A stretch of DNA of 64,000 nt from Felis catus (taxonomy: Eukaryota), in NCBI RefSeq assembly GCF_018350175.1, contig NC_058368.1, positions 51,461,815-51,525,814 on the forward strand, read 5' to 3'. The position numbers were made by a program, and so were the translations under genes. Positions 1-64,000 of the stretch are shown piece after piece (the stretch's first letter is position 1; each line of letters begins with the position of its first letter). The notes under the pieces are model-generated. The model saw only the letters and a list, made by a program, of their open reading frames with translations. It was not told where the DNA came from and did no database searches.

Positions 1-1385
1 TCATCAAGACAGTATGGTACTGGCACAAAAACGGACACTCAGATCAATGGAACAGAATAGAGAACCCAGAAATGGACAAAGGTATGGCCAACTAATCTTT
101 GACAAAGCAGGAAAGAATATCCAATGGAATAAAGACAGTCTCTTCAGCAAGTGGTGCTGGGAAAACTGGACAGCAACATGCAGAAGAATGAACCTGGACC
201 ACTTTCTTACACCATACACAAAAATAAACTCAAAATGGATGAAAGACCTCAATGTAAGACAGGAAGCCATCAGAATCCTTGAGGAGAAAGCAGGCAAAAA
301 CCTCTTTGATCTTGCCTGCAGCAACTTCTTACTCAACATGTCTCCAGAGGCAAGGGAAACCAAAGCAAAAATCAACTACTGGGACCTCATCAAAATAAAA
401 AGCTTCTGCACAGCAAAGGAAACCATCAGCAAAACTAAAAGGCAACCTATGGAATGGAGAAGATATCTGCAAATGACATATCAGATAAAGGGTTAGTATC
501 CCAAATCTATTAAGAACTTATCAAACTCAACAACCAAAAAACAAATAATCCAGTGAAGAAATGGGCAAAAGACATGAATAGACATTTCTCAAAAGAAGAT
601 ATACAGATGGCCAACTGACACATGAAAAAATGCTCAACATCACTCATCTTCAGGGAAATACAAATCAAAATCACAATGAGATACCACCTCACACCTGTCA
701 GAATGGCTAACATTAACAACTCAGGCAACAACCGATGTTGGTGAGGAGGCGGAGAAAGAGGATCTCTTTTGCAGTGTTGGTGGGAATGCAAGCTAGTGCA
801 GCTACTCTGGAAAACAGTATGGAGGTTCCTCAAAAAACTAAAAATAGAACTACCCTATGACCCAGCAATTGCACTACTAGGCATTTATCCAAGGGATACA
901 GGTGTGCTGTTTCGAAGGGACACATGCACCCCCATGTTTATGGCAGCACTATCAACAACAGCCAAAGTATGGAAAGAGTCCTAGTGTCCATCGATGGATG
1001 AATGGATAAAGAAGATGTGGTATATATATACAATTGAGTATTACTCGGCAATCAAAAAGAATGAAATCTTGCCGTTTGCAACTACGTGGATAGAACTGGA
1101 GGGTATTTGTAAAATTAGTAAGAGAAAGACAAATATCGTATGACTTCACTCATATGAGGACTTTAAGAGACAAAACAGATGAACATAAGGGAAGGAAAAC
1201 AAAAATAATATAAAAACAGGGAGGGGGACAAAACAGAAGAGACTCATAAATATGGAGAACAAACTGAGGGTTACCGGAGGGGTTGTTGGAGGGGGGATGG
1301 GCTAAAAGGATAAGGGGCACTAAGGAATCTACTCCTGAAATCATTGTTGCACTATATGCTAATTTGGATGTAAATTAAAAAAATG
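1..1385 (+). mobile_element. LINE-1 3' portion (ORF2 C-terminus, 3'UTR, A-tail), carnivore/felid type, disabled
   Basis: ORFs 14-496 and 769-984 give L1 ORF2 C-terminal peptides ([47 protein letters not shown]) broken by stops and frameshifts; G-rich 3'UTR and A-rich tail; runs off the window start. Confidence 0.95.
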
Positions 1386-1393
1386 AAATATTA

Positions 1394-1610
1394 GGGGCGC
1401 CTGGGTGGCTCAGTCGGTTAAGTGTCCAACTTCGGCTCAGGTCATGATCTTGTGGTTCACGAGTTTAAGCCCCGTGTCAGGCTCTGTGCTGACAGCTCGG
1501 AGCCTGGAGCCTGCTTCCGATTCTGTGTCTCCCTCTCTCTCTGACCCTCCCCCCATTCATGCTCTGTCTCTCTCTGTCTCAAAAAATAAACATTAAAAAA
1601 AAAATTTAAA
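1394..1610 (+). mobile_element. Can-SINE (SINEC_Fc-like) inserted in the L1 tail
   Basis: GGGGCGCCTGGGTGGCTCAGTCGGTTAAG head, (CT)n, AATAAA/A-tail; GAAATATTA duplicated on both sides. Confidence 0.95.
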
Positions 1611-2199
1611 AAAAGAAATATTAAATAAATAAATAAATATAAAAAATAAAAAGATAGTGGATGAAAAGTAGTCCAGAAACAGTAATTGGGAACAAGGAGA
1701 CTAACCACATCATTTTATTATTTTATATGCCCATCATAAGCAGAAAATGTTTCTTATTCATCTTTCTATTCTAAATACCCAGCATAATTCCTGCACATAG
1801 TCAGCATGCAATTAATGTTTTAGGAATAAATGAGTAACTTCTTTTTGTATCACTCTTATCACAAGCTGCTCCTAAAAAGCAGACATAAAACCTGAGGCCA
1901 AGAGAAGGAAGATTACTAAAGGCATAAAGCTAAAGACAGAAATGAAGGGATGGAAGACCTTGACTTCTCACCTCTTCCTGGATATCTTAGGATACCACTT
2001 TTAGGAAAATCACCAAATGAAACCTTTAAAGAAATTAAAACAGATTTTTAAGATTCCCATACTCTGACTTTGCACATAACACCAAGAAGTGGAAAAGAAG
2101 TAGAGGCTGAAATTCTGAATGACTATGTACCAAATATATTAAGAATGTTCTCCACTTCCCTCTTTTATCCCACAAACAGAAGTAATAAGAAATGATGTA

Positions 2200-2660
2200 G
2201 TTAACATTTATTATTTAGCTGCCCACCCAGCATCACTTTCCTTAGGGTAACCACCCCCCTCCCATTTCACATGGCCTGCTCAGTAGGTTGCTGGCCTACC
2301 TATCTCCCATCACAGGGTTATAAATGTAACTCAGTCTAACCAAAGTACCCCATCTCCAAGGCCAAAATGAATGATGAAGGTCAATCAAAAATCACACCCA
2401 AGACTTTCTGCTAGAATAAAGGAGATTGCCTCTTGACCAAAAAAATGCAGTTGGAGCTCCCAGAAGCCTTAGTCCTCAGCCATAGGCAATTAAGTCCACA
2501 CACAGAAGAAAGCAGAAGCAAGAAATGAAGACACAGAATTGATGACATTACTTAATCCCTGGATCCAGCTGTGTCTCAAGACACAGCCACCAAATAAATT
2601 TCATCCCCTACACTTTTACTTTTTGGTTTACTACTAAAAGTACATTTCTCTCAGCTTTAA
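2200..2660. mobile_element. Old MaLR (MLT1-like) LTR remnant
   Basis: Degenerate MLT1-like motifs (CCCTGGATCCAGCTGTG..., AATAAATT); recognised by eye. Confidence 0.4.
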
Positions 2661-3395
2661 AATGTAAGAATACTAATTAAGAAGGGCAGGAAACAACTGT
2701 TTCTGGAAATTAAATATGATACAGAGGCCAAGCTAAGCTATTGTTTCTTTAACCAAAAGTGGACCTGTTCAGAAATCATAGTTAATGATTCCTCTCTTTC
2801 TATTGTCTAGGCTTCTTAGTACTGTTCAAAAGAAAACACACTCCGGTAGAATGTAAAAATGTTTAAGATTTAATTGAGATTTCTGCATTAGATGGAAAAA
2901 AGGTCCTTGATCTCTATGGTCTCATCTAATTCAGATATTCTACATTGTCTTTCCTTTTGCACAGCCACCCACCATCAAAAGAGCTCAGAATATAGACATA
3001 CCAAGATTCTCCCCAATTCATGACATATGGACAGACGTTATGATGAACCCAAATCCACGTCCCAACTCACAGCCAGTTTTACTCAGTTTCTAGAACATGC
3101 AGTCAGAGTGTAAAAAAGAGAAGAGAAATGGATATTTCCCCCAGAGAAGTGTTCAAAGATAATGTGAATAAACTGTAAATAATTTTCAACACCCAGATAT
3201 TAACTTCTAGGCTACTGATCATGAAATGTTCAAACATGAAATTAAACAGTGTAACCAAGTAATAAGGGGCCTTTAAAAACTTTAAAAAAAAAAGAAAGAA
3301 ATCGTTTGCTAGTTATACTTTTTTAATCTTGGCATTTTAATTCAAATTATTGTATGAAAAAATCCTTACTCCCTATAAATTGCCAGCAGTTTTAC

Positions 3396-3471
3396 CTTGC
3401 TTCTTGTCTTCACTTTTGATTTGCTCTTCTGTTTTCTTTTCAACTTTTTCTTATTTAAAATTTTCTTATTC
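3396..3471 (-). CDS. MYCBP2: MYCBP2 coding exon 2 (76 nt)
   Basis: Minus strand catttttag|G AAT AAG AAA ATT TTA ... AGA AGC AAG|gtaaaa encodes (R)NKKILNKKKLKRKQKSKSKVKTRSK, which follows GHPASR in mammalian MYCBP2; phase fits exon 1 (AG+G=Arg; 302+76=378 nt). Confidence 0.97.
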
Positions 3472-3694
3472 CTAAAAATGGAAAAAACAAATTATAAAAG
3501 TTCATATTAGAACATACAAAGCTATGAAAAATAGGTACTTCTAAAGTAGACATTTGAATATTTCTCCTATAAGCTTTCTTTTTATGAAACAATATACTCT
3601 AGATGTACATATAAGATGTAGCTACTGAAATAATTATACTGGAAAGCTAAGAAACACACATTAAATGATTAAAAATTGAATTCTGCGAATATTT

Positions 3695-3904
3695 AAAAAA
3701 AATTTTTTTAACGTTTATTTTTGAGAGACAGACAGATTGTGAGCAGGGGAGGGGCACACAGAGGGATGGAGACACAAAATCAGACAGGCTCCAGGCTCTG
3801 AGCAGTCAGCACAGAGCCTGATGCGGGCTCAAACTCACCAGCTGTTGAGATCATGACCTAAGCTGAAGTCAAACACTCAACCAAATGAGCAACCCAGGTG
3901 CCCC
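3695..3904 (-). mobile_element. Can-SINE
   Basis: Reverse head ...CCCAGGTGCCCC; TSD TCTGC(G/A)AATATTT. Confidence 0.93.
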
Positions 3905-4279
3905 TCTGCAAATATTTTTATAAAACTAAAAAATGTAAAACATCAAATGAAGTTTTAAAAATTTTATTCAACAGTGGGGATGCTAATAAAATATCACATA
4001 TGTTCCCTTCCCAGAAAAATGTGCTCTTTGTAGTAGTGAGGTCTACAGTGTAAAAAGGGACAGGAGGCACTTTTTACTAAATTGCTATAGAAAAAAACCC
4101 CAACATATACTCTTCTCACATTCTGCAGTCAGTTTTTCATCACCTCACAGTCCTAAGACAAAATTATTCTCTAAGCAGATGGAAGCCCCTGCATGACTTT
4201 GAGAAAGAGACGGGGGGAAAAATGTGGCAAAGAATTATAGTGGAAGAAACAAGAGTCAAGGAAAACAATTTATTTTCAT

Positions 4280-5850
4280 TTAATATTTTTTTATGTCTGC
4301 CATGCTGAGGTGCACACTGTTAGTACTAAAAATACAGGATGAAAAAGAAAAAGTTCTTGACCTCAAGGAGCTCAAAGACTTGAATGAAAAACATAGGTGA
4401 ATAATCTATGAAGAGGATGCTACTGCTATAAAAAAAATAGTGAAGAAGAAGAGGAGGACGAGAAAAGGAGGGAGGCAGAGAAAGGGAAGTGAAGCGTAGA
4501 AGAAGAGACGGAGGGGAAGGAAGAGACTCTAGATGCTGAAGGTCAAGTCCTTAACACTTGGTAACTAACTTACTGGAAGCTGTGACCAAAACAAAAGTTG
4601 TACCCCTAGGCCACCTGGAGGTAGGGATGTCACTCATAAAAATAGGGAAGTCAAGGGGAACAATTAGTTTCCAAAAAGAAAAAATTGGTTCAGCTTTAAA
4701 GATGTTTGAGTTAAAGATACTAAAATGCCAACAAGATAGACATGAACAAGCATATGAAAATTCATCTCTGCCAGTTCCTTCAGCTCCCTAAACCAAAATA
4801 ATCACAAAATCTTGTCAACTATGTCTTATAAACAGTTCTTGAATCTGTCTACATCGTCTCTACTGCTGTTTTGTTTTTGTTTTTGTTTTTTTTTTTTTTT
4901 TAACTGCTGCAATTCTAATAATCTAAGTTACCACCACTTCTTGCCCGGTCTACTTCGTTATTCATTTCTGCACATCCACATTTGCCCCACTTCAATTCAT
5001 TCTTCATACAGGAACCCAAATCAACTTTTAAAAACACAAATCTGAGTAGGTAATTACCTCACTTAAAACCCTACTAGTAGCTTCTCAATTCTCTTGGGAT
5101 AAAGTCCAAAAGCATTGGCACAGTTTAAGAGATCTTTTACCAAGATCTGGCCTCTGCCAGCCTCTCCTTCTTCATTTTGCATCTGTCTCCAACTTATTCA
5201 TCATACTCCAGGCACAAAAATATCCTTCTAGTTGTCTGACCTGCTAATAAGCTCCTTGGGGGCTTTCACAAAGGTTCTCCCTCTTCCTGGCATTCTCTCC
5301 CACATCTTCTGCTAACCACTAGTCAGTCACCTCTGAGGTTCCAATAGAAGTGTCGTTTATTCAGGAATGTCTCAGAGTGGGTTAGTTTCCCTAATATACA
5401 CTCTCATTTCATTTTATATTTGTGTTTCATTGTGCAATCTCCCACTGTAATTATGTATGAGGTTATGTGTTTAATGCACTACTCCTTCATAAAGCTATAA
5501 GCTCCAAAAGTACAGAGGCCATGTCTTTCTTATGCAGTGTTCTAGCCTCTTTGTCCAGAAAAGCACCTAGAACAAAGTACTTAATACTATTTTGAGAGAA
5601 AGAGAAAAGCAGGAGGAAAGAGAGAGGAAGGAGAGAAAAGAGGGAAGAAGTTCAGAGCTATGGCTATAAACCTTAAGCTTACAGAGTAAAATAAGCAGAG
5701 GACCAAGGATAGATTCATAGATATGCCAATACATTTAAAGGATATGGAGCCAGACATGTCCATTTAGGAGCTATCCATGAGATTATTTTACACAGATTTT
5801 GGTGCCAAGTAGGTAATGGAAAAACCATGTGTGTAGGTAAGATTTCCCCA
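4280..5850. mobile_element. Degraded L2-like fragments in both orientations
   Basis: L2-like motifs (CCTCAAGGAGCTCA; ACTTAAAACCCT...CTTGGGATAAAGTCCAAA; AAGCTCC...GCACCTAGAACA). Confidence 0.5.
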
Positions 5851-7334
5851 GGATAGTATACTACAAAAGTAAAGAGAAAGACTGATCAATAGTGTCATGT
5901 GCTACAAATAAACACATATACCTGCTTACAGTCTATTCAACTATGCGCATTGTGGGAGCATGAAGAATGTCTATTTCTTTCTTTTTGTTTAAAGAATATT
6001 TATTTTAACTCTTTACTTTCAATACCAACATCAGTCCCTGACATAAAATGGATGTTCAAGAATTATCACATGAAGAAAAAGTTAATGAAAAAGTAAGGAG
6101 TAATTCTCATTATGGTTTAGAAAACCAACGTCTCTTTATACTAGAACAAAATGAGTTATTTGAGCAACAGGTATATGTAACTGCTAAAAGGTTAGTCCCT
6201 TCTATACAATTTAGTCAAGGTTCACTCAAAAACAATCTTCAGAGAAGAATACATAAAGCTAAATTAAGATGACTCTCCTGAAGCTTAGTTATCACAGACT
6301 TAAGTTTTCACAAATATACACCAATATTTTTCTTTTGTTTAATGAACATCTTTAAAGTTCAAATGGCTTTAATATGTATTCCCAAAAATATTTCTTCCTA
6401 TGCATTTAATTAGTTTGGCATTTAATTAGCTATAACAATGTTAATGAATCTAAACCCACCAATTCCTGAATATAAACAGCTTTTGCCATATTCTCACAAA
6501 TTGATTTCAGTGTGTTTTCTGTTAATTTGGCTTGTTTTAGAATTAGATGTTTATCAAAAAGAGAAAGTAATTAGTTAAAAAGTATATGAAGAAAATTTAT
6601 AGTCAACATTAGGAAATATAAATGCTATTTGCTAGTAAGTTAACATCCCGATATATGACTAATGGGAAAGCTTAGTTGAAAACCAAGTTTAAAATAAACT
6701 TTTCATGACATCGGAGGATGGATAAAAGGAAAGTTCGAGAAACCAGTCTCGCAAGTTAACAATTTACCTTGGAATTTATGATGATTTAGGATGTTTTAAA
6801 TTTTAAACCAAATAGGAACTTAATGAAGAATGTCTGAAATTGGTCCTGTAGAATTTTTAATCATTTCACAGAAAGAACCTCACACCAGTGAGATTTTAAA
6901 GAATTATGGGTGCTAATAGAAGGCAAAAGCTGTTAACATTCTTTAATATTTATTTTAAGAATATTTACTTTAAAAATTCTGAAGAAGCAATTTTTAATAG
7001 CTACCACTGTTTATGGAAAACCAATTTTTTTCTGCAATATAAGAACAAAGGAATTTTGCAAGTTGTTCCATGATACAGATCATTAGCTTTTATATCAGCT
7101 TATTACAGAATCTGTTTTCCAACAAAACAAAAATTAGTCATAATTTAGTTTAAAAATGTCTCATCTCTCACTCTGAATCTGTATCTTCATCTGTAAAATA
7201 AAACGATGAAGGCGATGATTTCTGAGATGACTAGAGTTTTAATAAATCCAAATTCAAAAAACTTCTGGGATAAGATTTCAAACTTTTGTTTAATTTCCCT
7301 TAGTAACAAGAAAGGAAAAATCCCTGGTGTGAGG

Positions 7335-7660
7335 CAGGAATAGGCAAGTTGTTTTTTTGTTTTGTTTGTTTCTGTAAAGGGCTGGATTATAAATATTTTT
7401 CATTTTGTAGACTATAGGATCTCTGTTGCAACTACTCAACCATTATACCTGAAAGCAGACACAGACAACACATAAACAGACAAGTGTGGTTATATTCCAA
7501 ACTATTTCAGGACAGTGAAGTTTGAATTTCATATAATGTTTATGTGCCCAAAACATTTTTTTTAAGCTTTTAAAAATGTCAAAACCATTCTTAGTTCACA
7601 GGCCATACAAAGCAGGCACTGGACCAATTTGGTCTGTGTGTCACAGTTGGTCGACCCCTG
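7335..7660. mobile_element. MER58-like hAT/Charlie DNA-transposon relic
   Basis: CAGGAATAGGCAA...TCTGTAAAGGGC...TCTCTGTTGCAACTACTCAAC...GTCGACCCCTG. Confidence 0.6.
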
Positions 7661-9368
7661 AACTAGAGCGTATTTTGATAAACAGGCTCATATCAGAAAG
7701 AAAAAAAAAATAACTATTAGTATGCAACACAAATAAAACTATTCAAAATAGTCAGTATGCTAATATAAATAAGCATTCTTAAAATTATCTGCCTTTTCAT
7801 TTCACAAAGATAAACTCCTGACTTCCACTTCCGTAAAATAAGATACTAGAGCATTGCTTTTCCTTAAAAAAACTTGACTAGCATAGGAATGCTGTGGAAG
7901 TAATTAAGGAGCAGATGAACTAAAACTCCAGAGATGAAAGAGCACTTCAAGGGTGAGCTCAGACCATTGGCATTTTCTTCCATGGGGGTATTAGCAAAGT
8001 TTGGGTACAAGTGAGGTCAAATTGAACTTAGTTTAAACAGAGGAACTCTGCTGAAGAAAACCAGGAATTAGTGGTGCTTTAACTAGAATGAGACTGGAAA
8101 TCTAGAAAGGCTTCAAATATTCAGCCAGTTTCCCCAATGATACAAAGCTTAGTGATGGGACGCTTAAGGATAGGGAAGCTGGGCCAGCAGGACAGAGTCA
8201 ATTTCCCACAGTCTCCCAATGTCTAGAAGACAGAATCCCAGTGGAGGGAGGAGTCTACTTAATCCATGACTGGACTGAGATTGTCAACATCTCATCCTAT
8301 TTGACCAACACAGCAAATAGCAAACCTCTCTGAAAGAAAACAACTGTTCTCTTACACATAACGTTAGGCACATAGCATACATATTAAGAGATACATAAAG
8401 AAGCAAAATAATGTGACAGATCATCCCAAGAGAAAACCAGACAATCAGGCAGACTCTAGATAATTAGTAACTGAAGTTAAGAGGCAAGGATTTAAAATAG
8501 ATGCAAACATGGAAAAATTGAATGAAATGATGTAATTTTCAACAGAACTTACAAAAAAAAAGGCAAGTGGATTTTCTGAAAAGTAAATATTTGAAATTAA
8601 GAACTTGTCAAATGATTTTATGAGCAGAACAGACTAGAGGAAAACAGGATTCATGGACTTACAGACAGGCCAAGGGAAAATATCCAAACTCAAACACAGA
8701 GAAAAGAATGAGATGAATAAAACAGAAAGTATGAAACATGTGGAACATAATCAAATAGTCTCATAGTCATGTAACTGAAATCCAAGACAGAGAAAAAAAG
8801 AATGGACAAAAGCAATATGTGAAGAAATAATTAATGACAATTTTACAAAAGTGAGGAAAGAAATCAACTCAGAGATTCAAGAAACTCAAGGAAATCTCAA
8901 GCAGGAAAATGCAAAGAAAACCACACTAAAGCAACCAAATGCTGGGCACAGTCAAATTGCTGAAACAAAGGATAAAGAGAAAATCTTAAAAGCAACAAGA
9001 GAAAAAAGATGCTCTCAAAGGAACAACAATAAGATTGATAGCTTCCATTCTCTGTGTTGAACAGTGCTGGCAGACACAGAGGGGAGTGGGTAGCAACCTA
9101 GAATTATGTGCTTATCAAAAATATCCTTTAAAAATGAAGATAAAAATAGAGATATTTTTAGGACCACAAAAGCTGACATAATTCAGTGTCAACATACGAA
9201 CACTATAAGAAATACAAGGGAAGGTCTTCCTTTAATAATTGTTATGTCACAATTTTAAAAAGGACACAGACTTAAAGTAGAAGAAATGGAGAAGATAATA
9301 TCCTGAACACAGTGACCGCCCTTGCAAAAAATGTTGGTATGGTTATATTAGTATTTGACAAATTAATT

Positions 9369-9538
9369 AAATTTATTAAACTGAGAGAGACAGTATGCAA
9401 GCAGGGGAGGGGCAGAGAGGAAGACAGAGCATCCAATGAGGGCACCACGCTGGCAGTGCAGAGCTCAAACCCACAAACCATGAAATCGTGACTTGAATCA
9501 AAGTTGAATACTTCACTGACTGAGCCATCCAAGTGCCC
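9369..9538 (-). mobile_element. Can-SINE (diverged) inside L1
   Basis: Reverse head TGAGCCATCCAAGTGCCC; TSD TGACAAATTAATT. Confidence 0.85.
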
Positions 9539-9873
9539 TGACAAATTAATTTTTAACGCTAAAAGTATTATTAGAGATGAACTGAGCATTTCATAATGCT
9601 AACTGCGTCAATTCAATAGGAAAACCTAGCAATCCCAAATTTGAATGCATCTCATAACAACGTAACTTCACAACACATGAAGCAAAATTGAGCAAAGTAA
9701 AAGGACAAGGATGAATTCACAATCAAAAGAGCAGATTTCGACATACCTGTCTCTAATTGACAAAAGAAGTAGAGGACAAAACAGCACAGATATAGAAAGA
9801 CATTAAAACATGATTAATCAACCTAATTAACATACATAGAAAACCACACCTAACAACAGCAGAATGTACATTC

Positions 9874-10103
9874 TTTTTTTTTTTTTTTTTTAGTTTATTT
9901 ATTTATTTTGAAAGAGAGAGAGCACCAGCAGGGGAGGCGCAGAAAGAGAGAAGAGGAGAGAGAATCACAGCAGGCTTTGAACTATCAGCATGCAGCCAGA
10001 TGCAGGGCTGGAACTCATAAACCAGGAGATCATGACCTGAGCAGAAATCAAGAGCCGGATACTTAACCAACTTACTTAACCAACTGACCCACCCAGGCGC
10101 CCC
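9874..10103 (-). mobile_element. Can-SINE inside L1
   Basis: Poly-T, (GA)n, CCCAGGCGCCCC; TSD AGAATG(T/C)ACATTCTTTT. Confidence 0.93.
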
Positions 10104-12479
10104 AAGAATGCACATTCTTTTCTAATGTAAGCAGAATATTTACCAAAATAGGCAACAGTATGCTGAACCACAAACCAAGTCTCAACAAATTTCTAAAGAC
10201 TATGATTGTGATCACCGAACAGTTAGAAACCAAAAGAAAGAAAACTAAGATATTCCCAAATGTTTTAAAATCTTTAAAAAACAAAAACAAAAACAGGTTT
10301 TAAATAACCTATGAGTCAAAGAGCTATAATGGAAAGCTAAAATGGAAATCAGAAAATATTTTCAATTAAATAAAAATGACATATGACATATCAAAACTTG
10401 TGAAATGCAGCTAAAGTAGTGCTCAGGGAAAATGTACAGCTTTTTACAAAGATATAAATGCATATAATGAAAAAAGAAATTTTGAAAGTAAATAAGCTAG
10501 GCATACAACTTTAGAAACTAGAAAAACAAAAGCACATAAAGAATGTAAAGAAAGGAAAACAAAAGAAAGAACAGATATTACTAAAATAGAAAGCAGACAT
10601 TCAATAGAGAAAATCAAGGAACCAAAACTAGTTCTCTGAAAAGATTAATACAAGACTGCTCCAGCAAAACTAGTCAGGAAAAAAATAAAATCACAATTAC
10701 CCATATGAGAAATAAGACAGAGGACATTACTATGGATGCTGCCCATAAATTTCACAATTTAAATATGAGGGCAAATTCCATTGCAAAATATAACTTCTCA
10801 ATACTAAACAAGGAAAAACAATACAACATCTGAATAGTCCTCTGTTAATGACACTGAATCCCTAACCAATATCTTCCCACAAAGAAAACTGTAGACTCAG
10901 TGGCTTCACCAGTGAATTCCTTTAAACACTTAATTCACTGGTACATTCTTTCAAACAACTTCAATCTTAAACTAACTCTTCCTAGAATATAAAAAGAAAC
11001 TTTCCCCAACTCATTTTATGAGACTAGCATAATTCTGATACCAAAATCTGAAAAGAATATTTCAAAATAAGAAAACTTTAAGCCAATATCTCCAATGAAC
11101 GTAGAAGCAAAAAATACTACATAGCCAACAAGTGGAAACAACCCAAATGTTCATCAATTGACAATAGATAAATAACATGTGGTACATCCATATAATGGAA
11201 TATTATTCAGTCATAAAAAAGAAACAAGTAGACACATGCTACATTATGGATGAACCTTGAAAACACTATGCTAAGTGAAAGAAACAAAGGCCACCAAAGG
11301 TCACAAATTATATGATTCTATTTATATGAAATGTCCAAATTAGACAAATCCATAGAAACAGGAAACTGATTGGTGGTTACCGGGGGCTGATGGAAAAGAT
11401 AAGGGGAGTGACTATTAATGGGTATGGGATTTCTTTTTCGGGGTGAGGAAAACTATTCTGGTTGTACAACTTCGTTAATATACTAAAACCACTGATTTGT
11501 ATATTTTTACATGGTGTGTTTTATGATACACAAATTACATTTCAATTAAAAATGTGAGATAAAAGTCACTGATCTAAAAATAATTCTAATGTTCAGCAAC
11601 ATATAAAAAGGATAGATAAAATGTAAGATCTAATCAATGTAATTCAACGTAATAACAAAATAAGGAAAAAATATGACCATTTCAACAGAAACAGAAAAAG
11701 TATTTTATAAAACTGTTTGTGATGAAATGCCTCCTCAGTAAGGAAGAAAAAAAAGTAATCTGTTAATTACTAAATCTGATAACTACTTCATCTGTAAGTC
11801 AGTCAAGGAAAAGAAATAAAAGTCATACTGGCTAAAAAGAAAACAGTGAAGCATTTTTACTTGTAGATAACCTAACTGTGTTTATAGAAAGTACAAAGTA
11901 ATCTACAAATAATAAGTGAATTACCCAGGTCACTAGATACAACACTAATTTTTTAAAAATCAACAAATTTTAAAGAACTATATTATGTAAACTGAAGCTT
12001 TTCTATATAAGCCAGACTTATTTCTCCTGTGTAATTAATGTAATGATACTCTCATTATTGTGTTAAAGCATCACTAAATAAATTAGGGAGAACAGTAGTC
12101 TGATTACTAAGTAGAAAACTTTTATTTACTTGACCTAGGCTGATAATTAGTAATAAGAAAAGAGATTTTAGCAGTTCAAACTGATCTAGGGGAGAGATGC
12201 AAACAGATTTCCTATATATAGCTTCAGTCTCCTGATCTATTTACAAATCTTCATATGGGGAGGGGTTGGGGATGGGGGATAAAAACTATAAATAAAAGCA
12301 CCTTGGCAGTAGGCAGAGGAATATAAGAAAAAGAGGGTGAGAGAAAAGAAGTCTCTGAAAAGTTAGGACTTTTAGACCATGCCTCATTCAGATTTACGCC
12401 GTAAGTACACACAGCCTAAGTGGGTGAGAAAAACTCAAACCATGAAGCAACTGTAAAACTTTCTAAAGACAATCTATTC

Positions 12480-12855
12480 CCCCCAGGTCTCAGAGAGCTA
12501 CCACAAGGGTAATGACAGCAGTCAAATAAGCAGGCCCACAAAGACACAAGGCATAATGAAAACTAGCAGAAACAGACAACAGAAAGACCCAGAACAGAGT
12601 ATAGGTGAAATTTTCAGATACAACTATGTTTACCAAACTCAAATAAATAAAAGCCTAAAATATCTGCAGCGTATGGGGAATATAGCACATATAAAAGAGA
12701 ATCTAATCAAACTTGTATGAAATAGAAAAATAAGTGAAATTAAAGACTCACTAGGTAGGTTTGCAGCATATCAGACACAGGTGAATAAAGAATTTGAAGA
12801 GATTGGGAAAAAAGTATCTAGAATTCAGCACAGAAAGATAAAAAGGTTGAAAATG
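12480..12855 (+). mobile_element. Old L1 ORF1-region fragment
   Basis: A-rich ORF1-like sequence (GAAATTAAAGACTCACTAGGTAGGTT...GACACAGGTGAA). Confidence 0.5.
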
Positions 12856-13809
12856 TGCCCTTCAGGCAACCTCCTCCTTCAACTCCCACCATCCCAAAAG
12901 AGAAAGCCCTTGTTCCATCCAAGTACACTTCTCATACACTGGACTCCATCTCATTCACCATCCTTGGAATTTCACTCAACTACTTACATCCATTCTTTGT
13001 TCACTCTTTAATCTCTTTTACCTATGACTTCTAACCCTAGAAGCCTCCTCCAAATGGAAAAAAAAAAATAATAATAAAAGTTATTTGATTCTCTATTTCT
13101 CTTCATCACTAAATTTCTTAGGAAAAAACTGGCATGAATTTTTTCAATCCCTTACTTTCAAGCTCCTACAAGTATAGGAGACTTCCACAAACTTCCTTGT
13201 TGCCTACTGAACTCCCTAACTTCAGTCTTTATCCTTCACATTCTTCCATTTAGGAGTATTGTCAAACAGTCTACTTTAAATACCTTCCTTCTACCCTTTG
13301 GTTTCAACCCCTATTTTAGGGCTCCTTCAACTTTTGATGATGATTCTCAATCTTGTTTATTAGCTCCTTTTCCTGTCCCTTAAATCTTTAGTACGTATAG
13401 TATGTCTTATGAGAGTTATTTGTTTATATTCTATATTTATTTCTATATTGGTATTTTACAAACCTTGTTTGCCATAATCCGTAACAACCCTAAACATAAC
13501 TACTGATAGTTTCTGAAGATCATCACAATGCTGGTCTAGAGCCAGTTATGTTCTCTCATAATGAAGGTAATCTACCATAAAAATTGACAACTTTTCTTGC
13601 CACTTCAAAACTCCACTCCTTAACCATTTATTCAGATTAGATCATCTAACCCTCTTCTTTACTTCTTAAATGGGGACATCATTATGAAAGTACTCCTTTT
13701 ACTTTCCTTTCACTCAGCAGGAAATGTTCTCTACAAGGCCCTTACTCCATAAATTATCCCCATTCTCTTTTTTGTTCATTATTCCTGCCCTTCTCCCTCA
13801 GTCTACCAG

Positions 13810-14000
13810 GTTAAGAGTACAGAATTTAGAGACAAATGACCTAGGTTCAAAAGCAGGCTGTGTCATTTATTAGCCGTGATCTTGGGAAAGTTACTTAACC
13901 TCTCTGCCTCAGTTGTCTGATCTGCAAAATAGGGTGAAAACAGTACCTCTCTCATTGGATTATAAAGCACTTAGAATTATGCCTGGTATTTAATAAGCAC
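13810..14000 (+). mobile_element. MIR SINE
   Basis: MIR core CTTGGGAAAGTTACTTAACCTCTCTGCCTCAGTT...CTGCAAAATAGGG. Confidence 0.8.
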
Positions 14001-14006
14001 TAAACA

Positions 14007-14222
14007 GGGATGCCTGGGTGGCTCAGTTGGTTAAGCATAAGACTCTTGATTTTGGCTCAGGTCATGATCTCACGGTTCCTGAGATTGAGCTCCAAGTTGG
14101 GTTCTGCACTAAGCAGGAGCCTGCTTGGGATTCTCTCTATCCTTCTCTCTCTCTCTGCCCCTCCCCCGCATACTCTAGCACTTGTTCTCTCTCTCTCTCT
14201 CTCAAAATAAATGTTTAAAAAA
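14007..14222 (+). mobile_element. Can-SINE
   Basis: Head, (CT)n, tail; TSD AATAAG(C/T)ACTAAACA. Confidence 0.93.
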
Positions 14223-14269
14223 ATAAGTACTAAACAAATTTTTTTTCTTATTATTACTGTGCTAAAGTG

Positions 14270-14970
14270 ACTACGTTGGTTTGTGTTTCCCCAGAAGCAG
14301 ACTTGATTCAAGGATTCATTTAAAAGTAATTGTTTTGAGGGGAAGGAAAAAAAAAAAAAAAAGAGGTTAGAGTGGGAGAGAGCCAAAGCATAAGAGACTG
14401 TTAAAAACTGAGAACAAACTGAGGGTTGATGGGGGGTGGGAGGGAGGGAGGGTGGGTGATGGGTATTGAGGAGGGCACCTTTTGGGATGAGCACTGGGTG
14501 TTGTATGGAAACCAATTTGACAATAAATTTCATATATTGAAAAAAAATAAATAAATAAAAGTAATTGTTTTGAGGGGTGACCCAGGAAAACCACTGGTGG
14601 GGGGGGGGATCAGAAGTAAGATAAGGTAAAGAAGGCAGTAAGTAAAGAGTGCATTAGCCATTTACTCTGAAGGGTAAGTAGAGCATGATTCTCCTGGAGA
14701 ACTCTGGTAGATGGTGTTAAACATGGCCCAGTTACCCAAACTGAACAATGAGAAAAATAAGGTATTTTTCCACGAACTACTCATCCAATCATTGGTTTAA
14801 CGCCTTTCTGAAGGCATTAACTCTGACATTTCTGGCTTGCCCTTCCCATAAGCCAAGAATGTCTCTATGGCCAGTATGAAAGCTCTCAGGCAGAAAGTCA
14901 TACACATAAGTAGCATAGAGATGAGTGCCAAAGAGGTATCGCCTGGGCACTAATAACATCTACTACAGTG
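14270..14970. mobile_element. Old MaLR (MLT1-like) LTR, split by a young L1 fragment
   Basis: TTCCCCAGAAGCAGAC...CAAGGATTC motif resuming after the L1 as GAGGGGTGACCCAGGAAAACC. Confidence 0.55.
14343..14556 (+). mobile_element. 5'-truncated felid L1 (3'UTR only) with perfect TSD
   Basis: L1 3'UTR (ACTGAGAACAAACTGAGGGTTGATGGGGGG...GGATGAGCACTGGGTGTTGTATGG), A-tail, TSD AAAAGTAATTGTTTTGAGGGG at 14322-14342 and 14557-14577. Confidence 0.92.
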
Positions 14971-14994
14971 TCTCTTATCCAAAAGATAACTCTG

Positions 14995-15207
14995 GGGGCG
15001 CCTGGGTGGCTTGGTCAGTTAAGCGTCCGACTTCAGCTCAGGTCATGATCTCACGGTCTGTGAGTTCGAGCCCCGCGTCGGGCTTTGTGCTGACAGCTCA
15101 GAGCCAGGAGCCTGTTTCAGATTCTGTGTCTCCCTCTCTCTCTGCCCCTCCCCTGTTCATGCTCTGTCTCTCTCTGTCTCAAAAATAAATAAACGTTAAA
15201 AAAAAAA
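14995..15207 (+). mobile_element. Can-SINE
   Basis: Head, body, tail; perfect TSD CAAAAGATAACTCTG. Confidence 0.95.
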
Positions 15208-16149
15208 TTCAAAAGATAACTCTGTGTTTCCTTCCTCAAGCTACCATCTTCCTTCCTTCCCTTTAAATACTGATTTCTAAATACTCCTTTCTCCACCTAA
15301 CCTCAATTTACTTTCCCACTAAAATGTGACTTCTCCCTGCCTTCTGGGAAAAGGAGGTGGGGGTGAATGGGTGTTAGGTCATTATGATCTCTTAATGTGA
15401 ACTTTAAGATGATGTCTCAGCCATCTATCTAGCTAAAATTTAGCTAATATACAGAAAAAGAGGCAGTTTATAAGTGATGGTATTTTCATGAGGAGCCTTA
15501 GAATATATTGAACATAATGTATGAGACAGGATTAAGAGACTCCCAGCAACAGACTTTTCAAAATACAGATCAAGGAAAAGCTTTTAGCTATAAACCACAC
15601 ACCAGGAAGTAAAAACAATTAGGCAAAAATTGAAATCACAGGACTGACTGAAATAATCAAGGAAGAAGCCCTTTTCAAGGAGAAAAGGGTACCAAGAATA
15701 GACTCTTGAGAAACTAGCTCTTCTCTCTTCTTATCTAGAGAAAAGGCATTGTTATTTCTATACCTGAAATCTAGTCACATGTTACACCTATCATTCTTTC
15801 TTCATCCTAACACCAAAACGTTCTCAATTCCACCATTTCCTCTATTCCCATTGCCTTTTCTCAAGATTCATTATCACTTGTCAGAACCACTACAAATGTT
15901 TCTTTAAAGCTAGTCTTGAGTTGGGGATCTGCACCTTTCATCCTCTATAATGCTACCACAGATATTTTTATAATTCAAAGTTTAACTCTATCACTACTGT
16001 TCTCAAATAAAGCAATATTTGCACATAATAATCTGGCCCCAACATGTTTCTAGTCTCTTCTATGCCCTTATTCTCATTCACACAGTTCCCCACACTTTAG
16101 TTCTTGCTAATATTTGTGTTTTGCACTTGTTTGATTTTATCCCTGAATT

Positions 16150-16355
16150 CACAATGTAGCTGCAGCAACTATAACAGTCTACGTAGGAAATTATAGTCTA
16201 TAATCCAAATCTAGTCTGCCACCTATTTTTGTAAATACAGTTAGACTGGTACACAGCCATGCTCATCTGTTTACATTATTTATGGAGCCTATGGCTGCTT
16301 TCAAACTGTAACAAGAGTTGAATAGTTACAACAGAGACAGTACTGCCCCAAAGCC
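16150..16355. mobile_element. MER58A-like DNA-transposon relic
   Basis: CCAAATCTAGTCTGCCACCTATTTTTGTAAATA...CACAGCCATGCTCAT...AGTTACAACAGAGAC. Confidence 0.6.
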
Positions 16356-18817
16356 AAAATACTTTGTGGTACAATATCAAACAGCCTCATATGTGAATAA
16401 CTGGACTCCCAGAAGGAAATAAGATAGACTGAGTATGAAATAATATTTGAGGAAGTAAAGGCCAAAATGTGCCAAATTAAATAAGAATTATCACACAGAT
16501 CTCAGAAATTCAAATGAATATCAAGCACAAGTTAAACACACACACACATAAAAACCTTATTTAGGCAAAGCATAGTCAGATTACTAAAAATCAAAGATAC
16601 AGAGAAAAATCTTAAAAGCAGTCAGAGAAAGAATGCTGGTTCCAGTATGGTGGCATAAACCCAAATACAGGCTATCATCTCACTGTTTACAACTAAAAAC
16701 TGTGGACAAAATTCAAAAAGAAAAAAGAAAAGAAAGAAAAAAGAAAAAAATTACTTGACAACTCTGAAAAGCAAACAAAAGCATATTACAGAGTGGAGTT
16801 AAACTTAGAAAAGCAACCCCCAGGAGAGTGAGCTTCCAGTTCAGTTCTTTTTTCCTCCTTTCTCTTTCCTCTTCCTTTTTCTCCTTTCCTCTTTTCTTTC
16901 TGGCCAGAGGAATTAAGGAAAGGAGCTCCTGAGTACTGGAGAATGGGGAGGAAATCCCAAAAAAGAGAAAAATGAAAGAAAGGAATCCTCTAATTCTGTC
17001 TATAATACAAGTCTTGGGCTCACTCTGGAGCCATACAGGTACAGGTCAGCCTTCTATTATAGACTCAGAACTGAACTGAGATTTGAAGCACCACCCACAG
17101 AAGGCAAGACCAAATTTGCTGTCTGAACCTAAATGGGTTGACAGTCTGCTAAAAGAAACAACAAAAATGTAAGTTTTCCTAAATTATAAGAAGCCCCCAA
17201 GTTTATAAAACATAACATTCACAATGTCCAAGATATAATCCAAAATTCTCACAATGTAAAAAAGCAAGAAAAATGTGATTAATTTCAAGGGAAGAAACAA
17301 TTAACAGGTGCTAACCCTGAGGTGATCCAGATGTTCTAATTATCCAATGATACTTTTAAGCAACTACTGTAAATAAGCTCCATCAAGTCAAGGCACACAC
17401 ACTTGAACAAAAAATCCCTCAGAAGACATAGAGAAGCTATTTTAAAAATTAACCAAATGTCAAATTTTAAACTGGAAAATACAATGCATAAAATAAAAAA
17501 AAAATTAACAGGCTGGGCTCACTAAAGGAAAAACGAACAGACTTGTAGGACAATCTCAAATGTTACTGCTGATTGTCATCGGAATCTTGGAAGACATTCG
17601 GGCAGAATATTTTAAGAAACAATGGCATCCCAAATTTGGTGAAAGACAAATTTACAGATTCAAGAAGCTGAGTGTTCTTCAAAGAGGCTAAACTCAAAGA
17701 AAATAATGACTAGACACATCCAATCAATCTGCTGAAAATCAAAACCAAAACCCAAAAAAATTCCTGAAAGCAGAGAAACATGACATACTACACAGAAGGG
17801 AATAAGATTCAAATTACCAAAAGTTCCCCATCAGAAATCATAATGGTAAAAAGACAGTGGAACATCATCAAAATATTGAAAGAAAACAAAAGTGTACGCA
17901 GAATCCTACATCCACCTAAAATATCCTTTAGGAATGAAAGCAAAATAAAGACATTCTCAGATGAAGAAAAACAAAGACAAGTTTATCCCCAGAAGACTGC
18001 TGTACAAGAAATGCTAAAGTACTTCAGGCTGGAAGGAAATGTGGCACCTTCAGGAAAGAAGGAAGAACAGGATTAGTAAATATACAGCTAAACACAAAAT
18101 ACTATTTTTTCCCTTTAAGTTCTTTAAAATATTATGCCTATTGTCAGCAAAAAATAGTATACTGTATGGTGAGTGGTGAGTTTTTCAAAGCATGCAGCCA
18201 TAAACATATATGCCAAGTATAACATAAAGGGGGGGGAGTAACGAAGTAGGGGGGAAAACGATCTGTATGGCTGCAAGGTTTCTCTATTTTAAGTGAAGCA
18301 GTACAACAGTAGCTCTAAGTAGGCTGTGAAAGGTTAGGTATATATAATGTAATTAAAATACAAAAAGATAAACCCAAAAAGGCCAATAGATATATTAAAA
18401 TTGATACCAAAGAATAATCCAAAAGAAAGCAGAAAAAAGAGGAATGAAAAACAAAGAAGAAAACATAAGACAATATAATGATAACCAACCATACCACTAA
18501 TTATGTTAAATATTAATGATCTAAACTCTCCAAATAACAGCCAAAGACTGACAGAGCAAGTTGAAAAAAGAAAAAAAAAAAAAAGAAAAAAGCAAAACCC
18601 AGCATATGCTGCCTAAAGGAGGGAAATTTTAAATATAAAAATACAGATAATTCAAAAGTACATACATGGGAAAAAACTTACCATCCAAACAGTAAGCATA
18701 CAAAGGCTGGAGAAACTATTTTAATATCATATTAAATAAGTTCAAGACAAAGAGTATTACTAAGGATAAAGAAAGATGTATCATAATGAAATAAAATAAT
18801 AATTATCAAGAAGTGGG

Positions 18818-19011
18818 TTTTTTTTTATGTTTTTAATTTATTTTTGAGAGAGCACAAGCTGGAGAAGGGCAGAGAGAGAGGGAAAGAGGATCTGAAGCAG
18901 GCTCTGGGCTGACAGCAGCTAGCCAAACGTGGAGCTTGAACTCACAAACCTGAAGATCATGACCTGAGCCAAAATCAGACGCTTAAGCCAACTGAGCCAC
19001 CCAGGTGCCTC
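18818..19011 (-). mobile_element. Can-SINE inside L1
   Basis: Reverse head GAGCCACCCAGGTGCC; TSD TATCAAGAA. Confidence 0.9.
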
Positions 19012-20311
19012 TATCAAGAAATTTTAATAATTATTCACATAAATGTACCTAAAGCAGAGCCCCAAAGCACATGAAGCAAAAGCTGAGAAAATTAAAAGGA
19101 CAAATACAAATCTACCATTAGAGTAGATATTTTCAATACCTGCCACTCAGAAACTGATAGAACTAGACAAAACTGAGTATAGACATAAAAGATCCAAATA
19201 ACACCACCAACCAACTTGAACTAATTAATACAGAACTCTGTGTGCAAAAATGGCAGAACATACATTCTTTTCAAGTATACATGGTATAATCACCATGGTA
19301 GAGCATATCCTAGGAGATAAGGCTTATCTCAATAAATTTTAAAAGATCGAAATCATACAAAATATGCAGAATGCAATTCACAATAATATATATAAGAGAA
19401 CACAAAATATCTTAAGATTAAATAAAACAATTCTAAATAATGTATGGACCAAAGATAAAATTCAAAAAAAATTAGAAAATATTTTAAACTAAATGACAAA
19501 GAATATTCAGAATATCAAAATGGTGGGATTCAACTAAAGCAGTGCTTAGATGAAAATTCATAGTTTTAAATACTTATGTTAGAAGTCTAAAATCAATGAC
19601 CTAAGATTCCACCTTAAAAAACTAGAAAAAAAGAGTAAAGTAAACTCAAAGTAGAAGTTATACTGATAACAGAAAAGTCAATAAAGTAGAAAGTAAATCA
19701 ATAATAGAGAAAATTAATAAAGCCAAAAGTTGTTTCTTTGAACTTATAAACAAAATTGAGAAACTTCTGGCTAATCTGATCAAACAAAAAAGAAAACTCA
19801 AACATGAAGAATGAAAAAGGGATTATCACCACAAATGCCACATAGAAAAGAATACTAGAACAATGTTATGAGTAACTTTCTGCCAAAATGTTCAACAATT
19901 TAGATGAAATGGACAAATTTTTCTAAAACCACAAGTTACCAAAATTGACATAAGAAATAAAAAATTTGAATATCCCTATATCTATTAAAGAAAGAAACTA
20001 AATTTGTTAAAAGCATCCCAAAAGATAATTCAGATGGTATCCCTGATGAATTCTATCATATATTCAAAAAGAAATGAGACCAATTTCATGGAAACTTTAA
20101 AAATACTCCTTTAAAAATACAGATTATTGCCCAAATCATTTTATGAGACAAGAATACCTATAATACTAAAACCTGACAAAGACATTAACAGAACAATACC
20201 CTTCATAAATCTAAACCCAAAAATTCTTAACAAAATATTACCAAATTCAACAATACATCACATTGGGAGAAAGTTTTATACCAGGAATGCCAGGTTGACT
20301 TAACATTCAAA

Positions 20312-20529
20312 TTTTTTTTTTTTTTCAAACGTTTATTTATTTTTGGGACAGAGAGAGACAGAGCATGAACGGGGGAGGGGCAGAGAGAGAGGGAGACACA
20401 GAATCGGAAACAGGCTCCAGGCTCTGAGCCATCAGCCCAAAGCCTGACGCGGGGCTCGAACTCCCGGACCACGAGATCGTGACCTGGCTGAAGTCGGACG
20501 CTTAACCGACTGCGCCACCCAGGCGCCCC
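20312..20529 (-). mobile_element. Can-SINE, young CpG-rich subfamily
   Basis: GTGACCTGGCTGAAGTCGGACGCTTAACCGACTGCGCCACCCAGGCGCCCC; TSD TAACATTCAAA. Confidence 0.96.
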
Positions 20530-22197
20530 ATAACATTCAAAAATTAATTTAATTTTTCCCTTCTTTCTCTTAACATATAATAATTTCAACAAATGCAGAA
20601 CAGGTATTTGCCAAAATTCAAAACACATTTATGATAAAAACTATCAGCAAAGTAGGAATATTAAAGAACTTCCTCAAATTGGAAAGACCATCAAAACACC
20701 CACAGTTTACATCATAATACTGAAAGACTGAAAAACTAATTTGTAATTATTTCCTCTTCAGATTAAGGAACAAGGAAAGATGGAACTTTCACCACTTCTA
20801 TTCAGCATTGTTATGGAGATTCTTGTCACTGGAATAAAAGTTGGAGGAACATTTCTGATTTCCGGAAATCAGAAAGAATGATGATTGATTTTAGAACATT
20901 CCAGAGAATCTACAAAACAACTATTAAAATTAATTCACAGCATTCACTACAGTCCATCTATTACACTACAAAGATTCACTTGCTTCATACAAATTCTGGG
21001 AAAAGCTCTTCCAGAATTCTGGTTGGTTCTTATTTCCTGGAGAAACTTTTCAGAGGAAGTAAAGTAGGACAAACTAAAGACCCCACCACTGTGTTTTAGA
21101 GGGTTTCAAGGCCAAAACATAGTTATAGCCTGTTTTCTGCTAGTAATTTCAGATTCCCTTCATCTTTGGCTAGCATTTCTGCTGGTCCAGGTGGCTGATC
21201 TTGTGAGGCAGTCACCAGGCCTTGCTCATGCCCATTTACCATTATAACTGGACCAGAAAGTACCAAGAGACACCCAACAGATCACCTGTGTGCCAAACCC
21301 CCAAGCTCCCTCATGTAACAGCAGCTCTACCTTCTCCCAATGATCTGATACATTAGCCCTGGGCGACTCCTTTCCCTAGAAATGGAGTGTCAAGTCCCAG
21401 AGGTAGCCATGCCTAAAAGTGAAACAGGACTCTGTAGTTTCTTCTGTTGGAAATGTTTCTCTTCTGAAAGCCAGGACCTTTTAAACCCCTACTGCTCAGC
21501 TACAGAGAGGAAGCATAAATTCCCCAGTGGGTCACTGAGAGTGATGCTAAGCGGAGTCACTCCCACTGCCATGTGTAATGGTTCCAGCTAGGAACCTTGC
21601 AGGGTATAATGTCAAATTGTAGGGTATCATCATCAGTTGTGCCATCAAAAGATTGTTTTGCTGCTCTATCTGGTCAGAAACTTCTTGATGTGGTGCATGA
21701 TGGAACAGATGGATCCCATGATTGCTAAAAAAAAGTGGGTCGTTTACTCTGAAATGTTATGTGGGATCTTATGCTGATGGATCAAACACTCTGTAAGCCC
21801 TCAAACAGTAGCCAATGGTTGAGCCCCTGCAAGCTGTAAAGGCAAACTCATACTTAAAACATGTGTCAAGTCCAGTCAAAATGAATCATGGTCTCTGTGG
21901 AGGATGGTTAGATTCCACTACTCAGGCAGGACATTCAGCAACTGAGTTGCTGAATGAGTATTGATAAGTAGAAGTCTATTATTGGGTCTTTGCATAGCCA
22001 TCATCAATTTTTCCACAACACTTATAGGCCGAAAGAAACACCTAACAGTAGTGTTTATTAACTAGTTAGATCTAAATAAGTAATAAGAATTTATGTCCTA
22101 TAAACTTAACCATTTGGAAAAAAACACATAAATTGAAAGAAAAATATTTTTATTTTGTTCTTGAAGAGCCACAATTGCTTAAGAATAGGACATGTAC

Positions 22198-22427
22198 GGG
22201 GTGCCTGGGTGGCTCAGTAGGTTAAGCCTCCTACTCTGGCTCAGGTCATGATCTCACAGCTCATGAGTTCGAGCCCCACGTCGGGCTCTGTGCCAACAGC
22301 TCAGAGCCTGGAGCCTGCTTCAGATTCTATGTCTCCCTCTCTCTCTCCACCCCCCCCCCCACTAGCACTGTCTCTCCCCTGCCCCCCTCTCTCTCAAAAA
22401 TAAACATTAGAAAAAAATTTTTAAAAA
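22198..22427 (+). mobile_element. Can-SINE
   Basis: Head, body, tail; TSD AAGAA(T/C)AGGACAT(G/A)TAC. Confidence 0.93.
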
Positions 22428-22636
22428 AAGAACAGGACATATACAATGCTAAACACTGCACAACTTCTCAAACTTGGAATCAGATTGAACATGCCACCCT
22501 CCTTTTCTGTTTCACACTAATTTGTGTGCAGTGGTTGATTTGTATCACAGCAACTACCAACAACCCAACTTCAAAAAGATATGGCATCACCAAAAAGAAT
22601 GTAGCAAGACCTAATGTCAAAACTGCGAACAACTTT

Positions 22637-22830
22637 GGGGTGCCTGGCTGGCTCAGTGAGTTGAGCATCTGAGTCTTGATCTCAGCTCAGGTCATGATCT
22701 CACAGTTCATGAGTTCGAGCCCCGAACACTGAGCTGATAGTCTGGAGTCTCCTTGGGATTCTGCCTCTCCCTCTCTCTGTCTTTCCCCATCTCTCTCAAC
22801 ATAAATAAACTTAAAAAAAAAAAAAGAACA
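22637..22830 (+). mobile_element. Can-SINE
   Basis: Head, body, tail; TSD AAAACTG(C/T)GAACAAC. Confidence 0.92.
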
Positions 22831-24199
22831 AAAACTGTGAACAACCTCAAGCTAGTTATTTGTGACAGATGCTAACACGTTTCCTTTGAAATTCTGAAAT
22901 ATCCCATGGTATTCCTATGTGTCTGCTGTGGTGTTTCAGGGTGCCTCAGTGCAGTTTGGGAATCACTTAGCACACGCATGTGTATACCCATGCATGTGCA
23001 CTTCCTTTCTTACCTTAGTGGGCCCAGCACCTCCCACTAGGCTCTCTTATGACCTAACTCTAGTTATTGATTTGATGATAGCCAGTAGAGGAGAGAAGAG
23101 ATGAGAATAGTAAGGGCAGCATAGTCCAGGAAACTACCCTCTAGGCTAGAAGAAGCCCACTTTTGCAGGCCCAAAGAGCTTGACAGAATTGGGGTTTCAA
23201 GGTTTTCAAGTGTATCAACTCAGATGTCCCATCTGAAGAGTTAGGGTCCTATTCATCCAACTAAAGCAGACACTGGCATAGAAGACTTGTTGAGAATTCA
23301 ACCCACCCTGGAGTTCTGCTACCCTTGAATTAAGTCTTGGGCCTAACCTTTAGCTTTTTTTTTTTTCTTTCTGTTGTAGAAGATGAGTTTCTTTACATGA
23401 TGCTAAAGAAACAACTTTCTCATTTTGCCCCCAATTACCTTCTGCCTTTGCTTTTCTCCAATCTATCAACATCAATCATCAACAACCATCTGATTATACT
23501 GTCCTTGTAAGTAATAACTTCCCTGAACTTCTAAAAAGCTTAAAATATTTGTACCCACCAGTGCATTCCTTCTACAGGAATTCCATTCCAATTCACCACT
23601 ACTGAAAGTTTAACAATTGCACAGCCACACTGTATGCCAACGGTTATTAGTATTGGCACTCCATCTACAACCCACAGTGGGTCTAGCTCTAAAACCCCAT
23701 TTTAAAGTCTACTTCCTCAGATCACTCCTGGCACCACAACTCTCTTAGGTAAGGCTCCCCCAGGAAACAGACTCTGAAATCGAGATATGCACACCAGGAG
23801 TTTACTGGGGAATATCCTCTGAACCAACAACTGTAGGAGAGTGAAGGAAGTAAGATGGAACAGAGGAATGAGCTGAATTGTAATGCAGTCACAGGAAGAC
23901 CTCAGCCAATCCCATGTGGACCTCTGGTGTTGGGATAGATCTTCAAGGTTGTTCTGCCTTAGGGTAAGAGGGCCAGAGATTTATATCCCTAAAGAGTACA
24001 TGTACTGGGTAGAGGCTGACCCTGTAGAAGAGGCATGACTTTGAGGGAAGCAGTTCTCTCGGCTCAGGGAAAGCTTGGAAAAGGACTTAGCCGGCAGTTT
24101 TAGCTGCCAGTATTCCCAACAGCTAGGAGCACTTGTACATGAACAAAGGGATCTGGGTGGTGAACCAAGCACCCACCACACCACTACTGGGCTATTACA

Positions 24200-25180
24200 C
24201 TATTTTAGCTAATGAGAGGAGAGAATTAGCATTTACCCTGCCTTCTCAGGAGGAACCACAGTTCATCATCAGTTGATGAGAGAAACTCTTTTTCGCAGAA
24301 GAGCACCAGCTCAAAAATACAGAAAGAATTAACAGAAGTATAAAAATCATCATTTTGAAACCCCTAATGAAATAATTGACTCAGATAAGGATTATCAAAG
24401 AATGCTAAAACCATTAGTGAAAGATATTCATAGTGAGTGTACCGAAGTTATGACCTATGATTACCTGCTTATTGCACGTGAAAAAAGGATACATTTACAG
24501 AGGAGAGATCTACTGGGTACCATCTTGCCAAAGTAATTAGACTGAGCATTATTAAACAGTGACACAACCTGAAAACATCTGGATAGGATGCAATATGTAA
24601 TACTCAGTCCTATAAGCCAAATATTCTTGCTAAAAAATGTGTAACCAAAACTTAATGAAGCTTAAATCCTAACTGCCATTTATAGGAAATACAGGGATAG
24701 AAGACATGGAGACTAACAGTATCTGAGGTCCTGCCTTTAAGGAGCTAGATTTATAAGACATTCTAGAAAAGATAAAATATTAGTGACACAAAACTGATCC
24801 ATGGTAGCCAGGGGCTAGTGGTAGGAGGGAATTTCCTGAAGAAACTTTTTAGAATGATGGAAATGTTCTATACTTGACTGTGGTGATGGTCCTAAGACTC
24901 TTCAAATAAACACTTTATTATTTTTTTTATGTTTATTTTTGAGAGACAGAGAGAACGCAAGCAAGGGAGGGGCAGAGAGAGAGGGAGACCTAGAATCCGA
25001 AACAGGCTCCAGGCTCTGAGCTATCAGCACAGAGCCCAAAGCGGGGCTTGAACTCACAAACCGTGAGATCATGACCTGAGCCAAAGTCAGAGGCTTAACC
25101 GAATGAGCTACCGAGGGACCCCCTCAAATGAACACTTGAAAAGGGTAAAATTTATTATACATAAATTAAACCCTGATTAA
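24200..25180 (+). mobile_element. Ancient L1 (L1MC-ME-type) 3'-end fragments
   Basis: CATTTTGAAACCCCTAATGAAATAATTGACTCAG; GATGGAAATGTTCTATACTTGACTGTGGTGATGG. Confidence 0.55.
24915..25122 (-). mobile_element. Can-SINE
   Basis: Reverse body; TSD TCAAAT(A/G)AACACTT. Confidence 0.92.
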
Positions 25181-27368
25181 CCTGACTCCTCTCCAAAAAG
25201 CTGAATATTTAATGTTTTTTAATTAAAAAGAGTATTCTGACTACTCTTGATTTTTTTAAACAAATATCTTAAAATGCAAAAGTATTTTTAAGTTAACATT
25301 TTCATTTTATTTTTAAGCCTAAACACAAGATTTTCTCTTATCTTAAGTTAGGGCTAATTTATTTCATATTTCATATTTCTACCTACCAATATGCCAACAG
25401 AGCAGTTTTTGCCTTAAAATACAGGATTCCAGAGACGTAAGAGCTATATGAAACAAATTATTACCTAATCATAAATACAGATATACAAACTCTAATCCAA
25501 TCCCACATCACTAAAATACTCCTACAATAACATCTCTTTATCGTTCAAAACCATCAGTGTCTACTGAATAAAATGTAATTTGTACCTTGCTGTTCAAGCT
25601 GTCTCACCCTCTAACCACAGTCTCCATTTCCAAAATGAATTCCCACTGCTCTCCCTCACGAACACCTACATGATAGCTCTAACAGAACTCTTAATATTAA
25701 CCTGCACATAAACTGTACTTTCTCACCTTTTGCTCATACTTTCACGCCAGCCCAGAATGCCATTTTCTTTAACACTTTTGTAAGTACCCGTCTTTGTATT
25801 TTTCACCATTACCCAGGTAATAAACTCAAGTGTAGAAACTATGTCTTATACAGCTTTATTGGGCCAATGGTTAGCACCAAGTAGTAAATCCCTCAACTTT
25901 GTTGGACTGACTACTTAACCTCTTAAAACCAAAATCCCATGCATCTGATATAAAAAAGCTAAAGGAACTAAATGGGTTTATCTTAAAGAAAAGCAATTCC
26001 CCACTTTAACCATAATCTCTATTGTTTCTACTTTGTTATTCTACCACTTCAACCGACAAACCCTGACTCTTCTGTATCTCCTGGTCTATCACTCCCCTCC
26101 TTTACATCACTTTCGTTTTTACCGAAGGATCAATCAATGTCACCAAACTTTCACTTTCTTTTTTTTTTTTTTTTGACCTCTAGTCACACTTTAACCTTGA
26201 ACCAATTCAACCAACAGCTTTCCCATTTCTTTGCTGAGTGGAAAAACTTACAATATCATGCTGATTAGAGTTTTAAATATATAATTTTAATAGTAACAAC
26301 AGCAGCAGCTGCTGACATTTAATGAACATTACCCTGTACTAACACAATGTGCTTTTAATAGTCCTATAAGGTTACAGGTAAAGAAACAGACAAAGAAATG
26401 CAATTAACTTGCCCAACTTAGAAAAAGGTAGAACTGGGATTTGAACCAAGGCAGTCTGCCTCTAAGGTAAATTTAGCCACAGAGCTATAGTTTTTCCCAA
26501 ATGCAATGCTATACTGCCATTCACATACAGAAACGATCAAATATTCCTTTACTTATTTCCAGCCCAACCTTTTCCTCAAGCCAATGCTCCAATTTTGATT
26601 CATTCATTTGTATAAAAAATATATTTATTGAGTCAATGAATAAAGGAAATCATTATTCTCACATTCATCACAGTCACTGAGACCAAAAATTAGAATAAAA
26701 CCTGATTTTTGCCCCCATCTTTAAGTCCTCAAATGCCATATGTCCCCTCACTCTCGGCAGAAATCAACAATATTTAACAGCACTTAATGTGTCAAGCACT
26801 TTACATATATGGATTGGTTTAATCTACAAAACAATCCTCATTATTATTATCCCCATTCTACATACAAGAAAAGTAAGGCATAAACAAAGACAAAAATAAA
26901 CAAGCGGGACTATATCAAAATAAAAAGCTTCTGCACAGCAAAGGAAACTATCAATAAAATGAAAAGGCAAACTACAAAATTTGAGAAAATATATGCAAAC
27001 CATATACCTGATAAGAGGCTAATATCTAAAATATATAAGGAAGTTATATATTCCGACAGGAAAAACAAATAGCCATTGCTATTTGTTTTTAAACCAATTA
27101 AAAATGGACAGAGGATCTGAAAAGATATTTTTCCAAACAAGACACACAGTTGGCCAACAGGCACATGAAAATATGCTCAGTATCACTAGTCATTAGGGAA
27201 ATGCAAATCAAAACCACGATGAGATTATTACCTCACACATAGAATGGCTATGATCAAAAACAAGAAATAACAAGTGTTGGCAAAAATGTAGAGAAAAGAA
27301 AAACCCGTGCACTATTGATGGAAATGTAAACTGGGCAGCCACTGCGGAAAACAATATAGAGGTTCCTT

Positions 27369-27550
27369 GGGCACCTGGGTGGCTCAGTAGGTTAAGCATT
27401 TGACTCTTGATTTCGGGTCAGGTCATGATCTCGAATTAGTGAGATCAAGACCCACTTTAGGCTCCACACTGAGCGCAGAGCCTGCTTAGGATTCTTTCAC
27501 TCCCTCTAAAATAAAATTAAATAATTAATTAATTTTAAAAAAAAGGAAGA
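27369..27550 (+). mobile_element. Can-SINE inside L1
   Basis: Head and short body; TSD AAACA(A/G)TAT(A/G)GAGGTTCCT. Confidence 0.9.
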
Positions 27551-27587
27551 AAAAACAGTATGGAGGTTCCTCAAAAATTAGAAAACA

Positions 27588-27806
27588 GGGTCGCCTGGGT
27601 GGCTCAATCAGTTGAGCACCTGACTTTGGTTCAGGTCATGATTTCATGGTTCGTGGGTTCGAGCCCCACACTGGGCTCTGTTGCTGACAGTTTGGAGCCT
27701 GCTTTGGATTCTGTGTCTCCCTCTCTGTCCCTGCCCTGCTCATGCTCTGTCTGTCTCTGGGTCTCAAAAATAAACATTAAAAAAAAAATGTTGTTTTTTT
27801 TTTTTT
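27588..27806 (+). mobile_element. Can-SINE inside L1
   Basis: Head, body, tail; TSD AATTAGAAAA. Confidence 0.9.
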
Positions 27807-27996
27807 AATTAGAAAATAGAACTACCACATGATCTAGCAATTCCTCATTAGAGTATTTTTCCAAAGTAAATGAAAACACTAACTCAAAAGATATCTGCAC
27901 CCCATGTTCACTGCAGCATTACTTACAATAGCCAAGACATGGAAGCAAACTAAGTATCTATCAATGGATGAATAGATTAAGAAAATGTGGTATATA

Positions 27997-28200
27997 GGGG
28001 TGCCTGAGTGGTTCAGTCTGTTAAGCTTCCAACTTCAACTCAGGTCATGATCTCACCGTTCATGAGTTCAAGCCCCACATGGGGGTCTGTGCTGACAGCT
28101 CAGAACCTGGAGCCTGCTTTGGATTCTGTGTCTTCCTCTCTCTCTCTCTGCCCCTCCCCCTGTGTGTGTCTCTCTCTCTCAAAAATAAACATTGAAAAAA
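27997..28200 (+). mobile_element. Can-SINE inside L1
   Basis: Head, body, tail; TSD AAGAAAATGTGGTATA. Confidence 0.92.
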
Positions 28201-28816
28201 AGAAAATGTGGTATAATACACGATTGAACATTATTCAGCCATAAAAAAAGAAATCTTGCCATTTACAACAGCATGGATAAATCTTGAGGGCATTGTGCTA
28301 GGTGAAATAAGTCAGGCAAAGACAAATACCTTAAGATCTTATCTATACGTGAAATCTAAAACCAAACAAAAAACCTAAACTCATAAATTAACAGAGAACA
28401 ACCTGGTAGCTGGGACGGAGATGGGTGGTGGGTAAAAACAGGTATAGGTGTTCACAAGGTAAGGTTATAAAATAAGTAAGTCATGACGATGCAATGTACA
28501 GTGTGGTGACTATCAATAATACTGTATTGTATACTTGAAAGTTGCTAAGAGAGTAAATCTTAAGAGTTCTCATCACAAGAAAAAAAAAGTTTTAAGTATG
28601 TGGTGATAGATGTTTATGCCTGTTGTGGTGATCATTTTACAATATATACAAAAATGGAATTATTAGGTGGTACACCTGAAACTAACATGTTACATGCCAA
28701 TTATTTCACAATAAAATTTTTCTTAAAACAATCTGAAGCATATAAGTTATATAATGTACCTAAGGTCACACAGCTAAAAAGTGGTAGAGCCAGGTTTTAA
28801 AACCAGTCTAGCTTCT

Positions 28817-29005
28817 GGGGTGCCTGCGTGGCTCAGAGGGTTAAACAACCAGCTCTTGATTTCGGCTCAGGTAATGATCTCACAGTTCATGAGATAGAGC
28901 CCCCTGTCAGGCTCTGCATAGATAGTGAGGTACCTCTCTTCCTCTCTCTCTGCCCCTCCCTCCCTCCCAAAATAAATAAACATTAAAAAAAAATAATAAA
29001 CTCGT
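28817..29005 (+). mobile_element. Can-SINE
   Basis: GGGGTGCCTGCGTGGCTCAG head, (CT)n, tail. Confidence 0.88.
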
Positions 29006-29099
29006 AAAACTAAACTAGCTTCAGAGTCCAAGCTCTTAACCACTTCACTAGAATGCCATCAAAGTCACTGACTCCATTAGGCTTGGATCCCTCAACTAC

Positions 29100-29600
29100 T
29101 CTACAGGACATCTAAAACATAATTCACAGTAATTCATTCAACAATGACTTATCTCATTTGCCTTGTTTTTTCCTTGAACACAAGCTTCTTTCCACCTCAG
29201 AGCCTTTATAATTTCCTAAAACACTCTTACTCTAGATCTGACTTCCCATTATTATGATTCAACTTAAAGGTCTACTGCCAAAGAAACCTACCCTGACCAC
29301 CCTACCTAAAATAGCTCCCCCACTATAAATCATCTATCAAATGAAATCAGTTTTCTTTCTTTCATAGTTACGTATCACTACCTGGAACTATCAGTTGTTT
29401 ATTTCTCCCCTCTAGTGTGGAAGTTCTAAGAGAGTAGAGACCTTTTCTGTTTTGCTCACTGCTACGTCTTCAGCACATATAACAGAGCCTGGCACACAGA
29501 AGACCTTTGGTATTTACAGAATGGATGCCAAAAATTGTGCTATACATTGGGATTACTAAGATGAATATGATGTAAGTCTTACGCTCAATCAACTCTAGTC
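29100..29600. mobile_element. L2 fragments
   Basis: L2 3'-end motifs (TTTGCTCACTGCT...AACAGAGCCTGGCACACAG). Confidence 0.6.
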
Positions 29601-31162
29601 TTTATTCAATGGCTAACCTCTTTACCTGACATCTTAAACTTGTCCCTGAGATCTGACTTCTCTTACATCAATTATCTCCTCTCTCACTTCTTTAATTTCT
29701 CTTTCTCCACATACTGAACATTTCCCAGCCACTCTTCCAAATTTGAATATCCTTCCCTCAACCCTGCAACTCCAATACCCCAACATCTCCTAATGACTCC
29801 TCACCACATCTATGACCACTTCCTCAACAGTCATCAGTGACCTGGAAAGTGTTCTCACTTTTTTAAAGAGTTAACACTGCTAAGGACTTTCAATCCACTT
29901 TCTTAGGACCAGAGCTGCCACTGTCTCACAGCTGTCTTAACTTTTTATTATCTTTTTTTTTTTTCAACTTCCTTTACTGTCTCCTTTTTCTCACACCTTT
30001 AAATTTGAAGCTCACTAGAGCTTCATCCTCTATCCTTGCTCCCTTCTCTGTCTGCTAGATCTCTTCTTCTACTCGAACTCAACTAGTACCCCTATTCAAA
30101 TAATTACACTATTCATTCACAACCTAAATCCTAGCTCCACTAGCCCCATCATATTTAATAAGAAATGTGATTGAATTCTTAAGCAAATATTCAATAAAGG
30201 ATAGTTGCAGGCTGACTTAGATAAAATAATGTGAACTAAAATAAGCAATAATGTTCTAAACAAGCACTAGAAGGCAATATTACACAACTTAAGGCTGGTT
30301 TCCATGACTACTTCTCGAAATACTTGAATTTTTCATAAATTGTAATTGACTGCTTGTACAAAAATGGATCAAAGACTAAAAATCACTCATAAATTTTATA
30401 CGTGTGATTAAAATACATTAATTTTGTCTAAAACTGTTAATCTAGTTCCAGATGCACAAAACTGTATTGTTACATAAGTATATTAGTAGAAAGTTAAAAT
30501 AGGAATATATCAGTAGTAAATCCTAAGACTGGAAGAACATGCAAAATAAATTTAAATTCTTTGAGAGGGATCTGCAAAGATGTACCACAATTCAGAGACT
30601 CACAGCTCAAAATTATACCCACCACAGAAAACTGTCTAGTGAGGTTCTGTGCTATTTTCAAAAACATGAGCAAGAAGTAGACTTGTGCCACTGTGGCCTT
30701 CAGTTTGGATAGCAGAAGGTAGTTACATATATTTACATCCATCTAATAAAACTGCCCAATCCTGTCAACAATTATAGACATGAGAAGACTGGTTTACCCA
30801 GAAGTGTGAACAAAGCTCCATCTTTACAACTCTGCAAAGGATAAGAACCCCAGTACACTATGGTAAATTACAAACACCTGACTTACAGCCTAGTCCCTTT
30901 CATAATGAAAGAAAAGGGCATCTTTTTATTGTCTAACACACTGAACATTCAATAAATACCACAAACTCTCTGTAACTTATTTGACAAAATACTACTATGC
31001 TTTCCCCATGTGTTGCAAGAAGCTGTGAGAAAAAAAAATGATGAAGCCAACTCCCAATTACCACTGTCAAAGCCAAGCTGGTGAAACAAGTCAGTCATCA
31101 TCCTTCGGGGTATGTGGCATGTAAGGACAAGGAAAAGAAAACAATAGGAAAGCCCTCAGCAA

Positions 31163-31169
31163 ACACACA

Positions 31170-31203
<34 letters not shown>
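31163..31203. repeat. (CA)n/(TG)n microsatellite, about 20 units, one interruption
   Basis: Seen directly. Confidence 0.98.
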
Positions 31204-32086
31204 TCTTAAGAAAAGGAAAATGAAAGTGATTTAATATCTTCTACATGGAGGAAGCTGAAGATGCAGCGAGCCTAGGATGAGATGTAGTAGCTACTCAAAT
31301 TTTTTAGTTGGTGGGAGGTAAATATTGTATAAGCAGTCATATTTCGAAGTTCTACAGCTTTCCCCTTTCCCCACAAAACCCCCTAACCCACTCTACTCTA
31401 AAGCCTATAAGTGACAGAGGAAATAGAACATAAGATGAAGGGAAATGGCCGATGGGACATCAGAACACAAGTGCAGCTGCAATCACATCTCTAGAATACC
31501 AAAAGGTCCAGTTACCAAAGTACAGCTCTAAAAATCTGTATCAGACACCTTTCACATCCACATAAATCTCCATCTGCATCCCTTTTGCATAAATCTTTTA
31601 AATTTAAACTCCATGCCTTATCCTAAAGCATCATTATCTAAAACTCATCCTATATATATGACACCATCCTTAACCTACACCATTGCTCCCGTCAGTGAAA
31701 GGCAGATTTTTTATGGGAGGTGGAAAGTGGAGGATGGAATACCATTGGGGGGTTGGGGTAAGAATACGTGCAAATACCATTGCGGCAGAGATACTGGAAA
31801 CGCCACTTCCCTCACCACTTTTGCAAATTCTCTCCGTGAACTGCCCTCTTCCCCTCAACCAATCTCTCCTCCTTCCTCAACAATACACACACACGTGTCA
31901 TAACCGACTGGTACCATCACCTTTTCTAGCATCCCATGCTACCTTCCATTCTCACTAACCCCCCACAAAGACAGTCACACATACACACAGAGCAGAAACT
32001 GTTGCCACCGCACCCTCCTATCTCAGTTAGTGCTTCTACCACCCAGCATCTAGCGCTTGTAGAAAGCTTAGTAACCAGGTACGTAG

Positions 32087-32137
32087 ACACACATACATAC
32101 ATGCATACATACACACACACACACACACACGCGCGCG
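32087..32137. repeat. 51-bp perfectly alternating purine-pyrimidine tract (CATA/CA/CG)
   Basis: ACACACATACATACATGCATACAT(AC)10GCGCGCG. Confidence 0.97.
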
Positions 32138-32165
32138 GTGCGCAAGAAGGACACTGAAGACGCAC

Positions 32166-32467
32166 CTGGAGGCTGGGTGTCCAGCGCTGCTGCCCCCTTG
32201 GTCCCTGTCACTGAGCGCAGCTGTGTAAATCCTCCGGTAGCGGTCGGCCAGGGCCCGGCCTGACAGCAGCAGCTGGTAGTGACCCCGGGAGTCCGCGGCC
32301 GGCAGCCCCAGCCCCAGCCCAGCGGCAGCCAAGGAGCCCTCCGGAACCGGCATGAACAGCGCCCCCGGCGCCGGGGAGGAAGAGATGGTGGCGGCTGGGA
32401 AGAATCCGTCCCCGCCGGGCCCCGAGGAGGCGGCGGCGGGGGAGGCAGTCGCTGAGCACATCATCAT
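32166..32467 (-). CDS. MYCBP2: MYCBP2 (E3 ubiquitin ligase PAM/Phr1) coding exon 1, 302 nt
   Basis: MMMCSATASPAAASSGPGGDGFFPAATISSSPAPGALFMPVPEGSLAAAGLGLGLPAADSRGHYQLLLSGRALADRYRRIYTAALSDRDQGGSSAGHPAS(R) is recognisably the MYCBP2 N-terminus; ends at donor CAG|GTGCGT. Confidence 0.97.
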
Positions 32468-32589
32468 CCTCGCAGCCGCCGCCGCCGCCTCGTCCCCGCG
32501 GGCCGGGCAAGCAGACACGCGCGCGCACACACAGCCCTTTTCCAACGACGACGGCTCCGGAGGCGGCCTCTGGCTCCCGCAGCACGAGA

Positions 32590-32673
32590 CTACAAAGACA
32601 GCGTCCTCCTTCTCCTCCTCCGTCTTCTCCTCCTCCCCCCTGCGCCGCCCTCGCCGCTACTGGGACCGCTCAT
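32590..32673 (-). other. Candidate uORF, 27 aa, MSGPSSGEGGAGGRRRRRRRRRRTLSL*
   Basis: Manual translation from ATG 32673-32671 to TAG 32592-32590; translation in vivo unproven. Confidence 0.55.
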
Positions 32674-34879
32674 CTAACCCCGCCACCTCGGGAGTGTGAG
32701 GAGGAGGCGGTGCCGCCGCTGCCGCCGCCGCCACCGCTGCCACCGCCGGGGCTACCCGCAATGGGAAGCTGCCGGCCGCACTGGGCATGCGCCACTCCTC
32801 GCACATGCTCAGTAACCCCAGCCCCTTTCCCTCCCCACCCCCCTCTCGCCACCACTCCCTCCGCCTCAGGGCTTTGGGTGTGGGGAGGTTGAGTGGTGAG
32901 GAATCTGAAAGAAAGCCACTTCTCCGGGTTTTACTAGCAGCTTGAGGAAGAGTAAGGAAAGCGCTGGGAAGGCTGTCAGCTACATGCTATTGGCATCAGG
33001 TAAAGGGGTTCCCTCCAGGTGGGAGAACTTGGACCAGAAAGAGGAAATGTCCCACCACCAGAGAATGAGTGTCACGCACTCCTGCTACTTTTTTCTCAAA
33101 GGTTCTGCTGCCAACATGAAGATTTACTGGGAACAGTGCTGGGTAATTCAGAATCCAAGGCAAAGGAGGCCAGCTAAATTAGAAGTCTCTGGCGATTTTC
33201 GTTTGTGGTTTTTATTATTAGGATTAAAATAGCTTTTACTTAAAAAAAAAAAAAACAGGTAGTAAGCTAGTGCATTCTCTTTTTCTATGAAAGTAGAATT
33301 GACAGATATGCGAGTATTCACAAGCAGGAATCATTCCTAAATTCTTGTTCTCAACATTTCATCATAGCTAAACCTTAATGTGATAGTACTTTTCTTACAT
33401 ATTATGTTGACTCCACATTCATCCTTTAGAGTGCACACTTCTCTCTTGGCAGTGGTCACTTGATGGCTCATCTTTTTCTGTCCAGACTTAACATTTCTAG
33501 AGATAATTCTCAAATATGACCTGAAGCTATAACTCTGGCTATTTGGAACATCTGAAAATGTCATATCTGCCAAAGATCTTATCATTGTTGTCTATTAAAA
33601 TGTGACATTTGCTGAGTCCCTTGTGTCAAGCTGTTCTACTAGTCCCTTCTAAGTAAGTGCACTAGAAATGTATGTGCCACTGAACCCTGACTGCTACTAA
33701 GTTTTATCCTTTTGAGACTCAGTTTGAAGAGTTTGCCTAATTTATACTCCTGTCATTTTAAGTCCTATCATTACCATTTTCTTTATCTACTTACTAGTTC
33801 TTAAATCTATGCTTTTTCCATAAATGTCCTCCTCCTCCTAAAACAAACAAAAAAAAAGCCTTTTTAGTGTTTTCAAAAGTACAAACAATGAGTAGGGAAA
33901 TAAATTAATTCTAGCTTTTGGGGGGAAAGAGTGCTGAAGCAGTGCATTTTACCTAGGGCTTTAACAGATGGAGATCGTGTTGGTTTAAAAAAAAAAAAAA
34001 AAGATAGCTACAAGCGGGATAATGAAAATATAGGGACAAAGGACTGGCATGGGAAGTCGGTGTTTTAGCGCTGTGAGTAGCCCTGTTAAACAGGTTTTGT
34101 ACTTGTTTCCTCAACTATGAGCTCATAAACAAGAGCTTCTTGTTTATCTTCGTGTCTTCCTCAGCCCCTAGCCTAGAAACTGGCACATAGTAGGTCACCA
34201 GTAATTATTTGTTAAACTAAATTCCTGTCCTAATGCTTCAGCAGTTATAAACCTCAGCATTGAACAGGAAGTGCTCCAAACCTATAGACAAGGTATAGAG
34301 GCAATGAAAGGCTAGTAGAGTTAAAGGCCTGAACAAGTATGAACTGCAAGGGCTCTTTACTGTTGAGCAGCCAGCCAGGTAGCCAAAAGGCTCTGACAAA
34401 CCAGAATTTAGATCCTGACTTTGCTATTTGTATGCCTTTGGGCAAGTTTCACCCTCTGAATAGTGGTCAAAAATAATATTGCATGAGACTGTGGAAGGAT
34501 TTCAAACATCTAGGATGTCCACCTTGGCACACGGCTTTTCACAAATTGTAACACGCAAAACAAAACATACTAGACTTTTCCTGAGGGCGGGAATGATACA
34601 TGTGTCTGTTCCCACGTTACATTCCCAGCTCCTAGCACAGGCTCTAGCCCTAAGCAGAAGGGAACCAGGTATTGGCTGAGTGAATGAATGAATGAATGAA
34701 TGAATGAATGTTGCCTGCACAGAAAAGCATTTCCAGTTCAGGTTTAGGTGGTGGCTTGTGCAGTCTTTGCCTTCTTGGAGTTTATAATGAGGATTGAACC
34801 CAGCGGCTGCACTGTTCTCAGAGTTCCTGCTATCCCTTAATTTCGCTTCAGTTTTCACCACAAGGCCCCTTTCTGAGCC

Positions 34880-35680
34880 TTCTGGGTACACGCAAAACCC
34901 GGTAACTGGATAATTTGCTAGGAACCCTGTTGTCGTTGAGTCGAGCAACTAGGCGTGCGCGGAGTCGCACACATGCTCACTTAGGTGGCCGAGAGTGGCG
35001 TTTCTGTTGCGGCTGGCCACATTTCCTTCCACGGCAGTGGCAACAGCCGCTCCACTCTAAATTGATAGTCAATGCAGAGTTTTTTCTCCTCCTCCGCCTC
35101 CTCTTCCTGCCTGGGCACTGCGTGCTCCCTGGGCAATGCTACAGCTATTGCCGTGGCAGCTGGGCACTTGGGAAGGCTCCCAAGGGGTTGGCAGGGAATG
35201 GAACGCGAGCCGGGAACGAAAGGGCGTTAGGAATCACCCTTAATTCCACTGTCAAGGGGATTTGAAGGGAGGGTGGTCCCCAAGGCAAGTCGCTAGGGTC
35301 CACCTGAACCGTTGCTGCAGAAGGGAGATGTGGATTTCTCGCAACGTGCAAAGCAAGAGTCCCCGCCCGCCAATCCTGCGCACACTGCTACTGGATGTCT
35401 TACACCGCCTAGGTGTTGAGATGGGGGTGGGGAGTCTTGTTATTACAGAAAATGCAGATTGAAAGAATATATAGAGAGTTTTGCTTTTGTTTTTCCAGCC
35501 CCAATGAGCGCAGCTCCTGTACTTTCCGCGCTGCCATCTTAGCTTTATCTTCTGGCCAGGCTGGGCGTGTGTGTGCCTTTGGTTCAGAGGGAGGGTGGAA
35601 GAGAGTGGGGGAGAGTGGAGGAAGCACTGGGCGGGTTGGGTGTCAGAATTGGCTAGACAGGACTTAAGGACGTCGCCCTG
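34880..35680. promoter_or_regulatory. Second promoter/enhancer-like CpG-enriched region
   Basis: Local CpG enrichment; GC boxes 35361-35368 and 35629-35635; CCAAT 35370-35374, 35501-35505, 35648-35652 (reverse); YY1-like GCCATCTT 35533-35540. Confidence 0.65.
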
Positions 35681-36237
35681 AAAGAATCACCCTCAAAGAT
35701 TAACGCTGAACTAAGGCATCCTGACTTTGCCCATTTTGTAAATGAAACACATGCGTAGTATTTTTTAGTCTTTGTGGTTGATAATCATGTTTATTTCTCA
35801 AAAGCATCTCTTGTCAATGATCATGTAAGACCCTGGCTTCTTCTTTCATACGTATGATCACATATTTTCTCTTCCATTTGAAATAGCAAAGCTGGGAGTA
35901 CAATTTCCTGAACTCCAAAGATTTAAGATTTTTGTACTCTGTATCTGTATCTTTTTGTACTCTATCTTGTGTTTTTTGTGTTTTGTTTTTTTTAAAGGAA
36001 GCCATCAGCACTGGTGTAGTAAATAACAGGCAGAAACATAAATGAGAACAATGATAGATGTTGTTAATTTCATTTAAAAGGTTAATATTGTACCAATGCT
36101 ATAGGATTACAAACACAGGAAGCACGCATGTTATGAGGAACATCAAGACTACTGAAAATGTTGTGGTCAAGTCAGGAGTTTGGGTTTGTTTCCCAAATTT
36201 GTACAACAGTGTTGGAACATTTAAAAACAAAATTGGT

Positions 36238-36430
36238 GGGGCGCCTGGGTGGCTCAGTCCCTTAAGCAACTGACTTGGCTCAGGTCATGAGCTCCAAGTC
36301 AGTCTCTGTGCTGACAGCTTAGAGCCTGGATCCTGCTTCTGATTCTGTTCCTCCCCTGCTTGTTCTCTGTCTCTCTCTGTCTCTCAAAAATAAATAAATG
36401 TTGAAAAAAAATTAAAAATAAATAAAAAAT
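36238..36430 (+). mobile_element. Can-SINE (internally deleted)
   Basis: Head and tail; TSD TAAAAACAAA(A/T)TTGGT. Confidence 0.9.
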
Positions 36431-36944
36431 AAAAACAAATTTGGTAGCTGAGACCGTTTTAAAACAAACTTAGTAGCTGAGAACAATTTGGAGGGAAAAA
36501 ATGGTCAAGTCTGAAGAGTGAAGAAATGTTTCACTCTTTGGTAACCTTACTTTAAGGACCCATGAGTCTACATTCCTGATAAAATGACCACAAGCATTTT
36601 AAAATGAAAATTATTTTAGGTAATATATTTAATACTCCAAAATGAACAGAAAAAATTCAACATGGCTATTTAAATTTTTTTAAACAAAAATTACGTATTG
36701 GATCCCCTAGATATCTTGATGTCTTACTTTAAACAAATGTATTTTTAGAGCCTTGGAAGATTCAGTAATTTGTAGACATGAAGGGGCATGATTTTTTCTT
36801 TTTATTCATATTAGTTTCTAAAGATACAAATTTTATGTCTATGTTTTTCTATAAATAAAAAATTTAGATTCTAGGGAGCTTTAGGTAAATATGAATATTT
36901 CCAGCCCTGAAAAATTATTCTAAAATATTTTTTTATTAAAAAAA

Positions 36945-37154
36945 AATTTTTTTAATGTTTATTTTTGAGAGAGAGAGACAGAGCGTGAGCAGGGGAGGGC
37001 CAGGGAGAGGGAGACACAGAATTGGAAGCAGGCTCCAGGCTCTGAGCTCTGAGCTGTCAGCACAGAGCCCGAAGCAGGGCTTGAACCAGTAACCTTGAGA
37101 ACATGACCTGAGCCCAAGTGGAACCCCCAACCAACTGAGTCACCCAGGTGCCCC
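36945..37154 (-). mobile_element. Can-SINE
   Basis: Reverse head; TSD ATTCTAAAATATTTTT. Confidence 0.92.
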
Positions 37155-37920
37155 AATTCTAAAATATTTTTAAGTGAATCTATTCTTTGAAGTGTATGAA
37201 ATTCAGTAGTATACATGTATATGTATATATACATATACATATATATTTAAATGCAAATCATGTTTTAAAGATTTTATTGTTGTGATGTATTTTAGACCAG
37301 AAGAAGCTTTCACAAATGATAAAGAAAGTCATATAAAGTATAATTGTTTGAAGGAGAAATGTAAGAACCTTGCATTTTAACCTTGAAAACCTCAATGTAG
37401 TTTATAAATTATTAGGTTGGTCATTATTACTAAGGTTAAATAGTTTAATAATTAAATCATATCTCCCTAAACCCTAAAGGACTGTTGAAATTCTTATACA
37501 TAATAGTAATTTTATCATATCAAATATATTATTTTGAAATATATTATTTATTTACAATAACATAATATGTTTAAAAATATATTATTTTTAAGATAGTTCT
37601 TGGCTAATCCAGATATCAGGATATATCTAAATGGCTCTAAAATGATTATACTAGGCATGATCTTATTTTAAAGACATTTACCCTCTTTCAGGCTAAGTTT
37701 TCTCACCAATAATATGAGGGTAATAATAGCACCTAATTCATTAGATTCTTTGAAGATTAAGTTAAATAATATATATCAAGGACTTGCTTAGCACACCACC
37801 TGTCAGGCATAACTATTATTGTTAATAGTGTGTGTGGTCTCCCTTATTTGAGATGTGTCCCAACCTTTTGAGACAAACAGTTATACACTTTGAGTTATAT
37901 ACACTTGGATTTGGAAGTAT

Positions 37921-38127
37921 TCTTTTTTAATGCTTATTTCTTTATTTTGAGGGAGAGACAGATAGTGAGCAGGGGAAGGGCAGAGAGAGCAGGAGAGAGA
38001 ATCCCAAGCAGGCACTACATTTACAGCTCAGAGCCTGATGCGAGCTTGAATTCATGAACCACAAGACCATGAGTTGAGCCGAAATCAAGAGTCCTACACT
38101 TACATGACTAAGCCACCCAGGTGTCCC
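37921..38127 (-). mobile_element. Can-SINE
   Basis: Reverse head AGCCACCCAGGTGTCCC; TGGAAGT flanks. Confidence 0.9.
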
Positions 38128-38561
38128 TGGAAGTTATGTTTTTTAACAGAGCCCTATCCACAAACACAGATTTACTTTATCATGACATGACAAGAATAGA
38201 ATCCTAAGACTACTTGTTTCCCTAAAACACTCTGCTCTTAGATGATTTGTTAATTCACAAAACATATTGCTTACTTTCATTAAATTCAGTGAGTTTTTGG
38301 AATTCTGATGGTTACATTTTGACTAATAATAGTCAAAACAGATTATAGTTTCTTCTCAAGTGGCTGGTGGCTATGGTACACCTCTGGAATCAAAACTTAC
38401 ATATATCATGCATGGCTCACATTCTCTGTTAGTTTATACGTAATTAGCATAAAAGTCTTAGCCCCACCTAGTTCAATTTCCTGTTTTGATCAATATTTTT
38501 ACTTTTATATTTCAAAAGTAAAAATAGGTTGATTTACTAATTCTTTATAATTAACTCTCTC

Positions 38562-38780
38562 GGGGCGCCTGGGTGGCGCAGTCGGTTAAGCGTCCGACTT
38601 CAGCCAGGTCACGATCTCGCGGTCCGTGAGTTCGAGCCCCGCATCAGGCTCTGGGCTGATGGCTCGGAGCCTGGAGCCTGTTTCCTATTCTGTGTCTCCC
38701 TCTCTCTCTGCCCCTCCCCCATTCATGCTCTGTCTCTCTCTGTCCCAAAAATAAATAAACGTTGAAAAAAAAATTTTTTT
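38562..38780 (+). mobile_element. Can-SINE, young CpG-rich subfamily
   Basis: GGCGCAGTCGGTTAAGCGTCCGACTTCAGCCAGGTCACGATCTCGCGG; perfect TSD TATAATTAACTCTCTC. Confidence 0.96.
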
Positions 38781-38829
38781 TATAATTAACTCTCTCAAAA
38801 AGATTTTGCCCCTCTCATTTGCCATTTAG

Positions 38830-39026
38830 TTTTATTTTTATTTTTATTTTTTGTATGTTTTATTTAATTTTGAGAGTGGGAGAGGGACAGAGAGCAAGGG
38901 AACAGAGGATCTGTAGCAGGATCTGTGATAACAGCAGTGAGCCCAATGCAATGCTCGAACTCGTGAACCATAAGATCATGACCCGAGCCAAAGTTGTATG
39001 CTTAACAAACTGAGCCACCCAGTGCC
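38830..39026 (-). mobile_element. Can-SINE (diverged)
   Basis: Reverse head CTGAGCCACCCAGTGCC. Confidence 0.85.
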
Positions 39027-39289
39027 TGAAGTTTGCCTTTTAGACTGCACCAGAAGCTGTTTAAAAAGTTTTTAAAGCATATAATTCATGAAAAATAGTT
39101 CATACCTTCCTAAATTAATTTACGGTGACAGTATTTTCTTAGTTTAGACAAAATAATCATATCTGTATGATGTAACGTTTCAGGAACTAAAGTATTTATG
39201 GGCTAGAGCAAAGGCAACATTGCTTCTGGAGAAAAACTCGCTTCCACACAAGTATTCCTAAAGTGCACCCCTAAATGCAGGAGGGATGG

Positions 39290-39826
39290 TGTGCCGGTAA
39301 TTTGCTTATTTCCTCTTGAGTCAATTCCTCTCCATTTCCCTGCTCGGTACAGCAAAGTGAGCCCTGAAAACCACATTTTTCAGGCTCCCTTGCCAGCTAG
39401 CTTCAAGTTAGATTAAGCCAATGGAGTGAGATGGATGATTAGTACGTGGAAAGAGGAGAGAAATCATGCTTCCCTTACCTACCACCATCGCTATCTCTTT
39501 CTGCTTTGGGCAACATCTCTATGGTTCCAACTCCTGCTGGCAGCTTCTTCCATGTTCCAATTCCAGCCAGGTAACCTCTGTTGTGGAACCACTTCTCATT
39601 GGGCATCCCCGGCTCCTGGAAGCTGGAAATAGCATCTCCTCCTTTGGTCTCTCCTGCCATAAGGATTATAGTGGCTTCCTGCAATTATCAATCTTTAGAT
39701 GCCTCTGTCCTTCATTTGCCTTCCCAGCTCCTTCACTACTGATGCAATTAGTTCCTTATATTCAATTCCCTCTCTTAATTACTTGGCACACACTTTTCTG
39801 TTTTCCTGTTTGGACCCTAGTGATAC
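39290..39826 (+). mobile_element. ERVL solo LTR (LTR33-like)
   Basis: TGTGCCGGT...CCCTGAAAACCACATT...GGCTCCCTTGCCAGCT...TTCTGTTTTCCTG...TGATACA. Confidence 0.55.
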
Positions 39827-39979
39827 AGGTAGTCTTCTATCCAAATAGTAGTCTTGATTTGGCTTTTCAGCCAAATGATGGCATTTTATCATCTTGTATC
39901 TGGTCTTTAAAGCTTGTGCATATGACCTCAATCAGCAAAACAGACACCTGATTTGAAAACCAAATTTATTGATTCACCA

Positions 39980-40360
39980 CACCCATTTCAAATCTCCCTC
40001 TTCCTTGCCTGCCTTTACTTTAAAGACTGAAAAAAGTGAAATATTCTGTGAGCCTCTCCTGCACTTAGGGTTGACTTTAGGACACAATTCAGGCCAGCAA
40101 GATAAAGGAGAATCCATTCTTCTTGTTTCTGTCTCTCTTTCCACTTCAAAGGTGGGCAGGATGGCTGACATTTGTAGCTATGAGACGAGAGCTACAAGAT
40201 AAAGGCCAAGAGCATCACTGACATTGGCCTTGACATTATAAAGCCATTGAACAAAGTTTCAAACTAATTTTTATGCAAGAAAAAGAATTCTAAATTGTCT
40301 CAGCTACTGTTAATAAAGTATTTTTACTTGTGGCTAAAAATGTTCCTACTGGACATACCA
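39980..40360 (+). mobile_element. MaLR (MLT1-like) LTR remnant
   Basis: GACACAATTCAGGCCA...TACTTGTGGCTAAAAATGTTCCTACTG. Confidence 0.5.
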
Positions 40361-41047
40361 GGTCCAACATCTTGTCAAAGAGTGTATGCTCTCGCTAGCT
40401 TCCATGAGTAGTATGCCTGAAAGAAGAAATACTTATGAAAAAATAGTCAAAATCATAAAAATACATTCATTCTCCCTGGGTCCTGAATTTTCTTGCTTTC
40501 TTCAAGTCAAACATCAGAAAGATCATGCCTTTGGATTTTTTTTTTATGTCATGCCTTTGTATTTATTAAAGATTTCTACAGTGATGTACCTCTCAGATAA
40601 CCTTGCAGGTCTGAGGCACTTATTCCCCCAGCTGCTGGGAGTGATGACTGCTGGCTGCTCATAGCTAAGTCCCTTTTCATAAGTTGCTCTTGGCTTTAGG
40701 GAACTGTATCACCCAAGATTCCACTCCATCCCCAGGGGAGCCTGCATCAAAAAACTGGTGGATGTGGTGTACAAAGACCTGGACCTCTGGACCTTAATTC
40801 AAGATATTCTGAAGACCATCCCAGCTCCACAATTCTCCATGGAATTAGCTAAGGCCTTTGTTGCAACTGCACTGCAATTCCATTTCTTTCTCTCTTGGCC
40901 CCTCCTGCTTTTCTCACTCATTCACACTCCACAATAAATTTCCTGCATGCATGCAAGTCTCCATTTCTGTTTCCCAGGGAAACTGACTTAAGTCAGTTGG
41001 TATGGGGAGTGGTCTGAAGAAGTGAACTCTAAAATGGGATGTTGGAT

Positions 41048-41246
41048 GGGGTGCCTGGGTGACTTATTTGGTTAAGTGTCCAACTTTTGGTCCTGGTTCA
41101 GATCATGATCTCACAGTTTGTGAGATCCAGCCCCACGTCAGAGGCTGCTTGGAATTCTCTCTTCCTCTCTCTTTGCCCTTCCCCCATGCTCCCTGTCTCT
41201 GTCTGTCTCTCTCAAAATAAGTAAGTAAACTTCAAAAACAAAACAA
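41048..41246 (+). mobile_element. Can-SINE (first of a tandem pair)
   Basis: GGGGTGCCTGGGTGAC head, (CT)n, tail. Confidence 0.9.
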
Positions 41247-41249
41247 AGA

Positions 41250-41417
41250 GGGGCACCTGGCTGACTCAGTCGATTGAGTGTCCGACTTCAGTTCAGGTCA
41301 TGATCTCGCAGTTTGCGAGTCGGAGCCACTCATCAGGCTCTGTGCTGACAACTCAGAACCTAGAGCCTGCTTCAGATTCTGTGTCTCCCTCTCTCTCTCT
41401 GCCCCTCCTCCACTCAT

Positions 41418-41466
<49 letters not shown>

Positions 41467-41508
41467 AATAAATAAAAACATTTGAAAAATATTTTAAAAA
41501 ATAAAATA
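41250..41508 (+). mobile_element. Can-SINE (second of the pair) with long (CT)n
   Basis: Head, body, (CT)n 41419-41463; the pair is flanked by TAAAATGG.A.GTTGGA. Confidence 0.92.
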
Positions 41509-41564
41509 AAATGGAAAGTTGGAACTGGATCATCCACTGGTTGGTTGGCAATGGGAACCACATC

Positions 41565-42148
41565 TGTGGTGAACAGTTTGTAAGGTGATCCCCTGATCTC
41601 CATCTCCTAATATACCTGCCCTTGTATAAACATTTCCCCGTGTGTGTAGTTGGGACCTGAAAATTTCTTCTGACCAATAGAATATGGCAAAAATGACAAG
41701 CTGTACAAGATTACACATATGTAATTAAGTTAATATTATATCATCACTTCCATCTTGCTGGAGACCCCCTCTTCCTTTGAAGGAACTTCAAAGTACTTTG
41801 AAGGAGCAAGCTGCCATGTGTGAGCCACCACACAGAGAGGTACACAAGGCAAAAAGTTGACGGTAGTCTCTGGCTAACAGCCCGTAAGGACTGAGTGCCT
41901 CAGTCCAGCAGCCTGCAAGGAACTGAATTCTGCCAAAAACCATATGGCTTTGGAAGTGTTTCCTTTCTTAGCTGAGTCTCAGATGAGATTGTGTCCCCAG
42001 TGGACACCTTGATTACAGCCTTGCAGAGGACAAAGCTAAGCCCTGCCCAGTCTTTTAATGTACAGAAACTGTCAGATAGTAAGTGTGTGGTACAGTCAAC
42101 CACTAAGTTTGTGACAATACTGTTATGCAGCAACAAAAAACCTAATAT
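41565..42148 (+). mobile_element. MaLR MLT1-type LTR nested in the ERVL
   Basis: TGTGG...AAGGAACTGAATTCTGCCAA...CCACTAAGTTTGTG...GTTATGCAGCAA. Confidence 0.75.
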
Positions 42149-43909
42149 ATCATCACTGGTGGTAGACTGAGCATGACAGCTCTGAGATGGGTAGAACTGC
42201 ATAATTGCTGAGACTCACTGGGGGTGAACTAAGGTGGGAGAGGTACAGACAGGATGCACTTATAAGTATAATAGCCCAAGCTTTTGAGAGGCTTACGGAA
42301 AGTGTTCATTATAAAGACATTAAAACTAGATTACTCTTGCTGAGCACCATAGATGCACTAGAGAGAGACAATGAAATGCTGAAAATTAGGATTCCAGTGG
42401 TCTGAGTCTTGTCCGACATCTACAAAGTAAAGGGTAAGTTATCACATCTCATACTTCCTACCACAAAGAAGGAGGGACAACACTTGCTAGGCTTCTCTGG
42501 GTCTGTAGGCATAATATTTACTTGAGAATATTGCTCTGACACATTTCCTGAATGACACAGATACCTGCCAAGAACAATGCAGTACTGCCTAGAACAATGA
42601 AGGGCTCCACATCATCTCTTGACTGTAGGAAAAGCAGTTTTGCTTCTTAGGTCATACAACATGACAGAGTCTATGATATTAGATGTATCAGTGGGAGAGA
42701 AAGATGCTGCCGAATGAATGGGAAATTTCCATGGGAAAATCACAAAGAAAAGTCCAAGGTTCTGGAGCAAGGCAAAAACAAATTTAACAACAGCAACAAC
42801 AAAAATCATACACTTGAAAAATGGCTTCTGGTAGGCTATTTGGGCACTGACAGAGACAGAGCATCTTACCATGAGATGTCAAGTGGCTAGAAGTACCCAT
42901 CAGGAGCTGAGTTTTATCAGTCCCATTACCTCATAAGGTCCAGTGGGCCCAGCAAAACCTATGGTAAAATATAAGTAATATAGCCAAGATTGGGCACGAG
43001 CAGGGAAGGGACACAGCACAAGTAAGCTGCATGAATGGGTGGCCAGCTCCTGTGTCATCAACCATTATTGCAATGAGACCTGCCTCTAAGCTTAAACGTA
43101 TGGCTGCATGGGTTTAGGGAGTCCCTTAAGACTAACTGGTGGAGGAGAAAAGAAGTTGAGCTTGGTCTAAGTGCAGGTTAACTTGGTAAGTAGTTACAAC
43201 TGAAATGAACTGCTTCTATACTATGATCTGATAGTGATAAGGCAAAATCTTTCCAATAGTTTGCACTTCATGCATTGCCTAGGATCATCCATTTTACACA
43301 TAAAGAGCAGTAGCCTGAAGTAAGACTCATAGGTAGCAGCAGATGGCTTGGGTGTTTGGTAGGGGCCTGGAAGTAAAAAAGATTGAAAGATTGGGAAGGA
43401 AGGCTATGGAAGAGACATGAGAATGTACCTATGGGAGTGGGTGTGAAGTGTGGCAGTCTTTGAATCAAATCACATGATGATGCCTGTCAGAGAACATTCC
43501 ATCATGACAGAGACAATGAATGACCACATAGACAGGATGATTCTGCTACTTGATAATTAGCTAACCTCTGCTTTTGTCCACCCACTGGGGGCACAGAGAG
43601 CACATGCACAGAGTAGCCATGGTGCAGAGATGGAGGTTATGCACGGAACATATAGTTCATGCTCTCCCTTAACAATGCTAATCTAGCTACTGCAATAGCC
43701 AAATGTACAACCTGCCAGCAAAAGAGACCAACACTAGCCCTTAATACAATATGATCCCTGAAGGAGACCAAACAGCCACTTGCAAGAAGATCTATTATAT
43801 TCTACCCTGGAAAGGCCAGTGATTCAGCTTGGCTGGGAGTGATACATATTCTGCTGTGGATTTACCTTCCCTGCCCACATTGGCCAGAACCATCATATGA
43901 GGGCTTACA

Positions 43910-44122
43910 GGGGCGCCTGGGTGGCTCAGCCGGTTAAGCGGCCGACTTGCGCTCCAGTCATGATCTCGCGGTCCGTGAGTTCGAGCCCCGCGTCGGGCTC
44001 TGGGCTGATGGCTCAGAGCCTGGAGCCTGTTTCAGATTCTGTGTCTTCCTCTCTTTGACCCTCCCCTGTTCATGCTCTGTCTCTCCCTGTCTCAAAAATA
44101 AATAAAACATTTAAAATTTTTT
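43910..44122 (+). mobile_element. Can-SINE (CpG-rich) inside ERVL pol
   Basis: Head, body, tail; TSD TGA(G/A)GG(C/T)TTACA. Confidence 0.94.
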
Positions 44123-44227
44123 TGAAGGTTTACAGAGTTCTTTCACAAATATGGGATTCTGAAAAGCACTGTCTCAGACCAAGAGGTTTGCTTTATAGTA
44201 AATGATGTATGGCAGTAGATATATGTT

Positions 44228-44776
44228 TGTGGTAGACTAAATTATGATCCCTATCTAAAATTATCCATATTGTAATCCTTAGAACGTGTGAATATGTTAC
44301 CTTACATGGCAAAAGGGGCTTTGCAGATGAGATTATATTAAGGATTTTTAGATGAGGATTATCATGGATTATCCAGAAAGTTCCAATGTAATCACAAGTG
44401 TTCTTATAAGAAGGAGGCAGGAAGGTCAGAGTGAAGGAAGACAGTGTGACAATGGAAACAGAATCAGAAAGGATGTGATGACAAGGAGAGGAGAGGAGAA
44501 GAAGGGGGAAAGAGAGGAGAGAGAGAAAGATAGAGATTTAAAATTGTTATGCTGCTGACTTTGACTATGGAGGAAGGGCCATAAATCAAGGAATGCAGTA
44601 AGCCTCTAGAAGCTGGAAAAGACAAGGAAATGAAGTCTTCCCTAGAGCCTCTAGAAGAAACATAGCTCTGCTAACATCTTTATTTTAGGACTTGTGACCA
44701 TCAGAAATGTAAGATACTAAATTTGGTTTCTTTTAATCCAATAAATTTTGTTACAGCAGCAAAATGAAACAAACAC
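44228..44776 (+). mobile_element. MaLR MLT1C/D-like LTR nested in ERVL integrase
   Basis: TGTGAATATGTTACCTTACATGGCAAAAGGG...TCTAGAAGCTGGAAAAGACAAGGAA...TTGTTACAGCAGC. Confidence 0.8.
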
Positions 44777-46465
44777 AATAGCCATTGGATCCACTTATCC
44801 TACCACATAAAGTGCCACCCAGAACTTGCTGTTGATAGAACTGAAGGTACAGTTAGGGCACAAGCTATATATAATAACCTTAAATTAACAGCTATTACAT
44901 GGTATAGTGTCCCTAATAGATAGAATATATGAAATCAAGAACACAAAGTGAAAGTAGTAATGGCTCTACTCCAAGCAAACCCTTAGAGAATATGTGCTTT
45001 CTGTCCTGCTTAGACTCTAGGAGTTCTAGAGCTCCTAGTTCCCAACGGTCTAATGCTTTCACCAGAGGACACGGTAAGAGCCCCACTGGACTTTGAATCC
45101 TGGTTGCTCTCAGTCACTTCAGGCTCCTCAGTCCAAGAGACCAACAGAACAAAAATAGAGTCTCTTTACTGGCAGGAGTAAATGACCCATGCCATCAGAA
45201 GTAGATAGGGCTACTATTCCATATGGAAGCAGGGAAGAGTATGTATAGCCCTTAAGCAAGACACAGGCATATCTCTTGACACCCCCTTATACAATTTTGA
45301 TGTTAAATGAACAAGTACAGTCCACATGGCCTGAGAAGGGCATGGTGACTAGCATCCCAGGACTCTCAAGTATGAGTATGGGTGACCCTCCAAGGTAGGC
45401 CACCTAGACTAGCAGAGGTTCTGGCTGAAGGTGAAGAAAATCTAGGACTGGTAAGGAGGAGGGTCATTATGAATTTCAGCTGTAGCATTAAGACTCTTTG
45501 TAGCAACAAGGACTGTGGTTTATCCCACTTATTTTCCTCTTTTAGGCTTCTGTAGAAAAAAGAACCAGAATCCTGGATATGGGGTGAACTCTAGAGAAGC
45601 AGATAAAATTGAGCAATGGTAGGAGTGAACTGAAATGGATATTATAGTGTTTGCCCTGATTGCCTACCATTTTGGGATTGAGTCACTTATGTCCCAGTGG
45701 TTAGAGGTGCTGGCTACTGACACAACTGAACCCTTCCTTCTCTGAGCATTGTCCTCAGCAGAAGGTTGTTGCTTGGACCATGGCTGTGTCCCCTCCCTGA
45801 GGTGCAGTTTGCTTCAGTGACTTAACATTGTAGTACAAGAACCTAGCCTTGTTACCTTAATTTGGGGACAACTCCACAGGTCTTCCCAGTTCCATAGCTC
45901 TCTGTGGGTTTGGCTGATGCTTCTCTTCTTAACTAATCCTCAGTTCAGCTTCTCCCTCTACCTAAACTTGCTTTCCTCACCTTTTTAAAAGGTTTTATTC
46001 CTAAGTGTACTCTCTAATAAACTTCCTGCATGCAAGTTTTTGTTTCAGATTTGATTTCCTGGGAAACTTAGACTAAGACAGTTACTTTGATTTAAAAGAT
46101 ACAAAATTTTTCATTGCATTTGCTTGAAATATTGATGGCATTATTCATGATATGCCACGTCCCAAATTTTATCTTACAATTAAGTACTCAAAAAATTGCT
46201 TTCCGTAAAACCTGCCCTTTTTTTATTAATAAAAATTTCATAATTGATCATGATTCCCTTTACACTTGCCTACTGAGAAACAGTAAACTTGGTGTTTGCT
46301 ACAGTCCTTTCTCAGGTTGAGATGAAAAAAATTATAAAACTGTTTGTAGCAAATGGAAGCAAAAACTTATGTTTATTAAACTAATGGCTAAGCAAGGAGA
46401 GAGAGCTTAACGTAAAGCCAAAGAAGCTCTCTTCTCTAAACACCAGATATTAACAGTTTTAGCCA

Positions 46466-46594
46466 GGGCACCTGAGTGGTTCAGTCGGTTAAGTGACAGA
46501 CTCTTGATTTCAGCTCAGGACATAATCTCACAGTTAGTGACATTGAGTCCCACATCGGGCTCCATGCTGATAGTGCATGGAGCCTGCTTCTGAT

Positions 46595-46632
<38 letters not shown>

Positions 46633-46710
46633 CCTCCCCTCCCTCTCTCTGCCCCTCCCCTGTTCATGCTTGCTCTTTCTCAAAATAAATAAAGTTAAAA
46701 ATAAAAATAA
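46466..46710 (+). mobile_element. Can-SINE
   Basis: Head, (CT)n, tail; TSD AACAGTT(T/C)TAGC. Confidence 0.92.
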
Positions 46711-47334
46711 AACAGTTCTAGCTATCCACACACTTTAATACTGGTAGGGTAGTCCTCCTTATGTGATAGGGAGGAGACATGTGCTCCCTGAAGGTACCTA
46801 ACTCCTAATTGGATGAAAGGAGAAAGGGGTTAGGGCTATACCTGCCCAATTTCTACTTCCTAACTCAACAACGAGATAAGGAACTGCACCTCCCCTATCC
46901 ATCCACCTTCTGTCATCATTGCTTCTCCCAATGATAGAACATATTGGGCACAATGAACAAAAGACAACAGGCAATTATTGTTGTAGTTTAGCATGACCTG
47001 TTGAGGGCCTCAACAAAGGCAGTCAGCATAGAGGAGACAGGACTATTCAAGAGGTGAGATGCACAGGAAAAAGTGATCTAATGTGGAGGGTGAGAGAAAT
47101 GGAGGATCCTAATGTGACTCCCAGATTCTGGTGTCATTCACTGAGGTGGGAACCCAGGAAAAGAGGTTGTTTGGGGATAGGAAGAGTGCTGTTTATCTTC
47201 TCAACGTATTTCTTGGTCTGAAAACTAAAAGAATGCTTTTAGAGGATGTGATAACTCCCCCACTTACACACATTCCTCTGCCATTGATTTTCAGTTCTGT
47301 CTACACAGCTGTCATCTTTGAAAACTATACTATA

Positions 47335-47720
47335 TTCAATGAAATATTATCTGGCAATAAAAATGGACACATGCTACAACATGGATGAAACTTGTAGGTG
47401 TTATTCTAAATAAAAGAAGCCAGACACAGAGATCATAAATTGTATGATTCCATTTATATGAAACATCCAGAATAGACAGATCCATTGAAACAAAGTAGAT
47501 TGTGGTTGCCAATGGCTGGGGGGAGAATGGGGATGGGGAGGGACTACTTAATAGGTATGGTACTTTGGGGGAGGCAGGGGAATGTGATGAAATTCCATGT
47601 GTTCTAGTATTAGATTGTGTGGATGATTGCACAACTGTGAATACACTAAAAACCAAAGAATTGTACACTTTAGATAAGTATGAATTTTATGGCATATGAA
47701 TTATATTTCAATAGAACTTA
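47335..47720 (+). mobile_element. Old L1 (L1MB/MC-like) 3' end
   Basis: ACATGCTACAACATGGATGAA...TGTATGATTCCATTTATATGAAA...ATGAATTATATTTCAATA. Confidence 0.8.
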
Positions 47721-47799
47721 TTTTAAAAATCTATTTCAATGCCTTCAGTGATTTTGTGTTAAAGTAATTAAAGCTAGTTGCCACAACTTACAAACCTCA

Positions 47800-48230
47800 T
47801 GAACTGCTTATTCCCTTTACTCTTCAAAGCCGTTCTCCTCCCTTCACTGAACAGCTTCGTGCCTCAGAAGGCTAAAGCTCCAGAACACTGTATCTCACCT
47901 GTGCTCTCTCAAGGTTGTGTTCTGATTGGGTTTGCCCAATGGGGATACCCTCTCAGGACACTGAAGGACAGGAGAAGAGGAAGGTAAAGGTATTTTTCTG
48001 GCTCTACGCCCTTCTTCTGGCAGTGGCAATGTCCCTTCATGACTGGAGTTCCTGCTGGGCAGTTCTTCCTCCTTGGCACTAGCCCTCTATTTCCTGATAA
48101 CTCTATTTCCTCTCTGTTGTAGGAGTGGGAACAGCTTCCTGACTCCCATGTTTCTCCCCTTACCCTGTCCATGCCTCTGAAAGGATTTCCTTCATTAAAG
48201 TCTCTTAATCTGAACCAGCTGGGATGATCT
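47800..48230 (+). mobile_element. ERVL solo LTR remnant (LTR33-like)
   Basis: CAGAACACTGTATCTC...GGTTTGCCCAATGGG...CCTTCATTAAAGTCTCTT. Confidence 0.45.
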
Positions 48231-48741
48231 GGTAGAATTCTGATCAGTACTCCCCACCACCCTCCCCCAAACCTCAGTGGCTTACCACAATAAAAGTTTA
48301 CTCCTCATCCATTTGATATAAGTCAGATAGCCCTCTTTTGCCATCTGGACCTTGTGGCATCCAACATAAGTCAGGGAAAGAGTGAATTAGAAGCTTGCAG
48401 GAGATGCTCTCTAAGGCTAGCTAGGTTGACATCTATCCTACCCGTATCTAATGCTCAGAACATGTCACAGGGTCCCAAACTAACTGCTACAATACTGGTG
48501 TGGTAAATATATGGTATAATCTACGACTGGTACTCAGAATTACCTGGACATCTAAATGAACTCTATATCAAGGCATGAAAGATATGTTACCATCTGGCCC
48601 TAGCCTACCTTGTTGCCTTTATGGCTGCTAGTGCTCCATGCCGTGCCTTTGCACAAGCTGTTTCCTCTGCCTGCCTGAGTTTTCATTCTCCTTCTTCTCC
48701 ATCTGGATCACTTCAGAACTCAGCTCAAAAATTAACTTCTT

Positions 48742-48958
48742 GGGGCGCCTGGGTGGCGCAGTCGGTTAAGCGTCCGACTTCAGCCAGGTCACGATCTCGC
48801 GGTCCGTGAGTTTGAGCCCCGCGTCGGGCTCTGGGCTGATGGCTCAGAGCCTGGAGCCTGTTTCCGATTCTGTGTCTCCCTCTCTCTCTGCCCCTCCCCC
48901 GTTCGTGCTCTGTCTCTCTCTGTCTGAAAAATAAATAAACGTTGAAAAAAAAAATTTT
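48742..48958 (+). mobile_element. Can-SINE, young CpG-rich subfamily
   Basis: Same diagnostic head as 38562; TSD AAAATTAACTTCT. Confidence 0.96.
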
Positions 48959-49484
48959 AAAAATTAACTTCTCCAAGAAACTTATACTGACCCTTCTCGG
49001 GGATGATTTAACTACTAGTCCTTCATGGTGCAACCGTAATGCCAGGAAAACATCTCCATCATAACATTTATCACTCTATGTTATAATTTCATTTATTTCT
49101 TCATCTTGTTAATTGAGCTGTGAGTTTCTTGAAGGCATGGGTTGTATTTCATTTCTACCTTTCCCAGTACCTACCATTGTAGTCACTATACAAATAATCA
49201 TTTTAGTTAGTGGTGCTTAGAAGAGTTAGTACCATCCCCCCAGAGAGAATTTTGGAAATTTGTGGACATGTTTTTCATTGTCATAATAACTAGGAAACCC
49301 TACTGACATTTAGGTTTTGGGCTAGAGGTAATAAACATCCTGCATTATATAGGACAGTCCCTCATAGTGAAGAACTCTTCCCTGTCCTGCAAGACTTTCA
49401 GATGTACCACTGGATCTTCAAATAGATGAAGAACCTGTTTATATTGGCCTGAATCTGGAACCTAATTCAGATTCACATGTAAAT

Positions 49485-49985
49485 GCTGTTTTGGTTGTCT
49501 ACTGCTGTATAATCAAACAACCCAGAAGTTAGAGAATTAAAACAGCACAGGTTTATTACCTCCTAAATTTCTGTGGGGTAGCTGGCTCAGTTAGCACATT
49601 CTTCTCTTCCATGTGATGTTGAGTGTTGCTGCACTGAATGGGCTCAGTGGGGCTTGATCATCCAAGATGGCTTACTGTCACCATTGAGAGTTGACCTGGA
49701 GCTGTCAGTTTGCACCTCAGACCTCCTTCATAAGGTCTCTCCATGTGGCTTGGGCTTCTCCTAACATGGTAGCTAGTTCCCAAAAGGTGACACATGAAGA
49801 CTGCCAGTCCTCTTCAGGCTTAGGCTCAGAAGTCCCAGAATAACACTTAGGCTGCTTTCTATTGGTCAAGGCCAGTCCAAGGTGAGGACAAACCAACTCT
49901 ACCTCTTGAAGTGAGAGGCAGCTTACCTACATAGGGAGGAGAAGAATACTGAGGGCCATTCTTCAGAGAGTAGCTATCTCACACA
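49485..49985 (-). mobile_element. MaLR MLT1-type LTR, inside a probable hAT relic (about 49210-50610)
   Basis: TTGGTTGTCTACTGCTGTATAA...TCCAAGATGGCTTAC...CCATGTGGCTTGGGCTTCTC. Confidence 0.6.
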
Positions 49986-51170
49986 CTAAGTGATTTTTGT
50001 ATAGTTTTAAAATATATATATTTTTACATATTATATATTAATATATATTTATATATATAAATATAACAAAGGTATAAACCAAGTGGAATTTGACCTTTGT
50101 TTTGTTTAGCATGTTATTTTATTGTATTTAAGACACCAATATACCACACCTACATCAGTCTGTCTTTGCACTTGTCATTCATGGTGAGTCAACATTTAGA
50201 TTCAAGTGTCTGATTACTTCTTTGTCTTCTAGTGAAATCTTGCTAAAGTGTGTGTGTATAAATATATATATATTTCATTTTAGTTGAGGCATATCTATAT
50301 ATTAAAACATAATATTTTTAAAAATACATTTATAAAATATTTATAAAACAATCTATTTATATATTTATTTTATTTATTAAATATATGTAGTCAGTATAAT
50401 TATATATAACACCAAAATATTTGTAGATAGATAGAAGCGTAGATAGAAACAAACTTTCATTTTAGTTTTCCTTTAAGTCAGGGCATTGTATTGTTTTTTG
50501 TTACATATAGAGATAAGTTGTAAGTTATTAATTTAATATCAGGATATTAAAGAAGTTGTCATACAATATTTGCTCTAAGGACGAGGTGTGGCAATAAAGT
50601 TGAAAAATTACTTATCTATGTGACTGGAGCTGATACTCTAGCATTCCTTTTTGGTTTTTGTATTTGTCTTCTCTAGATACAAATCAACTCAAATCTCTAA
50701 ACATAATATGAGGAATATGAATAAATTAATGAATAAGTAAATAGTTCTGTGTTTTTTTCCAGTTGTTAAAATGTATGATTCTCATAGAATATATAGTACT
50801 TATCTTCAAAACTGATTTTTCTCCCACAGAATTAGTTCTTTGTTATTTTCCAGTTTGAACCAGGTTACTAAGAATGTCTAGATAATGTCATAACAACAGT
50901 TATATTTTATTGGTGTACCTTAATAAGAACAGTTTCTTGATTTATTTACCATATAATCAAATTTTTGGAATAAGATGGAAATTACACATAATGATTTTAG
51001 ATTTCTGACATTGCAAATTACTTCACATCATATTAAGGTGTTCTGAAGGAAAAAAAATGTATCATTAGACTTTTTAGTGAAGCAAGCCTATGTATAAATA
51101 TATTTATCTCCTAACTTTTCTTAAAATATTATGTTGAATAAATATTGTACTTAGAATGTATTTACTATCT

Positions 51171-51398
51171 GGGGCACCTGGGTGGCTCAGTTGGTCAGGC
51201 ATCCAACTCTTGATTTTGGATCACGTTACTATCTCACAATTCGTGGGATCAAACTCCATGTCAGGCTCTGTGCTGACAGTGCCAAACCTGCTTGGGGTTC
51301 TTTCTCTCTCCCTCTGCCTCTGCCCCTCCCCTGTTCATTCTCTCTCTCTCTCTCTGTCTGTCTCTCTCTCTCTCAAAATAAATAAATAAACTTAAAAA
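51171..51398 (+). mobile_element. Can-SINE
   Basis: Head, (CT)n, tail; TSD TATTTACTATCT. Confidence 0.92.
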
Positions 51399-51657
51399 AT
51401 ATATTTACTATCTGAAACTAAATTCTGTAGAGCTATAAGTACTAATAATCTGTTCTCTGTCATCTACTGCTTAAGTAATACATTACTCTATATTCAAGGA
51501 TTTGTTTTCTAATGCTTATACTTTCACACCGAAATATATAAATGGGTCTTTGATTATTAAATCACTAGCATTTCCCATAATTTGATTTTTAAAACAAGTA
51601 GACAAATAACAAAAATGAAATAAACTCCTTTAATATTCTTTGCTGTGGAGTCTGAAA

Positions 51658-51914
51658 AATGCTACCTTCTTGGTCTGGTAAGCAGAAGATACCCTCCTAG
51701 TTTTTGGATAAATGTTAAACATTTGTTCTGGTAGACATATAATGCCCTGCTAATCTGGGAGACCGGTAATGCCCTCCTGATCTGGTGCTACACTCTTGAT
51801 CTGGTTGGCGGATTCTCTCCTCCGGGCTGGCAGACACATGTTACTTCCTTATTAGATAGATGCTACTTTGCTGGTTTAGTAGACAGATGTTGCCCTTCTG
51901 GTCTGGTAAGCCAG
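51658..51914. repeat. Degenerate tandem array, about 27-bp unit, 9-10 copies
   Basis: Consensus about ATGCTACCCTCCTGGTCTGGTAGACAG; TCTGG cores at 51727, 51754 and 51781 are exactly 27 bp apart. Confidence 0.75.
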
Positions 51915-54134
51915 TAGAGAACCAAACTCTCAAACTAAAATAGTCCTATAAATCATCACTCCGCTCTGCGTAGGAAACAGAGCAATGATTCTGCTTGTTA
52001 CCACTGGGCTAAAGCACAAATGGCCACTGAGAAGTATATCATGGAAAGGGTAGAAGAGACATAATTACTTAACTACTGTTGCTACAATAGGCTCTGGTAA
52101 ACACTATCATTTTCCTTCTTAAACTATTTTAAGGAGAGGTAAGAGAAATCCAGTTTCACATCAAGCTTTATCTTCATGATTTATAAAACTAAATACTGGT
52201 GTGGGAACCCCATGAATGTTTGACCACAAAGAGAAAATCCCCACCCTAAGCCAACCACTATGTCTACATCAATTTTAGTATGGGGAACTAGGTCAGCCTC
52301 AATTCTAATGTGGCAAAAAAAAAAAAAAAATAGTTTGACTCCTTATAAGTACAAATAGTGACTAAAACACTGCCAACAATCAATATTTAAAGCTATTACA
52401 AATATTTTTTTGGCATACTCTTTTGTCACTGCTTATTTTTCCCCACACAAATCATAAAGTCTTTTTTCAGTGTGTTAAAAAGCTTACTTAAACTTTGCAT
52501 CAAAGAAAAGGTAACAAAAAGCGAAATAATAGTAAATTTTAAAATCAACCCACCAATATTGTTTATAATATAGGTACATAGATTGAGTTAATATCATATC
52601 TCTGACATTTAAAAACTTATCCTTATTTCAAAGGAATATAAATTCAATCTAAAAATGAACATTAGACTGTCCTAAGGATCTTTACAGAATGCAAGAGAAA
52701 ATTAATTCTGTTGACAAACAGAAATAATGCCTTAAAGTGTGTGTGTGTGTGTACAACATCTTGCCCAATGAATTCATTTTATAGCCACCAGCATAAAACT
52801 GAGCACCACCCCTGAATTTCTTGTCTTTTCTCTGACGTAAAAACAAAAAATAGTACAAAAGAAAGAATCAACTTCCTGTCCTATTTAAGAAAAGTGCATC
52901 CCCCAGATCAAAGTATAGCATGAGATACACTTAGAAATTATAAATACATTAGTTGGTAGTAGTATTACAATTCCAATATTCAGAATACTGGTTATTTAAT
53001 GGTTTTTCACTTGTTAAAGTTATTACTTTTCATAATTGCACGAATCTGATAACTATTGAATAAACTATCTAAACTATGTGAATCCCACTTTTATGATTCC
53101 ATACTTTACATAATTCAGGATAGAACAATACATTTGTAGAGCACCACGTTAACAGTTTGTCTGGTATGAAGTAAATTTGTTGCCGTGTGAGTTTGTGGTG
53201 TAGCCCTATTAATAAATTTAAAAGGGCAAAATACTTCCAGGCCATTGTACTGTTTAATTTATTTGGCTACTTTTATATGGCTAACATTCAGTAAGAAAAC
53301 AGCTCCAGTTCAAAACGTGAAATAATTGAATTAGAGAACTAAAATGGGAGAGGATAAGTTGTAAAGATAACTAGAGGTTTAGCAGAATTTTGCAGTATCA
53401 ATGGGAACATTCCATTCTTGTCCTTTCCCTCTTATTCTACACACAAGAATCATCACTGTGGCATCTTATGCTTTATGAGTATGATAAGTTATTTGTTCAA
53501 AAGAACCTCAATAATTTGATTCATTGTCACTGTCTCTTTCTCAAGAGGGTGAACTTGGAAAGTAGTGACATTTAAAGTTTGTTGCTTATTACCAGCTCTG
53601 GTGAATTGCTTATTTACTTACAAATCTTCAGGTATTCACACATGCATACATGCATGCATGGGTAGATACCTAGTTGAGGAAGAATGAAAATAACTGGCTT
53701 ACATAAATTTTCAGTTGATATTTGGCTCTATTTATTACATGTCTTTATATTTAGGATTTTCTAAATTGTACTTTATAGCTTTTTGTCTTTTTAAAAATAC
53801 AATTTCTGTAGCAGATAAGCTAAGATTAAGATCTCATATTTGTATAGCATGTGATAGTTTTAAATATAATTTCCAAAACATAGTTGCAAATAATGAAGTA
53901 TCATCATTCTATTCTAGATGAGACAACTAAGTACAGAATGGTTAAAAAATGTGCCCAAAGTCACAAAATTAAGATATGGTTGAGTGCTATATTTCATTCT
54001 ATTATCATTTCCCATTATATTTTAAAATGGCATTTAGAATAATCTCTAAACTATTATATATATGACTTTCAAACTGAACTTGAATGAATTCTTTTTAAAC
54101 AACTTGGGCACATTACTTAACCTCTCTTCCAATA

Positions 54135-54184
54135 TTTTATTTTATTTTATTTTATTTTATTTTATTTTATTTTATTTTATTTTA
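54135..54184. repeat. (TTTTA)n pentanucleotide microsatellite, about 10 units, within a MIR
   Basis: Seen directly; MIR core halves on each side. Confidence 0.93.
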
Positions 54185-56318
54185 TCTTTTAACTTTTACT
54201 TAAACCCAAGTCAGACCCTCAACATCCTCATCTCTGAAATGGAGATAGCAGTAAGTAGTACCTGTCTACAGGATTGTTGTGAGCCAATTCTTGGAAACTC
54301 ATACCACAGAGCTCAGCACACAGTAAGTGCTCAGTATTTAAATATCGTGATTACAAAGACCACTGATCTTTATAGCCTTTTCCTTCATCCATAAATAATA
54401 CTGCTTTTCAGGGGGATGGCCTCGATTTTCTGAATTCTAATTCCATTTTCTTTCCTTCAGTAGATCTTCAGTTTCACATATTAATGGTAGATTTCTTTCA
54501 TTCTGCCTTCCATACTTTTATTTATGTGTGTGTACTATATGTATATGTTTATATACCTACTTTGAATTTCTGTTTTAATGAATTGTCTGTTCAAACCTTT
54601 TGCTATTTTTTTATTGGGTTATTTGTCTGTTTGGATCCTCTATGAAGCAGATGCCAAGCTGAACATATACAGAGACGTTTGTTATTAATTATAATTGCAT
54701 TTCAAGCTTTATGGAAAAAAGGGTGACCTTTTAGTAGAATAGTAGAATGTAATAGGGAGGGGAGCATTCTTTTCTGTTTGTTTGTTTGTTTGCTTACTTG
54801 TTTTTTCCTTTCTGCAATGAAACTTTGTGTTGCTATTGCTTTAGCTGGCTCTGCTGTAGTGGAGTATTTGTCAGTCTGGGGTGAGAAAGATACTGATATT
54901 ATCTGTCATCAGTTTATGAGATCCTTTGTTACATTATCTTTTAAGAGTAGCATCCATTTTAACAGTTGATTTATGATTTGTTAATGTTGAAATGTAAAAC
55001 TGCCACCGTTATATTTTCCTGTTTCTGATTTTATGTCAGTGAAACAATTGGTTGCCTTCAAAATTTGAAATTAAAAATGTACAATTGTTTCTAAAATAAA
55101 AAGAAGAAGAAGGGTAAAAGTGCTTTGGCATAAACAGTGAAAGCCTCTGATTTTAGTGCTGATTTGACACCTGTGAAAGGAGAGAAGGAAGAAAAGATGA
55201 CTATATTGGAGTCCCTCATTGCAATGCAGCTCTGAGAAAATATCAACCAGGCCAATAATGCCTGTCAGAGAAGTCCTATTGTGAGTGGGAATGGTTAGGC
55301 CCTAGTACCCTGCCTTGCTCAGTTATTGGCCAGGAGCAGACCTAGAGAGACTGGCCTTGGTGTCAATACTGCAGTGGATCCAAAAATGTTGCAGCTATCT
55401 ACTAACTACCCTTCTTATTTGTTTGTTTGTTTGTTTTCAATTTTAATTCCATTATAGTTAACATACAGTGTTATGTTAATTTCAGGTGTACAATACAATG
55501 ATTCAGCAGTTGTTCATTGCTTGGTGCTCATCACAATAAGTGTACCCTTCAATTCCCATCATCTATTTCACCAACCACACTTTTTGCCATAGTTTCTCTT
55601 GAAGGGAGATCAGAGTAATATACCTCCAAAGCCACCACAATTGCCTAGTGTTTTCTCATGGATACTAAGGAATCTCTTACATATTTTAAATATGAATCCT
55701 TCATTGGTTGCAATAAAGGGCTGATTGGTAGCAATGGCTTGTCTGTTGACTTTGAGAGCTCATTCACAAAAAGAATTATCTGCCATTTGTGGAATCCAGC
55801 TCTTAGTCTTCTTTGCTTCATAGGTTACATAATATGTGGCATCTGGAGTATTCTAAAAAAGAACTTCTCCATCTAAGATTATTGCAAACCTTTTTCATGT
55901 GGCACCTCTTGCCAAGTTCCATTACTACACGTCTCTGATGCACATAGAAATCTGCATGGCTGTGAGTTTTTTTAAATCAAATATCTGCTACTAGCTTGCA
56001 TTATGTTTTTGGAGAGTCTATCATCCACACACTAATTAAGCAGTACAGTCCCATTTGTACTAGAATGGGGACTTTTCCTGTTGCCTGAGCATTGGGCTAG
56101 GGATTGCTTAGGGGACACATAACTGGCTCTGAAATAATGGGTGCCCACCATTCTTTCTCAGTCTATATGAGAAGTCTGAGAGTCAGGACAATGAAAGACA
56201 GTCAATGGTTGTCAGTGGAAGTGGTAGGGAGGAGAGGGTGCTAAGAGAATTTCTTCCAACAGTTGAAAATAACTGGCTAGAAGAAGAGACTGCCATTCTG
56301 TTTCCTGGTAGACATCTT

Positions 56319-56624
56319 TGTTGGGAGAAAATTCTTCCCATTCTTCATGAGTCTCTCACATATCTGTATGTGTTACAAATTAAGTATGCACTACATTTTG
56401 TTCTGGTTTACTTTTTAAAGAACATTTGTATAGCAAGTGGTCTTGGAAGTTAGGGATAGTGTCTCCCTCCAGAGTGAAGGGCAAGAATGCTTACTGTCTA
56501 GTATAATGAGGACGTCTTCTTTGGGAGCAAAGGTCAGGCTCACCAAGTGCATGTCTTAAAACATTTGGGTTCCCTAAGCTGAAAGTTCTTTTTCTTTTTT
56601 ATTTTTTTTTCAATGTTTATTTTT

Positions 56625-56667
<43 letters not shown>

Positions 56668-57084
56668 CAGGAGAAGGGCAGAGAGAGAGGGAGACAGAAT
56701 CTAAAGCACACTCCAGACTGAGCTGTCAGCACAGAGCCTGATGTGGGGCTCAAACTCATGAACCATGAGATCATGATCTGAACCAAAGTCAGAGGCTTAA
56801 CCGACTGAGCCACCAGGCGCCCCTCAAAGTTCTTCTTCTGAAATGCAGCCCATTTCATGTGCAGGTGTCATCTGGCCCTCTTTCTGACCCCATGTGGGAA
56901 TTGGGAGTTGGGAAAACAGCACAAAACTAGTGATGCTGTGGCTACACCCTTGCCATGAGTTATAATCTACTCTTCTTCTCTGATGCAGGAGTCTTGTGTT
57001 TTCTACCAGCATTCTTGAAGCTGTGACAGACTAACTTGTTAGCTTGCAAGTAATATAGTCTCAGGTTTTTCACAATTCTTAACA
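56319..57084 (+). mobile_element. ERV solo LTR (MER34-like/ERV1-type) with a SINE inside
   Basis: TGTTGGGAGAAAATTC...TCACAATTCTTAACA (TG...CA ends), internal TCTCCCTCCAGAGTGAAGGGCAAG. Confidence 0.55.
56600..56823 (-). mobile_element. Can-SINE with long (GA)n
   Basis: Reverse head CCAGGCGCCCC; AAAGTTCTT flanks. Confidence 0.93.
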
Positions 57085-58102
57085 TTCTGCTTAGGCAGTG
57101 GGTTTGTATTGCTTTTCCTCTGTGCTTATCTGAACATAACAAAAGGGAATTGGAGAAAGATGGCGAGACAAAAGAAATTGAATAGACCAGCTTTTACATA
57201 ACCACCATTGGATGGAGTACACAAATTATCTATTGCCATAATAATGTTGCACGACAAACAACAATTAAATTTTAGTGACTGCAACAACAAACAATTTATT
57301 TCACTCAAAAATCTGATAGATTCAACCGATATGAGTGGCAATCATTCATTTTTTGAGATTTCTCACTGACCTAGGATGGTTTCAGCTAGGATGGCTTTGG
57401 CATTTCTGATTTTGGGATCAGTTAGTTGGTCAACACAAACATGGCCTTCTCATAGTGATGGCAGTAAGCAAAGCATGTCACGCCCAATCATGCCAACATT
57501 TTGCAAGTTCCTGTTTGTATCATGTTTGTTAATAACTCATTGGCTAAAGAACAACCGAGAAATAACATTGACTAAAGAAAATAAAACTATCATGGGACAA
57601 AAACATCTCAACACAAGTCCAGGTTCAAGGAATAAGGAAATAGACTCTATGTCTTAGTGAAAGAATCTATCAAGTCATGTTAAAAAGCATGGACAAGGGA
57701 AGGTAAAGGATTGGAGCTCTAAACAACCAATGGATCAAAGAAGAAAATAAAAGGAAAATAAAAAAGTTTATTGAGACATTGAAAAATGGAAACACAACAT
57801 ACCAGAATTTACAGGATGCTGCAAAAGCAGCTCTAAGAGGATAAATGGTGCTGGGAAAATTAGATATTCATATGTAAGAGAATGAAACTTGATCCCTATA
57901 TTACACCACTCACAAAAATTAACTTGCAGTGGATTAAATTCTTAAATGTAAGGCTGAAAACCATGAAATTGCTAGAAGAAAACATAGTAAATAAGCCCCT
58001 TGACATGGATCTCAGTAATAATTTTTTAGAAATCAAACTAAAGGACAAGCAGCAAAATAAAAAACAAACAAGTGGGACTACATTAAACTAAAAAGCTGTG
58101 CA

Positions 58103-58279
58103 GAGTCAGGTCATGATCTCACAGTTTGTGAGATTGAGCCCGATGTTGGGCTCCTCGCTGAGAGCAGGGAGCCTTCTGGGGATTCTCTCTCTCTGCCCCT
58201 CCCCTACTCTCTCTCTCTCTCTCTTTTATTCTCTCTCTCTCTCTCTCTCAAAATAAATAAATTAATTAAAAAAAAAAAG
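58103..58279 (+). mobile_element. 5'-truncated Can-SINE inside L1
   Basis: Starts at TCAGGTCATGATCTCACAG; (CT)n; A-tail. Confidence 0.88.
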
Positions 58280-58302
58280 ACTCTGCACAGCAAAAGAAAC
58301 CA

Positions 58303-59139
58303 ACAACATGGCTAACAGTCACGTGAAAAGGTGCTCAACATCACTTACCATCAGGGAAACACAAATCAAAACCACAATGAGATACCACCTTACACCTGTC
58401 AGAATGGCTAAAATTAACACCTCAGGAAACAACAGATGTTGGCAAGGATGCAGAGAAAGGGGAACCCTTTTGTGCTGTTGGTGGGAATACAAACTGGTGC
58501 AGCCACTCTGGAAAAGAGTATGGAGGTTCCTCAAAAAATTAAAAATAGAACTATCCTATGGCCCAGCAATTGCATTACTAGGTATTTATCCAAAGGATAC
58601 AAAAATGTTGATTTGAAGGGGCACATGCACTCCAATGTTTGTAACAGTGCTATCGACAATAGCCAAATTATGGAAAGAGTCCAAATATCCATCAACTGAT
58701 GAATGGATAAAGAAGACGTGCTATATAAATACAATGGACTACAACTTGGCAATGAAAATGAATGAAATCTTGCCATTTGCAACGACATGTATAGAATTAG
58801 AGGGTATTATGCTAAGCTAAATAAGTCAGTCAGAGAAAGACAAATGTCATATGATTTCATTCATATGTGGAGCTTAAGAAACACAATATATGAACATAGG
58901 GGAAGGGAAGGAAAAATAAGATAAAAACAGAGAGAGAGGCAAACCATAGGAGACTCTTAAATACTGAGAACAAGCTGAGAGTTGCTGGAGGGGAGGTGGG
59001 TAGGGAGGATGGGTTAAATGGGTGAGGGGCATTAAGGAGGACACTTTTGGGGATGAGCACTGGATGTTACATGTAAGAGATGAATCTCAGGGTTCTACTC
59101 CTGAAGCCAAGACTACACTGTATGTTAACTAACCTGAAA

Positions 59140-59214
<75 letters not shown>
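58303..59214 (+). mobile_element. Younger carnivore L1 3' end nested in the older L1; tail converted to (GAAA)n
   Basis: ORF 58308-58616 ([28 protein letters not shown]...[19 protein letters not shown]); carnivore L1 3'UTR. Confidence 0.9.
59139..59214. repeat. (AAAG)n tetranucleotide microsatellite, about 19 units
   Basis: Seen directly. Confidence 0.98.
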
Positions 59215-59215
<1 letters not shown>

Positions 59216-59388
59216 ATACTATTGACAAAGTGAAAAGACAGACTACAGAATCAGAAAAAAATATTTGCAAACTATATACCTGATAAGTGGTTAATATCCA
59301 AAATAGATAAAGAACTCAAAGCAAAGAAAAATAATCCAATTAAAAATTTGACAAGGAAAAAAAATTTGACAAGGGACCTAAATAAGCA

Positions 59389-59601
59389 TTTTTTTTTTAA
59401 ACGTTTATTTATTTTTGGGACAGAGAGAGACAGAGCATGAACGGGGGAGGGGCAGAGAGAGGGGGAGACACAGAATCGGAAACAGGCTCCAGGCTCTGAG
59501 CTATCAGCCCAGAGCCTGACGCGGGGCTTGAACTCACAGACCGCAAGATCGTGACCTGGCTGAAGTCGGACGCTTAACCGACTGCGCCACCCAGGCGCCC
59601 C
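59389..59601 (-). mobile_element. Can-SINE, young CpG-rich subfamily
   Basis: Same diagnostic head in reverse; TSD TAAATAAGCATTTT. Confidence 0.96.
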
Positions 59602-60045
59602 TAAATAAGCATTTTTTAAAAGAAAGTATATAAATGGCCAATAGATATGCAAAGATACTCAACACCACTAGTCATTAGTAAAATGCAAATTGAAACCATG
59701 ATAAAATATCACCTCATACCTGTTAGATAGCCATCATTAAAAAGATAAGAGATAACAAATGCTGGTGAAGATATGGATTAAAGGGAATTCTTGTGCACTG
59801 TTTGTGGGATTATAAATTGGTATAGACACTATGGAAGACAGTATAAGGTTTCTCAAAAAATTAAACATAGAACTACCATATGATCCAGCAATTTTACTTC
59901 TGGGAATATATCCAAAGGAAACAAAAACACTAACTTGAAAAGACATTTGCACTCCTATGTTTATAGCTGTGTTATTACATTAGCCAATACTTGAAAACAA
60001 TGTAAGTGTCCATCAATGGATGAATGGATGAAGAAATTGTGATTG

Positions 60046-60096
60046 ATCTATATCTATATACCTATCTCTATATCTTATCTATCTATCATCTATATC

Positions 60097-60131
<35 letters not shown>

Positions 60132-60163
60132 ATCTATCTATCTATCATCTATCTATGTATCTA
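60046..60163. repeat. (TCTA)n compound microsatellite
   Basis: Seen directly. Confidence 0.95.
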
Positions 60164-60333
60164 TGTAGCTAATGGAATATTATTCAGCCATATAAAAACA
60201 AAGGAATCCTACCATTAATGACAACATGAATGGACCTTGAAGGCATTATGCTAAGTGAAATAAGTCAGACAAAGAAAGACAAATACTGTATGATATTACT
60301 TATATATGGAATCTTTAAAAACAAAACAATACA

Positions 60334-60335
<2 letters not shown>

Positions 60336-60373
<38 letters not shown>
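60336..60373. repeat. (AC)n microsatellite, about 19 units
   Basis: Seen directly. Confidence 0.97.
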
Positions 60374-60375
<2 letters not shown>

Positions 60376-60376
60376 A

Positions 60377-60580
60377 GGGGCACCTCGGTGCCTCAGTTGG
60401 TTCAGCATCTGACTTCGGCTCAGGTCACGATCTCACAGTTTTTGAGTTTAAGCCCCATGTCGGGCTCTGTGCTACAGCAGCCTGGAGCCTGCTTCAGATT
60501 CCTTGCCCCTCCCCTGCTTGCACTCTCTCTCTCTTTGTCTCTCTGTCTCACTCCCTGAAAAATAAACACTAAAAAAATTT
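60377..60580 (+). mobile_element. Can-SINE
   Basis: GGGGCACCTCGGTGCCTCAG head, body, tail. Confidence 0.9.
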
Positions 60581-60875
60581 CTTAAAAACCCAAACAAAGA
60601 AACAAAAACACACATCAAACTCATAGAAAAAGAGATCAGATTGTCAGTTACCAGGGGTAGGGCTCAGGGGGAATTGGAGGAAGATGGTTTAAAAGATATA
60701 AACTTCCAGTTATAAGATAAGCAAGTGCTAGAGATGTAATGTTCAACATGATGACAGTAGTTACCGCTGCTGTATGATATATAAGAAAGTTATTAAGAAA
60801 GTAAATTGGAAGAGTTCTCATTACAAGCAGAAAATTTCTTTTCTTTTGTTGTATGTACGTATGTATGTATGTATT

Positions 60876-60906
60876 TTCTTTTTAATATTTATTTATTTTT
60901 GAGAGA

Positions 60907-60952
<46 letters not shown>

Positions 60953-61118
60953 ACATGAGCAGGGAGGGACAGAGAGAGAGGGAGACACAGAAACCGAAAT
61001 AGGCTCCAGGCTCAGAGCTGTCAACGCAGAGCCTGACATAAGATTTGAACTCATGAACTACGAGATCATGACCTGAGCCAAACTTGTCCACTCAACTGCC
61101 TGAGCCACCCAGGTGCCC
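60876..61118 (-). mobile_element. Can-SINE with long (GA)n
   Basis: Reverse head; TCTTTTGTTGTAT flanks. Confidence 0.92.
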
Positions 61119-62050
61119 CTCTTTTGTTGTATTTATATGAGATGATGGATGTTAACTAAACCTATTGTTGTAATCATTTAACAATGTATGTAAATTAAAC
61201 CATTATGCTGTATACCTTAAACTTACAGTAATATATGTCAATTATTTTTTGTTTTTAACTGGAAAAAAGTCTCCTCAAAATAATTTGGACTCTTAATGCA
61301 GTCTTTCACATGGGACAGTATATATGAGTTTCCATGGGCTAAGTGAGCAGGATGGAACAGAGCTGGACCTGTGCCATCTACTCAGAATGCCATTTGGGAT
61401 CACTTCCTGTGGGAAAGGGAACCCGGTAGCTGGAGACTGGGTGTCCCACAGGTGGTGGGAGCTGTGAGTAGAAGGTAGGTAAGAGATTGAACCAGAGCCA
61501 GGTCTTCCATAGTTTAGGGACCTCTGTAGTAGTGAAGTCCTTCACAGTTTGCCTGAGAATTCACACAAACACTTTGAGAAAACCGGTGTTTTGGGTGCCT
61601 GGGACAGAGGCTATCAGTTGATTAATGACAACCATTGTAGTGAAGGCTACCTTCTTACCTGGTCATTCCCCCTTTCCTGTCCCAGTCCCATCAAACCTAT
61701 ACCTTGAAGAAGAATGGAAAAGAGGAGTGAGCGAGCAGACAATACCCCCTTTTTCACATTTTAGACCCTTTAGCAAACCTGCAGATACAATGGGTAGCTG
61801 GAGAGAGCCACTTGTGCTGGAGGCTGGGGCAGAAGGAAGAGGGGAAAAAGGGAAAGAGGGATGGAGAAGAAAGTGACTGAATCTTATGGAATTTGCTTAA
61901 AATGTTATGAACAGAGCATTGTTGATTAAAGATAAAACCATCTTATATTTATACCTCTCTTGAATTATGATTCCTCAATAAACCAGGTACATAATAAAAC
62001 ACACTGATTATTCATTTTAGTTGAACAACCAGCGTTTAAAAAATATACTT

Positions 62051-62255
62051 GGGGTGCCTGGGTGGCTCAATCAGTTGAACGTCTGACTTCAGATCAGGTC
62101 ATGATCTTAGGGGTTCGTGAGCTCAAGCCCCACATGGGGCTCACTGCTCTCAGTGCAGGGCTGCCTTCAGATCCTGTATCCCCCTCCCTGACCCTCCTTT
62201 GCTCACCCACGCACCCTCTCTCAAAAATAAATAAAAAAGAAAATATTAAAAAAAA
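62051..62255 (+). mobile_element. Can-SINE
   Basis: GGGGTGCCTGGGTGGCTCAATC head, body, tail. Confidence 0.9.
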
Positions 62256-62279
62256 AGATGAGATTATTTTTAAAAAAGC

Positions 62280-62280
<1 letters not shown>

Positions 62281-62332
<52 letters not shown>
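62281..62332. repeat. (TA)n microsatellite, about 25 units
   Basis: Seen directly. Confidence 0.97.
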
Positions 62333-62335
<3 letters not shown>

Positions 62336-62489
62336 TGTCTCTAAAATTTAGACCCCCCCCCCAAGAAAATACAAAATACTTTGAGGGGAAAATAAATTTT
62401 AAAAGTAAATGAATCCAAGGATTGATACTGTATTCTTTCATATGAAATATCGTTACTACTACATCAATAAAAGATGATTAAGCCTTGCA

Positions 62490-63230
62490 TTTAAAAAAAC
62501 AGGTTGATGTTTTTATTATAAGTTGATATGTGCTCATTTACAAAGAATTTTGGAAAAGCTTTATAAAAATTCACCCATAATCATACAACACAGAAATAAC
62601 ATGTTAATATTTTGGTGTATTTTAATTTAATATTTCTTCTTAGAGTGTGAATATATTTTAAAAGATATTTATGATTGTACTGTATATCCAACATTCTATC
62701 TTGCTTTTTTAACTCAAAATTATGTTGCAATCTTTTTTTAATTAATAGTTGAAGAATTTATTTTAATGGCTATATAATAAGGAACATGTGAAAGTATCAT
62801 GTTTTATTCAATAATTTCCCTTTTGTTGTTCTATTGTTTCCATTGTTTCATCCTTATAAATAATGTTGAGATTTACATCCTTCATAACATTTTGCCATGA
62901 TCTCTAATTTTATTGTGGTTGGTCTAGGTTTCTAAGAGTGGAAATACTAGATGACAGGTTTTCTTTTAAGCATTTGCATACCGTACATTGCTTTTAAGAA
63001 AGATAATACCAATTATGACTCCCAAGAGCAATTACAGAAACACCTCTATCATAGCAAGAGTGCTAGCCAAGATGATAGGCAAAATGGATATAAGATTGTT
63101 TTTGTCATTTTTTTGTTTCCTAGAGTAGTGTTTTAAAAAATATGTATGTGTAAATATACATATTTATTTAAAGTATCTATGTGTGTGGATGTGTTTATAC
63201 TCTGTCTTCTGGGAACTGTTTGTTCTTTCC
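62490..63230 (-). mobile_element. Ancient L1 (L1ME-like) 3' fragment
   Basis: T-rich reverse L1ME-like motifs (TTTCTAAGAGTGGAA; TACCAATTATGACTCCCA). Confidence 0.5.
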
Positions 63231-64000
63231 TTTTCTAACCACAACTGGCAGTTTTAAAAAGCTCATTCTTTTAAGTTCTACTTTTTCAGATTTGATTAGA
63301 TAATAATCAAATTGTATAATTTTGCATTTGTTAACAACTCAGAAATCCTGTATCTTATGAGGGTAGGCTTAACTTATGAACACATACTTAGGCTATTGTG
63401 GTTGTTTAGTCCTGCAAAAATAATCACTAAGTTGGAACCAGGGAAACTTGAGCATAAAATTTATTTTTATCATTACTAGTACTGTGATTTATATCCATAC
63501 TTAACTTCTCTGAGCCTCAACTAACTCAGTGATAAAATGGAGAGGATAAACTTTGTCCTCTGGGGTTGTTGTTAGAAATTAGAAGCTGTGTAAAAGAATC
63601 CAGCACATAATTGGTGTACAACATTTTATCATCCTTCAACATCAAACCATGAGAGAGCACCTGGATACACAAGGAAAACTGATTAATGGGAAAATATAAT
63701 TACTTAATGCTTTACCAGTTTCTTCCCATACTGTATTGCCTCTTTTTTTAAATTGCAACTCTTATGTTTCCTTCAATAAAGGTAAAAACCTCAAGTTTAT
63801 ATATAAAAACCCTAAGTCTGTAAACCACTTCCTTTTCTTATTTCCTCTCTAACAGTATTCTAAATTTTGACTTAAGTCTTTCTTACTTTGCTTTTATTAT
63901 TTTTTTAAATGCTTCTTAATCGATGTTCTTCTAGGTTCATTTCATTTACTAATTAGAATTCTTTATTCATTCTTGAACTAAATTCTAGCAACTTAATAAT

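Follow-up and report, generated by a model that had tools for sequence, protein, structure and literature searches.

A conserved, coding-like deca-arginine upstream open reading frame in the MYCBP2 leader as a candidate cis-acting regulator of translation

Comparison with other species indicates that the 5' leader of cat MYCBP2 carries a real, conserved and coding-like upstream open reading frame (uORF), the 27-codon product of which, MSGPSSGEGGAGG-R10-TLSL, contains ten consecutive arginine residues. In our judgement there is an even chance that this conserved uORF is translated and works in cis as a limit and gate on main-ORF translation, and it probably helps to set the amount of MYCBP2 protein. 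The uORF lies on the minus strand of the window analysed here, a stretch of 64,000 nucleotides of the Felis catus genome (NCBI RefSeq assembly GCF_018350175.1, contig NC_058368.1, positions 51,461,815 to 51,525,814 of the forward strand), to which all positions below refer. An earlier note on this DNA had interpreted the uORF as a candidate ribosome-stalling or arginine-sensing element in the MYCBP2 leader. The leader position is supported, by homology to human and mouse, in our analysis, which adds conservation and a coding-like substitution pattern to this interpretation, whereas the proposed gating by AGA codons and their tRNA and the link to ZNF598 are not sustained.

The deca-arginine uORF and its place in the MYCBP2 leader

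The uORF translates as MSGPSSGEGGAGGRRRRRRRRRRTLSL followed by a stop codon (Table 1). Its first 13 codons are ATG AGC GGT CCC AGT AGC GGC GAG GGC GGC GCA GGG GGG, followed by the arginine codons AGG AGG AGA AGA CGG AGG AGG AGA AGG AGG (six AGG, three AGA and one CGG) and by the tail ACG CTG TCT TTG TAG. With arginine at 10 of its 27 residues, the product is enriched in basic residues. The upstream ATG (uATG) stands in a weak context (GGTTAG-ATG-A, with T at -3 and A at +4), and because an in-frame TAG adjoins it immediately 5', the frame is not extendable upstream. Both the start codon and the in-frame stop of the uORF lie 5' of the main MYCBP2 ATG at 32467, as in an AUG-initiated uORF. The main start, ATGATGATG, comprises three consecutive ATGs, and the main ORF reads MMMCSATASPAAASS at its beginning; since 206 nt separate the two start codons, the uORF and the main ORF are in different frames. 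The uATG is the sole ATG from 32785 down to the main start, the next ones 5' being at 32788 and 32806. On re-reading, the coordinates, peptide, arginine codons, weak context, 122-nt spacing to the main ATG and only-AUG claim of the earlier note all hold. The uORF region is a CpG island with a GC content of 0.66-0.74.

Table 1 Features of the MYCBP2 leader in the window
Feature	Position in window	Strand	Basis or remark
Inferred 5' end of the leader	32746..32770	-	25/25 identity with the gene-specific part of the human MYCBP2 5'UTR forward primer
uORF start codon AUG	32671..32673	-	Weak context, in-frame TAG directly 5'
uORF codons 2-13 (SGPSSGEGGAGG), conserved N-terminal part	32635..32670	-	Inferred synonymous excess in homologs
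Ten Arg codons (codons 14-23) in GGA/GAA triplet tract	32605..32634	-	Sequence, repeat finder, homologs
uORF tail TLSL and stop TAG (32592-32590)	32590..32604	-	Translation; stop in homologs
122-nt spacer from uORF stop to main AUG	32468..32589	-	Less conserved, frame-shifting indels between species
Main MYCBP2 start, three AUGs, first with A at -3	32459..32467	-	Human reverse primer match

The human MYCBP2 5'UTR has been cloned from RKO cDNA, with the primers given in the supplement (PMC10742948). The gene-specific part of the human forward primer matches the window without mismatch at what we take as the 5' end of the leader (Table 1; 0 such matches expected by chance), and the reverse primer matches 32438-32473, across ATGATGATG, at 35 of 36 positions. 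These matches confirm that the gene is MYCBP2, and the position of the forward primer places the beginning of the human leader, as cloned, 97 nt 5' of the uATG position. The corresponding cat leader, the 5' end of which is set by homology to human, spans 303 nt (32770-32468) and encloses the uORF. Among 24 sequencing runs listed for cat, 21 contain this stretch, with no RNA run among them. In mouse, the canonical Mycbp2 CDS starts at nt 284 of ENSMUST00000159855.8 (table of PMC13396407), so that the mouse leader is of similar length. By homology, these data support a position of the uORF within the leader as annotated in human and mouse, in agreement with the location that the earlier note had proposed.

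The two ATGs at 32806 and 32788 on the minus strand open a frame of 49 or 43 codons, respectively, which ends at 32657, 17 nt past the uATG, and both lie 5' of the cloned end of the human leader (32770). Transcripts starting further 5' would carry this frame as a second, overlapping uORF that bypasses the uATG of the deca-arginine uORF. Around the ATG at 32788, the sequence GCGCATGC is similar to an NRF-1 type palindrome.

Upstream of its start, the main MYCBP2 frame itself stays open as far as 32656, and the arginine run includes an ACG (32623) in a strong context, with A in position -3 and G in position +4. Judged from the reading frame, a 52-residue N-terminal extension of MYCBP2 starting at this ACG is possible in cat. 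As a conserved feature such an extension was ruled out, because the uORF region of the homologs described below stands in three different frame relations to the coding exon.

Conservation and substitution pattern of the uORF

Tandem Repeats Finder reports a period-3/12 TCC array on the plus strand at 32604-32636, which is a GGA/GAA purine tract on the minus strand. The three sense frames of this tract read poly-Arg, Gly/Glu/Asp and Glu/Lys, and an upstream ATG therefore falls in the arginine frame one time in three. A loose pattern that places ten AGR/MGR triplets up to 90 nt after an ATG, carries no frame or ORF condition and counts overlapping registers occurs 3038 + 11193 times in the 2.43-Gb cat genome, and the reversed-pattern control gives 6116 + 1647 matches there. 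From this sequence alone, the deca-arginine uORF is not beyond chance; what lifts it above chance is its conservation in other species.

The GC-rich region carries long spurious ORFs on the plus strand, which have been gene-called likewise on the contigs of other animals, and we read these antisense ORFs as a proxy for orthologous DNA. With the 114-residue antisense ORF at 32355-32699 (plus strand) as the query, 18 proteins were obtained among 66 candidates. A search of the 'longer' length class added one among 911 candidates, a representative library one further relevant protein among 6 hits, and a search with codon-aligned antisense frames one more among 4029 candidates, an NCBI model of Meriones unguiculatus (gerbil; P0024). 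This gave 21 orthologous antisense ORFs in total, consisting of the gerbil model and Logan/ENA ORFs, 19 of which cross the whole uORF and are informative. The other two, P0013 and P0020, were dropped, as they diverge in or next to the purine tract and then run into unrelated, AT-richer sequence. This probably reflects assembly joins at a simple repeat, although it could also reflect a real rearrangement or an alternative exon. P0023, a 3493-aa protein with 23% identity, is unrelated and was rejected as a homolog. Scans of metagenome contigs, one using a degenerate pattern for the main start and one using a 21-mer from the 5' end of the leader, yielded no orthologous DNA.

Depending on the frame of the antisense ORF, different positions of the uORF codons are visible, namely positions 1 and 3 in six homologs (f2 view), positions 1 and 2 in ten (f1 view) and positions 2 and 3 in three (f0 view). 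The codons of the homologs were inferred by single-step parsimony from the antisense protein calls rather than read from homolog DNA. Several homologs are close kin (P0009/10, P0017/18, P0015/16/19 and P0014/21), and counts of occurrences are therefore not independent. As gene products, the antisense 'proteins' that public collections hold over the MYCBP2 promoter and leader (P0003-P0022 and P0024) are almost certainly spurious calls in GC-rich DNA; the gerbil model among them is named 'serine/arginine repetitive matrix protein 1-like'.

In all 19 informative homologs the frame does not change between the uORF stop and the uATG, so that length differences within the uORF are whole codons. The spacer, in contrast, has taken frame-shifting indels, since three frame classes are seen among the homologs when the coding exon is taken as the reference. 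A stop codon (TAG or TAA) is the only possible reading at the uORF stop in 10 of 10 f1-view homologs, and the other nine are compatible with a stop. At the start codon, only ATG or ATH is possible in all ten f1-view homologs and ATG or GTG in the three f0-view homologs, and none of the homologs excludes ATG. Moreover, the ten f1 proteins all end at the same residues, which leaves only a pyrimidine at -3 (plus-strand stop) and A at +4 (Leu codon); the weak context of the uATG is thus kept. Start, frame and stop are therefore retained in other species, as in a conserved-peptide uORF, with the start compatible with ATG and the codons inferred. The earlier note had proposed to look for the AUG, the frame and the arginine run in other mammals; in the homologs AUG is compatible throughout, and frame, stop and basic run are kept in all 19 informative ones.

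The pattern of changes in codons 1-13, which precede the repeat, suggests a translated frame. Nineteen inferred synonymous third-position changes at eight sites stand against six other changes. Five of the latter, at three sites, are at codon position 1 (A11S, G12R and G13R), of which A11S is a non-synonymous change found in the closest relative, P0003, while G12R and G13R extend the arginine run; the only change at position 2 is S5N in gerbil. Per site-observation, the change rates at positions 1, 2 and 3 are 0.024, 0.006 and 0.162, respectively. Counted as variable sites, 8 of 13 third positions vary against 4 of 26 first and second positions (Fisher p 0.008), and when distinct sites are counted only in the views that see position 3, the contrast is 8 to 2 (p 0.055). 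Mismatches per antisense codon likewise number 4/130 where position 3 is hidden, as compared with 11/78 and 9/39 in the two views to which it is visible. Within the f2 view, the ratio of first- to second-base changes is 1:7 in the N-terminal part of the uORF and 9:13 in the spacer, a difference that is not significant (Fisher p 0.21) and makes this a weak control. The p-values based on occurrences (1.9e-8, 0.006 and 0.011) overstate the case because the homologs include close kin. With fewer inferred non-synonymous than synonymous changes, as counted by parsimony over partly related homologs, codons 1-13 appear to be under purifying selection, and the signal, which is consistent and points in one direction, suggests that the uORF evolves like a translated frame.

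In the arginine run, 26 changes in the homologs are synonymous (13 AGR/CGR and 13 AGG/AGA), and the replacements comprise six R>K, one R>P and one R>W. The run is about 7 to 11 basic residues long and is interrupted by P or W in two homologs. The AGR>CGR changes disrupt the purine tract yet preserve arginine. No AGA position is fixed, as AGA moves between homologs; in gerbil the data allow a single AGA, and CGN stands at four or five positions in one lineage. The tail is looser, with T, S, P or R at codon 24 and P in place of L25 in two homologs.

Proposed action of the uORF and alternative explanations

We infer that the uORF is translated, that it is repressive and that its arginine run causes a pause, and we propose the following course of events. 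Because the weak context is conserved, most scanning 43S complexes are predicted to pass the uAUG and to start at the main AUG triplet. A minority would start at the uAUG and make the 27-residue peptide, in which MSGPSSGEGGAGG is followed by the arginine run and a short tail. This peptide would still be inside the exit tunnel when the ribosome reaches the stop codon, the arginine run then being placed 4 to 13 residues back from the one in the P site, a position that may correspond, by analogy, to the geometry of known arrest peptides. The arginine run would then slow late elongation or termination, holding back the scanning complexes that follow, and resumed scanning and re-initiation about 120 nt downstream, helped by eIF4G2/DAP5 in human cells, would become limiting. 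A brake of this kind, which would act in cis, depend on the peptide and affect a minority of ribosomes, is the explanation that we favour over the four alternatives weighed below, and we rate its chance of being correct as about one half.

The leaky scanning and re-initiation suggested by the earlier note fit the weak context, the spacing of about 120 nt and the behaviour of the human leader. The translation efficiency of human MYCBP2 drops in DAP5 knock-out cells (log2FC -0.58, padj 1.4e-3; PMC9726905), and a reporter with the human MYCBP2 leader is eIF4G2-dependent (PMC10742948). eIF4G2/DAP5 is a factor for leaders that contain uORFs, and it promotes both leaky scanning and re-initiation according to the latter report (PMC10742948). 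Catalogues of translated ORFs were also consulted. Among the entries listed from the six supplementary files of a study of 7,264 human Ribo-seq ORFs (PMC10032668), there is no small ORF hosted by MYCBP2, and MYCBP2 does not occur in the supplement of PMC11057154. A mouse brain table (PMC13396407) has 314 'Mycbp2' rows, of which the 32 listed are long ORFs on non-canonical transcripts, and no uORF on the canonical Mycbp2 transcript is found among the rows listed.

An alternative that we consider unlikely, although it survives best, is that the uORF is a neutral by-product, in which a slippage-prone GGA/GAA tract in a conserved CpG-island leader happens to lie behind an ATG, and the resulting ORF, without a function of its own, is tolerated but rarely used owing to its weak context. 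The earlier note had kept such an origin as a fallback. The tract is indeed a GGA/GAA repeat, and several observations agree with this explanation: the one-in-three frame odds of a triplet tract, the thousands of genomic matches to an ATG-plus-(AGR)10 pattern, the fact that triplet repeats alter their length by whole codons regardless of translation, the absence of a MYCBP2 ORF from the PMC10032668 entries listed, and the p of 0.21 for the contrast with the spacer. The entire leader is conserved as well, with 17 mismatches in 123 antisense codons of its upstream part in the f0 view. A neutral tract, however, does not account well for the excess of synonymous changes in codons 1-13, which lie outside the repeat (19 occurrences to 6, 8 sites to 4), for arginine being kept despite purine-to-C changes, for the stop and weak context kept in 10 of 10 f1-view homologs, or for the finding that none of the 19 homologs has a frame-shifting indel inside the uORF whereas several have one in the adjoining spacer. 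A by-product is therefore now the less likely reading.

The conserved N-terminal 13 residues and the conserved identity of arginine fit a functional released product equally well as a nascent chain acting in cis. The 27-residue peptide might accordingly act elsewhere, for example by binding RNA or the nucleolus, with control of MYCBP2 being secondary. We regard this as improbable, since the run varies from about 7 to 11 residues, the tail is variable and the AUG context is weak. Moreover, a 2026 preprint reports that conserved uORF products, basic ones above all, accumulate very poorly (bioRxiv 10.64898/2026.08.12.739961), and the PMC10032668 entries listed hold no proteomic or Ribo-seq record of the peptide.

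The purine tract could instead matter as nucleic acid, in the form of a GGA-repeat quadruplex, a hairpin with the CCU tract or a protein-binding promoter-proximal site. In both the MFE and the centroid structures, CUCCUCCUC (32706-32698) is predicted to pair with the GGAGGAGGA at the beginning of the arginine run (about 32627-32635), and all three f0-view homologs retain the upstream CCU tract as well. PMC9726905 describes DAP5 targets with structured leaders. Against such an element, the whole leader folds no better than shuffled sequences (z +1.90; 96 of 100 shuffles at least as good), nor do the local 127 nt (MFE -46.1 kcal/mol, z +0.61; 143 of 200 shuffles at least as good), and the leader has no match in Rfam above E 0.48. 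In addition, AGR>CGR changes break the purine run and keep arginine, and the synonymous bias sits in the non-purine N-terminal part. We therefore give an RNA or DNA element little credence. The predicted CUCCUCCUC/GGAGGAGGA pairing encloses the uAUG in a large loop, in a fold that is no better than those of shuffled sequences.

The least probable explanation is that the uORF gauges arginine or tRNA-Arg, scarcity of which would cause pausing on the ten arginine codons and alter MYCBP2 output. Ten consecutive arginine codons would be a plausible gauge and the identity of arginine is conserved; arginine limitation leads to codon-specific pausing, and loss of the CNS tRNA-Arg(UCU) stalls ribosomes at AGA. 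The codons themselves, however, are not conserved, and six R>K replacements are seen in the homologs. As the arginine codons turn over, with no AGA position fixed, AGG and AGA exchanged and CGN in one lineage, an AGA- or tRNA-specific mechanism is disfavoured, and with it the gating through AGA and the CNS tRNA-Arg(UCU) that the earlier note had put forward.

Relation to known systems and significance

In the fungal arg-2/CPA1 system, the arginine attenuator peptide (AAP), a conserved short uORF peptide, stalls the ribosome at its own stop codon from within the exit tunnel and thereby blocks scanning. The MYCBP2 uORF resembles it in encoding a short conserved peptide with an arginine link. In contrast, the AAP is not known to contain an arginine run and senses free arginine via a specific motif, and it belongs to a fungal gene of arginine biosynthesis; no sequence likeness between the two is claimed. 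That the MYCBP2 uORF might be a functional mammalian counterpart of the AAP, an arrest-type sensor of arginine or charged tRNA-Arg that sets the level of MYCBP2 (PHR1), is very doubtful.

Closer relatives of the candidate cis-acting brake may be found among mammalian uORFs. The 2026 preprint (bioRxiv 10.64898/2026.08.12.739961) describes conserved, basic-rich 'translation-restricted' uORFs with lower downstream translation, of which a poly-Arg uORF of FZD1 is the extreme case, and deletion of its poly-Arg stretch restored accumulation of the product; the preprint covers 111 tested and 1,432 predicted uORFs. FZD1-type uORFs as described there share with the MYCBP2 uORF a conserved AUG uORF, a GC-rich leader and an arginine run. 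As far as the available text goes, however, the class also requires stable local RNA structure by absolute MFE, whereas the local fold of MYCBP2 has a z of +0.61 against shuffles; its read-out is product accumulation rather than stalling, and MYCBP2 is not named in that text. For the ESUCA set of animal conserved-peptide uORFs (PMC7530721), peptides conserved across taxa and sequence-dependent repression of the main ORF are described.

Slowing in polybasic stalls that lead to ZNF598-dependent ribosome quality control (RQC) has classically been proposed to result from a basic run inside the exit tunnel, which is also the cause proposed for the MYCBP2 uORF. Juszkiewicz & Hegde 2017 (PMC5316413) found in HEK293 cells that terminal stalling occurred with Lys encoded by poly(A) only and not with (CGG)20 or (CGA)10/20; in their conclusion, polybasic sequences may slow the ribosome without triggering RQC. 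Since poly-Arg encoded by CGG or CGA did not trigger it, ten mostly AGG/AGA codons are unlikely to do so, AGR not being among the codons used there. The link to ZNF598 drawn in the earlier note thus finds no backing there, as up to 20 arginine codons caused no appreciable terminal stalling in HEK293 cells (PMC5316413).

The target list of DAP5-dependent leaders (Weber et al. 2022, PMC9726905) includes human MYCBP2, and the MYCBP2 leader cloned in the work on eIF4G2-dependent leaders (Shestakova et al. 2023, PMC10742948) corresponds to 32770-32468, a stretch that contains the position of the uORF. Neither study describes a MYCBP2 uORF: the main text of PMC9726905 does not mention MYCBP2, and PMC10742948 gives the reporter only. 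Our literature search on MYCBP2 together with upstream ORFs found no description of the deca-arginine uORF. Conserved-peptide uORFs, basic 'translation-restricted' uORFs and DAP5-dependent leaders are thus known already, and the deca-arginine case of MYCBP2 is new.

The E3 ligase MYCBP2 (PHR1/PAM), very large and dosage-sensitive, controls axon degeneration, synapse formation and growth and several signalling pathways. Little is understood of what determines the amount of this protein. A conserved uORF would offer a concrete, mutable handle on MYCBP2 translation and is a likely explanation for the need of the human leader for eIF4G2/DAP5. The debate on polybasic slowing, in which reporters were negative for terminal stalling, would also gain a poly-Arg case that is natural and conserved. 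Were the uORF to sense arginine or tRNA after all, the supply of these would set the level of a neuronal E3 ligase that governs axon degeneration and synapse growth.

Two further features of the window flank the leader. A second GC-rich stretch at 34750-35750 (GC 0.52-0.55), about 2-3 kb 5' of the MYCBP2 start, may represent another CpG island or else a divergent promoter. On the other side, an (AC)n/ACACACAT microsatellite occupies 32087-32130, just within intron 1.
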